From Pseudovirgaria hyperparasitica (lineage: Eukaryota), in NCBI GenBank assembly GCA_010093815.1, contig ML996573.1: a DNA stretch of 64,000 bases; one strand, written 5' to 3'. Made by a program: the position numbers and the translations under genes. The notes below the pieces were generated by a model that worked only from the letters and a program-made list of their open reading frames with translations, had not been told where the DNA came from and did no database searches. Below are positions 1 through 64,000 of the stretch, piece by piece (position 1 is the first letter of the stretch; each line of letters opens with the position of its first letter).

Positions 1-95
1 CCTAACCCTAACCCTAACCCTAACCCTAACCCTAACCCTAACCCTAACCCTAACCCTAACCCTAACCCTAACCCTAACCCTAACCCTAACCCTAA
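1..95 (+). repeat. Telomeric repeat (CCCTAA)n, left chromosome end
   Basis: About 16 perfect CCCTAA units from base 1, ending ...CCCTAA|TGCCG. This is the C-rich strand of the TTAGGG telomere typical of filamentous fungi. Confidence 0.98.
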
Positions 96-1954
96 TGCCG
101 ACAAAACCTACTCGCGGACATGCCTTATCTACCGGCCCTTAGTAATTGCTAGGGGCGCCTATACGATAATCCCCGGTTATTCTTAGTTCGTACCCTAAGA
201 CGATAGTATTAGTCGAGGAAGAGGACGAGCCTAAGAAGTGTTAATACGCGCCTTTAGTGACGAAGACTTTTAAGGCAGCTATATTATTAAAGAAGAATTT
301 CACGAGCATTAAGGGAATGGCTCTACTAGTGCGCTAGAAAGCGTAGATAGATAACATGGCTATTCCGTATAAAGTCTACTACAAGCATTACTAAGACGTG
401 GCTAGAAAGAATAATATACTCGTTAGTATATCCTACTTAAACCTAGTAGCGAGACTTAAAATAGTATATAAGTTTAGAGATAACGTAGGGGCCCTTAAAG
501 TTTATAAGAACCGCTATATCTAGTTCGCGAAGTACGCGCGGCTACCTTATCCGATAGAGGCATTAGGTATCTATTATTACTAGGCCCTAGAGACCCCGAA
601 GTAAGTTATTAATATTAAAACCATCCTTACTAGTATTATATTTATAATTTAGAAGGAGGATAGTAGAATAGGTAGGTAACTCTTCGACGAGTGGGAACGT
701 ACTAGAAGTATTAATATTAAAGGGCTCTTCGAGCTACTTAAAAAGACGACCTCTATACTTAATAAGAGTATTCTAGAACTCGCGAGGGATAAATTTAATA
801 TATATAAGTACCACTAGCGCATGTTTAATAAGAAATCGAACTACGGCTGGCTACGAACTACATACCACTCCTATATCTAATAGTTTATTAGGTAATGCCT
901 ACTTTACTAGCTCACCTATATCACTCTTTGGCCTAATCTTAACTACTATCTAATCTCGTACCTATACTATGCGAAGTCCTAGGATAGGGGCGATAAGACG
1001 GGTTTTAAGTATCTCGATAACGCTATCAATCGAATCCTCGATTCTAGCGATAGACACGGGTTTAATATGATCTAGGGGAGTATTAGTCTCGACGATAAAC
1101 AAAGTAACGACTATACCATAATCGTTCCCTACTCCTATAAGTTCTTAAATAAATGGTAGTCGAAGGCTAAGCTCCGCGAGGGGGTTAATCGAAACGGTAT
1201 AATCACGGCTATTAACGACAAGATCTATAATACGGACGATAAGAAACGATTTAGTCCCTTTGTCCCGGTCCCCTACCAGTCCCTTAAAGTACGTATCTCT
1301 AGCCTACTAATAATATACGGCGCCTAGAGTCCCGTAAAGGGTAGAAGACGTACGATACTTCCATGGTATATCGCGATTAGCCCTAATTACATAATAATAG
1401 AAGTACCTAAAATAGGTATATAGGAATAACTCGTAGTAGCTTATAGGAATTTAACTCCGGGACCCACGTCTCCGTCGGGATTTTCTAATAAATATAGCGC
1501 GATTCCTTTTGCCTTCCTAGCCGTAGTTTAACTCCCGAGTTTTAACGCCGTTAGTAACGCATTAGTCGGCCATAAAAGATAGAATAGCTAGAAGGTAAAA
1601 GAAGAGGTAGCTGCGTGGCTTAACGTAAGTCCTTAATAACTTAAAGCCAAGGTAGACGCCTAGTTTAAGGAGGGCTCGAGGGTATTCGTAGAGACCTTTA
1701 AGAAAATAGTAAGGTAGGAAAGGCTAGTCTATAGGGATAGGTCGTTCTAGAAGGAATTTAATAAGGCGCGCGCCGCTAAGCGGCTAATTAATTTTAAGAA
1801 ATTCGAGTCCGACGCGGGCCTAGATAACGTTAAAGAGAACTTCTACGGATAGAAGAGGCCTAATAAACTATCCGACGAGGAGGAATCTAACCTCTCTAAG
1901 ATAAGTAACACGATTCTTTAGGAGCTGGCTCACGACCTCGAGTACTAAGATTAG
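95..1954 (+). pseudogene. RIP-inactivated ORF, probable 2-oxoglutarate/Fe(II) dioxygenase-fold protein, 5'-truncated by the telomere
   Basis: One reading frame (+2) runs from the telomere junction to ~1954. It is broken only by TAA/TAG stops explicable as CAA/CAG/TGG mutated by RIP. It reads ...GWLRTTYHSYI**FIR*...LISYLYYAK...GFK(Y>H)LD (1010-1018)...NMI*GSISLDD...VRISSLLII(Y>H)GA (1316)...RRRTILPWY..., consistent with HxD...H...R of the 2OG-Fe(II) double-stranded beta-helix. Confidence 0.7.
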
Positions 1955-1973
1955 GCGCCTAAAAACCTACCTA

Positions 1974-2006
1974 ATTATTAGTTAAGGGCTACCCTTAACT
2001 AATAAT
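1974..2006. other. Perfect hairpin, 15-bp stem / 3-nt loop (copy 1)
   Basis: ATTATTAGTTAAGGG-CTA-CCCTTAACTAATAAT, about 20 nt after the end of the dioxygenase-like frame. Confidence 0.95.
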
Positions 2007-2339
2007 CCGGGCTAAGGTTTACCCGCGCCGAGAGGTTTACTAGGGGCGTATTTTATTTATATTAAGGTCTTTCTTTTAGGCGTTCTTTATACGGTTTCTT
2101 ATACGGTTACTATACTACTAAGGGTAGTAGTTCTATGGGCCGGGGAGGTATATATAGAAGGCCGCTCCTATAGCCCTATATATATATATATCCCTAGCTC
2201 GATCACATGGCTTTATTATATATTTAAGGAGGGCGTTTTCCTTGGTCATTCTACTTGGCGCGCTTCCCCCATTACTAATATTCGACTATTTAACCTTTTC
2301 TTATGTTTATAGGCCTCTATGGGTATTGATTATTAGGCT

Positions 2340-2857
2340 TAGCTATTGAAGAATTAATTAAGAGTATTATATAGACCCGTCCTATCGTAAAAGAGAACTA
2401 ATAAGAAGTCGTACGTTTAAAGAGAACTTATAATACCTAGGAGAGATACTTGTGAGTTCGTCGTCGACTACTATACTAGGAACATAGCCATTTATAAAAG
2501 GGATACACGTGGCGATGGCTCACCATACTACCCTCCGGTCCTTCTAGTTATATCTTCTTCTCCTTCTCCGTAATTCCCTTTAGATTCTAGATAAGGTTCT
2601 AGAATATATATAGGAGGGTCTTCTAGCCCTCTCCGGCTTCCTTCTCTATACGTACTACCTAGTAGTTAATATAATCTAGAAGGGTTTCCCCTCTTAGGGT
2701 CCCCTTTATTCCGTCTATCTATAGCGGCGTACGCCTTTAGGTATGTTCTACGTTTTAGATAGGTGTATAGTTACCCTTGGTAATATTGCTATATAGCCTT
2801 TTCTATCGTACCGGTAGGGGTATATCTAGTATATACTAGGGTATATCGGTGCCTAAG
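2340..2857 (+). pseudogene. Small RIP-degraded ORF between the two hairpins (unknown product)
   Basis: Coding-like frame AIEELIKSII*TRPIVKEN**EVVRLKR..., a GTGAGT donor at ~2452, and a Q/P/Y-rich end ...GYIGA-TAA (2855-2857). TATA-rich upstream region at ~2150-2190. Confidence 0.4.
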
Positions 2858-2866
2858 GCCGCTATA

Positions 2867-2899
2867 TTTATTAGTTAAGGGCTACCCTTAACTAATAAA
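2867..2899. other. Perfect hairpin, 15-bp stem / 3-nt loop (copy 2)
   Basis: TTTATTAGTTAAGGG-CTA-CCCTTAACTAATAAA. The 31-nt core is identical to copy 1, and the outer pair is swapped A-T to T-A. Confidence 0.95.
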
Positions 2900-3040
2900 A
2901 GGGGGTCGGCGTGTCGGCGTTCTAGTAGCGTGGTCCGTGCCTCTATCTCTATAAGGATTTTAAGAGGGTGTATATATATCTTTGCACGGCGATAACGTCT
3001 TAGTTTCGACGCTATACGTACGTGCGTGTAGTAGTAGTTA

Positions 3041-4159
3041 GTGTACTCGGTGTACTCTATCGATTGAGATGTGTATCTTGCTATATTACCCCGAATGGAC
3101 CAAGTTGGCCTCTTAGGGATGTAAAAGAAGTTTTTCCTAGAGCTTACTATATAATTAACTAAGTCTAATAAGCTTAAGAACGCTCTAGAGAGCCTAGTAG
3201 TTAATAGATACTAAGCTTAAATTAATAGGTTATTTAGAAATAAGTTATACGTCTCTTATAATACTAGGTAATTTATTAACTACTATAGTAGAAAAGGCTT
3301 AATAGCTAGCCTTCTATTTTATAAAGAATATTCTAGAGTAGAGGGCGGTAGATAGTTAGTAATAAGATAATTTAGTACTATCTTAAGTAGTAGTAGATTT
3401 CTAAATATCTATTAATTAACTTATCTATAACTAAATAGTTAATACTCTAGAAGAACTAAGTTCTCTAGTAGTAATATAAGCTATTATTATAAGTAGCTAG
3501 TAAGAGTATAGAAAATATAAAATTACTAGTATCTAGTATATAATAGAAAACTTTTTAAGCTAAATAGTAATATATAGAAGTAATAGAGTTATAGATACCT
3601 AGTTTAATCTATATATAGTTTTATAACTAGTAAATAGAGTGTTCTTAAGCTCTAGAGAGTTAAGTTTTTAGTAATATAATAAGTCTATTCTACTTCTACT
3701 ATATACTAGAAGAAGAATATCTTACTAGTCTATTATAAAATAGTTAGTATAAATAATATAGTAAGAAGAAGATTACTTAAACTAGTAATTATTCTAGTAT
3801 TACTATATTAACTAAGATAGTCTAGTAAAGAGAACTTAGTATTTAATATATATAAACTAGTAGATACTAAGTTTTAGCTACTACTTTATTAAGATTATTA
3901 ATATATTAAGTTAAATTAGTTATAAAGTATACTATTTTCTATCTATATATCTAGTTAGTTATATTTATATATCTAACTAGTTTACTACTATCTATAGTAA
4001 TTATATATAATATATACTACTACTATAGCTATAACATATATACTATATATATATCGGAGGTTATTATACTTGGTATACTCTATTAATTAATATATATAGA
4101 TTACTATATCTCTCTAAATTAACTAGTTCTAGTCCCTTAGAGTATAAGAAGTTTTTCCT
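3041..4159 (+). repeat. Diverged ~97-bp direct repeats (3041-3138 and 4064-4159) bracketing ~0.9 kb of extremely AT-rich RIP relic
   Basis: GTGTACTCGGTGTACTCTATCGATTGA...AAGAAGTTTTTCCT versus TTATACTTGGTATACTCTATTAATTAA...AAGAAGTTTTTCCT. The differences are mostly C>T/G>A. Confidence 0.6.
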
Positions 4160-4194
4160 CTAGATTAGTATAGATATATTCTCTAATAGTAATA

Positions 4195-4831
4195 ATAATT
4201 AGTAAACTATATATATTATAGTAGATCTATATAAATCTATATCTATAAAGATTAGATAATATATCTAATAATCTAAAAAACTAAGTGATAAGTTATAGAG
4301 TTTTTTAAATAAATAAATATTTCTAAGAAAATATTTTAATATAAGTACTACCTAGACTTATCTAACTATATTATATACTATACTAGGTCTAATTAGATAA
4401 TTCTATCTATCTAGAGATTTAGAATAGATAAAATTTATTTTATTAGAAAAATACTTATAGAACTCTTAGATTAGTAGATATTAGTATATATCTATATATT
4501 AATATATAGAACCGTTAAAGGTTTCTAGAATTAAGCTAGAAACTATAGACTTAGATAATAATCTAGATTACTAAGGGTAGCTTCCTAAAGAAAGAGAATA
4601 ATTATTAGAACTTAATCTTAGATAAAGACTAGACTTATATATATCTTAGCTAACTTAGTTAGAAGGTAGTATAATAGATAGTAAATAGTTATATACTAAA
4701 TAGATTAGCGTCTCTTTATATATATACTCTTAGATTTCTACTAAAAGGGTTTAGTAGTAATTTATTCTATAATAAAATATACTCTATTATTCTATCTAAC
4801 TATACTACTATCTAATTACTCTATTCTTATA
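4195..4831 (+). mobile_element. 5'-truncated, heavily RIPed copy of the Gypsy element family at 8494-15877 (3' internal region, PPT, and 3' LTR at 4603-4831)
   Basis: 4603-4831 aligns to the reverse complement of the 228-bp LTR. It is preceded by CTAAGGGTAGCTTCCTAAAGAAAGAGAATAAT, which matches the PPT region at 8722-8753. Homology to the reverse complement of ~8720-9140 extends back to ~4195. Confidence 0.88.
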
Positions 4832-5163
4832 ATAAGTATATATATAAATTAGTAAAAGTAAACTAGAGTCTTAAGCTTATCTATATAGAGACTATTAATT
4901 ATATTATATAGATTTAATTAGATATATATAGAAATTTAATAATTATAGAATTTTAGATTTATATATAGATAAGTACTTTAGAGCGTAGTATAAAAAAGAA
5001 GAAGAATATTATTAGAATAGATACTATAAGAGACTAAAATTATAATCTTTAGTCTATAATAGCTAGCTAACTTTAATCTAAAACTACGAGCTATAATAAG
5101 AATAAGTTATATCTAAGTCTTCTTATTGGTAGTATTTAATGTTAGACAAGACTTTATTTCAAG

Positions 5164-6157
5164 CTAAGTTGGATCTCTCCAGTCCCATCCATGTGTTTCA
5201 CTATGCCTTCCCCATTTTGAGGAATCGGCATACCACTGCCAGGCACTCCAATCTTCCCCAGATGCGTCAGATGCGTCAGATGCAGATGCCCCAGATGCAG
5301 ATGCCCCAGATGCTTGACCTGCCTGAGCAGCAGACTTGGACTTGGAGGCATCGGCTCCTTGCTGAGGCTTTTCAGCATCTCTCCAGTCCCAGCCTTTTGT
5401 TGCACTATACCTTCCCCACATTGAGTGGTCGGCGTACCACTCCCATGGGGTCCATCCAGACACAGAGTTCTCAACTGCTTGGCCTGCTTGGCCTTGTTTG
5501 ACCTGGGCCTGGGACGTTGCATGAGCTGAAGATGCTTGTGCACGCCCACCCTGAGAGCGTGCTCCTACTTGGCCGATAGATTGTAAGCCAATCCCAAACT
5601 CGGGGGGATCCCTCTCAGCTTGTGCAATAGCAGTAGCATTCTCATGGAGATAGCCATGGCGGACTAGAGCTCGAATATAGTCAACAGTCCATTCCTGGCA
5701 TCGTCGGTTCGTTGTCTAATGCTCCTTTGTCAGCTAACATGATATATAACTCGCTATAAGTCCTAGAGTCACCTACATCGTTCACGGGAGCCATGAAATT
5801 CTCGCTAGCACGAGGGGCTTGAATCTGGAGTGCAACTCGTTCAAGTGAGCTCATTGCAGAGCTGTGCCTACTAAAGTCCTCCGTAGGTGGTTCATAGACC
5901 AGACCCTGATCAACGTGGCCTATATGGACAAGACCACGGAGCTGGTCCGAGGTACTGGTATCGTAGTTGCGCTTGAACTCGTGTGAATAGCCTGCCATTG
6001 GTGCACCCACAACGTGGATAATAGTGCCTTTGCACACCTCGTTCTTGTCTTGTGGATTCTGCGAGACATAGGCCTTGTTTGGTATGAAAAGAGCGAAGTG
6101 GTATCGCATATTGCTTGAGCGGCGATACTTGCATAGCCAGACAGGTGAGTAGGTCAT
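5164..6157 (-). CDS. DUF6540-like protein (His...Cys papain/PPPDE-like) with two C-terminal Trp-rich repeats, ~310 aa, 2 exons
   Basis: Exon 1 6157-5777 (HFALFIP...GTIIHVVGAPMAGYSHEFKRNY...APVND). Intron 5776-5716 (GTAGGT..GCTGAC..TTAG). Exon 2 5715-5164 (TTNRRCQEWTVDYIRALV...WTPWEWYADHSMWGRY...WSAWQWYADSSKWGRH). Confidence 0.75.
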
Positions 6158-6809
6158 TGCGTAAAGCTATGAGATAAGGCCAAGATATTTGATTGAAAAT
6201 GTGTGAGATGAAAAAGTCGATACGTTGTTCTGCGTGGTGTAAGGAATTTGAAGTGCCTTTACTGCCTTTTGAATAACATCTTTCAAATCCTTGAACCTTC
6301 AGCCTTTCCAATCTATGTTCAACGTTTGACTGGTTGAAGCGCAACCGAGCACGCGCTAACGCTGTAGGATCCTTGTGGCACTTCTGGTGATAGCGTGGTA
6401 TTGTCCTTTACATCGGCAAGCCATTCGCTGTAAGAGCTCTTATCTCGAATCATGTGGTAAGCGTCTTTTAATTTGAGACAAGGAAGCGGAACGCCTAGGT
6501 ATACTACTTATGGGTCTTATGTAGTGCATATAGCTGGGCTGGAGCAGCAAATGAGTGTCGACAATCCATCCATTGGAATGATGTTGCACTATGGCTGAGG
6601 CGCCACAAAGCGAGGATTTGGTGTGCCGCTCAACCCAATAGAATACAAACTCGGGCGCCTATTCTTGATCTACTACCCAGTACTAATCTGGATTCTTGAT
6701 AGATAGTTAGCATGGTAGAAACAGAAGAATGCTTTCATGACCGTGAGGGGATCACATCCCTTCTTGGATTGCTGTATTACTTACTTGTCATGGAGAGTAA
6801 GCGGCGCTG

Positions 6810-7759
6810 CTAAGGACTCCTCCATTGCCAATACTCCAACATTGCGACTGCCTCTGTTTGATATGGCATTGTGATTTGCTGGATCCATCCTAGTGTGCGC
6901 CATTCGTGCTCATAGTCCACCCCGATGTGCATTTTACAATATTCCCAAAATTCGGGATACCAGCCTGCTTGCCGCCAATCGATTATACCATTGATGTAGC
7001 GTGACCCAACAGGACCAGCAATGATGATATTGTCCAAGTGAAGATCGGCATGAGTAAAGTATATCCTACTTGTATCACGCAGTAGGTGCCTATACGGATC
7101 CGATTGCTTGTCCAGGCGGCCTCCAGTAGCTAAATATTGGATCCGGTTATTAAAGGCCGCGACGTCTGAGAATGGGCCGGCTTCAGGCTCTCCGCGAAAG
7201 TACATATCTTGAACTGGTCCTCGAAGAACTGAGCCTAATGTTGATGTAGTTAGCAAATGGCGGTGCAGCAGCGCTCTCTTAACATACCAACAATTTCACT
7301 AGCCGGGTCCTGCGTTATAGATTGGAGAGTAGCGATGACTCCCCCGAGTTGTCCTGAGATAGCTACCTTCTCTCTTTCTTGTAGAGAGCGCCAACATGAG
7401 TCCAGGGTTTGACCTTGAATCAAGCTAAGGTAGATATAGACATAATTTCCTTCAACGCGCCATCCAAAAACTTCAGGAACTGGAACCTTGGTGCCAACTT
7501 GATGACGAATAAACATTGTAACCAAAGCCTCGTATAGTGGAACGCACGAAGAAGGTCCATATTTAACTAATAGATTGACTGCTCGAAATTCGGCGATGCC
7601 TTGGGTCTTCCCCATGCGCGCTTCGCGAACTATCGCTGGCGTAGGTAGTTCTGGAGTCGGCTCCCCATCGGAGCGGGCGCGAAAGAAAGATGTCTCACGG
7701 AAGTCTATACTATCTAGACCTATATAGGTTACCAGATCAAGGTTTTGAGCCTGCCGCAT
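6810..7759 (-). CDS. Aminoglycoside phosphotransferase (APH)-like / choline-kinase-like protein, 2 exons
   Basis: VKYG...EA...VPVPEVFGW in exon 1. Intron 7287-7235 (GTATGT..GCTAAC..TTAG). FTHADLHLDNII and IIDWRQAGWYPEFWEY in exon 2. Confidence 0.9.
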
Positions 7760-7859
7760 TATTAAAGTAGAGGTGTCGATTCAGGTATCGGTCGTGGCGA
7801 GAAATAATACTAGGATAATGTTAGAGGAAGGAAAGGAAGCTTACTTACAGAGTTAGTCT

Positions 7860-8430
7860 TCTCTAAATGTACTAACCATTTATTAGATTTCTTAAGCGCC
7901 TACTTAGTTACTTTATATATACTCCTAGTATATACTTATATTAATCTATATATCTAACCTTATAGATTCTATAGATAGTTATAGATAGTTATATAAATAT
8001 ACTATATATATATATATATATCTTATTATATATTACTATAATAAGTTTTTTAAATATTTAATACTAAGAATAAGATATAGATAAAGCTAAAGTCTATAAT
8101 AAAAGATAGAATACTTATAGCTACTTAAGTATAAGATATAATCTATATAAGCTATTAATAGATCTATATAGATAATAAAATTTAATATAGATATATTAAT
8201 ATAATAAGATTTTAAGTATTTATAAGATTAAGATCTATATATAAGAATAAATATACTTATCTTTGAAACTTAGACTCTTATATAATCTTAATACTAAGCT
8301 ATTAAGGTAGTAGTTATTAATTATAAGAGTCTAAGACTTTTTAGTTTCTACTAATCTACTTAGTCTATATAATTATATTCTATATATATATTATACTTTA
8401 TACGTATGATTACGTATTTATATACTAGAT
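7860..8430. repeat. AT-rich RIP relic of unidentified repeat
   Basis: Very low GC with a strong TpA excess and CpA/TpG depletion. No recognisable coding motif. Confidence 0.55.
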
Positions 8431-8493
8431 GCTTAAGAAACCCTTCTAAGACCGTACACGGGTTTGTATAAAGTTCACGTGATACAATGATGG

Positions 8494-8721
8494 TGTAAGA
8501 ATAGGGTCATTGGATAGTAGTATAGTTAGATAGAACAATGGGGTGTATTCTATCATAGAACGAATTACTACCGAACCCTTTTAGTAGGAATCCGAGAGTA
8601 TATATATAAAGGGACGCCAATCTATCTAGTACGTGACTATTTACTACCCTTTACATCACCTCCTAACTCTATTAGCTAAGATATATATAGGTCGGGTCCT
8701 ACCTAAGGCTAAGTCCTAATA
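8494..8721 (-). repeat. 3' LTR
   Basis: Aligns end to end with 15650-15877. The differences I checked are C/T or G/A transitions. Confidence 0.97.
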
Positions 8722-9205
8722 ATTATTCCTTCCCTCTAGGAAGCTACCCTTAGTAACCTAGATCGTTACCTATCCCTATATCCCTATCCTAAGTCTCGTA
8801 AGACCTTAGTTATTCTCTACGCTTCGTCTTAGATACTTACTAATATTTACTAATCTAAGATTTATATAAGCGTTTTCCTAATAAACTAAATTTTATCCAT
8901 CTTAACTTCTTATATAGGTGAGATTACCTAATTAGGCCTAGCGTATCACGTAATATAATTAGGTAAGCCCGGGTACTACCTATATTAAAATCTTTTCTTA
9001 GAAATATTCCTTTCTTTAAAAAACTTCTTAACTCTTTATAGAGTTTTTTAGATTATTAGGTATATTACCCGATCCTTATAGACATAGATTTATATAGATT
9101 TACTATAATTTAGTACGATTTACGTAATTTACTAATTTTCGTACCGTCCTTAGCTAGTAATAATATAATTCGTAATAATCTATATAAATTAATAATAATC
9201 TTAAT

Positions 9206-10187
9206 ATAGTTTCCCGAAATCTCGACGCTCTAAAGTAATTAGCGCGGAAATAGGCGCCTTCGAATAATCCCTATCTCGTATATATTACTAACATATTAAA
9301 AGCCATCGATCTACCCCGACCTAGGCCGGGCTCTAATAATCTAGCTATATATTATTATGGTTGTTACTTTCCGTCGTATATTACTTACGGTAGTACTAAA
9401 TCTATAATATACGGTACTTATATAACTAAGAAGCGTTATTACTTATAGGTATTTAAGTAAGTTCGAAGAACTTTATATAGATTTACTTATATTAGTATAG
9501 ATTACTACTAGGCCTCTAGTAACCCCTACTAATAAGGAGCGTAATACTACCGATCGTAATACCTTAGAGAAGGCTTTCTATAAGCTATATACCTAAGGTA
9601 AGGGTTACGCCTAGGAGTACAATTCTAATAAGATCCATAAGAATTTATCAGAATCTACTATAGCTATTATTACCGCGATTACTAGATAATATCGTTTTTC
9701 TTAAATCGTTATAGATTCTTACTAATATATATTAATCTCTATAATAGTACTAAAATCTCTACTACTTTAGACTTCTTTCTATATACCGGCGATATTAGAA
9801 TTCCTAGGAAAGGTTCTAGTAAAAAGGCTAAGGTTCCTTCCTCGCGCGTGCTAAAGAGCCGTAAATTTAGGGAAGATAGCTCTAATCTAGAAGTTTCTAT
9901 ACTAAAGGTATGTGGTTCTATACCGATCGTTAAATCTTTTCGCTAATTTATATAATTCTTAGCGTGCCCGCGCCGGTCCGTCCCTCTCCGTCCCGGGTCC
10001 CGCCGCTCCGTAGGTTTCTATAGAGGAGTTTATAGCTATAAGACGCGCTATATAGAATTTATAGCGTCGGAACGAAAGGCTAGAGACTTATGTTATAAAG
10101 CTCTATACTATACTAAATAAGAACTAGCGGAAGGAATTAGATATAACCATCGCGGTAATTAGTACTTCTACTCCTACTCCGACTTAA
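9206..10187 (+). pseudogene. Antisense, spliced accessory gene inside the retrotransposon (Cys-rich N-terminus, coiled-coil C-terminus), RIP-degraded
   Basis: Proposed exons 9206-9448, 9501-9685, 9748-9907 and 9963-10187 join in phase to 271 codons. De-RIP gives PCxxC...C...CGTCxTKKRxC. Intron 9908-9962 has intact GTATGT/GCTAAT/TAG signals. Confidence 0.6.
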
Positions 10188-10544
10188 TCGGTTTAGATCT
10201 ATACCGATCGGTACTAATATATCTCTTTTATCTAGCGTTTTTAGTTTTTCGGTTTTAATTTTAAAGCGATCTTACTTCTTCTAGATAGATTAGTGCGAGT
10301 TTATATAGATCTATATAGATCTTTATATTTTCTTTTAGCTTTCTTAATTTTATCTTTCTTTAATAATAACTTCTTTAATCTCTTTAGTAATCTATACCAA
10401 TCTATACCAATCAGCACCAATTTTCGATGTCCATTTCTCTTAGTAAATTATTTTTCTAAGTCTCTTTTTTAGTTAAATTTTTTAAAGTTCTAAGTTCGAA
10501 CTTTCTAAGGAAGTTCCTTAATTCCTTAGAATGTTTTAAAGATC

Positions 10545-13500
10545 TATGTCTCTTTCACCTTCTTCCTTTTAGGCGGCCGTCCTCGGCGCCGAACTATACT
10601 AAAAAACGTCGAATCGCCGTACTTTAGTATAATTCTCTATGATTCCGCGGCTTCCTTTGCTAATCGCTACTTATATACTAATATTACTACTTTACTAATG
10701 TTTATTATAGGTTCCTAAGTATCTTCGTTAGGATTATATCCTTTCTAACGAATTTTATATAGCCACGTGCTATCTTCGGCACGTTACTAGCTAAGTATCT
10801 ACTTAACTTTATAGATATCTATACCTTCTTATATAACTACTTTATATAGTATCTATTCGGAACGATCCGGTAATAATAAGGCATGAAATAGCTCGAGAAG
10901 CGTAATATAGAATATATTATCTATCTTTAACGTAGGAGGGAGTTATAACTCGTACGCCTAGTTATTAATTATATAAGTAATCTTATATAGACCTATTATC
11001 GTATAGTTAAGCTTCTTCTTTAGCCTAATACTACGAATATTCTTACTATTTAGTAAAACTTTATCCCTAACATTAAAGATCATAGGTTTTCTACCCTTGT
11101 TATGGTGCGATTTACTATAATTCATAGTATCTTATAGTAACTTTATAACGCTTCTTTACGTTTAGAATAGTTCTATAGTAATTTCTATTACTTTAATATT
11201 AGATCGTTCTACTTTGAACTAAGTCCCTAAGAACTACACATTATAGTTCCGACCGAAGTTTACTTTAAACGGACTTACGTGGGTTAACGTATGTCGGCTA
11301 TTATTATACGCGAATTCCGCGACATAGACTAACCTTACCTAGTTATTCTACTTATAGTTATAATATACGCGTAAATACGCCTCGACTATCTAATTCTACC
11401 GCTCCGTCTATCTATCTATTTATAGATAGAACGTAGTACTAAGTTTCCGCTTAATTCCTAGCGTATAGTAGAAATCCTTCTAAAATTTAGATATTATCTA
11501 CGGACCTCTATCCGAAACTATACCGTTTAGTATACTATGGAGCCGGACTACGTCACGGAGTAGTATATCTATAAGATCCGGTGCTTGGATCGTCTTCCTT
11601 ATAGGGATATAGTATAATATCTTCGTAAATCTATCTAGAACTACGAGTAAACTATTATAAATATACCTAGAATACTTATTTAGGGGTAGATCTATAATAA
11701 AATCTATTAATAATTCCTTCCATGCCTCCTTTAGCATAGGTAATAGCCTTAATTCGCCATATAGTAAGTATCTATATACTTTCGTATACTGGTAAACGTT
11801 ACACGTTTTTATATAGTCTTTTATATATTTATAAAGACCCGGCTAGTCGTACGTCCTTCGGATTAAATCGACCGTCCTTATAACGCCGAAGTACCCTACT
11901 AACGCGTAATTATACTATTCCCTTAAAATATCGATTCGTAAGCCGCCTTTTAGTACGTAGAGTCGGCCTTAGAAGTAGATCGCGTCCGATCGTCGTTCCT
12001 ACCTTAATAACTACGGCGGATCTATAGCGCTTCCTTTTATGCTTATAACTTTCTTTACTAATATATTAGAATTCTAGGTAGATTTAATTAAGTCTTTAAG
12101 GGTTTTCTTAGTTTCTTAGACGTTTATTTAGATTACTTAATACCCGCTCTAATTCCCGCGGAGAATCGCCGAAAGTGTCCTAGCTTCTAGTATTCTATTA
12201 GATAACTAGTCTTATAGTATCTAAAGTATAGTATAGTCTAACTTATACCGACTATCTACGTTATTCTATAACGATTTCTTATAATCTTCACGCCGCGATA
12301 GAGGATTAGCTTTATTCTCTCTTCTAGCTTTATATAAGATTTTAAAGTTAAATATTAATATCCACTTAGCCTAACGTACTTATCGGCGATTAAGGACCTT
12401 AGTCGATATAAAGTAACGTAGATTTACGTGATCCGATAATAATTCGATCTAATATATAGAGCCTTCTAAATAATATCGCTATTACTTAAAACTCTCGACG
12501 ATTATAAGTAGTTCCTAGTCGTGCGTGTTATAACGCGTCTCTATATCCGCTATTTTATAGGAAAAGAAAGCGACCGGGTACTATTACACCTTATCTTTCG
12601 TATCTTTATACGGTTAACTAATAATTCTAGTAATTACGAATTCTAACGCGTTAGTTTCGACCTAAATATACTTCTTAGGATTGAAATGCCTAAGAATCGG
12701 CGTAGTTATAAAGTAATTCTTTAACGATCGGAACGCATCTCGCGCTTCCGGCGTTAACTATATCTTAACCGACTTAGCTTTACGCTATACTCGCCTACCT
12801 ATAGGGATTTTACCGCCATTCTCTATAAGTTTATTAAGTAGCGCCGTAATTCGTAAGAAGCCTATAATGAATTTACGATAATAGTTTACGAAACCTATGA
12901 ATGTTCTAATTTAACGTATAGTAGTAGATTCTAGCCATTCCATGATAGTCTTTACACGCTCCAGCTCTATTTTTAGGCCGCTATATATTATAATAAAGTC
13001 GAGAAACCCAACTTCTTATTAGTAAAACTCGCATTTAGATAATTTTACGTAGAGTTTATACTGCCTTAGACGATTTAGTACTAATTTCACGTATTCTTTA
13101 TAATCCTATATACTATCGGAGTAAATTAGTATATTATTAAGATAAACTACGTAAATCACGTTAAGTAATCCTACGAGTATAGTGTTAATATATTCTTAAA
13201 ACGCTCCTAGCGCATTTATTAGCCCGAATAGCATAATAGTATACTTAAAATAACTATATCTAGTCCGAAATGCGGTTTTCCACTTATCTCCGCGACGAAT
13301 TTAAAGCCGGTAATATATATCTCGTAAATCTAGCTTTATAAAGTACTTTACCTTTATTAATTAGTCTAAAGATTCACTAACTAGCGGTAATAGGTAACGA
13401 TTCTTCTTAGTTACCGTATTTAGTACCTAATAGTTAATATATAGACGTAAACTTCCGTCTTTCTTCTTTATAAAGAGAATAGATACGCCGGCTAATAACG

Positions 13501-14310
13501 TACTATAACGTATCTAGCCTCTTTTAAGGTATTCTTTAATATATTTACGAAGAACTTCGAGTTCTAGTCTCGAAAGTAGGTAAAGTAGGCTATAAGGGAC
13601 GTCTACTCCCTCTTTAAGCTTAATCTTTAGCTTATACGGCCCGTGATTAGGGAGAAGTAACGTATCTCCTACCGAAAACATATCCGTATACTACGAATAT
13701 ACGTCGGGTAGCGTGTCTTCGCCCTAATTATTACTATCGTCCTTATCTTTATTAATGATCGATAAGAACGTAAGATAGATTAGCGATAATCGGGTCCGCA
13801 CGGTAAGGTTCTATGCCTCCTTACTAATAGTTATAACTTACTAGTATAATTTACTATGGTATCGTCGGAACGTTAATATCTTCTTCTAAAAATTAAGGAT
13901 AGGGTTTAGATGTCTAAGCTAAGGCATCCCTAGAATTATATTCTATTAGCTAATATTAGCCACGATAAATTTATTAGATATCTACTATTTTATTATCTTT
14001 AAGTCATGAACTTCGTAATTCGTTATAGCTTTATCTAAAGTTCTAACTTTATATCTATTAACTATAATAGTTCGGCTAACTTTGCCGAGATCGTACAATA
14101 ATCTACACTCCTTTATAAGAATCGACGAAATATAGTTATCTTCTATACTAGTGTCTATAAGGGCCTATATAGTTTTATTACTATTTACTATAGATAACGA
14201 TACTTTTAGTAATATTAGGTCTTTACTCGCCGGAAGGCGCTACGGCTCCTCCTAAGTATATATAATTTAGCTAAGAACGCGGTTAGGTCTCGTGTACTAG
14301 TCTATTCTTT
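10545..14310 (-). pseudogene. pol: pol (protease, RT, RNase H, integrase, chromodomain), RIPed
   Basis: ALIDT(S>G) protease (~14150). VVYL(NN>DD)ILIYS RT (~13140). VET(NA>DA) RNase H (~12650). Integrase core (ORF 11498-11737: IDFIIDLP...IVSDRGP). GPY-like module (~11000). Chromodomain YKVKQIL...WKGYNPNEDTW (~10720-10810), followed by RRRGRPPK. pol is in the -1 frame relative to gag. The 3' end is approximate. Confidence 0.93.
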
Positions 14311-15570
14311 TTTCGGATTCTTATAGTTAGGTAAAATATATTCTATTTCTCTATACTTATAGTAACGAAGTGCGCTATAATCCTACTATTTTATAATAGG
14401 CGTTATATTTAAGCCTATGCCTTATCCTTTTCCGCGTTAAGAAGCACCGCCTCGATTATTTCGGTATCCTCTTAACGCGTTTCTACCCCGATTTATACTC
14501 TTCTAGCGCTAATCGCGGTAAGGTTACTCTTAATCGAACGTATTTAATTAACCTCGTTTCTAACCTATATAGGGTTCGTTGGTTTTACCTAGAGAGCCGC
14601 GTTTCTTAAGGATGCGGTAGTATTTATTAGCTTTCTCCTCTAATTCGTATAGATAGTTAAAACTTAATAATACTATTCCTAGTCTTTCGCGGATTAACGG
14701 AAGTAGTACTTTACGAAACTAGAATATACGAATATTTTTCTATAGCGTAGGGATATTATTCTATAGGTTTTAGAGGTATTATAGTAGTTAAGTAGGTGTC
14801 TAGTTCGGTCGTTATGCCACGCTTCTTAACTTAGATAGTACCTTTCTTTCACGTTCTCTATCCGTTCCGAGAGTGTTTAGTATAAATATAGCTAAATATT
14901 CCTAGGTTATCGTAGATAGTGGCTATACTTCCTTCTATCTATCCTATTAATCGCGGGATTATAAGTCTAGGTATTATTCTCTAAACGAAATATATTATAC
15001 TTTAGTAGAAAAGAGTAGAGGGTTATCAAGGAAGTACTTTTCGTAGTCTCTCTTCTAGTCTTTCTACTTCTTTTAGTTCTTTCCTATAAATATAGTCGGG
15101 TCTTTAGGTTTCGGTATACCTAGGGAAGAAGTAGGGTAAATCGATAATAAAGTAGCTGGGTATACGGTAGATTATCGTAACTCTAATGGTAGGTAAACTA
15201 ATTCCGCCTAAATTAGTATAGGAAGTCGTCCACCTACTATCGTTCGGCGTAGTTCTTTAAGAGACTCCTTAAGTTCTCGTCTCTTTATAAGGAGTTTCGC
15301 GCGTTCTACCTATTCTTTAAGGGTTTAAATCTCTCGAGCCTAATTCGCGACGTATTCCTAAAGTTTAGTAATGGTTTATTATAATATCTCGCGTGGCTCC
15401 GCTACGACTCGTTATCCGGCTTTATATTATTAGAAGTTACTCGGTGTATCTACTATTTCTTCGTCTAAAAGCTCCGTGATTTAGTCTAATATTTCTACTT
15501 CTTAGTTAGAAACGGCTAGAATTAATACCGATTATAGAGGATCCCTATTATTTAATATAGTATTACTTAT
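14302..15570 (-). pseudogene. gag: gag with C-terminal CCHC zinc knuckle, RIPed
   Basis: LRYYKYREIEYILPNYKNPKKE* (de-RIP C-x2-C-x4-H-x4-C) ends at stop 14302-14304, just after an A-run candidate slippery site. The start is approximate. Confidence 0.8.
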
Positions 15571-15649
15571 CCCTATAGTAGATCGTGTTGACCTTCTCGG
15601 TTCTAGTTAGACTATCTTAACTATAGTACTATATAGGGAGTAATTCGAA

Positions 15650-15877
15650 TATAAGAATAGGGTTATTAGATAGTAGTATAGTTAGATAGAATAATAGGGT
15701 GTATTCTATTATAGAACGAATTACTACTAAACCCTTTTAGTAGGAATCCGAGAGTATATATATAAAGGGACGCCGATCTATCTAGCACGTGACTGTTCAC
15801 CGCCCTTCACGTCACCTCCTGACCCTGTCAGCTGAGGTACGTGTAGGTCGGGTCCTGCCTAAGGCTGAGTCCTAACA
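15650..15877 (-). repeat. 5' LTR
   Basis: 228-bp copy of the LTR, whose outer ~90 bp is nearly unRIPed. Followed by TSD GATGG. Confidence 0.97.
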
Positions 15878-16085
15878 GATGGCGTCTGGCGTCCCCATTT
15901 CCCGACGCCCTTACCTTAACAGCTTACCGCTGAACAATCGCTCCGCATCTGTCCTCGACTTCCAGACTGGGCGAGTCTCTATGCTGCCAAATTAATTGCC
16001 CGCCACCTAGGAAACAGCCTCTTTTGCTTAAAACAATACCCCAGACGTAGAACACGCAGACCTGGCAAACCCATTTCCATCGACG

Positions 16086-16895
16086 ATGAGCGACGGCGAT
16101 ATCCACGTAGTCGCATACTTCCCTGAAGGCGTGAAGTACATTCTGGATTTTGGTTCGACTCATTACATCGGGTTCGTAGATGATACGACGGTCCTGAAGT
16201 ATCCGCATTTTAAAGAAGAACTGGATGGCCTCGCTGTTGAATGGCAAATATACCAGAGACTTGGCAAGCACCCGCGTATCACCGACCTTAAAGGAAGACA
16301 CAAGGATGGTGGTATATTTCTAGAATATGCACGGAATGGATCATTACAGGGTTACTTAGAAAGCAATGCACCACTTAACGTTGAAACAAAATTAAGACTA
16401 GCTAAAGAGACTGCAGATGGCGTTGCGCATGCCCATCGGCAAAATGTTCTAATCTGCGATATCGCTGTTCGTAATATCCTAGTGGATAGCGAACTACACG
16501 TTAAGTTATGCGACTTCCAGGGTAAGATTATTGGACCTGATGGAACAGTTATCCTTTCCGGAGGTGCCTCAGAAAACGCGGATTCGTATAAGCCACGCGA
16601 TAACCCATACGACCAGAACGTTAGTACGGATATTTTCGCACTTGGTTCAACGATATATTACATCATGACCGGTCATCGGCCATTCCCTAAGTTGGATACC
16701 ATACAGGACGAATTGAAGATCAACGAGTCTTACAGACAGGGTCTGTTTCCTCGTTTGGATATAGCCGAAGAAATTGTTCACAAATGCTGGAGTGGCAAAT
16801 ACACGTCTGCCAGTGAAGTCGTCAGCGACCTCGCTGTCCTCAGACGATCATATGTGCAGAGCTCTGAGCTTGGCCAACAACTTCAGCAAGATTGA
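16086..16895 (+). CDS. Small fungal protein kinase-like protein (269 aa, intronless)
   Basis: VLKYP (Lys), E..IYQRLGKHPRI, LEYARNGSL, catalytic loop ICDIAVRNIL, CDFQG, TDIFALGSTIYYIMTG..PF. Confidence 0.88.
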   Translation: MSDGDIHVVAYFPEGVKYILDFGSTHYIGFVDDTTVLKYPHFKEELDGLAVEWQIYQRLGKHPRITDLKGRHKDGGIFLEYARNGSLQGYLESNAPLNVETKLRLAKETADGVAHAHRQNVLICDIAVRNILVDSELHVKLCDFQGKIIGPDGTVILSGGASENADSYKPRDNPYDQNVSTDIFALGSTIYYIMTGHRPFPKLDTIQDELKINESYRQGLFPRLDIAEEIVHKCWSGKYTSASEVVSDLAVLRRSYVQSSELGQQLQQD

Positions 16896-18142
16896 TTCAG
16901 GCCGGAGCCATGGGCGTAGGGGTTAGCCCGCGGACAGCGGCAAAACATAAGCACATGTACAATGAGGAACATATCCGCTCCGAAAAGACAGTTTGCTGCG
17001 CTACAATATGAGTTCATAACACTTATGTCCGGCGGCCCTGCTCTTGTGCAAAAAAGTTTCTGCACATGGTCAGGTTCGGCGGTTCGCTATGTTGCAGCTT
17101 TGTACAGTACATACCAAGCTGGATTAACACCTAGGGCAAACCGACCCAGGTGTTCTGTTGGTCTGCCTTCCCATGTTGTTCTTATCGACCCAGTTACCAC
17201 AGTGCGCAGGGCAAGGCTTAGGAATCCACTTGGTGAGCACATGCTTTGGCTGCGCAGTGCAGTTTGTATAAGACACTTTGACCTCGTGTCGTTCGCACGT
17301 GACTTGGAGCCGACATTTGTCAGGATTGCCTGAAATCTTCATTCATCATTCCATACTCACTGTATGTGTAATCGCGGCTGCAGAGCAGAATCGGGTAGCG
17401 CTTCGGGGTGCTTATTAGTGATGGGACTGCCACCCGCAGTGCTTTAAGTACCCCACCCGTAAAACCCCGGCGGATGATTAGTTCTGGCAGGCGTTCTTGG
17501 TAGCTGCAGCTAAGCTAATTCAGCGCTCGAAAGGAACATTCTATTGGCAGAAGTTATGAGTCACATCACGAGGCGGACGGCGGCAAAAAGATATCATGTT
17601 ACACCAAGTACCATACTCGAGCGCTTGCGTGACCAGCTTGAAGATGACTAGCGAGTTAGACAACCTTTAGTAAGGCGCTCCTAAGTCCTAGGAGAGTTCC
17701 TCTACGTACTTGTACGGAGATAGATACAGAGATCTTTGAGTTCAAATAACAACCTATTATCTATTATCACTAGACAAATAGAGCTACCTTTCTACAATTG
17801 TCTAGTCCACTTGAAAGGGCTCCGGAGGTCACGCTAAGGTGTATAGATGATAGGGACATTGGTGTGGCGTTATATGGTGGTAAAGTAGGAGGAATATTGA
17901 CTGCACAGGTTTCCAATCGTGTCGAGGGCCGTGGAGGTAGTGAGGTTGAATTCTGTTGATTGCTTCTACAGCAAGTCCTGACAGGACCCAGAAAGTAAAC
18001 AACCCAACGGAGGAAGTCGGCTCTCGATGCGCTCGTGGTGATGAGGAAGCCGTATGCGATATGTTAGGTTTGCTGGCCATAGAAGGGCTTTGCGGATGAA
18101 TCCGACGTTTGAACGCGTGCCACAGTGGTATGAGAAGTGGAC

Positions 18143-18739
18143 TCATGTACGCGTAGGCGTTTCGTGCTCACGTATCGTGAACCGTTCGGTTGAGACTGAT
18201 TCAGAGGCTCGGTCTTGGGAATGCTTGTGCCTCCACGGCTTTGCTAAAGTCGGGTACACCCATGAAGTCCGACAGTCGCCTGTTGGTATTGTTTCGAGTA
18301 TGGGCGTAGCAGGTGTTGCTGGCACAGCAGGTGTAGCTAGCGTAGTAGGTGAATCGTTGTCGCGCTCCTGCTTCTTCTGTATACCGTCTACTTCCTCATC
18401 GGTAGTATTCTCGTATTTCCTCTTGTTTACCTTTGAAAGTGTTTCTTCATTTGGGATCGATGGGTTTCTATTAAGTGCGAGTGAATGTGCCCCTCTGACA
18501 TTAGCGGCGTATCCTTGCGGCCTAGAGCTTGGTGACAAGGAGGCCTGTGGTGATTCGGAATCCCAGTGGTCCCAGGGAGGAAAGAGTTCGACCGAAAGCT
18601 TGTGCTGCTCGTTGGTGTTATCTTCCGTAAAGTCTTTGGTATAGCTTCGTCGTATACAGCCACAATCTACAAATCGTGCCAGTCTGATGGTGGCAATAGA
18701 TATAGTGATATCGGTGTCGTGTTTAAAGTTCAAATACAT
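18143..18739 (-). CDS. Hypothetical protein / possible degraded gene
   Basis: 198-aa ATG ORF with low-complexity P/T/E content and a KRK basic patch. No family recognised. Confidence 0.25.
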   Translation of the reverse strand: MYLNFKHDTDITISIATIRLARFVDCGCIRRSYTKDFTEDNTNEQHKLSVELFPPWDHWDSESPQASLSPSSRPQGYAANVRGAHSLALNRNPSIPNEETLSKVNKRKYENTTDEEVDGIQKKQERDNDSPTTLATPAVPATPATPILETIPTGDCRTSWVYPTLAKPWRHKHSQDRASESVSTERFTIREHETPTRT

Positions 18740-18929
18740 GGTGATGCAGGTGGGAATGGTCCGAAGTAGATGATGTTATGTCGGAAGTTTAAGGGCGGAA
18801 GATCCATCGGACCGAGCTCTTACTATGCCAAAGTCAGAACCCTCCCTCGCTTCAACCGTCGAACTTGAATTATCACCGGCATCAAAATTTAAGAATTCCT
18901 AAGTACCCGAAATGGGGCAATCTAGCATT

Positions 18930-20497
18930 CCGAGATCAGAAATTCACCTGTCGTGCTTTTCTATACTTAGAATGCGGCAGCTAGGAAGGCTTTTGCAAAC
19001 GTGATCGAAAGTGCCAATCAAAAATAATAAAGATATCTATACATTGAGTAATCTCCGGCTGCGTTTCAGGAAGACATATATCAGCTTCAGCTGCATCAAG
19101 ATGATAGTGAACGTGGTTACTGAACCAGATGAACTTACCACCAAGGACCTCATCGCCCAAGCCACTGTACTAACTGGGTGTTACCAGTTTACTCTGGACC
19201 ATCTGACCGACGGAGCGTCATTCTGGCTAGTGGGAAGAGATAGTGCCGCAGACTTTCGAATCGCTGTTTCTCCACAGTCTTCAATCAGGAGCAGACATGC
19301 GGTTTTCTCTTTCCACGCCCAGTCATTCGCCTTTAGTATCAGGGCCGCTCACAAAGGGGTTCGGCATTTATCAGTCAATGGTGGGACTGTAGGCCGAGAC
19401 TCGAAGGGATTGCTTAAGAACTGTTTGATAACAATGGGCGACCTAGTATTTGACTATCACTACACACCATGGGCGTACTCCGCCATTTTTGATGCCGAGA
19501 AAACAGCTACTATACGTCGATTGGTCGGTGACACGGTACCTCCAATCATGCCTCCAACACCAGATCCGGACGCTCTCGAGATCGGACAATATGTCCTAGC
19601 CCAGCATGCGGGAAAGGGCGGTAGTGGTACCGTGTCCATGGGCGTAAGCACGGGCCATAAACTTGTCGCAATCAAGAATCGGTACTGTCGCGACACATTT
19701 GCGATCGAAAGGGCCAAAAATCAAATTCCAAACATGGAGTCCCTCAGTAAAAACAGCGAAAATTCGGAACCAAAGCCGAGGATTCTGCAGCTACTAGAAG
19801 CAAAGTGGCAGTTCAACCCGGATGCGCAGGCGCGACCCGCGGACTCCAACATGGTGTACTTTGTGTCTCATGCATACCTCTCGATTACCTTAGCAGACCT
19901 GATAAAGAAAGGGCACAAATATACTGAAAGAACATTCGTCAACATCCTCGAAGCTGTTGCTTCTCTCCACAGACAGGGCTGGATCCATCGGGATATCAAG
20001 CCAGCTAACATCGGATTTACGAACGACAAAGACGATTGGGCAGTTTACTCGACATCGACGATATTATCCGAGTGCCTGAGACGGCCTACCCTCCCGAACC
20101 TGGGTGCTACGGCACCATACCTTACTTAGCCCCAGAGTTCGAGCAACAGCCATGGGGACTTGAAATCGATGCATGGTCGGTTGGAGCTACATTCTACGAG
20201 ATGTTAAGAGGCACGCCATTCTGGCACGGAAAGACCAATCCCTAGCAATGCGACACAATCAACTACCCACAACAGGCTTCGTTCAAGGACGTGCACCAAC
20301 AAGCAATGGACTATCTTGAGAGTGACAAATCTGAAAGTTTCATGCCTAGCATTACGATAAAGCTATTATATTTTGCGAATGCTGAGAAAACGCAATACCA
20401 AAAGAAACGTTTGCTTGTGACCGAAGCACTCGAATTGCTGGAATTAAGCAATTCCATAGACCGGCCTGCCAAACGAGCAAAGGCCCCTACCTCTTGA
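18930..20497 (+). pseudogene. FHA-domain + Ser/Thr protein kinase pseudogene
   Basis: FHA (WLVGRD...SRHAVF), GKGGSGTV, VAIK and HRDIKPANI in one frame. Frameshift near 20045 into LLDIDD...GTIPYLAPE...DAWSVG. In-frame TAG at 20243-20245 (NP*, likely TGG). Further RIP-type stops and a frameshift in the 5' part (~18970-19120). Confidence 0.82.
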
Positions 20498-22094
20498 ATC
20501 CCCCACCTGCGCGCTTCGATTCTCGAACTGCTTGTAGATTCATCAAATGGCTGCCAATGAAATGTCCCGGAAAGGACCAACCAGTATCCTACGCGCCAAA
20601 GTTCGCATAGGTATGTACACCATAAGATTCAGTGTATAACATTTGGCTTCTTTGCTCTTTCGATTAGCTGATGATTCGTGCACCGCGTCGTCTTCCAATC
20701 TCCATGACAGCGGCTTTTACCGGTGGTGGCTCTTACGCAAGACGCTCTTCTAGAGCAGCTACAGATTTTGTGCTATTTCAATTGACACGCCGACGCCCTC
20801 CAACCACCAGCGTCAAGCAGTAATATCATCCAGCACATCTGGCTTCAAGGCTTCCCAAGGCTATTTATTCTCCATCATGCTGCTAAGGCAGTGTGCTCTT
20901 GTCATACTCCTTACCCGGCTCGCAGGCTCTGTCATGGTCCACATGCGGCTCTCCCGAGGTCTTCCTGCTCCTTTACAGGGCCTTCACGTCGTTGCTTCCA
21001 CAGGCCTCACCCTGGAATTTGTGCTTGTCTCTGACTAGTGCTCTTGTGGTTAGTCACTACCACCCCTGATTGATTATACTCTGCGTTCTATCCGCAGGAT
21101 GTGGATCACTCTTGAATCAAGATCAAGTCAAGCCAGGAGACCGCAAAGGCTCCAAAGACTCCAAAGTGAGATCTCCTCATTCCTCCGACAGTGCCGTAGG
21201 AGCTTAAACAAAAAACGCTTCGACTGTGCATCGTGAGGTAAATCCGTTGCTGAGCTACAAGTGGTCGAAGAACCATCAAGATAGCTCAGTACTTTCTCTG
21301 GGTTCACCGATCACTTATTGCGCGGCTGAGTCTACTTATCTGCGCAAGTAGAGGACTCTTGCTTCCTGTATATTCGTACTAAACTAAGATGCAAGTCAGC
21401 TCACCGCAGGATATAGATTAGGGATATATACAGCACTCTGCCCCACTGTCTGGTATGCTGAGATTGATGTCTCCTGCGCGAGAGCAGCGAGAGCAATGCG
21501 ACACTTGCCGTACATTACTGAAACTGTCACACTACACCACTCATTCGAGTACCGACGCGCTTCTTGCAAGGTGCTCTTGACCTGGAAGAGAGGCAAACGT
21601 GAGACTGCTCCTCTGAACAATATGGCTGGCCGAAACGGAGCGAGATGGGAGGTTTAGATTACGGAAATTCGCATAACCAGAAAAAGACGTAAATGGAATC
21701 GTGGGGAACATTGGATATCGTAGTCTCATGGTCTTTCCTCCATTCGAGTTGCAGACAGAAATGGGCAATCTGTCCTTGTCACGAGATTGTCCGCGATCAA
21801 GGTAAGTCTGTGATAGAAGGTCGCGTGACACAAAAGATGCATGCACAGTATAAATCGTGAATCCAACACGATACGTAAATAGAATGAGTCTTACCCCTCA
21901 TTCTAATATTAGATGCTGTTAGGGTGAGCAGAAATGATTCCATACCCAAGTCGTAGTTTCATGCAATGACGATCTGATATCTCGATCCTCTTTCATGCAG
22001 TGAATGAATTTATAGATGTAGGACGAGGGCTCCTGTTGTTCGGTCATCATTCAAATACGCTGAGCGGAGATGGGCTTTGCGCAGTAATACTGTG

Positions 22095-22919
22095 TCATGG
22101 AAGGGTCTGGTGCTTCGCGATCTTGTTTGGTGGCACTCTTCCATCTTCGTTATCATCCTCGCCAAAATTCCTTTTCCGCTTTTGTCGATTGAGATATGGC
22201 GGATCGACGTCTCCCATAGTCCTAAGTGCCTTCGAGCCATAGGAATTGATGGAGGTGTCGTCATTCTTTCTTGTGCTCAACTCAGGCTTTCTAGTTTTCT
22301 CCTGTTGGCGCTTCGACTCGTCATCTACGTGTGAAGGGGCGAGAGGGGTCCCGTGGGACCGTGGTGTCGCACGCCAACCTGCTTGGGACGACTCTTTCAT
22401 TGCAAACGACTGATTAGGTGTCTTTCCTTCCTCTTCACAGTATGGACTGTCTTCTTGGTATGATGGCATTTTGGCGAGCGAGTAGCTCTCCTTCACGTTT
22501 ACAACTTCTTCGCCGACGTTATCGCCGCTATCATCTTCACTAGAATCATCTTGTTCTTCTAGCGCTATCATTTTCGCTCTGTAATACTCCTTGACCTCCG
22601 GTGGCGTGTGTCTAATTGGCCACTCGTCCGTACTGTCACGGTACATCGCCCTTCTCCATTCAAGTCTGATTTCAAGGGCCTGCAGGCGTATTTCGAGCTT
22701 AGTAGCGAACTCTCTATCATATGGCTTCTCAAATACAGGTGTGCATCTGCGATGAATTAAATAGGCGCCTTGCGTGGCAACGATGTCGGTATAGTCCTGC
22801 AAGATTATACCGCGGTTAGTAGTGTTTAAGATTGTGTAGTCGCATGACGAGAAGAGCCTCACAATGTCCGGCTCAATGTCGCCATTTGATGTGATGCAGT
22901 TATCTTGCGTTAACGACAT
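22095..22919 (-). CDS. Hypothetical protein (274 aa) with acidic tract and KRKR motif
   Basis: Intact ATG-to-stop ORF with a folded-looking N-half and an acidic/disordered C-half. No family recognised. Confidence 0.5.
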   Translation of the reverse strand: MSLTQDNCITSNGDIEPDIVRLFSSCDYTILNTTNRGIILQDYTDIVATQGAYLIHRRCTPVFEKPYDREFATKLEIRLQALEIRLEWRRAMYRDSTDEWPIRHTPPEVKEYYRAKMIALEEQDDSSEDDSGDNVGEEVVNVKESYSLAKMPSYQEDSPYCEEEGKTPNQSFAMKESSQAGWRATPRSHGTPLAPSHVDDESKRQQEKTRKPELSTRKNDDTSINSYGSKALRTMGDVDPPYLNRQKRKRNFGEDDNEDGRVPPNKIAKHQTLP

Positions 22920-23522
22920 AAGGAAACGCTTGTCTCAAGACTAGGTAGTCGACCTGGCCAGTTATCGTCGATAAGGTGTGAATAGATTGTCGGAGCGAGC
23001 CTGGATCGAGCCTGCGAGGTAGTGGATGGAAGCGGGCCTCCTTACTTTCGCACTACGTCTATATTTTAGCATCTAAAGATAGAGCGAGCACTCTATCTCT
23101 TTAACTATCTTCAGTAGTATTTCCAGAAGCTGAGTGATACAATAATAAAGAAAGTAGCTTAGTTCTAGATTTGTACGAGGCCGGGCTCCACGCACCAACC
23201 AACTACACTACAAGGAAGCGACTGCTTAGATTACACACTAGTTATAGAGTGCTGTGTGGGATCCCTATTATGTCAGCCTTGGTATTCAGATCTTATTAAG
23301 CGTTAGGCTTTTGTATATAGACAGAACTACAGCCGGATCACGTGTCTGCCACGTGACTCGCTACGACTAAATACTATCACAGCCCATATGATTTTCAAAT
23401 ATGAAAGTAACAGCTGCCTACTTTAAGGCTCTTACATGCTATAATAATTACTTTTAATCCTCTATATCACAAGGCCTATATAATATAAAGCTAGGTGGAA
23501 GTTTTCCTTGTACGGACCCAAC

Positions 23523-24485
23523 ATGAGCGAGACAACACTCAGCTTCGTAACCGTCGACGTCTTTACCCAGACGCGATACAAAGCCGGGAATCCATTACCT
23601 ATCGTCTATCTCCCCGAAAACGCACCTATAACCCAGGAGCGTAAACAGCTTATAGCTCGCGAATTTGCACTGTCGGAGACTGTGTTCCTTCACACGCCAC
23701 CCGCTGCACCGGGCACGTGGAAAATTGACATCTTTACGACTTACCTCGAGCATCCTTTCGCTGGCCATCCGACGATTGGTACTGCAGTCTACGTTCTGAA
23801 GAAGCAGTGGGAGACAAGTGGAACACAGCTCACTCAGGATTCGGGTTCAGAAAACATCAACGGAACGTTTTTAACCAAAGCCGGCCGTATAGAGATTTCG
23901 TATAACCCTTCGAACGGAATCGCACGGGCGGCCATTCCGCAGAAGCACCACATCCACGCCTGGCGATGCCCGCTTCCTTTTCTCTTTGACAAGCAGCGGG
24001 ATCTTGACCCGTCGCATCTCAAAGACCCGTCTGCCGGGCTTCCTGTTGTGTCGATCGTCGATGGCATGACCTTCATCCTAGCCGAACTATCATCTCTCGA
24101 TGCATTGTCTCGGGTCTTGCTACAGCACGGTAACGTTACGTGTACGCTGGACGTAGGCTGGTCACGTCCACAGCGTCCGTTCTACTTCTATGTGCGACTC
24201 TCCGATGGCATGGATGGGATGAAGAGGTTCCGCACACGTCTCTTCATGAAAGACGCCGAGGACCCAGCGACTGGGAGTGCGGCGTGTGCACTGGCAGGAT
24301 ATATCGCCAGGAGCGAGGGCAAAAGAGGGCAGAGTGTAATTGTAAAAGTTGTGCAAGGAGTAGAGATGGGACGAGAGTGTGAGATTGGTGTTGAAGTGAA
24401 GTTGGGAGAAGACGGTGGTGTAGAAGGCGTATGGTTGAGTGGCTCTGCAGTGGATGTCATGAGTGGTCAATTGCCTCTCTGTTAG
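23523..24485 (+). CDS. PhzF / diaminopimelate-epimerase-like family protein
   Basis: VDVFT...GNP, LSETVF (catalytic Glu), PFAGHPTIG, EDPATGSA, QGVEMGR. ATG at 23523. Confidence 0.93.
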   Translation: MSETTLSFVTVDVFTQTRYKAGNPLPIVYLPENAPITQERKQLIAREFALSETVFLHTPPAAPGTWKIDIFTTYLEHPFAGHPTIGTAVYVLKKQWETSGTQLTQDSGSENINGTFLTKAGRIEISYNPSNGIARAAIPQKHHIHAWRCPLPFLFDKQRDLDPSHLKDPSAGLPVVSIVDGMTFILAELSSLDALSRVLLQHGNVTCTLDVGWSRPQRPFYFYVRLSDGMDGMKRFRTRLFMKDAEDPATGSAACALAGYIARSEGKRGQSVIVKVVQGVEMGRECEIGVEVKLGEDGGVEGVWLSGSAVDVMSGQLPLC

Positions 24486-25244
24486 ATCAAGAAAAGACGT
24501 TGAAATCTGTGCACCTGTCGTGAAGCTATGTCCCAGTCTAGCGAGATATAGGTTCCTGATATACCATTTTCATGATAGAGCGGGCGTCATGTGTCTGCTC
24601 TCTCGCGTTGCGCTTTCCAAGCCTTGATCAGCAAACCTGTCCTAGCGTTCTTGTCATCAAGACCTTTGCGAGGTGAGCCTCTTCGTCGACATCTCTGTTA
24701 TCTTTGCTTTATGCACAAATTCCCCCGCCCCTATATTTGAACTCAGCTCGTGCTGTGACCTTTCACCATTTCGCTTTATCAAAGCCTTTGCACAATCGGT
24801 GTTACTCTTTCCACTTGCTACTCGCTCTCGCAACCTAGACTAGCTCCGTAGTAGCTTTATACCTTCGTTCAAACTAGCGACGATCTGTGTTTACACCTGG
24901 TCCGTTATATTCTATTTCCAGTCAGAATTTCCTGAACGAGCGCACATAGCCTTCTCTCTTAGCCAGATTCTCTCGCTCCTAGCAAATCATTGTAGATACC
25001 TGTATGTTATGTGGTATTGTTCGGGACAATGTAAAGCCAATAAACGTTTACATAAACCTAGCATAAGTGTGGGTAAGGGATTCAGGTCTTGTCGAATGAA
25101 GAATCCCGCACTGTAGTATGGTCCACTATGTGAAAGGATAATATTCCCTGAGCCTTGCTAACAAGATAGTGCCGTATGCTTAATAGCGATTCATACTAGG
25201 CAGTATAGTAACTATAACAACTCACTGAACTTCCAAACAATTTT

Positions 25245-27009
25245 CTAGCTTGCAGATGCTGTCAAAGCCTGAGTGACTTTGTCCCACCCATTATCACTCG
25301 CGAAACGGGACACATCAGTCGGACAAACCGTCCCGGGCTCAGGTAGCTGTCCAGAGAGGAAGTAACTCTGGATCGTCTTCGCAGTACAGAGAGAGGCTCC
25401 ACTGAGGAGAGTGGTGTGCTATACAGCGTTAGTACGGCTGCCAAAGCACACAAGTAAACACTCACTCCATAGCTATCGTGCTGCATTACCACACTGCCCT
25501 CGAACGAAGCACTCATATTGCGCGCGGACACCATCGGAGTGATTGGGTCTGCTCGGTTGCCCACGAACAAGATCGGATTCTTCGTCTGCGCCGCGAATGT
25601 CCCCTTATACTGTACTACATCGGCCATAGGCCATTGGGCGCAGTTCGCGTTGATAAAGAGAGTGAGGTCGCCGCCAATCCGACTAGACGCCATGCGGGCT
25701 TCGAAGAACTTGCGAACGTTTGCAAGATCGGAAGTTGGAGGGGACACGATGTCACTGCACCGTATTCCAATCATATGCTCGATAGGTGCATTGCTGATTG
25801 CAGCCTGACCACCATTGCCAACAAAAGATTGTACATACGTGTTCAGTCCTTCACGGTCTTTCCGAACCAGTGCATCGATGAGACTTGCGAGCATAGGCCA
25901 GGTGTTTGAGTAGTAGAGGTAGAAGTAAATAAAGAACTTGACGTTCGTGTAATCGAGAACAAAAGCACCAGCACCCTCGATGAAAAAGGACATGGGATCA
26001 AGCCTTATCTCTTCAATTGATGCATAGATCTGGGACTCAAGCTCGTCGGCAGTAAGATCGCGTGCCGCCGAACACTCTGACTTGTTTTCAACACACGCAG
26101 AACAGAATCCGGATAGAGCCTTATCTGCGTCTGATGGTGCCTCGATGTCGCTATTCGGATTCAGTTTGTGATGATGAAAAGAACCGGTGGTATGTACTTA
26201 CAAGCCTTGCTGGATTTCGTGGCCGTTAATTACACCATCCAATACCATTCGATGGATTCTATCGGGATATGTTGCGGCAAGGATAGAGCCCACGAATGTG
26301 CCATATGAGAAACCTGTTCTGTATTGGTAGATTGCATATACTTGGTCAAATCACACTTACCCCAGAACCTCAACATACCATCCTCATCAAGCGCATCAAC
26401 TACACCCATAATATCCCTCGCCGTGGTCGCTGACCCTATGAATCTGCCTGTCTGATTCTGGTGTCTCTCACACGTCTTAGCGAAACCTGCCGCATTCGCC
26501 CAGATATCCCCCAACGCAACGTCTGTTGCACCTCCGGCAAGAATACGCCTCACCAGCGCATCGCTGTCGCGGGCTACTGTACTTTCATAGCACTCGAACA
26601 GCAATGATCCATCTACTGTTCCACGAGGGACGACGAGGATAAGATCATGATTTTGACCTGCAATTGCCTGTAGACGCTGTCCATATGCGGCAAAATATGT
26701 ATATCCGGGTTCACCTGGGCCGCCAAAGTTGAAGAGAATGCTGCCCTGTGACGGCTTACTAAGTGAAGGGATCTTAACGAGGCGAAGGTCAACAGTTGAG
26801 CGAGATGGATCGGTGTAGTCCAGAGGTGCAGTTATCGTGCCGCATTGAGTTGATACCTGTTGCTCGGGGGGTATTGTAGCGCTTTCGTTCAAGCTGCACG
26901 GTTTCCACTGGATTGGAGTGGTAGGTATACTAGATGCATCGTTGTATAGCGCGAGAACCACGCAGATGATAGCTGTTAGGATGGCCAGAAGGGTTTGTAC
27001 TGCAGTCAT
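25245..27009 (-). CDS. Secreted alpha/beta hydrolase, TAP-like (peptidase S33), 4 exons
   Basis: Signal peptide; CG.I.APLDY; NFGGPG; W-G|F-S-Y-G nucleophile elbow across an intron (~26360-26314); LDGV; DPITP; YG|H across an intron (~25465-25420); stop TAG at 25245-25247. Confidence 0.9.
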
Positions 27010-30000
27010 GGTCGTGGTGTTACACAGTCAATGGGATGCCGCCGGGATTTGAGAGAATGTTGAGCATGTGGTCCAGATAGGAGTGAACCGAAGATGCTCT
27101 TAGTAATGCAACGTTCCAAACGAGGCGCATGTGTTGCCTTTTCATCACTGTAGTGAAACATTGTTAGCCTATACAGCTTGATTGCTAATCCTCTAGCATT
27201 CTTGTTGCGAGTAGTACGAGGAATGTACAAGCTTGGGGTCACGCTTTGTGTATTCGTGGCCATCGCGATGTGACAATGATGGTAAAAGGGGTGTGCCGAG
27301 TTCGGTATAGCTGGAGCAGCTCAAGATGCAGATCTACACGCCAGGATCAAGCCGGTCCGATGATAGGGATGAAGCCGAGCAACGGGACCTGATGAGATAC
27401 TTCATTCGGAAATATGGGGCGATAGTCATAGCATTTCCAGGTCCCCGAAGTCTCCGATTCCTTTTTTGCGTATTTCTTTGGCGATTGGAGATGGGAACCT
27501 CTACTCTTACGATTGTAATGTCTGCTGCCAGTGCTGAACATACAGATAAAGTCGGAAGAAAGCCCAAGACTTCCCTCTTCGCACTTCTCTGAGTTCTCCC
27601 CATTATGGACCTGTCTCTGTGTGTCTGTTAGCGAAGTTTGGCAGGTGCCGGTGCGTACAAAATCGCAATGTACTTAAGGATCCGCCGGCTAGTGCTAGAC
27701 TGCACTTGTGACAAGCGATTTGATCAATGCGATTTGATCAGTATCAATAAAGCACTTAAACAAACAAGTAAAAGTGCTCTACTGCATGCTCTGCAGTAAC
27801 GGTCTCTTGTATGCATGGCAAAATAATCTCGGCTTTGGATCAAGGGTCGGCCTCACTTGCACAAGGCTATTGGCATTATGACATGTAATACCACACAAAC
27901 TGTGACTTCTCACATGTACTAAACACCTCGCTGGTATCTGCTAAAGTCGTGCCCAACTTTCCTATGTGGGTGTATACATTTCATCAACTAGAGCTTAATT
28001 GTGGTTGTGGTGAAGTCAGAAATCGAGAGGGAATCTGGTTCTGGATTCGGTTGTAATGTACTTCATTTCATCGCCTCAGTATCCGGTTAATGAGCATCAG
28101 AGGAAGTTACTAAACCTTTCAGAGTTGAGCCTGCATAGTGTATGCGGTAGACGTAGATTTGGGGCTATATGACGAGATATTGTAAAGACCGTCATAGACT
28201 AACTAACCATATTTCTCGTATATCGTCATGTTATCGAGATCCAGCTTAATTAACAGAAGGTTAGTATAGTAGAAACTCTCCAGTCAAAAATGCAACAAAG
28301 ACTCTTTGAGATCATGAATCGAAACGCAATATGACGCTACGAGACGTAGTAGGTACATCGTTTCTAGTACTCTATGTATACGAAAGGACAACAATATTGT
28401 AGCCGCAACAAACGTCCCGTCATCCTTACGCACTTCTGTTTGGGATGATACCATATGCTTTCATTAGAGGAATTTGCACACATGAGCCGGCGTCGTGCAT
28501 TAGTATCAGCAATTGCACGGAGCAACAAGACGTAGAACAGAATGAGGCATTGTAATAGTTATGCTACAGGACCAACATAAGGGCTATGTCACACATGTAT
28601 AAGTAACTAACGCATGGAATACACCGTTTTCTGTGCTATGCTCGAAGATCGCATTACATGCACTGCGGATGAAGAGCTCTCCGCTTCACTATCACATCAC
28701 AGTGCTTCGGCTGAAAGACTCACCAGTTTTGGGTCCACAGGTCTTCAACGCCCTGCAGTTCGAGATCAAACTCACATAAGATAATAGGGAGAAGCTTACG
28801 CATCTCCAAGTCGCTCCTACACAGACGTGTCGGCCACAGATTGTCGCACCATCCCAAGGCACAACACGCCATATAGAAAGACGTACAGTTGGATGTATGC
28901 GATGAATGTCTCCTTGATGTAAGCCTGCAGCTATGTAAAGTCCTGCATATGTATGAGATGTACCATTATTCTCTCAGCAGACCATCTTCCATGGCAGCTT
29001 TTAATACTCCTGACGGAGTAGTAAGAGGAAATGGGGGTTTAAGGAGATGATACAGACAACTACTGAATGAACAGGCTGTGGTGTTGCTACCAGCCATGAT
29101 GGGCTGCGCACTCATTAGCCGCGTTTCTTCTCCATGATGGCCTCTTTAGCGTTCATGCTTGTTCGCAGTTCTTAGATTCTTGAAGGTGCTATTACATGAC
29201 TTTTTGAGATTGAGCTTGCTACGTTGAATACTGCTTCCCGGGGTGTCGCAAGGAAGCGAATGTTTGCCCAAATCCGAAAATAGCGTACCATTTTTTCTTC
29301 CACATTAAACATATTCACAATGGCACGCTATGTCTTCTTACTCGAAACAACTACGGAAAATAGTCTGGACATATCACAGCCGAGTATGACGAGTCCAGAC
29401 GGGATCAAGAAGACCATTTTAGTTGTGCTGCTTGAAATAGTGTAGAGAGTCTGCGAAAGTCGAAGACAAACCACGATGAGCGGTCCGTCAAGGAAGTCTT
29501 ATAGCACTTCGAAGTTGCACGAAGTTGTATGGCCAGAAAGATTGTTCAAGACGCGCCGTCTGCGAGATAGCATCGTGGAATGAGCAACGGTTTCATCTGT
29601 AAGGGGAAAAAACCAGGTCGGCTATCGATAAGTCCACGTCCTAGTGAGCTATTTCTTAGGTTAAACTGTTGTTTATTATACCTCCCGATGTGCTTAAAAC
29701 GGGACTGTGTACATATTCCGTAATTACTGCTAAGGTTTCGTGGGGTGGTGGTAATTAGTGATGGCGAAAACGGGACCGTGGCCCCGGATGCGAAAAGGCT
29801 TAGTGCTCAACCCCTTCCGTAAATCATGGATCCGTTGCGGGTGGAGGTGTGGACTCGACCGCTTTCGTCGACGGCAACGCGTGTTAAGGAGTGGAGTATT
29901 GTCCAATTTAGTGATCAGCATGTTGTGGGGACATTGGAACTTTTAGACGTGTAGATCACTGCTGACTACATTCGGTAGTTAGGTGGAGCGTGGAGCGAAA

Positions 30001-30814
30001 GCGAACACGAACAGTGCATATGCTCCTTGATAAAATCCAAGATTAAACGCAACCGGCAAGCAGGGATGGTGATGGACAGACACATCGTGCACATCATGGT
30101 GGGAAAATCTTCATCTCTCTCAGGCCCAGCGTTGGGTGCTAGCCAGGCCCTAATTGACCACTTACATATGTCTTGAGTCAGCATTGCCAACACGGCGCTG
30201 TGCAACATGGACGAATAGAAAAGTAGATGTGCCGTATGCGTGGCTGATGTTGATCTGGAGCGGCGGCATGGTTGCGCTCGTGGTGTATTGTCAAGATTCG
30301 TAGTTTCGCGCTTTGACTGCGGGGACCTTGTCCGAAGGTGTTCAGGGTCCATCCTCGTTGACTGCTAGGAAAGACGTATTGATGAGGTGAGCGCAAGTAA
30401 TGGCTTCAAGAATGGAAAAGTACACTCAAAAAGAATGAAATAGATCATTGACTGTAATCATATATTTTATGTATGTATATATCGAGGAGACATTACTCTT
30501 ATGGCGGTTCCTCTCATTACAATCGGAGGTTCTAGGCCATTCATCGCTGTACATATCGTGAGCCAAGTAAAAACTTTGTGGCAGAGAGTTCGCCTGTAAA
30601 ATGGGTAAGCCTCGCCAGATACCATCAACCATCGGTGGTACATTTTGATCGCTCGCGCAGTATATTGCCCAAAATGGAGAGAAAGAAAGAAGGCGTGTGG
30701 TAGCCTTGGTGAGCGTCCGAAGGCGCATAGTCCGTGATTACAATCCAGAACGCCATGCTTGCTATGTCAACAAAGGAGATTCCGTGCCAAGTGTCCTGTG
30801 ATACATCCGCCTCA

Positions 30815-32908
30815 TTATATGCCGTAATATGAGTATGTCGAGTTTGCTCCTGACAACCCGACAATTTCTCTAGCGATGCTATTGATTTCCGCTTCATCGT
30901 CGTCATTTTCCTCGTCGATGTTGTTGAAATTTCTCAAGAAGTTTAGTACGTAGTGTTTTCTGCTTCGTCGTGCGAGCTCAAGCGAGCTCACTACTTGCCG
31001 CGACCCATTCGCTTTCATGGGTCCCCAACCAACGATCCAATCCTGTTTCCAGCCGTTTTCCAGCAATATCTTTACAATCTCTACATCGTCGATTTCGATG
31101 GCGAGACCGAGGGGAGTGACATCTAGATTACGGCCGATGACAACGTGATCATCAGTCGATTGCTTCACCCCTACGCTGAGGAGGATATTAAGTGCTGAAA
31201 GGTTGCGTCCGGCAATGGCTCGGAGGAGAGGTGTCGTTAGAGTATATTGTGTGTGCATGTATGTCGAGTCATTCTCAGTGTGTTCAACGATGTGGGGATC
31301 AGCACCATTGCAAAGAAGAAGTCCAAGGAGTTCGACCGAGACCATGGGACAGTGAAGATGATTGTGGTCAGAGATACATGATATTGGATCTGGTGTCGAT
31401 GTGGCGTCGGTAGGAAAGGAGGTGAAGATGGAATCAGGGCCGGATGTAGACGCAAGCTTCTTCTTCTCTGCTGCAGAGTAAGATGTTTTGATGCCGTATT
31501 CCAGAAGGAGCTGGACACCAGAGATAAAGCCGAAGCTGGTAAATAGAGATATGGCAGTATATTTGTAGCAGTGCACCGATATCCGTTGGTTCTCGAAGAC
31601 GAAGGTCTGGTTGTTCCTTGTGTCGCCGTGTCGTGTTGTGCGAGCACGTGATACCACGAAGGTATGGTGAACGACTTGGTCCTTGTTGAAATCGTCGCAG
31701 CTCACCAGGAATCTCAGTAGACGATCGCGTTCCCTGGAGTTTGGTAAAATGGCCAACGCATGGTAGCATGAACGGTCGCTAACAATATGTTTACCACCTT
31801 CTTCGGGCATGTCTTGAATGATCTTCTCCCAATCCGTCATTTTTCGAGTTTCTAGACTTGCGCCATAGTTTCGGAGTAAACGAATAGCCATGTCTACCTG
31901 GGCGGCATAGCACGCTTCGAGGAAAGCAGCATCAATCGACTCCTGGTCAACTCCACAATCAGCATGCACCAAGTAATCAATTATGGCCGTGTGGCCATCT
32001 ACTGCAGCACACGATAGAGCATCGCGATACCTGGTAGGCGATTGTGGGACGGGTGTAGCGCGGGCACCTAGTGTGACGAGAGAGGCGACTAGCGAGATGT
32101 TTCCGGAGTGAGCTGCTTGCTGAAGTGCGATACCTAACGTGGCTGGTGAGTAGGTGGACTTCTTACGCTCTGAATCGCGGCGGAATAGGCACGAGAAGCT
32201 CCTGCGCGGGAGGAGGGGGAACCTGGATTTTATGGATTTAGTGGACCGAAGGGACGCAGATAGTGAAGGCTTCTTTGGTAGTAGGTCTTGGGAAAGATCG
32301 TGCAGTAAGGTCTGTGCAACAGCATGGCCAGTGGTGGTAGGAGGGAGCGGTGTGGGTTGAGTGATGATTGGAGAGATGTGGTGGTGGTGGTGGTGGTCGT
32401 CGTGGCCATCGAGTTCGGCATTCTCAAATAAGGGAGCCAAAGATTGGGGAGTATGGGTTTTGGAGCGTGTCGGTGGACGGAGGGTGTATTTGAGCTTCTC
32501 AGTGGGTGTTGACAGCTCGTGGACGGAGTGTGTAGCTTTAGTATAGACATGACCGGAGCTGTGGACTGACTCTAAGCCTTGAGCAGGTTCGACATATTGC
32601 AGGCCATCTGGGACTTGGATGGTGTTTTCGGATTCAGTTGGTATCAGGCCGTCGTCAAGGATCCGGGGAAGCTTCTCAGAGTCGTATTTGACGGGGTTTG
32701 TTCCGTTGGCAGTCTTGATGCCTCCATAGCCGCCATAAAAGGTCATGTATTCGGTGAAGCCATCGGAATATCCATTGCAGTCACTCAGTCGCGGATTCTT
32801 CGCAATGGAGCTTGGTCTTGTAGGTATGTTCAGACCATGGCCCGGGAGCTCGGGAAGCTCCTCGTGCAATGAGGGAGGAAGCTCGAGGGAGGAGATTTCA
32901 AGAGTCAT
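30815..32908 (-). CDS. Ankyrin-repeat protein (697 aa) with disordered His-tract N-terminus
   Basis: ALQQAAHSGNISLVASLVTLGA, ALSCAAVDGHTAIIDYLV, TPLLRAIAGRNLSALNILLSVG, TPLGLAIEIDDVEIVKILLENG. Confidence 0.85.
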   Translation of the reverse strand: MTLEISSLELPPSLHEELPELPGHGLNIPTRPSSIAKNPRLSDCNGYSDGFTEYMTFYGGYGGIKTANGTNPVKYDSEKLPRILDDGLIPTESENTIQVPDGLQYVEPAQGLESVHSSGHVYTKATHSVHELSTPTEKLKYTLRPPTRSKTHTPQSLAPLFENAELDGHDDHHHHHHISPIITQPTPLPPTTTGHAVAQTLLHDLSQDLLPKKPSLSASLRSTKSIKSRFPLLPRRSFSCLFRRDSERKKSTYSPATLGIALQQAAHSGNISLVASLVTLGARATPVPQSPTRYRDALSCAAVDGHTAIIDYLVHADCGVDQESIDAAFLEACYAAQVDMAIRLLRNYGASLETRKMTDWEKIIQDMPEEGGKHIVSDRSCYHALAILPNSRERDRLLRFLVSCDDFNKDQVVHHTFVVSRARTTRHGDTRNNQTFVFENQRISVHCYKYTAISLFTSFGFISGVQLLLEYGIKTSYSAAEKKKLASTSGPDSIFTSFPTDATSTPDPISCISDHNHLHCPMVSVELLGLLLCNGADPHIVEHTENDSTYMHTQYTLTTPLLRAIAGRNLSALNILLSVGVKQSTDDHVVIGRNLDVTPLGLAIEIDDVEIVKILLENGWKQDWIVGWGPMKANGSRQVVSSLELARRSRKHYVLNFLRNFNNIDEENDDDEAEINSIAREIVGLSGANSTYSYYGI

Positions 32909-33359
32909 GGCAGCGAGCAGAGCAGAACATCTTCAGTACAGCGATCTTGATGTGTGTGGGCGAGTAGTCGTGAGCGACGAGGATGCGATGCGAAGTGAGA
33001 GAGCGAGTGGTAAGAGGACCGGTCAAGCGAAAGTAGGTGAGAAGGAAAGAGATTGAGGGCGAAAGTGGAGGCCGAAATGGATAAGCTGGAGAGCTGTTAG
33101 AGAGAGAGTGTGACAGGGCTTGAAGGGAACCCTAATGTAGCGTAGGTACCTTGGGAGTGTATTAACGTTGCGGGGGCGTGTGCGTGTGCGGCGCTGGAGG
33201 GAGGTATACTGTACTGAAGTAGCCAGTAATAGACAGCGAGTGATGATGATGGCCAGCCAGATAGAGCGTGGTAGAGCAAGCGGACGTTAATGCAGGTGGA
33301 AGAGACGGAGAACAGGTAACAGACAGCTAGGTGGTGGGTGTGTGTAGTCAGTGTACTTA

Positions 33360-33375
33360 GTGTGTGTGTGTGTGT
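33360..33375. repeat. (GT)n microsatellite
   Basis: GTGTGTGTGTGTGTGT. A (CT)n run also occurs at ~33715-33730. Confidence 0.7.
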
Positions 33376-36300
33376 ACACTATGTAGATAGTCACGGTATG
33401 TAAAAAGTCTAGGGTGTAGGTAGCGGCCGGGGGGGGGCAGGCCAGGACTCCAGGACGCCAGGACGCCAGCTGTAGGCTACTAAACGGGTAGCGCTAAGTA
33501 ATGTACCCACTCGGGGCTGGTTGGAGCCCCCAGCTGCCCCCGGCTGCCCCCGACTGTCCCCAGCTATTATCCATTCCCCCTCAAAGCTCGCTGCCCAGTT
33601 GCCGCTAATGTTAGTGCTGGGGCCTGGCGGGACTCGGGAGCGACACTGTTGAAACCTTGACAAGGAATAATCATGGGCGGATCGTCCGCACGTACTCTAA
33701 ATAATATCTATCTATCTCTCTCTCTCTCTTCTCCCCCAGCGCTCGCACCAACTCTCGCTAATGACCTCCATGTACGGAGTAGAATCAGTGTGATTCAGCG
33801 AGAAATGGCCTGCCGAACGATGATGGAATACAGTCAGTCCACACAAAGAATTGCTAGCTCTACCACAGACCCGGCTACCGTCATGGCCGCGCTGTCGTCG
33901 TCAGGACTAGGACCGACAGGAGTAACAACAGCGGCAGCGGACAAAGAGAAAGCGAGGGATCAACAGATCAAAAACTAACGGCGCATCTGGAGGATTTCCA
34001 AACTCCATCAATCCCTAGGGGCCGTGGTCCTGTCCGCCAGTAGGAGTATTCTCTGACGAGCGGTCCCGGCAGATATGTAACGATATCTTGGCCATACGTA
34101 TTCAATGTATTTTTTCCGGACTAAGCGTCTCTAGGCGGAGAACACGCTCTTGGATGCTGTTATATTCCTCCTATCTACAGTCTAGACTCTACTCGTAAAC
34201 TTACTAATGCTCACCAAAATCTTACAGATGGTATCTATGTAACCGTTGGAAGTTTTGGACTGGACCTCAGAGACGTCATCTCGCAGCCAAGGAACAGGGC
34301 ATGTCCTAGAGAGCGCCTATACACACACTTCATTGTTGGTCATGCTGTTGGAAGCAACGGCAATGATGGACCATGAAGGGGCTGAAGGTTGGCTGTAGCA
34401 ATCTGCTCTCCTCGAGAGACCGAAACACGCACCCATAACACATAATGATGAATGCGCGCGTACTCGTGCAACCGATCTGACGCAGCAGACAGACAGACCC
34501 GTAGATGCAGGGCAAGGTATCAACAACACAAACTGCCTCATAGAGCCGTTGCGCCGCTGCGTCCTGACTCCTCGGCAGGTCGCGTCGCATTCTCCTCTTC
34601 ATCCCTCCATCGATCCATCCAATCCACATCCTTCTCCCCTTCTCGCCTCATTCAAGTAGCTGCAGCAGACTGTGACGCCGAACGCTGTCGGCCGGGCAAG
34701 CTGATCAGTTTCACCGGCACAATGACCGCTGCCGCTGCAGTGTGCGCGTATCTTCAATGCTGCTCGCGGATCGCCTTCTGCTGCTTCTGCGAACATTTCG
34801 GCGCTTCCATTCAGGCCCCCAAGGAGGAAATGAGAGCCAATTCTACGACGCGCGCATGTGGTTTTCAGGTCAACTGTGGGCTTCGGATCAATCAGGCCGA
34901 AATGGCCCAGGCTCCTTTCAGGTGTTCCCGTCTAAGGTTGAATGGCCCGAGAGCGCAACGCCTCCGCCATTTACCCTTTCCGGATGAGAACATGACCAAC
35001 CACAGCAGAACTGGCTTGATGGAACAGACAGACCCCAAATGGAATTAATTATGCATCTGCCGGGCCGCTTGTGCTTTTTCCTCATGGACAAGGGTTCCAC
35101 GGATTATACTTCCCCATCCTGTCTCTCTCCCCCTCTATCATCCATCTCCATTCATCTCCCCATGGCAAACTCTGTCCCGCCGTCTACCATTCACTCATCG
35201 GTGTCATACCGTTCAACAACACGATTGATCAATTCGGGCATGTAAAATGGTCTTCGCACTTCCTGTTACCCTCCGCAAAGGAGGACGTTGTGTCACTCAC
35301 GTTCAATGATGATACCCGGCTTCTTCCAACTCCAGCATGTTCGTGCATGCACCCAGTTCGCCATAGACGCCCTGTTACACCCGCGCACGCAGCAGCAGTC
35401 CCAGACTTTTATGGCCACCAGTCACTCTACTATTTGATATCAATCCCTGCTCTATCCAGTATAGGTGCAGTCATCCAACGCTGAACACATCATCCGAGAG
35501 ACTGCTTTCCTCCAATCCAGCTGTGCGGATTCAGCCGCCTGCAATCTCCACGCGTTGGGGCCCAGAATAATGAGGATGTGCAGCCGTCGCAAACCTTGCC
35601 GGCTCTGCTTGTCCCTGGACCCGCTTGACCGTTCACCGTTCGCGTTGTTCTCACGACCTTCCACTGCGTTTCGTGGATCGCATTGTGGTCCTTGCCCCCC
35701 TGTCCAGGTCCAGGCACCGTCTTGGCTTTCTCAACTGTCCAGAATGAGGCCCTCTTCGAACCACCAGGAGCACTCTCTGGCTTCGCTTCGGCTCGCTTCT
35801 CGTACAAGGCTGACGAGCTCCCATTGCGCACTGTTCTGGTGCTGTTCTTCGCTTCTGCGACCTGAACTACTCTGCCCAGCCCTCGCACTATTCTCTACTG
35901 AAATTGAACTCAAGTTCCATCGAGCAGAGTTTAAGACTACTCTCTCAGCCAGCATGTGCCAGGCCCGGTATCTGCCGGCTCAGTCCATGATAAGCTAGCT
36001 TATCTGCCTTGTCGCCTGATCCATGTCCCTGTCCTTGTCCTTGTCCTCAACTCTCATCTGGTCTCCTGAATTCCACCACTCCAGAGAGGGAGTTCTAGTC
36101 CATCTGTTGTAGCCAACTCTGTGATGAAGGTAATGGAAGCAGCATACAGTACTGTCCATCCCACACATCCTGACACATCAATCCCAAACACCGTCGATCC
36201 CATGTTTCATCCCCTCATTGACGTCTAACCATCTCCAACTCGAGTTCCCATCATCCCTCTTCTGTTTAATGATCCTTCTGGCCAGAACAAACATGCCCGA

Positions 36301-37108
36301 GTCGCGCCATGCTTCTTGTCCTGCCCTGAATCGCATCTGCCGGCCGAAGCCTCTGCTGATTGATATATTTAGCCCTTGGCAGGCTATAAAGAAATTTGTT
36401 TGCTACTTCTGGTCCTCTGCGTCTCCACCCACTTACTGCATCTGGCCACTCGCTCCTTCTCTGCATGCACTCGATCATGCAATGTTGCTATTCCCGTCTT
36501 CCCCTTGTCAGGCACGTCTGCTGAATGTGGGGTCACTTAGTAAGTTGGTATTGTGATGTTTGATGCAGCCTGAGGTTGGTTGGTCGGTGCTCGAGTCCTG
36601 GTGGAGCAAGCCATATGCAAAGGTGTTGCACTCTTCTACAACACTACAATACACAAAACAATAGTCTGGTCCTAGAGACATTCTCGTAATATGGACCCTC
36701 TAGTATCCCTAGCCACTGCAATCTAACGTGCGCAATTGTAAAAGCTATGTTGGCGTGTTTTCCTAAACTATCTACCATACTCTTACATCCTCCATTGTCT
36801 TAACATACTCGCACGTCTGTATACACGCTACTTTGCCAATAATGTGCTTCATTTCTCTAGACTCGACCCACAATCACGTTTCCATGCATTGTTTTTCGAA
36901 ACACTACCACGAACTATCACATTCTTGACATCAAAAAAACGCATTAACATGCCCTTCAAGTACGTCCTGATAGCGTCATCTCACCTGACACTCGTATCAT
37001 CAACATCATCATCGCATGCGCATACATATCACAAACCTGTTCACCAATGCATTTTACATGACAAAGATATTCGTCCTATTTGAGGCACTCGCGTGACACA
37101 TCACGAAA

Positions 37109-38669
37109 TCACAAAACCATCTTGAACTCCGGATCCCTATCATCCCCACTTCCCTCAAACTCTGCATATCTGCCCCTCCTCTTATCCCTATTAATCTTCG
37201 CACACCACGCCACGTTCGCCGCAACTAATAGCCAACTCGCACACAGTAACCCAAGGATAATCTCGTGACTCCTCGTAAAAGTCGGCTTCTCCTTCCCAGG
37301 ATAAATAAAACTCGCAACAAACCCACCTGCATTCGCAACCGCCAACTGCAGTCCACTCGTCGTTGCCCTCTTGTAATGTCCCGCGCTGTTATTGCTGTTC
37401 CATACCAACACACATGGCACACTGCTATACAGGCCCGTGGCCATGAGGAACGTCATGCCGTATTGCACCTTGGCGTTTGTACTACGGCTGATAACACCAT
37501 AGCCAATGATCGCGATGGGAAGGGTGAAGAGCATAATCACGCCGCGGAGACGTAGACGATCCGAAAGTAGCGCAGTACACACAGTGAAGAATGCAGCGAC
37601 AGCATATGGAATGACAGACCAGAGTTGTGCTGCGTTGGCGTCGTGCACAAAGGATAGCGAGTTGATGATGGTGGGGAGGAACAGTCCGAAACTGTACAGC
37701 CCTGAGAGAATTGCAAAGTAACTGCTCGCGCTGAGCCAGACTTGTACATTGAGAATGCCACGTCGAACTTCAGACCATGCAAAGTGCTCTGTGGCGTGTG
37801 CGCTGCTGTGTAAACGAGAAAGCGCAAGGTCTTTTTGCGCAGGACTCAGGAACCGTGCAGAGGAGATGCTGTTGGGAAGGAATATGGAGCAGATAAGACC
37901 ACATGCCACAGTGAGCAGGCCCTCAATGACCAATACCCAGCGCCAACCTTCGAGCCCGCCAGCTGGTCCGATTGCTGAAAGACCGCGTGCAAGGAGGCCA
38001 CCGAAAGCGCCAGAGAGGCTGGCAGCGGTGTAGAAGATGCCGATCCTCACTGCCAGCTCAGTGCGGGTGTAGAAGGCTGTAAGGTACAAGATCATGCCGG
38101 GAAGTAAACCGCCTTCAACAAACCCGAGTAGAGCGCGTACAGCGACGAAAGACGCGAAGTTGGTTGTGAAACCCAAACACATTGTAAGTGTGCCCCATAC
38201 AGCAGTAAGAAGGGGTAGCCAGATACGCGGGGAAATTGTGCGGAGAAGTAAGTTGGACGGGATTTCAGATAGAATGTATGTGGCGTAGAAGGCACAGAGA
38301 CCGATAGCAAATTGGTGGTCAGTGATACGGAGGGAGGCTTGGAGACCCTATATAAGATATTAGCTGATCACTCCATGTGAACAGACGTCTCGGTGGCGTA
38401 CGAGAATCTTGACGTTCCCGACATTGGTTCGGTCGATGAAGGAGCAGAGGAAGAGAAGAGCGAGAATGGGGAGAATTCTGGTTGTGTTAGCATCATGTCT
38501 GAAGAAAGTTGCACGATTTTCACTATCTTACGAACCTCGAGTCCATCTTCCACAGCAGCCTCTTGGTCAATCTCTGCTCTTCAGCAGTAGATATCAGCCC
38601 TTCATCATAAATGTCACTTTTGGCATTCTCGACGCGTTCGTCGGCCATGGGCTTCATCGTCTCGTCCAT
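37109..38669 (-). CDS. MFS transporter, anion:cation symporter (DAL5/TNA1-like) family, 3 exons
   Basis: LLWKMD..ILPILALLFLCSFIDRTNVGN, EIPSNLLL, RALLGFVEGG, GLEGWRW..IEG, GHYKRAT. Introns ~38535-38479 and ~38402-38348. Confidence 0.93.
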
Positions 38670-39343
38670 GCTCTTCCGATCGGACCGTGGCAGTTAGAGG
38701 AAAGACTCAACAAAACAATACGGTGCTTCCTCAACCTTCCTGAGGTAGGTCTTATCGCGTAGCCCCGCAATTTACGAGTCAGACCGGCAAACAATGTGAC
38801 GATGTACGGCAAGCAGGTAGAGAGAAGAGGGCGACCATGGCGAGTCTGGGGATGCACGGTATATAATTCAATGTCCGGAGCGCCAGGAAATGTGATTGCT
38901 CACGGACCCCACGCCCTTACTCAGCCGGCAGTCTTCAATGGTCCCCGCAAGGGAGATCCAACCTGTATGGCGTTCCGAACGCGACATAGACGTGTAGGAC
39001 GGGCCTCACACAAATTTTATAAGAATGTCCCATTGGGATCTGAGGCTTGTTGTGTACCCCATGGTTTGCACTCCACAGCCAAGCGTTCAAAACCGTGTTG
39101 CCCAGTCTTCACAGTGGAGATGGAACGTCTGGGCAAAAGGCTTGAGCTTAGGAAAATCTGGGGTAGAGCGGCGCGGATTCGGGTCGGACCCAGAAGTAGC
39201 TGCCGAGCCGCCAATTCTTCCCGGGCCTCGTCATTCAGGCAGGCCTCAAATTCAAAGTCTCCTCGAATCTGGTTAAACTCCCTGCGATACTGTCTTCCAC
39301 GTCTCTTCCCTAGCAACCAACATATCAAGGCTGGCCATCCATC

Positions 39344-40238
39344 ATGTCGAAGCTTTCCAACAGCCTCAAACAGCTCATCAATGCCCCATTCGCACGTCCA
39401 AATACCACTCCCGCACCTCAAGACATCGGCGCGCTATACAATTCCATCGGCAAGCATGCAACTTCAAAGAAGGTCCCACCGGCGACATGGCTCACGCTGA
39501 CCGGATGTACTCTCCCGTCCGTATATCGCCCTCAGCACTGACGCCAGTACGTAGACAGCGGCAACATTTACCCTCAATTCCCCGGCCTCCCTCACGACCC
39601 TGTACAACACATACACCTCTCACCATAAAAGGGAGCGCATCTCCGCAGCCGAACTCATGCGGGAAGTCGGGCTCAAATGTATTGGCCTCAATGGCGTGCC
39701 GCGCACGATCAATTGCCTGAACGCTTTCCATCCCAATCTACCCGAAGACGTGAAGGCAGGACTCACAAGAACACCCTCGCGAACGCCAAGCGCAGATAAC
39801 ATTGAAGCCACAAAACGCCGCGGCCGTGCCTTATGGGATAGTATATACCGGCCATTCGAGGGCAAGTTGATTGATAAATTGGCATCCACACACCCTGATC
39901 TGCCTGTGCATATCGTAAATAGCGAGTATGGACTGCTGTTCAGCGACCCACCAAGAGACGATGTACCCGGTAGAGGAGTGGGAAGAATAGGAATGAGTGT
40001 TGTTGCGGTGGCGTGTTTGCGCGCACAGACAGGCGTCGGACCGCAGGTGCTGAGCCATATCTACGGGCTGAGAAAGAGTTTGGACGACGGAAGCTGGGAT
40101 GACGGAACTGTGAGCGAGGAGGGGGCGAGGTGGCTAGCGAGTGACGAGGGTGGAGAATGGATGTTAGGGAGCGTAGATGCGATTGTGGAGAAGGTCTCGA
40201 GCGGAGAGGGAGGAACATTTGCAAAAGCGAAGCTGTAG
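39344..40238 (+). CDS. Conserved fungal AhpD/CMD-like protein, 2 exons
   Basis: MSKLSNSLKQLINAPFARP...WLTLT | ...ELMREVGLKCIGLNGVPRTIN...RGRALWDSIY...SHIYGL. A 52-nt intron near 39503-39558 has an unusual donor (see findings). Confidence 0.8.
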
Positions 40239-40951
40239 GTGCCGTGAGCAGAAGAAGTTGTAAATATAAATAGACGTAAAGGGAGAGATATGACTATAGA
40301 ATCGTCTATATACTGCATTTACGCTGGACGTCAGCAATCCATCAAACTGAACACATTCTCTCTTCTCATCCGACTCCGTCAACAACACCGCGTAGCGCAA
40401 CCACTTATGACAACCAAACAATCTTGCAAACCTACCTCGACTAACCAGGCCTTGATAGCGTCGGCGCTTCTGTTCCGGCATTTCCGGCTCTCGCAAGCCA
40501 CCATTTGCGGCCCAGTTCCGATCCATGAAACCCAATGACCTTCAAAATACAAGCACTTACAACGCTCCCTAGCACTCTTCATTACTTACCAGCATTTCTC
40601 CCCTCCTGGAGTGACCTCCTAAGCTTCAGATTCCGACCCCGATCTCGCATCGCAGCCCCAAATACCGTATCCATCACGCCAATCAGAAGCGAGCGTGGCG
40701 CGAACCCAACCAACTGTTGGCGGCTCATAACCCGTGAATCAGGCACAAAGTCCGAGGAAGGTAAGTGTATATAGAAAGGTGCGCCCAAGATAGAGGTCAG
40801 GTGGTTCCAATGTCAGATAGTAATACCATCAAGTATCGAGTCTCAGAAACAGCTCGTGGTTTTGTTTACCTTTCATTTGAATGGGCTTTGAGGAGTGTTT
40901 GCATTATACTACACCACATTCATACAATACAACTTCTTTCCTCCATCGAAA

Positions 40952-41905
40952 ATGGCATCAATCAACACCTTCCGCACATACATCACTACACGCAACACCG
41001 CGATTCTCGCATCCATTCTCGCATCTTCAGTTGCTACATATCGCCTAACCCGTAGACCTGTCATGGCCGATGCACCAACATCAGCGCGCCATTTCGCAAC
41101 AGCGTCAACAGCGACTCCCAACACGACGAAGCCGCCCGAGAAAGCATTTGGCATTCTCCCACAAACCCTCACCCTGCACTCCACAACCCTCGTAAACGAC
41201 GATACCGCACTCCTGACTTTCTCCCTCCCGCAAGGCTCATCAGGATCACCTCAAGTTTCAGGTCTCCCTTTGACATCGACCCTTCTGTCCCTAACATGGC
41301 CAAGCGGCTCCTGGACGCCCATTGTGCGCCCATATACTCCCGTCTCGTCTTCCTCGACCCCTGGCGAGATACAATTTCTCATCAAAAAGTACCCTGGCGG
41401 AAAGGTGAGTTCGCATATGCATTCCTTGAAGCCAGGAGATACAGTGCGCTTCGTGGCCGTTCCGGGCGCGAAACATGTGCCCTCGACGAATGAGATGAAA
41501 CCAGCGCGCGTCTCAATGATCGCAGGCGGTGCAGGCATAACTCCCATGCTGCAACTCATCCGCGGGATATTGGGCAATCCAGATGATTATACGCGGATTC
41601 GACTTTTATGGGGTGTGAATACACCCTCGGATGCGTATCTAATGGATGAGTTCGCGGCGCTGAAATTGAGGTTCCCGGGAAGATTTGATGTGCGGTATGT
41701 GGTTAGTAAGGCAGACGAAGTCCAATCTCAAACGGAAAAGGGTCGGATTGATGGCGCGCTACTGGCCAAGTTGAGGTGGGCGCCGAAATGCAGTGAGGAG
41801 AAGGTGTATGTGTGCGGGCCGCCGGGAATGGAGGAGAGCTTGGTGGGGAAACAAGGAGTTCTAATTGAGATGGGTTATAGGAAAGGGCAGGTTGTGAAAT
41901 TTTGA
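40952..41905 (+). CDS. NADH-cytochrome b5 reductase (MCR1-like), intronless
   Basis: RPYTP, KKYPGGKVS, MIAGGAGITP, CGPPGM, C-terminal KF. The N-terminus looks like a mitochondrial targeting sequence. ATG at 40952. Confidence 0.92.
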   Translation: MASINTFRTYITTRNTAILASILASSVATYRLTRRPVMADAPTSARHFATASTATPNTTKPPEKAFGILPQTLTLHSTTLVNDDTALLTFSLPQGSSGSPQVSGLPLTSTLLSLTWPSGSWTPIVRPYTPVSSSSTPGEIQFLIKKYPGGKVSSHMHSLKPGDTVRFVAVPGAKHVPSTNEMKPARVSMIAGGAGITPMLQLIRGILGNPDDYTRIRLLWGVNTPSDAYLMDEFAALKLRFPGRFDVRYVVSKADEVQSQTEKGRIDGALLAKLRWAPKCSEEKVYVCGPPGMEESLVGKQGVLIEMGYRKGQVVKF

Positions 41906-42232
41906 ATTGGGTGGTCTGCGCTTTGGAGGAAGCGTAAAGTACTGGATGAATGTCTGTGGTGCATTAAGCGGCGTTCGCAAGGCTGCGTTTCTTGATTCGA
42001 TTTTCAATAGCAGGTTGCTTTCTAGGCTTCAAATGGTGTATCTAAAGAGGTGGCCTTGTCTGGAGCATCGTGGATCTTCCAACAACTGTTATGCCATTGC
42101 CAATCCTCGCAGCTGAGTAGATGAAGGTCGTCGAGTTTCAGGAGTGGAGTAGGTCCGAACTGACCTCTGCGTAAGCAGATCCGCGACTACCGGACTGCGT
42201 TCAGTACGACGAAACATCGACCTGCGACTGTC

Positions 42233-44403
42233 TCAGCTGAACGAAAAGCCAAACTCATCGCCCCGCTGGATGTTTCCAAGGAAGTTGTCCCAGGTTGCCC
42301 ATGCTGCAGTGTCCACGTCACTGGCAGTTGTCGCCGACATCAAATCAAGCTCAGAGTCCAGACTAGGCCAATACTGATTTCCATCAAAACCAGCCCAGAA
42401 GGTCGGATCGCTGTGGCTGCTCTGTGGAGATCGATGCGTAAGATTGATATTTGCAGTCTGTGGCGAGGGCTGTTGGGAGTTTTGAGATCTCGCAGGCGAT
42501 GGTATAGCGTTCGGCATGGGCATAGCAATAGATGATGTAGGCATGGCGCTGTTGGACATGACTGACTGATATCTGGCTTTTGCTTGCTCCATCAAATTTT
42601 CCATCGGACCCCAGAGTGTTGAATGGCTGTCAACAACTTTGTCGCTGAGTCGAGAGAAGGCAGCATTTATCGGCTTCCAGCAACTCTTGACCAACTGCGG
42701 GTCTTCACAAACGGAAAGCTCGGAAAGTGCGACTGCAAGGTCATGCCATGGTGCCCAAAGATTGGCAAACCATATCCAGGGGTCATTGCGCCGATCGTCG
42801 GATACCTCCTTGTCTTTTATCAAAGATGTCACTGCCAGCCGAAGAAGATGTGAGCCTTTGACATTTGGAGGTTGCTCGATCGGCTGAGGGCGCAATGGCC
42901 GAACCGCATTCAGCTGCATAGATGCCACGAGACCTTCGAACATTTGCTTGATATGCCATCGTATCTGTTCAGTGTCTTTATCGACCTTGTGCCATTGAAC
43001 AAGGTTTTGGATGTCCAGACGAAAATCTTCAACCAGTCGGTGCCTGGCGTACCAATCGGTTACTGTTTGGCTGTGTCCTAGACGAGGGGGAAAGTTCAAT
43101 ATACGTCCAACACCTTGAGCTTTGCTACCAACAAGAGAAAGAGTCATATCAGTGTAGTCAGTGGACTCGATCAAGGGACCCTCCGAATCAACAGAAAAGT
43201 CGACGTCGTTTATATTCAGTGGGAGGGCAGTCGCTTGCAGCCACTCGTTGGTTATCATGGGGTCAGCCCCACGCTAGATTCGACATCAATCAAGGCGTTT
43301 CGATGTGCTGAAGAAGTAGACACTAACCTCCATGGCGGCCTGGATATCAAGAAGTCCGATAGCCCACCACACACGTTTCGCCATTTCACGGTCATAAGGA
43401 CGCATAAGATGTACGGATGGGTTATCAACATGGATGTTCAAAGACTGTGCGAGTCGCACAGCTAGCGAAAGCAAAGTCCAGACACGACGTGAACGATCGT
43501 AAGAGCGAGTTGCGACCTGAGGCATTAGGTCAGCCCGTCTTCCGTGGTATGCGAATCACTTACTAGATAAAGAACGAACGCTTGCAACACAGTCAAGTCT
43601 TCAGTAACGACAAAATCGGCTCTCGATAACGCTGCTTCAACGGCAAGTCGATATCGCTTAATGACAACATTCTTGGCCTGGCCAAACGTCTGCATTGCTT
43701 GCTCAGCCGTCAAGCTTGCTACAGCCGCGTGATAGATCGCATAGTCAAGTGCCTCGACAGCGGGGCTATCAGGAGGATAGTTTAGGTACAACCCTCCCTT
43801 GATCAAGTGAGCCGCAACCGACGGCCGGTGTAAGACCTTGAAAACCGGATCGACGTTGGATATGAAAGTTTCGCAAAGGTTCTGGTGTAGCCACGGCACG
43901 GCGGCATGCTCGACCTCATCAAGGAAAGATTGAGGAGTGGGGATAGAGTCTGAAAAGGTGAATGGCGAGCCTCCTATTGTGTGAGAAGGGGTTGAGGTTG
44001 AGGTTTTCGGATGAGGCAAAGCATCACCCCAGGTGGCTGATGGATTGAGTGGGAACCCGCGATGGCCTTCAGTAAAGCTTCCTGGCCGCGACTCAGGAGT
44101 GGAAGAGGGTTCGCCCTCTTCGTCAGCATTCGAAGGCGACTTTGTCTGCGCCAGGTTGTTGCTCTGCTGTAGCACCAGGGATTCTAAGCGTGCGAGTCGA
44201 TCTCGAACATCAGCATCGTTGCTCGGCTCCGACCGTCGATTCAAATGTCTCCCTCGTGGGAGTCTCTGTCGCTCCACTGGCACGCAGGTTACTCCGGAGC
44301 GATCGCAATTCGTACACGGCACTTTCTTGTCGCATTTGACCTTGCGTCTGGTGCATGCTTCGCAGGTCAGTCGCGGCTTGGACACACCACCACCTTTGTG
44401 CAT
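42233..44403 (-). CDS. Zn(II)2Cys6 transcription factor with fungal middle homology region, 3 exons
   Basis: CEACTRRKVKCDKKVPCTNCDRSGVTC; FISNVDPVFKVLH; LQAFVLYL | ...AVRLAQSL...KRVWW. Introns 43563-43517 and 43327-43274. Confidence 0.93.
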
Positions 44404-45200
44404 CCTAAGTGGGTACTGTTGAGTGATAAAATGGACTTGTTGGGTGGAGAGGTCAACTAGGCTTCGTGTTAGAATTGATAGGTAGCCCCGCCGAGAGTAT
44501 GTAGCGCACAGATTATTAGGATTTCGTGATCAGCCGTTGGTGTTGAGGTCTGATGTCTGACTCTCAGGCACAAAAATGAGCTAGACCAAAGTGAACTGGA
44601 TGCTGACAGTTCGACCAATGAATGGATGTCAATGGCGCCGTTGGAGTTGGGGGCCACATACGAGGCCTGAAGATCATCTAGACCTCTAGCTCAACAGGTC
44701 GCACTGGAAAGGTACAGGTCGTGAATTATGTTGAAATCCGAAGGAGTAGATAGCGGTGATATGGTATTGAACGCCAACCTGGGTTTATAGCAGTTTTATC
44801 AAGGTCTTTGATCGCGCTACCGGCCAGAACAAGTCGTGACGCATCCATCCGTTAGAAGCTTGGTCAAGCTCTTCATGCGCAAAGGTTTCGTGCGCCGGTG
44901 CGCATCGGCAGCCGATCCCGATGCTCAACGGACTTGTATAGGTGGTAGCATAGACAGGGATAACCTCGTGCATCAACTGAGAAATAGCTTTCTCTCATTG
45001 ATAATTCACTCAAGTGAAATAGCAGTTGCCTATTGCTACTTTTCTTATCTGATGCACCTTTGCAGTGCGCAGTGTATGGCACTTTCACGTGATCCGGACA
45101 CGCCTATGAATATCTCTGTTGTCAAGGTTGACGCCATGCTGACGCTTCAGTATACAATATTCGCTATAGATCATGATTACTACTTATTAAAAGGCTTTTC

Positions 45201-47326
45201 CTATGATAGCCAAGAAATTACAGCGTCTCTCCACGACGACTTACAACCAGGCGCCTGAAGCTTCCTGAAGCTCTCGACGGGGCGTTGATCAGTAATCATT
45301 TTCTCAGTAAACCAGTTACCATGTAGTCCGTATGGTACCCGCTGAGGTAGGCGTACCTTTGCAACGATGTCCTTCATGTCGGTCGCATCGAGGACCCAGA
45401 GCTCTGAGACGGCTTTGTCGGGGCAATTCCCTTCATCGTCTAGTTGTGATTCGTCGAAAGCGTAAAAAAGGAGGTAACCATCGTCTTCTTTGCCTGTAAA
45501 CCACTTCGATCCTTCGCGTCTGGCTACGAACGTGGCTTCTTGTGCAAACCATCCCGGGGGCATTCGGAAAGCCTTGATAGGATCTTGTGCATTGCTGCTG
45601 GCCAGGATTTCGTCTATATTCCTTTCATCGACGCATCCGCCGTCAGATATATCATGCTGCTCTGCAGTCTTTATGAGATTCTGCACGTCCATCTTGAGTA
45701 ATACGTCAATCTTCGTGGCTTTGCCAAGTGCCGCCCCAAATGACGACGTATACGTGCTGCAGCCGTAAATGTATTGTGCCTTTAACATAGAATACTCATT
45801 GTTCAGAGTAGGAAACTCGAACGGCAGTGTAGATAGAGCAAACTGTCTGCTGATTGAACTCTTCAAACTGCTTAGCGAGAATGTGTATAGGTATAAACGA
45901 CATTGTTCGCTGGGTAAGTTCTCTCTTGCTGTTTTCTCTATATCCCAGTTGAGTGTCGATGGGGTGAGGTGATGCAGTAGGGGCGATGATTCATCCTCAT
46001 CTTCGTCTGCGCGATATATTTTCTCATTCTCATATGCCGCGAAGAATGAGATGGGTCGTCGAGGATCTTCCGCATGCCGACTACCAGGGGGTGGAGGGGC
46101 TGCAATGTTCCCAGCGTTGAATACGAGGGTCGCTGATGTAAGCCGACATGCCAGCATGTTCAGCTCCACGACATCACCATTACCATCTGAGCCGCATACG
46201 TCCCACGTATTCGCGGTGTGAAAAATGCAGCAGGCATCGGTTTCAAACCACTGCACTTTTGCTGGATCTCGACGAGGAAATACTCCGAAGCGCGAAGGCT
46301 TCTTGGCGTCATACGAAACAACAGGTCGATTCTTCATAAGATTAAATGGATCTAATGATAGCGGAAGGTCCAGGATTACGGTATGTGTCCTAGAAGCACC
46401 GAAATCATGCATCATTTTGCCCCCGGACACGCCAGGAACGGGTATGTTGACCGACTTCGAGAGTCCGACTGGAGAAGAAACACCGTGTGAAGATGGAAGA
46501 ATTGAATAATGAACGTAGGGTTGGATGAAAGTGCAGTGGAAGAGAAGCATCTCCTTTGAGACAGGATCGACTTTTGGATGTCCGGTAGTCCATTCCTTCA
46601 TGAATCCGACTAAGCCTGGGCCGCCAAGGACTTCGGCTGTTGATTGGTGCTGAGAAGATTCACCTTCTGCAAACTCGCCGTTGAACCATCCTACTGTGTC
46701 CAGGTCCGGGAGTTGTACACGCATAGGCGGGCCACTCTCGCAGGTAGCCAGAGCACGGCCATCATGGTACAGGATGGAGGTGTTTGCTACACTAATCCTC
46801 TTGATCGCTTGTTTTGAGCCAGGTAGACCTGCTAGTATCGCTAGGAACACTGTTCGGAGTATGCGAAGTATTATATAGACCAGTGATGAGGCAGGATTGA
46901 CAAGTGTTGTTATACTGGGCAGTATTGGTGTGCGCAACGTCGGGCTAGAGCTCGCAGATATGTTGACGTCTGTCAGAATGTATTGATTGACGAAGGATGG
47001 TTGTATTGATCCATCTCTTGTAGATTTCTCAAAGAGCACTCCTGCTAGCATGCCATCGCCGTCAAACCAATGAGCATCACGACCCAGTTGCTGGTTTGAG
47101 ATGGGATTGCCTCCATTACGAAGATACTGTCCACCCGCGAGGTCGTCTGGTATTTGTCCGGAGTACGAGCATGGAGTGAGGGGTCGCGTATGATGTATCG
47201 GTGCGAAATTGCCGCTCAGATATCTGGTGTGATGATTAGTGTTGTCGTAGATGTAATGGCGCATTCGTTGCACACTCACGGATGCTTGTGTTGACGCTTC
47301 CTCTTCTGCCCGGTCAAAGGCATCAT
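45201..47326 (-). CDS. carX: Carotenoid cleavage oxygenase (retinal-forming CarX type), 2 exons
   Basis: Exon 1 MMPLTGQKRKRQHKHP, intron 47279-47224, then YLSGNFAP...RNGGNP...HWFDGDGM. Four Fe-ligand His motifs: GHPK, MMHDF, IFHTAN, YGLHG. Divergent from carRA. Confidence 0.93.
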
Positions 47327-47569
47327 GGAATATCGCAGAGCAGGACACGGCGATCACGAACACATTCAGCTGGATTGAGATCAATGAAGCTGAGAATGAT
47401 GGAAGCTAGAGAGTGGGACGACCGGACCCGCTAGGGTAACACATGGTGGTTTGGAGGGAAGCATAGGTAATTAGGTGCTGCCCGTAGAAGGATGGACCGT
47501 TAAGCTGTCATGACGTCGGCCCCACCAATTGCGACGGCGAAAGAGACTTGAGGAGAGGAGGGAGCCAAG

Positions 47570-47625
47570 AGATTCCGATGCGATGGAGCTCGAAAGCTCG
47601 ATGATGGCGATGCAGATGCATGATG
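47570..47625. promoter_or_regulatory. Cluster of GATN motifs in the carX/carRA divergent promoter (candidate light-response element)
   Basis: GATTCCGATGCGATGGAGCTCGAAAGCTCGATGATGGCGATGCAGATGCATGATGG: 8 GATN in ~56 bp, resembling White Collar complex sites. Confidence 0.4.
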
Positions 47626-48147
47626 GAGACGCCTGGACTAGCTAGACACTTTCAGACCGGGGGGAGAAAACAGCTGGACAATGTGGGCTGGATTGAATGC
47701 TGCCAGGGATTACTGACTGCATTCACGCAGTGGTGTCGTCATGCCGTCAAACACCAGTCCAGGATCCATCAGAATGGCGCTCGGCCTCGGCTAGAGCTGC
47801 TGACTGACTCAGGTACGTACGCGTAACCTTGACCGCGGTCTTTTCGCCTTGTCGCCTTGTTGCCTCGTTGCCTACTCCTCCTCCTCAGACCTCACCTCTC
47901 TTCCCGCTGTTTCCCTTACCAGTTCGCTTCCCTCTCTCCGTCTCTCCTTTTCTACTTACTTTGCTTTTGCAGCCTTGTCGCCAGTCGCCGGTCCATTATG
48001 CTTGTTCCACAGTCTGCTCATTCGCTGTCGTGACTTGTGTACATATCCAAGAAAGAAGGTGGTCACTCTCACTTGGATTACGCTGGTTACCTCCACATGC
48101 AACTTGGGGAAGTAGATTTTTAGCGCGTAGGGACTATCTCCGGAACC

Positions 48148-50189
48148 ATGGGCTGGGATTATGCCTTTGTGTATGTGTATCCACCCTCTACCAGGCTCAT
48201 ATCACGTTACTTATATTTGATAGACATCTCAAGTACAATTTCCCTCCTGCAATCGCTTTGACGCTGCTCTATAGACCATTGCTAACAGCAACGGATGTCT
48301 ACAAGCTTCTGTTCCTTATTACTGTAAGCCTTCTTCTCTATCCATCAGCTATGCTGTGCTGACGTAGAAGATTGCCGTCGTAGCGACGATACCATGGGAC
48401 TCGTACTTAATTCGTAGCAACGTTTGGACGTATACAGACGATGCTGTAATAGGCTGGAAACTGTTTGACATTCCCGTCGAAGAAGTATTCTTTTTTGTCA
48501 TTCAGACGTACAATACATCTTTCCTATATTTCATACTTAGCAAGCCCACCTTTCATTCGGTTTATCTGCGCACGGACTTGGACAGAAGCCACAGCAATGA
48601 ACTATCAATAACTTCTAGGCGTACGATTGGCCAGGTATTCCTAGCAGTCGTCATATATGCTGGGTTCCATATGCTCAGTCATGGTGGGACATCAACATAC
48701 ATGGGCTTGATATTGTCCTGGGCTGGACCTTTCATGCTTCTCCTTTGGTAGGGACTGGAACACGTTCGGTACCTAGGACAGTGCTGACATCACAGCAGGA
48801 CTCTTGCATACCAGATGATATTAAACTTGCCCATCACCAATACCCTAATACCAATTGGCTTACCTACCTTCTACCTATGGATGGTTGATACCTTCTCACT
48901 CAAGAGAGGTACCTGGGTCATAAGCGCTGCTACCAAGTCGGATCTATATCTATGGAAAGGTCTTGAGCTTGAGTACGCGATGTCATATACCTGTAGCTAT
49001 TTGATGACTGACATGCACCAGAGAAGCCGTCTTCTTTCTCATCACCAATGTTATGATAGTTTTTGGACTGTTAGCGTTCGACAATGCTCTTGCTATTCTC
49101 AATACCTTTCCGACTCTCTTCCCTGATGCTCCCGGGCTCCCAGGTCCGGTAGATCTTGTCCGGGCATTGCTTGTTCCTACAAAACGATATGACCATTACC
49201 GTGTCAAGGTGCTCGAAGATGCTGTGAAGAGGCTGGAGAGGAAGAGTCGAAGTTTCTACCTCGCCAGTGCCACCTTTCAGGGACGCCTCAGGATTGATCT
49301 CATCCTACTGTGAGTAGATGTGCTTTCTATCGATCCATCGCTCTCTAACAGTATCAGGTACTCCTATTGTCGAGTTGCCGATGATCTGATTGACAATGCC
49401 AAGTCTGCAGAGGAGGCCAAGTCCTGGATACACAAGCTTCATCGATTTCTTGATATTGCGTACGCTGAGCACGGGAAAAATCAATTGGAAACTATGGTCA
49501 AGGATGAGTTTCCAGCTAGCTTACAGTTAGCACTACTGCACCTTCCAACGCAGTATCTTTCGAAGGCGCCTCTATATGAATTGCTGAAGGGATTTGAAAT
49601 GGACCTTGACTTCTTGCATCCAGGAAATCAGCTGCATCTACCGATTGGAAGTGAAACTGACTTGAGGATGTATGGATCTCGGGTTGCCGGCACAATTGCA
49701 GAGCTTTGTATTGACTTAGTCTTCCAACACTATCGCATGCTTCCGTCCGGATCACAGCAAGCCAGTATCAAAAGAGCCGGGCATCAGATGGGCATAGCTT
49801 TACAACTGGTGAACATTGCTCGCGACATCGCTGTCGACGCTCACATGGGGCGCGTCTATCTACCAAACACTTGGCTGGATGAGCTAGAGCTCACACCACA
49901 AGCTGTATTGAAGAATCCCAGGGGCATTAGAGTTGGGAAACTCCGAACCAGGCTATTGGACAAGGCTTTCGCCATTTACAAGGAGGAAATTGTCTCCATT
50001 GAACAGCTTCCGCAAGAAGTCCGTGGCCCTATGAGGACTGCAGTCGAAAGCTACATGGAGATTGGTGAAACCTTGAGGCGAGAAGGCTATGAGGTAAAGC
50101 CGGGGAAGGCCACAGTGCCCAAGCTGAAGAGAATCCGCGTTGCTTGGAATGCTATGAGTGGGCCATTGTCGCGGAATATCCGAGTCTGA
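48148..50189 (+). CDS. carRA: Bifunctional lycopene cyclase / phytoene synthase, ~6 exons
   Basis: MGWDYAFV|HLKY...PWDSYLI..VWTY...PVEEVFFF (cyclase); KSRSFYLAS, YCRVADDLID, LQLVNIARDI, GRVYLP (phytoene synthase). Ortholog of Neurospora al-2. Confidence 0.96.
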
Positions 50190-50418
50190 GGGCTGCATTT
50201 CAGAAAGCACAATAATGGCATGGTTGATATATCATATAGATTCTTACATAGAGCGACATTAGCATATTCTTTGTTTTTATTGTTCTAGCCCAATCACGTC
50301 GTTTCATCCGCCGCATCATTAGCGCCAAACCCACCAAAACGCCAAGCAACGTCATGACAGCCCTCTTCATCTCACACCTCCTTCGTTATGTAGACAACAC
50401 AGACCTGTCTCTACGGAG

Positions 50419-52273
50419 ATGTCTTCAGATTCGGGCCAGAGGACGGCCATCGTAATCGGCGCCGGCGTGGGCGGTGTTGCTACCGCTGCACGACTTGCTA
50501 AGGCTGGCTACAAAGTCACTGTAATCGAAAAGAACGGCTTCACGGGTGGCAGATGCTCTCTGATACATAAAGACGGCCATGTATGTTTACAAACCTCCCA
50601 TACGGCTCAATAACTGACTATTTGTGTGTAAGAGATTCGATCAGGGTCCATCCCTTCTGCTGCTTCCCCACCTCTTCGCCGAGACATTCCGCGATCTCGA
50701 TACTACTCTCGAAGACGAAGGCGTTCAGCTTGTTAAATGCGAGCCAAACTACAATATTTGGTTTGGCGATGGGCAGTCTTTCGAGTTATCGACCGATCTT
50801 GCACGCATGAAGCATGAGATTGAGAAATGGGAAGGTAAAGATGGCTACGAACGGTATCTATCGTTCTTACAAGAGGCGCACAGACATTATGAGTTGAGTG
50901 TGACACACGTATTGAGGAAGAATTTTACAAGCCTACTGAGTATGGCAAGACCTACTTTTCTCATGAATGTGCTGAAACTACATCCATTCGAGAGTATCTA
51001 TTCGAGAGCGTCCAAGTACTTCCGTACGGAGAGGCTAAGGAGAGTGTTCACGTTCGGGAGCATGTATATGGGGATGAGTCCGTTCGATGCACCAGGAACG
51101 TATAGTCTCCTGCAATACACAGAACTTGCAGAGGGTATATGGTATCCAATCGGGGGCTTCCACAAGGTTTGTTACCTGGGCAAGTGACGCTGTGGTCAAG
51201 ACTAAATGATCATTTAGGTTTGTGAGGCTCTCGTGAAAATTGGCGAGCGTATGGGCGTTGAATACAGACTTTCCACCTCCGTCAAGTCAATCGCTTTATC
51301 CCCTGACAATAAAACCGTTGATGGCATCATTCTCGACGATGGAACACGTCTCACTGCCGACCTGATCGTCAACAATTCCGACCTAGTCTACGCATACAAC
51401 AACTTACTCCCCTCCAGCACGTACGCCAAGAGCCTCACTGCCCGCAAAACCTCCTGCTCTAGTATTTCCTTCTATTGGGGACTCTCGGAGCCTGTTCCCG
51501 TCCTCAAAGCTCACAACATCTTCCTCGCAGATGACTATCGCGACTCATTCGACAGCATCTTCAAGCAGCACCTCATCCCCAGCCAGCCTTCCTTCTACGT
51601 CAACGTGCCCTCCCGTATTGACCCTTCGGCCGCACCCGCGAATCGCGAAACAATCGTAGTTCTCGTCCCGGTCGGCCACATGCTCACCAACACCAACTCA
51701 TCCTCATCCTCCGTCCCATGCAGCGAAACGCAGGACTGGCCCTCAATAACCGCACGTGCACGTACGCAGATTCTCTCCACGATCGCGCGACGCACCGGCG
51801 TCGATCTCGCCCCCCTCATCGCGACCGAAACTACCAATACCCCGCCAACATGGCAAGCCGCATTCAACCTTGACAAAGGCGCCATCCTGGGTCTCTCGCA
51901 CTCCTTCTTCAACGTACTCTCCTTCCGACCTTCCACTAAGCACAGCCGTATCAAAAACCTGTATTTCGTCGGCGCAAGCACGCATCCCGGCACTGGGGTC
52001 CCAATCGTCCTCGCAGGCGCAAAGATCGTGTCCGAGCAGATTCTCGCGGATAGTGGTGCTGAAGTACCATGGACGCGTGGTGGAGCAGTAACAAAGAAGA
52101 GGCGGGGACGGAGTGACTTAGACCAGGTGCAGGGCGCCGGGCAGTATAGTTGGGCGCAAATAGCGATCATTCTGGTTGGTCTATTCTTCGCTTTCTGGAG
52201 GGAGCTAGTGCGTACTGGATATATCCAGGCGCCAGATATGAGTGGAAGCATGTATCGAGGTCTGAAACCGTAG
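50419..52273 (+). CDS. carB: Phytoene desaturase, 3 exons
   Basis: IGAGVGG FAD motif, EKN..GGRCS, RFDQGPSLLL, YFVGASTHPGTGVP, C-terminal TM helix. Introns ~50581-50633 and ~51168-51217. Ortholog of al-1. Confidence 0.97.
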
Positions 52274-55200
52274 TGGAACTTGCGTCTTGGAGTAGTCCTG
52301 TGTGAAATTATCGATATAGAAATGTGCCTGATAGAGGATCTCTGATTTCTGGGTCCGTGATCTCTTCAACCGTCCACTAGACACTGACCGCACAAGCATC
52401 GAGCAATTCGCACGTCCGTATATCAAGTATAGTCGCACACGTGCTACATGACTCCGTGATGCACTCGAGCCAGGCACCTACTACACATCATCTTACACTA
52501 CACGACGGCCACTGCTTAATTTACAGGAATACTCGCAGCAAGAGCAAATCCAATTTGCACTAATTCGCATAGCTGCATGAGTAGACACGTCACTCATGTC
52601 CATGCTCATAATTTGTAGGCTCTTCCCAACCCCGAACGTGAAGAGCCTACCCTTTCGTAATGCTAGAATGATAACACACACTCCATCCAACCAAGAGTTG
52701 AGCTAGACCTGCAAATCTGGTGCAAGCAATAATAAGGAAAAGTACACATACAAGCAGAGAGATACATGTTATATAATGTTCAGAGCAGTATTCGAAACGC
52801 GTGTGGTAGATGGAGAAAGGAATCACGAAATGCGACATTAAAGAATAGGGGACGAGCTTGAGAAGACTATGAAAGTCGAACTCAACGATCTGCTAGTGCT
52901 TACCTTATATCCCCATATAGTTCCTCTGAGAACCTGCGTCTCGTAAGCGTATGAATGGATGTTCTGAAAGACAGCCTCACGCCACAGGGTCAACTGCTAA
53001 CGGAGCAACATGTCGTGAGTTGTAGCTCTTTGATATGAGCCTGGCGTCGGTCACATGACAAGCGTAAGCTGTGCAATGTGAGTGAACAAATGCTAATCCA
53101 TATATCTAAACGAGTCTCAAGCGAGAAAGAACTAGGATCAAATGCGGCTTCAAGTAGCCAAAAGGTAGTGAGCGATCCAAAGGGCGTTATCATGATTATC
53201 AAAGGTCCTCGCTGTGTAAATGGATCCATGATCCGCTACTGCTGCTATCGCTTCTTTCTTTCTCACAAGCTCTTGTCCCTTACATTCTATCATGCTCACG
53301 CTCATCTTCGTCTCCAGAGTTGCGGCCTGAGCAGCACATGCATTATCCACCACCCTGTCCTGACATCCCCGCTACCTGTAAAATCGTAGCGACCTCATCC
53401 TGGCAAGCTCATCCTGGCGACCTACGGTAAGCATCACTTGCTCGGACCTCCGACTTCCACGCACCCGACCCAGGACACAACGTTGAGATGACAAGGCTTG
53501 GGAAAGGCGGAAGAGGTCTTGGCAATACGGCGGGGATCCTTAGCTCTCTGCTCAGCAGGAAGGATGAGATGGAATATATACAAGGTTTATGTACCGGGGT
53601 GTAAGAGTGTGCTTCTACCAGGGATTGACAGTGTAGTTTTGCGGGGTAATCTGGCGTTGGTATGGATGATCAATAGAAAAGTGTGGAGAGAAGAGGTGTA
53701 CACGTGAGGATCCATGGTACATGGGTATAATATGCCGGAGTTGTCTCCAGCGGTTCATTCGTACTCGGTAATATTCTAGTGGGTTCAAGTTGCTTTTGCT
53801 ACTTTGGTATAGTGATGTGTATATTGGATGGATAGAACCAGGAGTGAGATGTCATATTATTAACGTGCATGTTCCTTCTGGAATACTTATGCCTGCCTAT
53901 CAAAATTCTCATGCTACATGCTACTGCCGTCTCCAGTATAGTAAAGGAAATCTGTATACATGGCACTTCGGACTCTGTATCTTCTGTCTAGAGTGTTGGT
54001 AAGCAGCCGCCGCAAATTTCGACCATCACACCTCTTCACATCACAAGAACCTCAACATGTCGTCACACCAGTGCCGACCGCTAAATATGCAGCACGCACG
54101 TTAGACGCGCCCCGCCCTTACGGCTGCTAAAATAGCGTGGATGATCCATGGACAGTGGATCCAATGGCTCCTTCAACCGTCGCGCCCATGCCCGCGATGA
54201 TCGCCGCAAGCCGGATTCGTCAAGGTAGATGGCTGCGCTATCGTGAGATCGTCGGAGGAAATGCATGTGCGACTTTGAAAATTCAAACAAACCGCACGGG
54301 TGGCGTGAGCGCAAGCTGTGCGACTCGTGATTGTGATGAGGGAGTCACCTGAGAGATGCTGTCGGACGATGCGACCTTGTCTGTATGATCATGGAGGCCT
54401 TGTAGTTCGTGAGGCGATGACAGGTCGGTGGTGCATATTAGGAGCTTTGTATGCATGGATCATCATCATCATCACTCCAGGGAAAGCTTGCGGATGAATG
54501 CGATCGATGCATCGATACTGAGGTCCGCATAATATCGCCCGGGTTCAATATAAGTCGGCAACTTTGACCAAGGTCCTACACCAAACAGACAGAAAAGACA
54601 ATATTGAAAGTTGAAAAGTCTGAATGAAGTCGATCCAAGCATTTTTCCTCCCAGAGTGAAGCCCCACACATCGCAAGCTTAATTTACTCAAATGACTGAC
54701 AGAGTGGTCCAAGCTCCCTGGTGGATGGATCTTCGGATGCGCCACGACCTCACAACGACATCATTGTCATCATCGATTCATCGCAATTTGCATTCGACCA
54801 TTCACCTTTGCCATCTCCGTCCAAGCTCTATCTTTCTTTGCTTATTCGTAGTCCATCAAGCCGTAATTAGTGGTACGTCTCTTTCAATCAGTCTCTCGAA
54901 TGAAGCTTTGCTAGTACAACGCTTGAGGCGCCCACTTGTGATACGCCTGTGATAGGCCAAAATACAACGATGCAGTGAGCCATGGCTCTGTTTGGTCATC
55001 GCCGTGCTGCTAGACATCGTGCCGTGCATCGTCGTTGGTCCGACTAGACGCATGCGGACGTGAATTAGTCCAGCTTTCCCAGTCGAACTTTTCTTTCTCT
55101 GGGCTGTTGGGACTCTCTATCTATCTCCTTCTGATGACAGCTCTGCATCATCGCCGCATTGGGCCTCCTCGCGATCGAGAGTCGATAGGATCGATCATCT

Positions 55201-55540
55201 TGCACTGTGCTAGACCGAGACCGAGCTCTCGGATGAGGTCGGATCCTGTGCTGTCACGATGCTGTAGCTTGTCTGACCAATGCCGGTTCCTGCTAGCTGT
55301 CATGGGATACAATGAGATGCGTCCTGGCTGCAGATGTCCGATGTAGCCGAGTAGTTCGACTCGGTCTGGTACCACGGACTTTGCGCGGCCAGGAGATTGA
55401 GATTGAAAGACGTCATAGTGGTGTCGTGCATAGAGGGCCCTTATAATCGTGTACGCGGTCCTTTTTACATATTGTTCATCGATTACCTCTTCCATTGTAC
55501 ACAGCAATCTACTGGGACTTGTCTTGAAACAATCGCCAAT

Positions 55541-56562
55541 ATGCTCGACCAAAGAGATAATGGTGCCTTGAGGGCCAATCGTGAGTAGCTGCAATGCCAC
55601 CACAACCACATTCAAAGTCGAGAAGATTACTGACTTCTGCTGTAGCTAGCACTGTCAATGGCGCCACTGCCGACATCACCATCACTGTTCGTGGCAGTGA
55701 CTGGTATTGGGCCGTTTGCGCCGTCATGACCGTATCGACATTTGCATTCCTTGGCCTGGCCATGACCAAGCCGCGCAATCAGCGTATATTCCACTACATC
55801 ACCGGTGGTATCACCATGGTGGCAGCCATCGCCTACTTCAGCATGGCCAGCAACCTGGGTTTCACGCCCATTGCCGTTGAATTCGCCCGTAGTGACTCCC
55901 GCGTCGCTGGCATGAACCGCTCCATCTTCTACGTTCGCTACATCGACTGGTTCGTCACCACGCCGCTGCTTCTCATGGATCTGCTCCTCACAGCTGGCAT
56001 GCCATGGCCGTCAATCCTATGGGTCATTCTCGTCGACTGGGTGATGATTGTGACAGGTCTTGTCGGCGCGCTCGTAACATCGTCCTACAAATGGGGCTAC
56101 TTCGCGTTCGGCTGCGCGGCCATGATGTACATCTTCTACCAGCTCGCATGGGAGGCACGCATCCACGCAAACCACCTTGGCAACGACATCGGGCGCGTGT
56201 TCCTCATGTGCGGCACGCTGACTCTTGTCGTCTGGCTCTGCTACCCGATCGCATGGGGTGTGGCCGAGGGCGGTAACATTATCGCGCCAGACAGTGAAGC
56301 CGTCTTCTATGGCATTCTCGATCTGCTGGCCAAGCCCGTGTTCGGTGCCATGCTCATCTTTGGTCATCGCAACATCGAGCCAGCTCGCCTTGGCCTGCAC
56401 ATCCGTGACTACGACGAGCCTATTGCAGGTGCCGCCGCGTCGCATGCCGAGAAGAAGGCTGCTCATCACAATGGCACTTCAAATGGCCACACCAACGGCA
56501 GTTCATCTGCTCCTGCCGACCCTGCGGTTGAGCCTGGAACTACCACCACCACCACTGTCTAA
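55541..56562 (+). CDS. carO: Fungal rhodopsin, CarO type (proton pump), 2 exons
   Basis: Exon 1 55541-55580 (MLDQRDNGALRAN), intron 55581-55645. Helix C RYIDWFVTTPLLLMDL gives the D85/T89/D96 DTD motif. Helix G DLLAK carries the retinal-binding Lys. Confidence 0.96.
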
Positions 56563-57427
56563 GCAGTGACTTGACCATGAGACACTTGCCCACGCTCTGA
56601 CGGCGCCATTGCGTCATGTCAGTATCAATGAGAAAAGAGACTATGGCTGCAATTGCGCACAACATGATACCCACACCTGTCCGGCATGGATACTCAGAAG
56701 AACATCTATGAATTAGTTGAGAATGAACATTGGACGTTTCCATCATCTTGCATGTATTCTTGTCATCTTGGTAAATCGTTGGGACGAATCTGTAATGCTG
56801 TCATAATGAAAGTATGATAATATTAATCTTACGTGGACGGCGTTTAGACAACTCGAATAATTCATGTTGTGACGTTTCCCTCATGGTAGCTGTGGACGTG
56901 GTGAAAATAATGCGACGTGATACATAGTTAGAAAATATTCCGCTGGCTAAGAAAACTGTCAACGTATACCTATCCATGGATAAGTGCCTCCACAGATGTT
57001 TCCACATGTGTTTCCGTAAGTGGTAGGTGGGTCTTCTCGAGTTGGATAGCTCTGAATAAATTCCTATTGACCTCTTCGGTCATGAATTGATTTATTATGG
57101 TGGGCGAATTCTGATTACATCTGAGGACATTGGCTAGTGGTATTCACGTACTCACGTGATAGCGCATTCGACAGTCAGATGAATTGCCACTTGAAGCCAA
57201 CCAAGTTTAACATGGTGTATGACATTCCGCAACGACCTTTTGAAACTCCTGTGGCACGAATCAGCAATCTCAGTGTCTGTATTTCAATGCTTGCAACTGA
57301 ACATCCTACGTCCATGAACCAAAATGAACAACATACTTATACAGAAACAACGTAACAAGATAACATCCAACCACCCGTGTAATGCAGCAATTGTTTAGCC
57401 ACAAACCAATCTCTGTCCTAGGGTCTT

Positions 57428-60015
57428 CTAGAACCTTACCAACACCTCACTGTCCGAATCGTCCTCCCAATGCTCATCAGGTTGATCATCTTGATCATCT
57501 TGATGATCATCTTGATCATCTTGATGATCATCAGGCAGCTGATATTTCAAATCCGTGTGCTCCGGCGTCGACCTCTCGTCCGTCAACAATGACTCAACTT
57601 CGCCAACATCCAATCCCGGACATTCAGACCCGTCACTGTGCAGCTCAAGCTCATCCTCTATCGATCTAATCGCATGTCCGCACGGACATGGGCTATGAGT
57701 TCGAGAATAGATAGTCGTGTTGTATGCCATCCATGTATTATGTGATTCCACAGACGAGGGGGGGGACTCTTCGGAGTGAAGAGCCGCGGGTCGTGGTGTA
57801 CGTGGAGGTTGTCCTTCGTTCACGTCGATCGACCTCAGTATACCGAGCTCCTCCCGTTCCCGCTCCCACTCCTCTTCCTTGCTTCTCATGAAAGCTTGCA
57901 TTCGGGAGTCTTCTTCTATGTCTAGTCGACGCTGTTTGGCTTGGTCCATCTCCTTCTTACATTCCGCCCACCGATCGAAAAGCCCTTCCATTGCGATGGC
58001 CGCTTGCTTGCATGATATCACGAAGTCCAAGATTGCCGTTTCCGTGTCTCGAATGCAGTCTGCGGTAGGATAAAAGCTCAAAGGAGGAGGCTCCAGCGCA
58101 GTACACTCTCCTTCAATGTTCATGATTTCGCTGTGGACATGCAATGCTGCCTCGTGGGCTTCCATGAACCCACCTATGCCATCAAATACATCGTTGAGCA
58201 GAGTGTGCAATTGGTCTGCCATGCAAGATTGCTTGGAAACCAACGAGGTACCAAATCCTTCCATTGTCCCTTCATTCGTCTTGGACTCGAACGGCAACTC
58301 GCCAATTTGAACATTCCCAGGCTGCTTGGTATCCAGTATACTATTCAACATCTGCTGTAGCACAGGTGCGCCCCTCTCCTCGTCACTTCGATCGTACCTG
58401 AGTCCTCGCATCATGAAAACTTTGGCATTTTCCAGTAATGGCGAAGCCGTCAGTGACTGTAGTTCCGGCAATGATGGCAAACGAATAGAAGGAGACTTCC
58501 TTTTTACCTCCTTCAACGTAAGTGGTGGGCTAACTTCGGACCGTTCCTCTTTGATTGAATGAAGAGATGTCAATGAGTTCGCTCTCGTCATAGGATTGCC
58601 TTTGCTTCGCTGTTTCCGATAGTACAACCGGTGAGAATGGCGAGCTTTAGCAGGCAAGCTCGCGCTGCGCTGCGGCGCTGACGATCCCCGCGAAAACAGG
58701 TGTTTGTCGAATGCCCAGTGGATAAGGCTATTGGACCGTAGATTGGACCGGGTCGTGCCTGAATTGATATTGGGCGTAGGGACACCGACAGGCGTGGGAT
58801 GTCTCTCGATAGGGATAGAGATAGCAGAGCTACGAGAACTGAAAGTCGGAAAGCCAAGCCACGCCACTGATTTCCCGATGAATTTCTTGAAGCCTCGGCG
58901 TTTTCGGCCATGAGTTTGATGCACATGGGCCTTAGTCGGCCTTTGACTTTCTTTGTTAACTGCAAAATCGATGAGGAGTGGGGTATCCATCTCGATGGAT
59001 CTCAAAGAAGCCCGGGCAGACGAATCGAGGAACGTGTCGAGCATAGTGGAAGGTCGATCGATAACGACAGAAGATCCTATTTGATGGGCAGAGTTAGTCT
59101 CGAATTTGATCGTGTCATGTTCTTGGCCCGAAGGTTCAAACCGATTAGGGGAGGGGGACACGTACGTCGTTGGCTAGCAGAGTCATTTGGCTTCACTGTT
59201 GATGCGAAAGATAGATTATCTTGCTTGAGAGTCCGTTTTGCTGTTGACGTTTCAGCCGGTGCAGGATATGTGCCACCATCAGATGACACGGCGCTGCGAT
59301 GAGAAGGGGGAACAGAGCTCTCCTCCAGGAGAGGGGCGAGACGCTGAATCAGAGACGGCGAATCTGCATCTGATGGTGCAGCAGCACTATCGACACGCTG
59401 TTTATTCCTCTCGTTGTATTCAAGGATTTTAGCGATTGTTGGAGTCATCGAGATATTCGACGAACTGGTCGAGACTGGCCGTTCCGACTGCTTGGTGTTG
59501 GGTGTTTGTGGACGATCTTCGAAATTGAAGAGCCCAAGCTGTTCACCAACACTCCTCTCTTGGGGATGAGATTTTCCTTTTCCTTTGAACTTTACTTTAC
59601 TGCAAGACTCGGCTTCTTTTCCGAACGCCATCTTGCTCCACGGTACAATTTCGTCAACGGAGGTTACACTTGGATTGTATAGTCCAGTCGCACGAGCCAA
59701 GTTGGTCAGAAAAGATGATAGATCTAACAGCTCTGACCCTGGGGACCGTCGAGGTCGTCGGCGAGTCGGAAGTAGAATTGAGCGAATTCGACGACGGACG
59801 ATCATGAATCGGCTCTGCTTAGGAGGTTGGTCTGATGCTGAGTGTACCGAGCTCTGCGTTTGGCTATTCTTCTCGTCTGATTCTGGTGTTGCAGGTCTCC
59901 CACTGCTAATTGACATACGTAGCGACGGTTGAATAATATCTTCCTGGATCGACAGAGTGGTGGGTCCATTGTGAGCCTTTTTCGAGCCCATAGCGAAGCT
60001 GAGCGGGTTCTTCAT
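57428..60015 (-). CDS. Hypothetical, largely disordered protein (~850 aa), probably 2 exons
   Basis: ORFs 59077-60189 and 57428-59161 join in phase through an intron at ~59165-59122 (GTACGT..CTAAT..AAG). ATG at 60015. Ser-rich, with a coiled coil and a C-terminal DDHQDDQ tandem repeat (~57483-57532). Confidence 0.65.
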
Positions 60016-60519
60016 GGTGTGCAAGAGAAGGGTAAAAGGTTCCAAGCGAGCGAAATGGTTTCCTAAAAATGTAGGGTTAATTGTGCTATGTTGAGAGAAA
60101 TAGAATAATGCTAGTAAGAAGAAGACATCATGAGACAACAAACGAGAACAACATATTGTTCGGAACGCCAGCCAGAAAGCGGAAGCCACGTTGAATGTAC
60201 ATCAGTGTGGACCTGGGATTGAGGAGCCACCATGAAAGGCGATTGAAAGGGTAAGAACGATCGAGCATATCCACCACCGCACTTTCTCGATCTGTCGATT
60301 CGGGCTCCTCAGGAAACTTCATTGTATCTAAGGAGATCAGGTTTCCCATTCAGCTCGAGACGTAGAACTACCAACCTGACAGTGCTATGCATGCGCACTT
60401 TCGGCTCATGTCAAGTACTCATCTCTCCCACTCGCTGACAATCCCTCAACCTCTTTCATGCCAAGCCATCCACTCACTCGACGACTGATTCCTCTTTCAA
60501 GCATGGGAACCGTGTCTCT

Positions 60520-61563
60520 TCATCCAGCATTTGTCCCAGCTCCCCTCTCAAAGACCTTCACCCCGCCGTCCCCTCCCACGTAATACAACAGCTCTTTCTC
60601 CAAATTCACTCCATTCTCTCTCCCAGACTCCTCGTCGTCTCCATCCCAGGCCCCACCCCTCCCTACACATAGCACTCCACTGACATCTCTCGCAACCCCT
60701 GAATCCAAGAGCCTCAAGCCCACCACCCTCGTCGCTGTATGCCCCAATCCCACAACCAGATTCGCATGCTCGCGCTCCAGCGGCGTCGGTGTATGTGTCA
60801 GATGCACCAGTGGCGAGTCAGCGGGCAGTGATATTATTGATGAAGCTGCAAGAGTGCGGATGTGGAGGAGAGAAGAGAGGAATGCATGGACTGGGGTCAA
60901 GGTGGCGGAGAGGAGAATTGAGGGGTCGTCGAGGATGAGGAGCGTGCGTGAAGGAGGTGATGAAGGAGACGATGAAGAGGCCGAGGAGAGGGCGGACTGT
61001 ATTGTCTGTTCGACGTGTGCAAGATCGGGGGATGTAAGAGTCGCTATATATTTCGGCTTCATCGAGGGCTCAGCAGACGACTGTGCCAGTGCGGATTGTG
61101 TCTTCCCGCGGATCGATAGTCCTCGTGCATTTTGCGTGACTGCGAGAGGAGCTCGTCCAGGGATTCCTGAAGGCGAAGATGAAGACACTGTCACACTTGC
61201 AGATGCTGGCACCACTCCGTCCTCCCGCAAGAACAATTCGCCCAACCCGTCCACAAACGCGAACCTCCCTTCGACCCCCAATTTCGTCAGATCCAATCCA
61301 ACACTCCTCCTTGCCTCTGTCCTCCAGAAATCCCAATCTCTTAGAAAGCTCACCAATACGACCTTCACATCGCCATTACTTGCCAATCTGCTGCTCTCAG
61401 CCTCATCTCCATTCTTGCCTTTTGTGTCGAATGCGCCGAGTATGTAGCGGAGTATAAGCCAATTTGTGCTCGCACCAAGGACGCTAGTGAGGAGAGTGAG
61501 AGAGTCGGGTGGTGCGAGGGAGACATATGGGTGCAGCAATGGTGGAATGCGCGGTGGTGGCAT
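60520..61563 (-). CDS. ELP6: Elongator complex subunit 6
   Basis: IPPLLHPY...LLTSVLGASTNWL...VVLVSFLRD..FW...FVDGL...TG/SGVARDVSG...E.LY.V.GDGGVKVFERG. ATG at 61563. Confidence 0.9.
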   Translation of the reverse strand: MPPPRIPPLLHPYVSLAPPDSLTLLTSVLGASTNWLILRYILGAFDTKGKNGDEAESSRLASNGDVKVVLVSFLRDWDFWRTEARRSVGLDLTKLGVEGRFAFVDGLGELFLREDGVVPASASVTVSSSSPSGIPGRAPLAVTQNARGLSIRGKTQSALAQSSAEPSMKPKYIATLTSPDLAHVEQTIQSALSSASSSSPSSPPSRTLLILDDPSILLSATLTPVHAFLSSLLHIRTLAASSIISLPADSPLVHLTHTPTPLEREHANLVVGLGHTATRVVGLRLLDSGVARDVSGVLCVGRGGAWDGDDEESGRENGVNLEKELLYYVGGDGGVKVFERGAGTNAG

Positions 61564-61864
61564 TATGCTTTGAAAAGACACCCGGGGTTCTTTTTTTTTT
61601 TGGCGAAAGTCACAATCTGGAGCTTGTAGGATCTTTAGCGGGTGCACGTCATTTCTTAGGTTTTTGGGGTTGGGGGCGTGCCTGGCGGGGTCGTGGGGTG
61701 GTTGGATCAGTTGTATCAGGGGAAAACGCACAAGTACTAAGGCACCCTAGTTCTGACTACACATCTTTGGAGTTCGTTTTCCGTGGCGGTATGTATGTTC
61801 TGTATATATATATGATGTCTATCTATGGGTATCATGAAGCTTCAAACATCAAGAACGCCCTCAA

Positions 61865-63548
61865 TCACGCGGCTCTCTGTGCCTCTATCAACAGCGACAA
61901 ATCTCCCTGAACGTCCAACCCATCCAGCCCATTAAACCCATCCTCGACAACCCATCTCTGGCCTGGCTTATGCAAGACCTCACAAGCCTTGCCTACCAAC
62001 AGCAACCCGGGCGGCCTACTCCCTTCCTCCTCGACCGCTGCACACACGTATTGCAACGTCGTCCTCACAACCCTTTGATCTGGGCAACTTGCCCGTTCCA
62101 ACACCGCACATGGTGTTGTGCTGGGCCAGCTTTTGCCCTCACCAATGAGACTCTCCACCAGAGCACTCAAACGATGTAGCGCCATCAAGAACACCACAGT
62201 CCTCGATTCCACATATTCGGGGCTCTCCAGCATCGCGCCCTTCCTCCCGGTTCCCGTACAGATAAGCACCTGATCCGCCACGCCTCGATGCGTACACGGT
62301 ATCCCAGCAAACAAAGGTGCACTCAATGCGCTCGTGATGCCCGGCAGCACAGTTGGCGTGAATCCATGCTCTCTGAAAAAATCGAATTCCTCCGCCCCTC
62401 GACCGTAAATATAGGGGTCCCCTTGTTTTAGTCTCACAACCCGCTTGCCGGCACGAAGGCCCTCAAGACCCATCCGTAGAAGCTCATCTTGGGCAGCGTC
62501 GGCGTTGCCGGGGAATTTACGCGCGATGTAGACTGTGGCCCGACGCGGGACAAGGTCAAGTACGGGCGATGGAACAAGTTTGTCAGCGAGGACAAGATCG
62601 GCGGAGAGGATTGCTTTATGTGTTGCGGTTGTGAGGAGATCTGGGTTACCGGGTCCAGAGCCCGCGAGCGCGATGCGACCGCCTTGAGTGCGCGTGTCGA
62701 GAGTGGCAGGCTTGAGACCAGAGGAGTCGCTAGACGTGTAGCTACGCAACACAGAGTCGACGTCTGCGTCTGTGATTGCAGCGAGACGGCGCAGCGGCCA
62801 GTACTCACAAATCTGCGCGAGCCATCTTATCCTTCTCATCTTCGCAGCCTCAGCATCTTCAGGCGTCACTAATTGATTGAAAGTAGCCGTCTGCCCCGAG
62901 TCTTCTTCATCGGCTTCGTGGTCCATGGCGAGCTCTGCAGCATGGTCTTCCTCCCATATTCTGCGACGCATGGTGCCGAGGCGCTCCACGGCCTGGCCGA
63001 TGTGTGAAGGGAGGGCGGAGACGACCTCGCGGCGAATGCGGGCAGCGAGCTTGCAGCCCTTGCCGGAGGTTGTGACGCCAATTTGGAGAGCGCCGTCTGT
63101 GTGCGTGGAGAGAAGGGTGAAGGTACAGAGATTAGGGGCGTCGGCGACGTTTATGGGGATACGGAGGCGGCGGCAGAGGGTCGAGATGTGTGTGCCTTGA
63201 GTACGTCAATAGGTGATCGTGCAGTCTGAATATCCATCTTCTGTACTCACTGAGTGGGTTCTTCGACCCAAGAGTTACAAAGACTGCGTCCACGACACGG
63301 TCCGTCTCGTCCCTCCCTAGGCTAGTCAAGTCCTCATCGCGAAAGTCGCGCTTGATCCATTCGACGTCGCCTTCATCTACCCGCTTCGTTACACCATAAT
63401 GCACAGTAGCGTGCTCGGATGCAATGAGCTTGGGGATCGCGCCGACCTCGAGCGAGCGCGTACACCTTGCGCCAGCCAGGGGATTTGAGCCGATGATCAA
63501 GTGGACATGTGAGGTGGAGTCCACAGCTGTGAGAAGCGCAGGAGACAT
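61865..63548 (-). CDS. MET1: Uroporphyrinogen-III C-methyltransferase / siroheme synthase (Met1-like), 2 exons
   Basis: HLIIGSNPLA; intron 63250-63196; INVADAPNLCTF; GSGPGNPDLLT; LADKLV; RLKQGDPYIYGRG; PGITSA. There may be a further upstream exon. Confidence 0.93.
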
Positions 63549-64000
63549 CGAGGAAGTGTTCGCACTGGTGAGCAGAGCAGTGAGCGATGAGGGTTGCAAT
63601 ATCTGCGTCTGAAGAGACAGCTGATTGCTGCTTGTTCAGGATAGAGGGTCGGAAAGCGATGTACAAGGAGGCACATCCAGCACCACACAAGAGACCATGA
63701 TGTCTGGACGTGATTGTTATATTATACTGCAATGAAGCCAAGAGTCTCTCGCGACGGAGAAATCGGCTCGTCGAAACGGGTCGTCGAATGAAAGCGCGCG
63801 CATTTGTCTGTTAGTGATGGTGCAATCTGCTCCCGATGCCGGCTTCTGGAAGTTTTCTCTGCCCCGATAACGATAAGATGCCGGGCTAAGCCTAAAAGAG
63901 TAGTCTGTCCTCTTTTTCTGTTCGTCCACCGCGGAGATGGAAGGCGTGTGTTGACGCTGCCGTGGAGATGCGCATCGATGTGAAGTGAATAGGCCAGAAC

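Follow-up and report, generated by a model that had tools for sequence, protein, structure and literature searches.

The Host Element: A Ty3/Gypsy Chromovirus

The locus lies within the window, a term used here for the whole stretch of 64,000 nt analysed from contig ML996573.1 of Pseudovirgaria hyperparasitica (assembly GCA_010093815.1), and it forms part of a RIP-saturated Ty3/gypsy chromovirus (Metaviridae) carried on the minus strand (Table 1). Between the LTRs, the domains follow the order RT, RNase H and integrase, which is the order that defines Ty3/gypsy elements. The LTR pair was found as a direct repeat (of 8496-8719) with 88% identity, and its cores were lengthened by local alignment to the limits listed in the table. 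The pol region is riddled with stops, and Pfam detects RVT_1 (1.9e-19, residues 311-469), RT_RNaseH_2 (2.9e-17), Integrase_H2C2 (6.5e-10, residues 821-874) and SH3_Tf2-1 (4.7e-10) in it, with RNase H spanning residues 550-680 and rve residues 917-989. With a cut-off of 25.1 bits, the Chromo family reaches 12.4 bits (E 0.15) in this RIP-damaged pol, and PF00385 is present in its closest intact relatives. The best intact pol relatives share about 42% identity with the window pol (E 1.8e-171). Upstream, the leader and gag region matched no Pfam family at E<=1 when translated with X at stops.

The pol product ends in ...RRRGRPPKRKKVKET and is followed by a stop at 10544-10546. The distance from there to the 3' LTR, estimated at about 1.8 kb in a sequence-only reading that preceded this analysis, was measured as 1,824 nt, and a polypurine tract adjoins the LTR at the far end. 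The intact related element L002, described below, has a polypurine tract, AAGAAGGAGGATA, at the matching place.

Table 1. Features of the chromovirus and of the antisense relic, in window coordinates
Feature	Position	Strand	Details or basis
5' LTR (part matching the 3' LTR)	15641..15875	-	direct repeat and local alignment
Leader and gag region, degraded	14402..15640	-	placement upstream of pol
pol: protease-like, RT, RNase H, integrase, SH3_Tf2-1, weak chromodomain	10544..14401	-	
Spacer from pol stop to 3' LTR	8720..10543	.	1,824 nt, RIP-saturated
Exon 4 relic	9963..10187	+	75 codons including terminal TAA; 4 internal TAG; frame uncertain
Intron 3	9908..9962	+	55 nt, GTATGT...GCTAAT...TAG, phase 0, textbook fungal intron
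Exon 3 relic	9748..9907	+	160 nt, stop-free, basic and Ser-rich
Intron 2	9686..9747	+	62 nt, ATAATA...TACTAAT...TAG, phase 2, donor lost
Exon 2 relic	9501..9685	+	185 nt, stops at codons 113 and 119
Intron 1	9449..9500	+	52 nt, GTATTT...TAG, phase 0
Exon 1 relic	9206..9448	+	81 codons, ATA start; stops at codons 11, 16 and 81
Polypurine tract AGAGGGAAGGAA adjoining the 3' LTR	8726..8737	-	sequence at the LTR end
3' LTR (part matching the 5' LTR)	8485..8719	-	direct repeat and local alignment

The Proposed Antisense Exons and Introns

Within the spacer, on the strand opposite to pol, the sequence-only reading had placed four exons, and these do join in phase at the coordinates it gave, with lengths of 243, 185, 160 and 225 nt (813 nt in all, equal to 271 codons) and intron phases of 0, 2 and 0. 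The first codon is ATA, and the donor at 9686 requires a G>A reversal, as it had stated; this reversal falls in a GpG context, which is not one that RIP favours. The joined frame holds nine internal stops (two TAA and seven TAG) before its terminal TAA. Far from being an open reading frame, with its ATA start, its internal stops and the lost donor of intron 2, the window copy of the antisense gene is a dead relic, like the rest of the element.

Among the introns, all of which end in TAG, the third is the only plus-strand segment of the spacer that satisfies GTRNGT..CTRAY..YAG in full; under a Markov null, 0.20 such matches are expected per spacer, and at least one occurs in 17.9% of 2000 simulations. 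A GTAAGT at 9457 lies 8 nt into intron 1. The exon 1 relic carries the motifs NNP-Y-x-x-Y and Y-G-T-Y-x6-Y, and the exon 4 region has an alternative plus-strand frame with just two stops. In-frame stops number 3 in 81, 2 in 61, 0 in 53 and 5 in 75 codons for exons 1 to 4, compared with a six-frame rate of 6.8-11.4% per codon across the element, and chance could still account for these low counts, since frames and boundaries were open to choice.

A purine/pyrimidine codon score, which is unaffected by transitions, gave 17.3 bits for exons 1-3 in frame versus -14.7 and -10.1 in the other plus-strand frames, a sum that none of 20000 shuffles reached. This comparison is partly circular, because stop codons are all of the class YRR and the frames had been chosen for being poor in stops, and its positive control was weak, with the window's own pol scoring -0.019 bits per codon in frame. 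The score lends weak support to the proposed frame.

RIP Damage and the Limits of De-RIP

TA makes up 17.3% of the dinucleotides in the window spacer, CA 0.8% and TG 0.6%, compared with 4.3%, 7.0% and 7.0% in the spacer of L002. Because CA and TG are nearly gone, RIP is near saturation and a consensus of copies would restore little. Other copies of the window family, taken from a public sequencing run (X1, 7104 pieces), differ almost entirely by transitions, and no stop reversion occurs among the 40 of 118 between-copy differences listed. Three further public runs (X3, X4 and X5) leave the gene uncovered, from which nothing follows. The codon for Tyr-54 (TAC, 9365-9367) reads CGC (Arg) in about half the depth of the other copies, so de-RIP does not lead to a unique ancestral sequence. 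Moreover, C>T or G>A changes can turn sense codons into each of TAA, TAG and TGA, and a frame that is open after de-RIP is therefore no test of coding. The original observation stands as to the element, the spacer, the exon coordinates, the ATA and the donor, while the openness of the restored frame is uninformative and its de-RIP sequence is one of several.

An Intact Relative with a Four-Exon Antisense Gene

L002 is a metagenome contig bearing an intact element: gag is open over 420 aa and pol over 1342 aa, and its LTR ends show 100% identity across the 107 nt present. Its spacer measures about 1.9 kb, with the pol stop (5681) at one end and the LTR (7590) at the other, and in the same spacer and orientation as the window model it holds an antisense gene of four exons that is open for 266 codons with intron phases of 0, 2 and 0. 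The exons measure 294, 164, 142 and 201 nt, and the introns (44, 47 and 51 nt) are canonical fungal introns, each bounded by GT..AG and having CTGAC or CTAAT as its branch site. The 266-aa product comprises a first exon with six cysteines, a basic stretch and a C-terminal exon. The pol of L002 shares 33% identity with the window pol (X at stops), no closer than the bulk of the loci, and L002 is the one intact relative found to carry a gene of this type. A word-indexed search of 5.8 billion proteins with its exon 1 returned only a second copy of itself, P0123, and tblastn of the L002 protein against 80 loci matched only itself.

In a RIP-aware local alignment of the window model with L002, which is blind to introns, junction 1 coincides exactly and junction 2 lies one column off. 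Among 400 codon shuffles, none reproduced junction 1 exactly, three placed junction 2 within one column, and none did both. Junction 3 falls outside the local alignment and is about six residues off in another RIP-aware alignment. The alignment scores of 57.6-62.5 compare with a null of 36.6-38.1 (sd 5.6-5.9) and were reached by 3/1000 and 2/1000 shuffles; these nulls disrupt local K/R runs, so that matching basic patches may inflate the z-scores. The 159 aligned pairs include 31 plain identities and 57 identities reachable by TpA reversal, and the last 19 residues of exon 2 form an ungapped match to the end of L002 exon 2 that contains six identities. When 482 real ORFs from the spacers of relatives served as decoys, L002 ranked second by raw score and fifth after length correction, and the top place went to the C-terminal part of the antisense accessory gene of another relative, L051. 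A plain alignment of the window with L002 was marginal (score 42, reached by 21/500 shuffles). An exon-by-exon, RIP-aware scan of the six frames of the window did not recover the L002 exons: exon 1 scored 40.8 at the right place but was outdone by a score of 41.9 on the opposite strand, and the best scores of exons 2-4 lay elsewhere. At the level of sequence, the similarity between the window model and L002 is weak. The proposal that this chromovirus carried a four-exon antisense gene gains from the layout of L002, the shared phases and the two junctions, and remains uncertain in the frame of exon 4.

The Cysteine Positions and the Zn2Cys6 Question

The sequence-only reading had taken five tyrosines of the window model (codons 23, 26, 69, 72 and 79) for former cysteines, and all five fall opposite cysteines in the alignment: Y23, Y26, Y69, Y72 and Y79 face C46, C49, C87, C90 and C96 of L002. 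Five of the six L002 cysteines accordingly lie opposite window TAY codons, the third (C64) being without a partner, and the window model has a true cysteine at codon 53. The same reading had described this N-terminus as Zn-cluster-like, and the comparisons made do not support a Zn2Cys6 domain in it. The L002 spacing, CX2C-X14-C-X22-CX2C-X5-C, differs from the GAL4 pattern CX2CX6CX5-12CX2CX6-8C; no Pfam family matched any window exon, L002 exon 1 or P0123 at E<=1; and the profile comparison, made with hhalign between L002 exon 1 and the cluster profile of the relatives, returned a probability of 1.7%. Folded alone by AlphaFold, L002 exon 1 had a pLDDT of 42.8 with no residue above 50, a model too poor for use.

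Antisense Reading Frames in Related Elements

Related elements repeatedly carry an antisense frame at the same place. An antisense ORF of at least 80 aa with the motif CX2CX5-7C was present in 15 of 42 testable spacers, compared with 2 of 42 on the sense strand. In seven related elements (L053, L071, L051, L045, L080, L009 and L046), the antisense ORF has six invariant cysteines in a GAL4-like spacing, and in the L053 type a lysine-rich and then an acidic region follow the cluster. Of the 14 sequences scanned, 4 matched Pfam Zn_clus with 14.6-15.5 bits, where the cut-off is 21. No match reaches a curated threshold. Of the ten PDB chains listed for the cluster profile of the relatives, eight are Zn2Cys6 factors (E 0.066-5.1). 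A structural model of the L053 protein (pLDDT 64.9) has 27 matches, of which ranks 1 to 24 are Zn2Cys6 domains, the first-placed at E 0.18, TM 0.56 and rmsd 1.8 A over 37 columns.

The C-terminal part of the L051 protein aligns with residues 164-238 of the window model, from the end of exon 3 into exon 4, with a RIP-aware score of 62.7 over a null of 30.9 (sd 4.7), reached by 0/1000 shuffles, though it owes much to a K-run. The motifs AGPS and R-x-N-E/D-R-L are common to the window model and to genes of the L051/L053 type. L053 (z 0.9), L071 (z 0.6) and L058 (z 0.45) score at null level against the window, and the family HMM of the L053 type, run over six frames of the whole window, found nothing at the locus. 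L002 gives two collinear matches to the same HMM (E 0.022, for a single target), which suggests that the L002 and L053 types may form one superfamily.

Other searches for homologues returned little. phmmer, queried with exon 1 (stops written as X) over a set of 1.84 billion representatives, gave two matches, both to repeat proteins; a word-indexed search with the window frame in which exons 2 and 4 lie came up empty; tblastn of 1295 spacer ORFs from relatives against the window spacer stayed at or below 23 bits; an IMG/VR scan with P0003 found no match; and the ESM Atlas yielded no usable match.

Weighing the Explanations

We consider it probable that positions 9206-10187 hold the RIP-killed remnant of a real chromovirus accessory gene, antisense between pol and the 3' LTR and interrupted by three short spliceosomal introns. 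That the spacer never held a gene, and that the model is a chance reading of RIP-saturated non-coding DNA (3' UTR and PPT region) whose likeness to L002 is coincidental and compositional, seems improbable. The joined frame itself proves nothing on this point, since all of its stops are RIP-revertible; stretches of 60 codons with at most one stop make up 3.85% of element windows, some of them elsewhere in the spacer, and the intron-like pattern arises by chance at the rate given above. The failed exon-wise scan and the lack of a homologue in the phmmer, Pfam, tblastn and family HMM searches also fit a spacer without a gene. Such a spacer would nevertheless have to match L002 in exon number and in all three intron phases, to reproduce a junction coincidence absent from 400 shuffles, and to set tyrosine codons opposite five of six cysteines. 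The two best of the 482 decoy comparisons, moreover, both fall on true antisense accessory genes, and the antisense strand far exceeds the sense strand in cysteine-motif ORFs among the related spacers.

With much the same small probability, the spacer held an antisense gene of another type or with other borders, for example a GAL4-like cluster followed by a coiled coil, as in L051, L053, L067, L071 and L058, with exon 4 reframed. The top RIP-aware match, to L051, the two shared motifs, the more open alternative frame of exon 4 and the GTAAGT donor inside intron 1 all point in this direction. However, the L051 score depends on its K-run, the other members of the type score no better than the null, their HMM is blank in the six frames of the window, and exons 1-2 with their junctions fit L002 rather than the GAL4-like type; the two types may also belong to one superfamily. 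Very unlikely, finally, is a spacer that once coded in the sense direction, as a third ORF after pol or a captured host fragment, of which the antisense reading would be the complement. The complement of exon 3 is also stop-free, and the purine/pyrimidine score cannot tell a frame from its exact complement, but no minus-strand frame is poor in stops across the stretch, the ORFs of L002 and of the other relatives are predominantly antisense, and the GTATGT..CTAAT..TAG signals read on the plus strand only. The remnant of an L002-like antisense accessory gene remains our preferred reading of the locus.

Possible Function and Known Counterparts

Antisense introns escape splicing of the genomic RNA and are therefore copied and retained through each retrotransposition. 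Such a gene could be expressed only once it is integrated as DNA, and its own promoter would lie towards or within the 3' LTR. The protein made by living copies would probably be a small nuclear, dimerising, metal-binding regulator, which is predicted to tune the element's transcription through its LTR or chromatin. This is the mechanism we prefer, tentatively and at a probability well short of even. Broader, and rather doubtful, is the proposition that a broad clade of fungal chromoviruses encodes its own antisense, intron-keeping transcription regulator, read from the 3' end of the element, a small cysteine-cluster coiled-coil protein that is truly GAL4-like in some lineages. If it were true, the conservation of intron positions between elements with pols as far apart as those of the window family and L002 would mark the gene as ancient and needed, and the product could be a transactivator or anti-silencing factor acting on the element's own LTR, a fungal counterpart of retroviral antisense and accessory regulators. 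A regulator borne by a retrotransposon would bear on how such elements escape or tune silencing in fungi, and L002 supplies an intact sequence on which the idea can be tested.

An antisense accessory gene between pol and the 3' LTR is already known in kind. Botrytis elements are reported to carry brtn, a gene antisense between pol and the 3' LTR (Zhao 2011, Virology 417:248; PMC7264820, PMC8365987, PMC4227169), and the window relic likewise belongs to a fungal Gypsy chromovirus and lies past the end of pol, before the 3' LTR, opposite to gag-pol, with exons within 9206-10187 (+) between the LTR end at 8719 and the pol stop at 10544 (-). The two are likened by position and strand alone, and the window copy is dead; a gene at the same place recurs in related elements, through L002 and 15 of the 42 spacers. 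In plants, PMC7264820 describes aORF-3R genes in maize Grande1, rice RIRE2, Silene Retand and Phaseolus PvRetro13, conserved within families. These share place and orientation with the window gene and are not known to be related to it in sequence. Our literature search found no description of a protein type for the fungal antisense accessory genes. The value of the window relic is comparative, in that a second, very divergent chromovirus lineage would once have had the four-exon antisense gene of L002; accessory genes of this kind would then look like lasting components of fungal Gypsy elements and not accidents.

As to the protein, the GAL4-type Zn(II)2Cys6 domain (PF00172) resembles the ORFs of some related elements in cysteine spacing, whereas the window/L002 type has another spacing and matches neither Pfam nor the profile. 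Large fungal Zn2Cys6 regulators have a middle homology region; the antisense proteins of the relatives measure about 190-400 aa. A possible parallel in mode of action comes from the human deltaretrovirus HTLV-1, whose spliced antisense gene HBZ is expressed from the side of the 3' LTR and encodes a small nuclear coiled-coil bZIP factor that modulates transcription from the virus's own LTR. Although HBZ has no sequence relation to the genes described here, and has a leucine zipper where they have a cysteine cluster, it may offer an analogy for how an antisense gene of this kind would work.

The chromovirus and its spacer

Bases 8000-15500 of the window are AT-rich, with a GC content of 19-37% against about 50% in the rest, and a direct repeat of 88% identity marks two LTRs, the sure part of which was widened by local alignment (see table). 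On the minus strand between the LTRs, read with X at stops, Pfam recognizes RVT_1 (1.9e-19), two RNase H families, Integrase_H2C2, rve and SH3_Tf2-1, together with a weak chromodomain match (E 0.15); the closest intact relatives, at about 42% identity (E 1.8e-171), carry PF00385. The pol C-terminus reads ...RRRGRPPKRKKVKET, and a polypurine run adjoins the 3' LTR. The LTR repeat, pol domains, pol stop and polypurine run thus define a minus-strand chromovirus with a spacer of 1,824 nt behind pol, as the sequence-only reading had described. TA accounts for 17.3% of dinucleotides in this spacer, CA for 0.8% and TG for 0.6%, compared with 4.3%, 7.0% and 7.0% in an intact relative; RIP is close to saturation.

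Features of the window and of related elements
Sequence	Feature	Position	Strand	Details
Window	direct repeat, 3' LTR	8496-8719		sure part 8485-8719
Window	direct repeat, 5' LTR	15652-15875		sure part 15641-15875
Window	pol stop	10544-10546	minus	
Window	spacer	8720-10543		
Window	exon 1	9206-9448	plus	243 nt
Window	intron 1		plus	52 nt; GTATTT 5' end; no clear branch site; TAG 3' end
Window	exon 2	9501-9685	plus	185 nt
Window	intron 2		plus	62 nt; ATAATA 5' end; TACTAAT branch site; TAG 3' end
Window	exon 3	9748-9907	plus	160 nt
Window	intron 3		plus	55 nt; GTATGT 5' end; GCTAAT branch site; TAG 3' end
Window	exon 4	9963-10187	plus	225 nt
Window	second, truncated family copy	4197-4831	opposite orientation	
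L002	antisense gene	ATG at 6844	antisense	in 1.9-kb spacer; exons 294, 164, 142, 201 nt; introns 44, 47, 51 nt, each GT..AG with CTGAC or CTAAT branch site
L002	polypurine tract region	7559-7592		precedes 3' LTR
L002	second copy of that region	5639-5672		74% identity; at very end of pol
L053, L071, L067, L051, L045, L080, L009	single-exon cluster		antisense	six Cys, GAL4-like spacing, one ORF
L038	split cluster	1102-2160	minus	six Cys apparently over two antisense ORFs
L057	split cluster	4879-5832	minus	as L038
L072, L078, L059	split cluster		minus	as L038
L015	antisense ORF behind pol	1341-2309	minus	323 aa
L061	antisense ORFs behind pol	11258-12973	minus	

Reading frame and introns in the window

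The four plus-strand exons proposed earlier give 271 codons (813 nt) when joined, with ATA as the first codon and nine internal stops (2 TAA, 7 TAG) before the terminal TAA. Openness once RIP is reversed is worthless as a test: every stop codon is derivable from sense codons via C>T or G>A, so that any frame opens after de-RIP. Stops number 3 in 81, 2 in 61, 0 in 53 and 5 in 75 codons in exons 1 to 4, while the element's six frames contain 6.8-11.4% stops per codon. Of all 60-codon stretches, 3.85% hold no more than one stop, some of these lying elsewhere in the spacer, and exon 4 has a different plus frame with only 2 stops; the stop poverty of the exons is real but modest. A purine/pyrimidine codon score, which is insensitive to transitions, partly circular with stop poverty and weak on the window's own pol as control, favours the proposed frames in exons 1-3 and changes frame close to introns 1 and 2. 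On its plus strand the spacer has a single occurrence of the full intron pattern GTRNGT..CTRAY..YAG, exactly at intron 3; 0.20 occurrences are expected per spacer under a Markov null, and 17.9% of 2000 simulations contained at least one. By itself, the exon and intron observation is not beyond chance.

Searches with phmmer of exon 1 against 1.84 billion proteins returned two matches only, both repeat proteins; a word-indexed search with the frame containing exons 2 and 4 returned zero, and Pfam gave no match at any of the four exons. Because these direct searches were empty, relatives of the whole element were collected instead, yielding 80 metagenome loci through an alignment of pol C-termini. 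Those that continue for 1500 nt or more behind pol, 42 in all, were testable, and ORFs were sought within 2.5 kb.

An intact relative and its antisense gene

One locus, L002, is a 7,696-nt contig bearing an intact element: its gag and pol ORFs encode 420 and 1342 aa, pol ends in ...RGQGRPRKRRRIVQ, and the LTR ends are identical across the 107 nt present on the contig. The joined exons of its antisense gene stay open over 266 codons, with introns of phases 0, 2, 0, and exon 1 reads ...AETNNPCVKC...YYKCESCTGATNCLE; as an intact antisense gene with four exons and six cysteines, the L002 gene is of interest as a by-product. Among 5.8 billion proteins it has no relative except its own second copy. 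That copy, P0123 on another contig, shows 8 residue differences from L002, all of them (at L002 6845-7012) within 45 codons that precede the ATG; the following 179 codons, a read-through intron among them, are free of differences. The differences checked look like transitions.

The proposed window gene compared with L002

The proposed four-exon gene thereby finds a counterpart, since L002 carries an open four-exon antisense gene in the corresponding spacer and the window model has the same phases, 0, 2, 0. Window exon 1 reads ...APSNNPYLVY...IIYGTYITKKRYYL(stop). Plain local alignment with L002 scores 42, matched by 21 of 500 shuffles. A RIP-aware score, which allows each window codon the residues reachable if the T or A of TpA reverted (probability 0.5-0.7), reaches 57.6-62.5 against a null of 36.6-38.1 (sd 5.6-5.9) and was equalled by 3/1000 and 2/1000 codon shuffles; shuffle nulls break local K/R runs, so these scores are possibly flattered. 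The alignment spans window residues 15-193, with 31 plain and 57 reachable identities over 159 pairs. Although the aligner is blind to introns, junction 1 coincides exactly with that of L002, and junction 2 is displaced by a single column at equal phase; in 400 shuffles, junction 1 was never matched exactly, junction 2 came within one column in 3, and the two together in none. Junction 3 falls outside the alignment. The suggestion that tyrosines stand for former cysteines gains partial support: Y23, Y26, Y69, Y72 and Y79 lie opposite L002 C46, C49, C87, C90 and C96, while L002 C64 is unpaired in the window.

Other results speak against the match. L002 ranks 2nd raw and 5th length-corrected among 482 real ORFs, a six-frame scan exon by exon does not single out the window exons, and L002 pol, at 33% identity to window pol, is no nearer than most loci. 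The top-scoring decoy is itself the C-terminal part of an antisense accessory gene, that of L051, matching window model residues 164-238, where the two have in common a basic patch, an acidic patch, AGPS and R-x-N-E/D-R-L; its sister sequences give null-level scores only. Going by the alignment, L002 and the highly divergent element of the window seem to have intron positions in common.

Other copies of the family

In a public sequencing run, 7104 contig pieces match window 8720-10620, the family being highly repeated in the source organism. Differences between copies are almost entirely transitions, many of them paired CG<->TA changes, so that CpG, besides CpA/TpG, has been mutated on both strands. 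The Tyr-54 codon TAC (9365-9367) is CGC in roughly half the depth, and the window codon may therefore derive from Arg, besides Cys or His. No stop reversion occurs among the differences listed (40 of 118). Two deletion variants appear, each in one contig, one skipping 93 nt (9832 to 9926) and the other 95 nt (10249 to 10345). The truncated copy within the window has 78% identity over 637 nt to 8496-9129, comprising the LTR and the adjoining ~410 nt of spacer, and is part of a block with 18-21% GC where TA forms 23.7% of dinucleotides; it ends short of the antisense gene start and thus offers no second reading of the gene.

Antisense gene types and the zinc cluster

Antisense ORFs of at least 80 aa with CX2CX5-7C lie behind pol in 15/42 loci, against 2/42 on the sense strand; the relatives show several gene types. 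The six-Cys cluster of the L053 type is followed by a stretch rich in lysine and, beyond it, an acidic one. In the split type, the first ORF ends ...PCERCxDFGILCIPQ and the second starts ...SCALCAKAKTACKPFD, an arrangement read as a presumed intron between two Cys triads. Two loci carry other ORFs: that of L015, seemingly unlike the other accessory genes, has CxxC...CxxC followed by a long globular part and may be a nested transposase-like gene; those of L061 resemble protease and reverse transcriptase and look like another retroelement inserted in opposite orientation.

The window gene had been called Zn-cluster-like, a label that the sequence of the window/L002 type does not bear out: this type has no Pfam match, a Cys spacing of its own (CX2C-X14-C-X22-CX2C-X5-C) and an hhalign probability of 1.7% against the relatives' cluster profile; a single-sequence model of L002 exon 1 was unusable (pLDDT 42.8). 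The other types score 14.6-15.5 bits for Zn_clus against a cut-off of 21; 8/10 of their PDB matches listed are Zn2Cys6 factors (E 0.066-5.1), and for one model (pLDDT 64.9) Zn2Cys6 domains take ranks 1 to 24 of 27 Foldseek matches (best E 0.18). Their Zn2Cys6 likeness is consistent, yet under every threshold.

Possible role and comparison with known systems

Introns antisense to the genomic RNA escape splicing from it and are thus carried through reverse transcription, and a gene of this kind has to be driven by a promoter of its own in the integrated copy. Intact L002, with identical LTR ends, retains three antisense introns. The product might be a small nuclear, dimerising, metal-binding protein with the LTR or chromatin of its own element as target, a role we propose tentatively and with low confidence. 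The window's antisense gene is dead, like pol.

The kind is already known. An "additional antisense gene", brtn, was reported in 2011 from the Boty-like Gypsy elements found in Botrytis and Sclerotinia, where it lies in the interval from pol to the 3' LTR, and plant elements have antisense ORFs with no assigned function at the same place (PMC7264820, PMC8365987, PMC4227169). Like brtn, the window gene reads antisense in the stretch that separates pol from the 3' LTR in a fungal Gypsy element, and it is a further, dead member of this kind.
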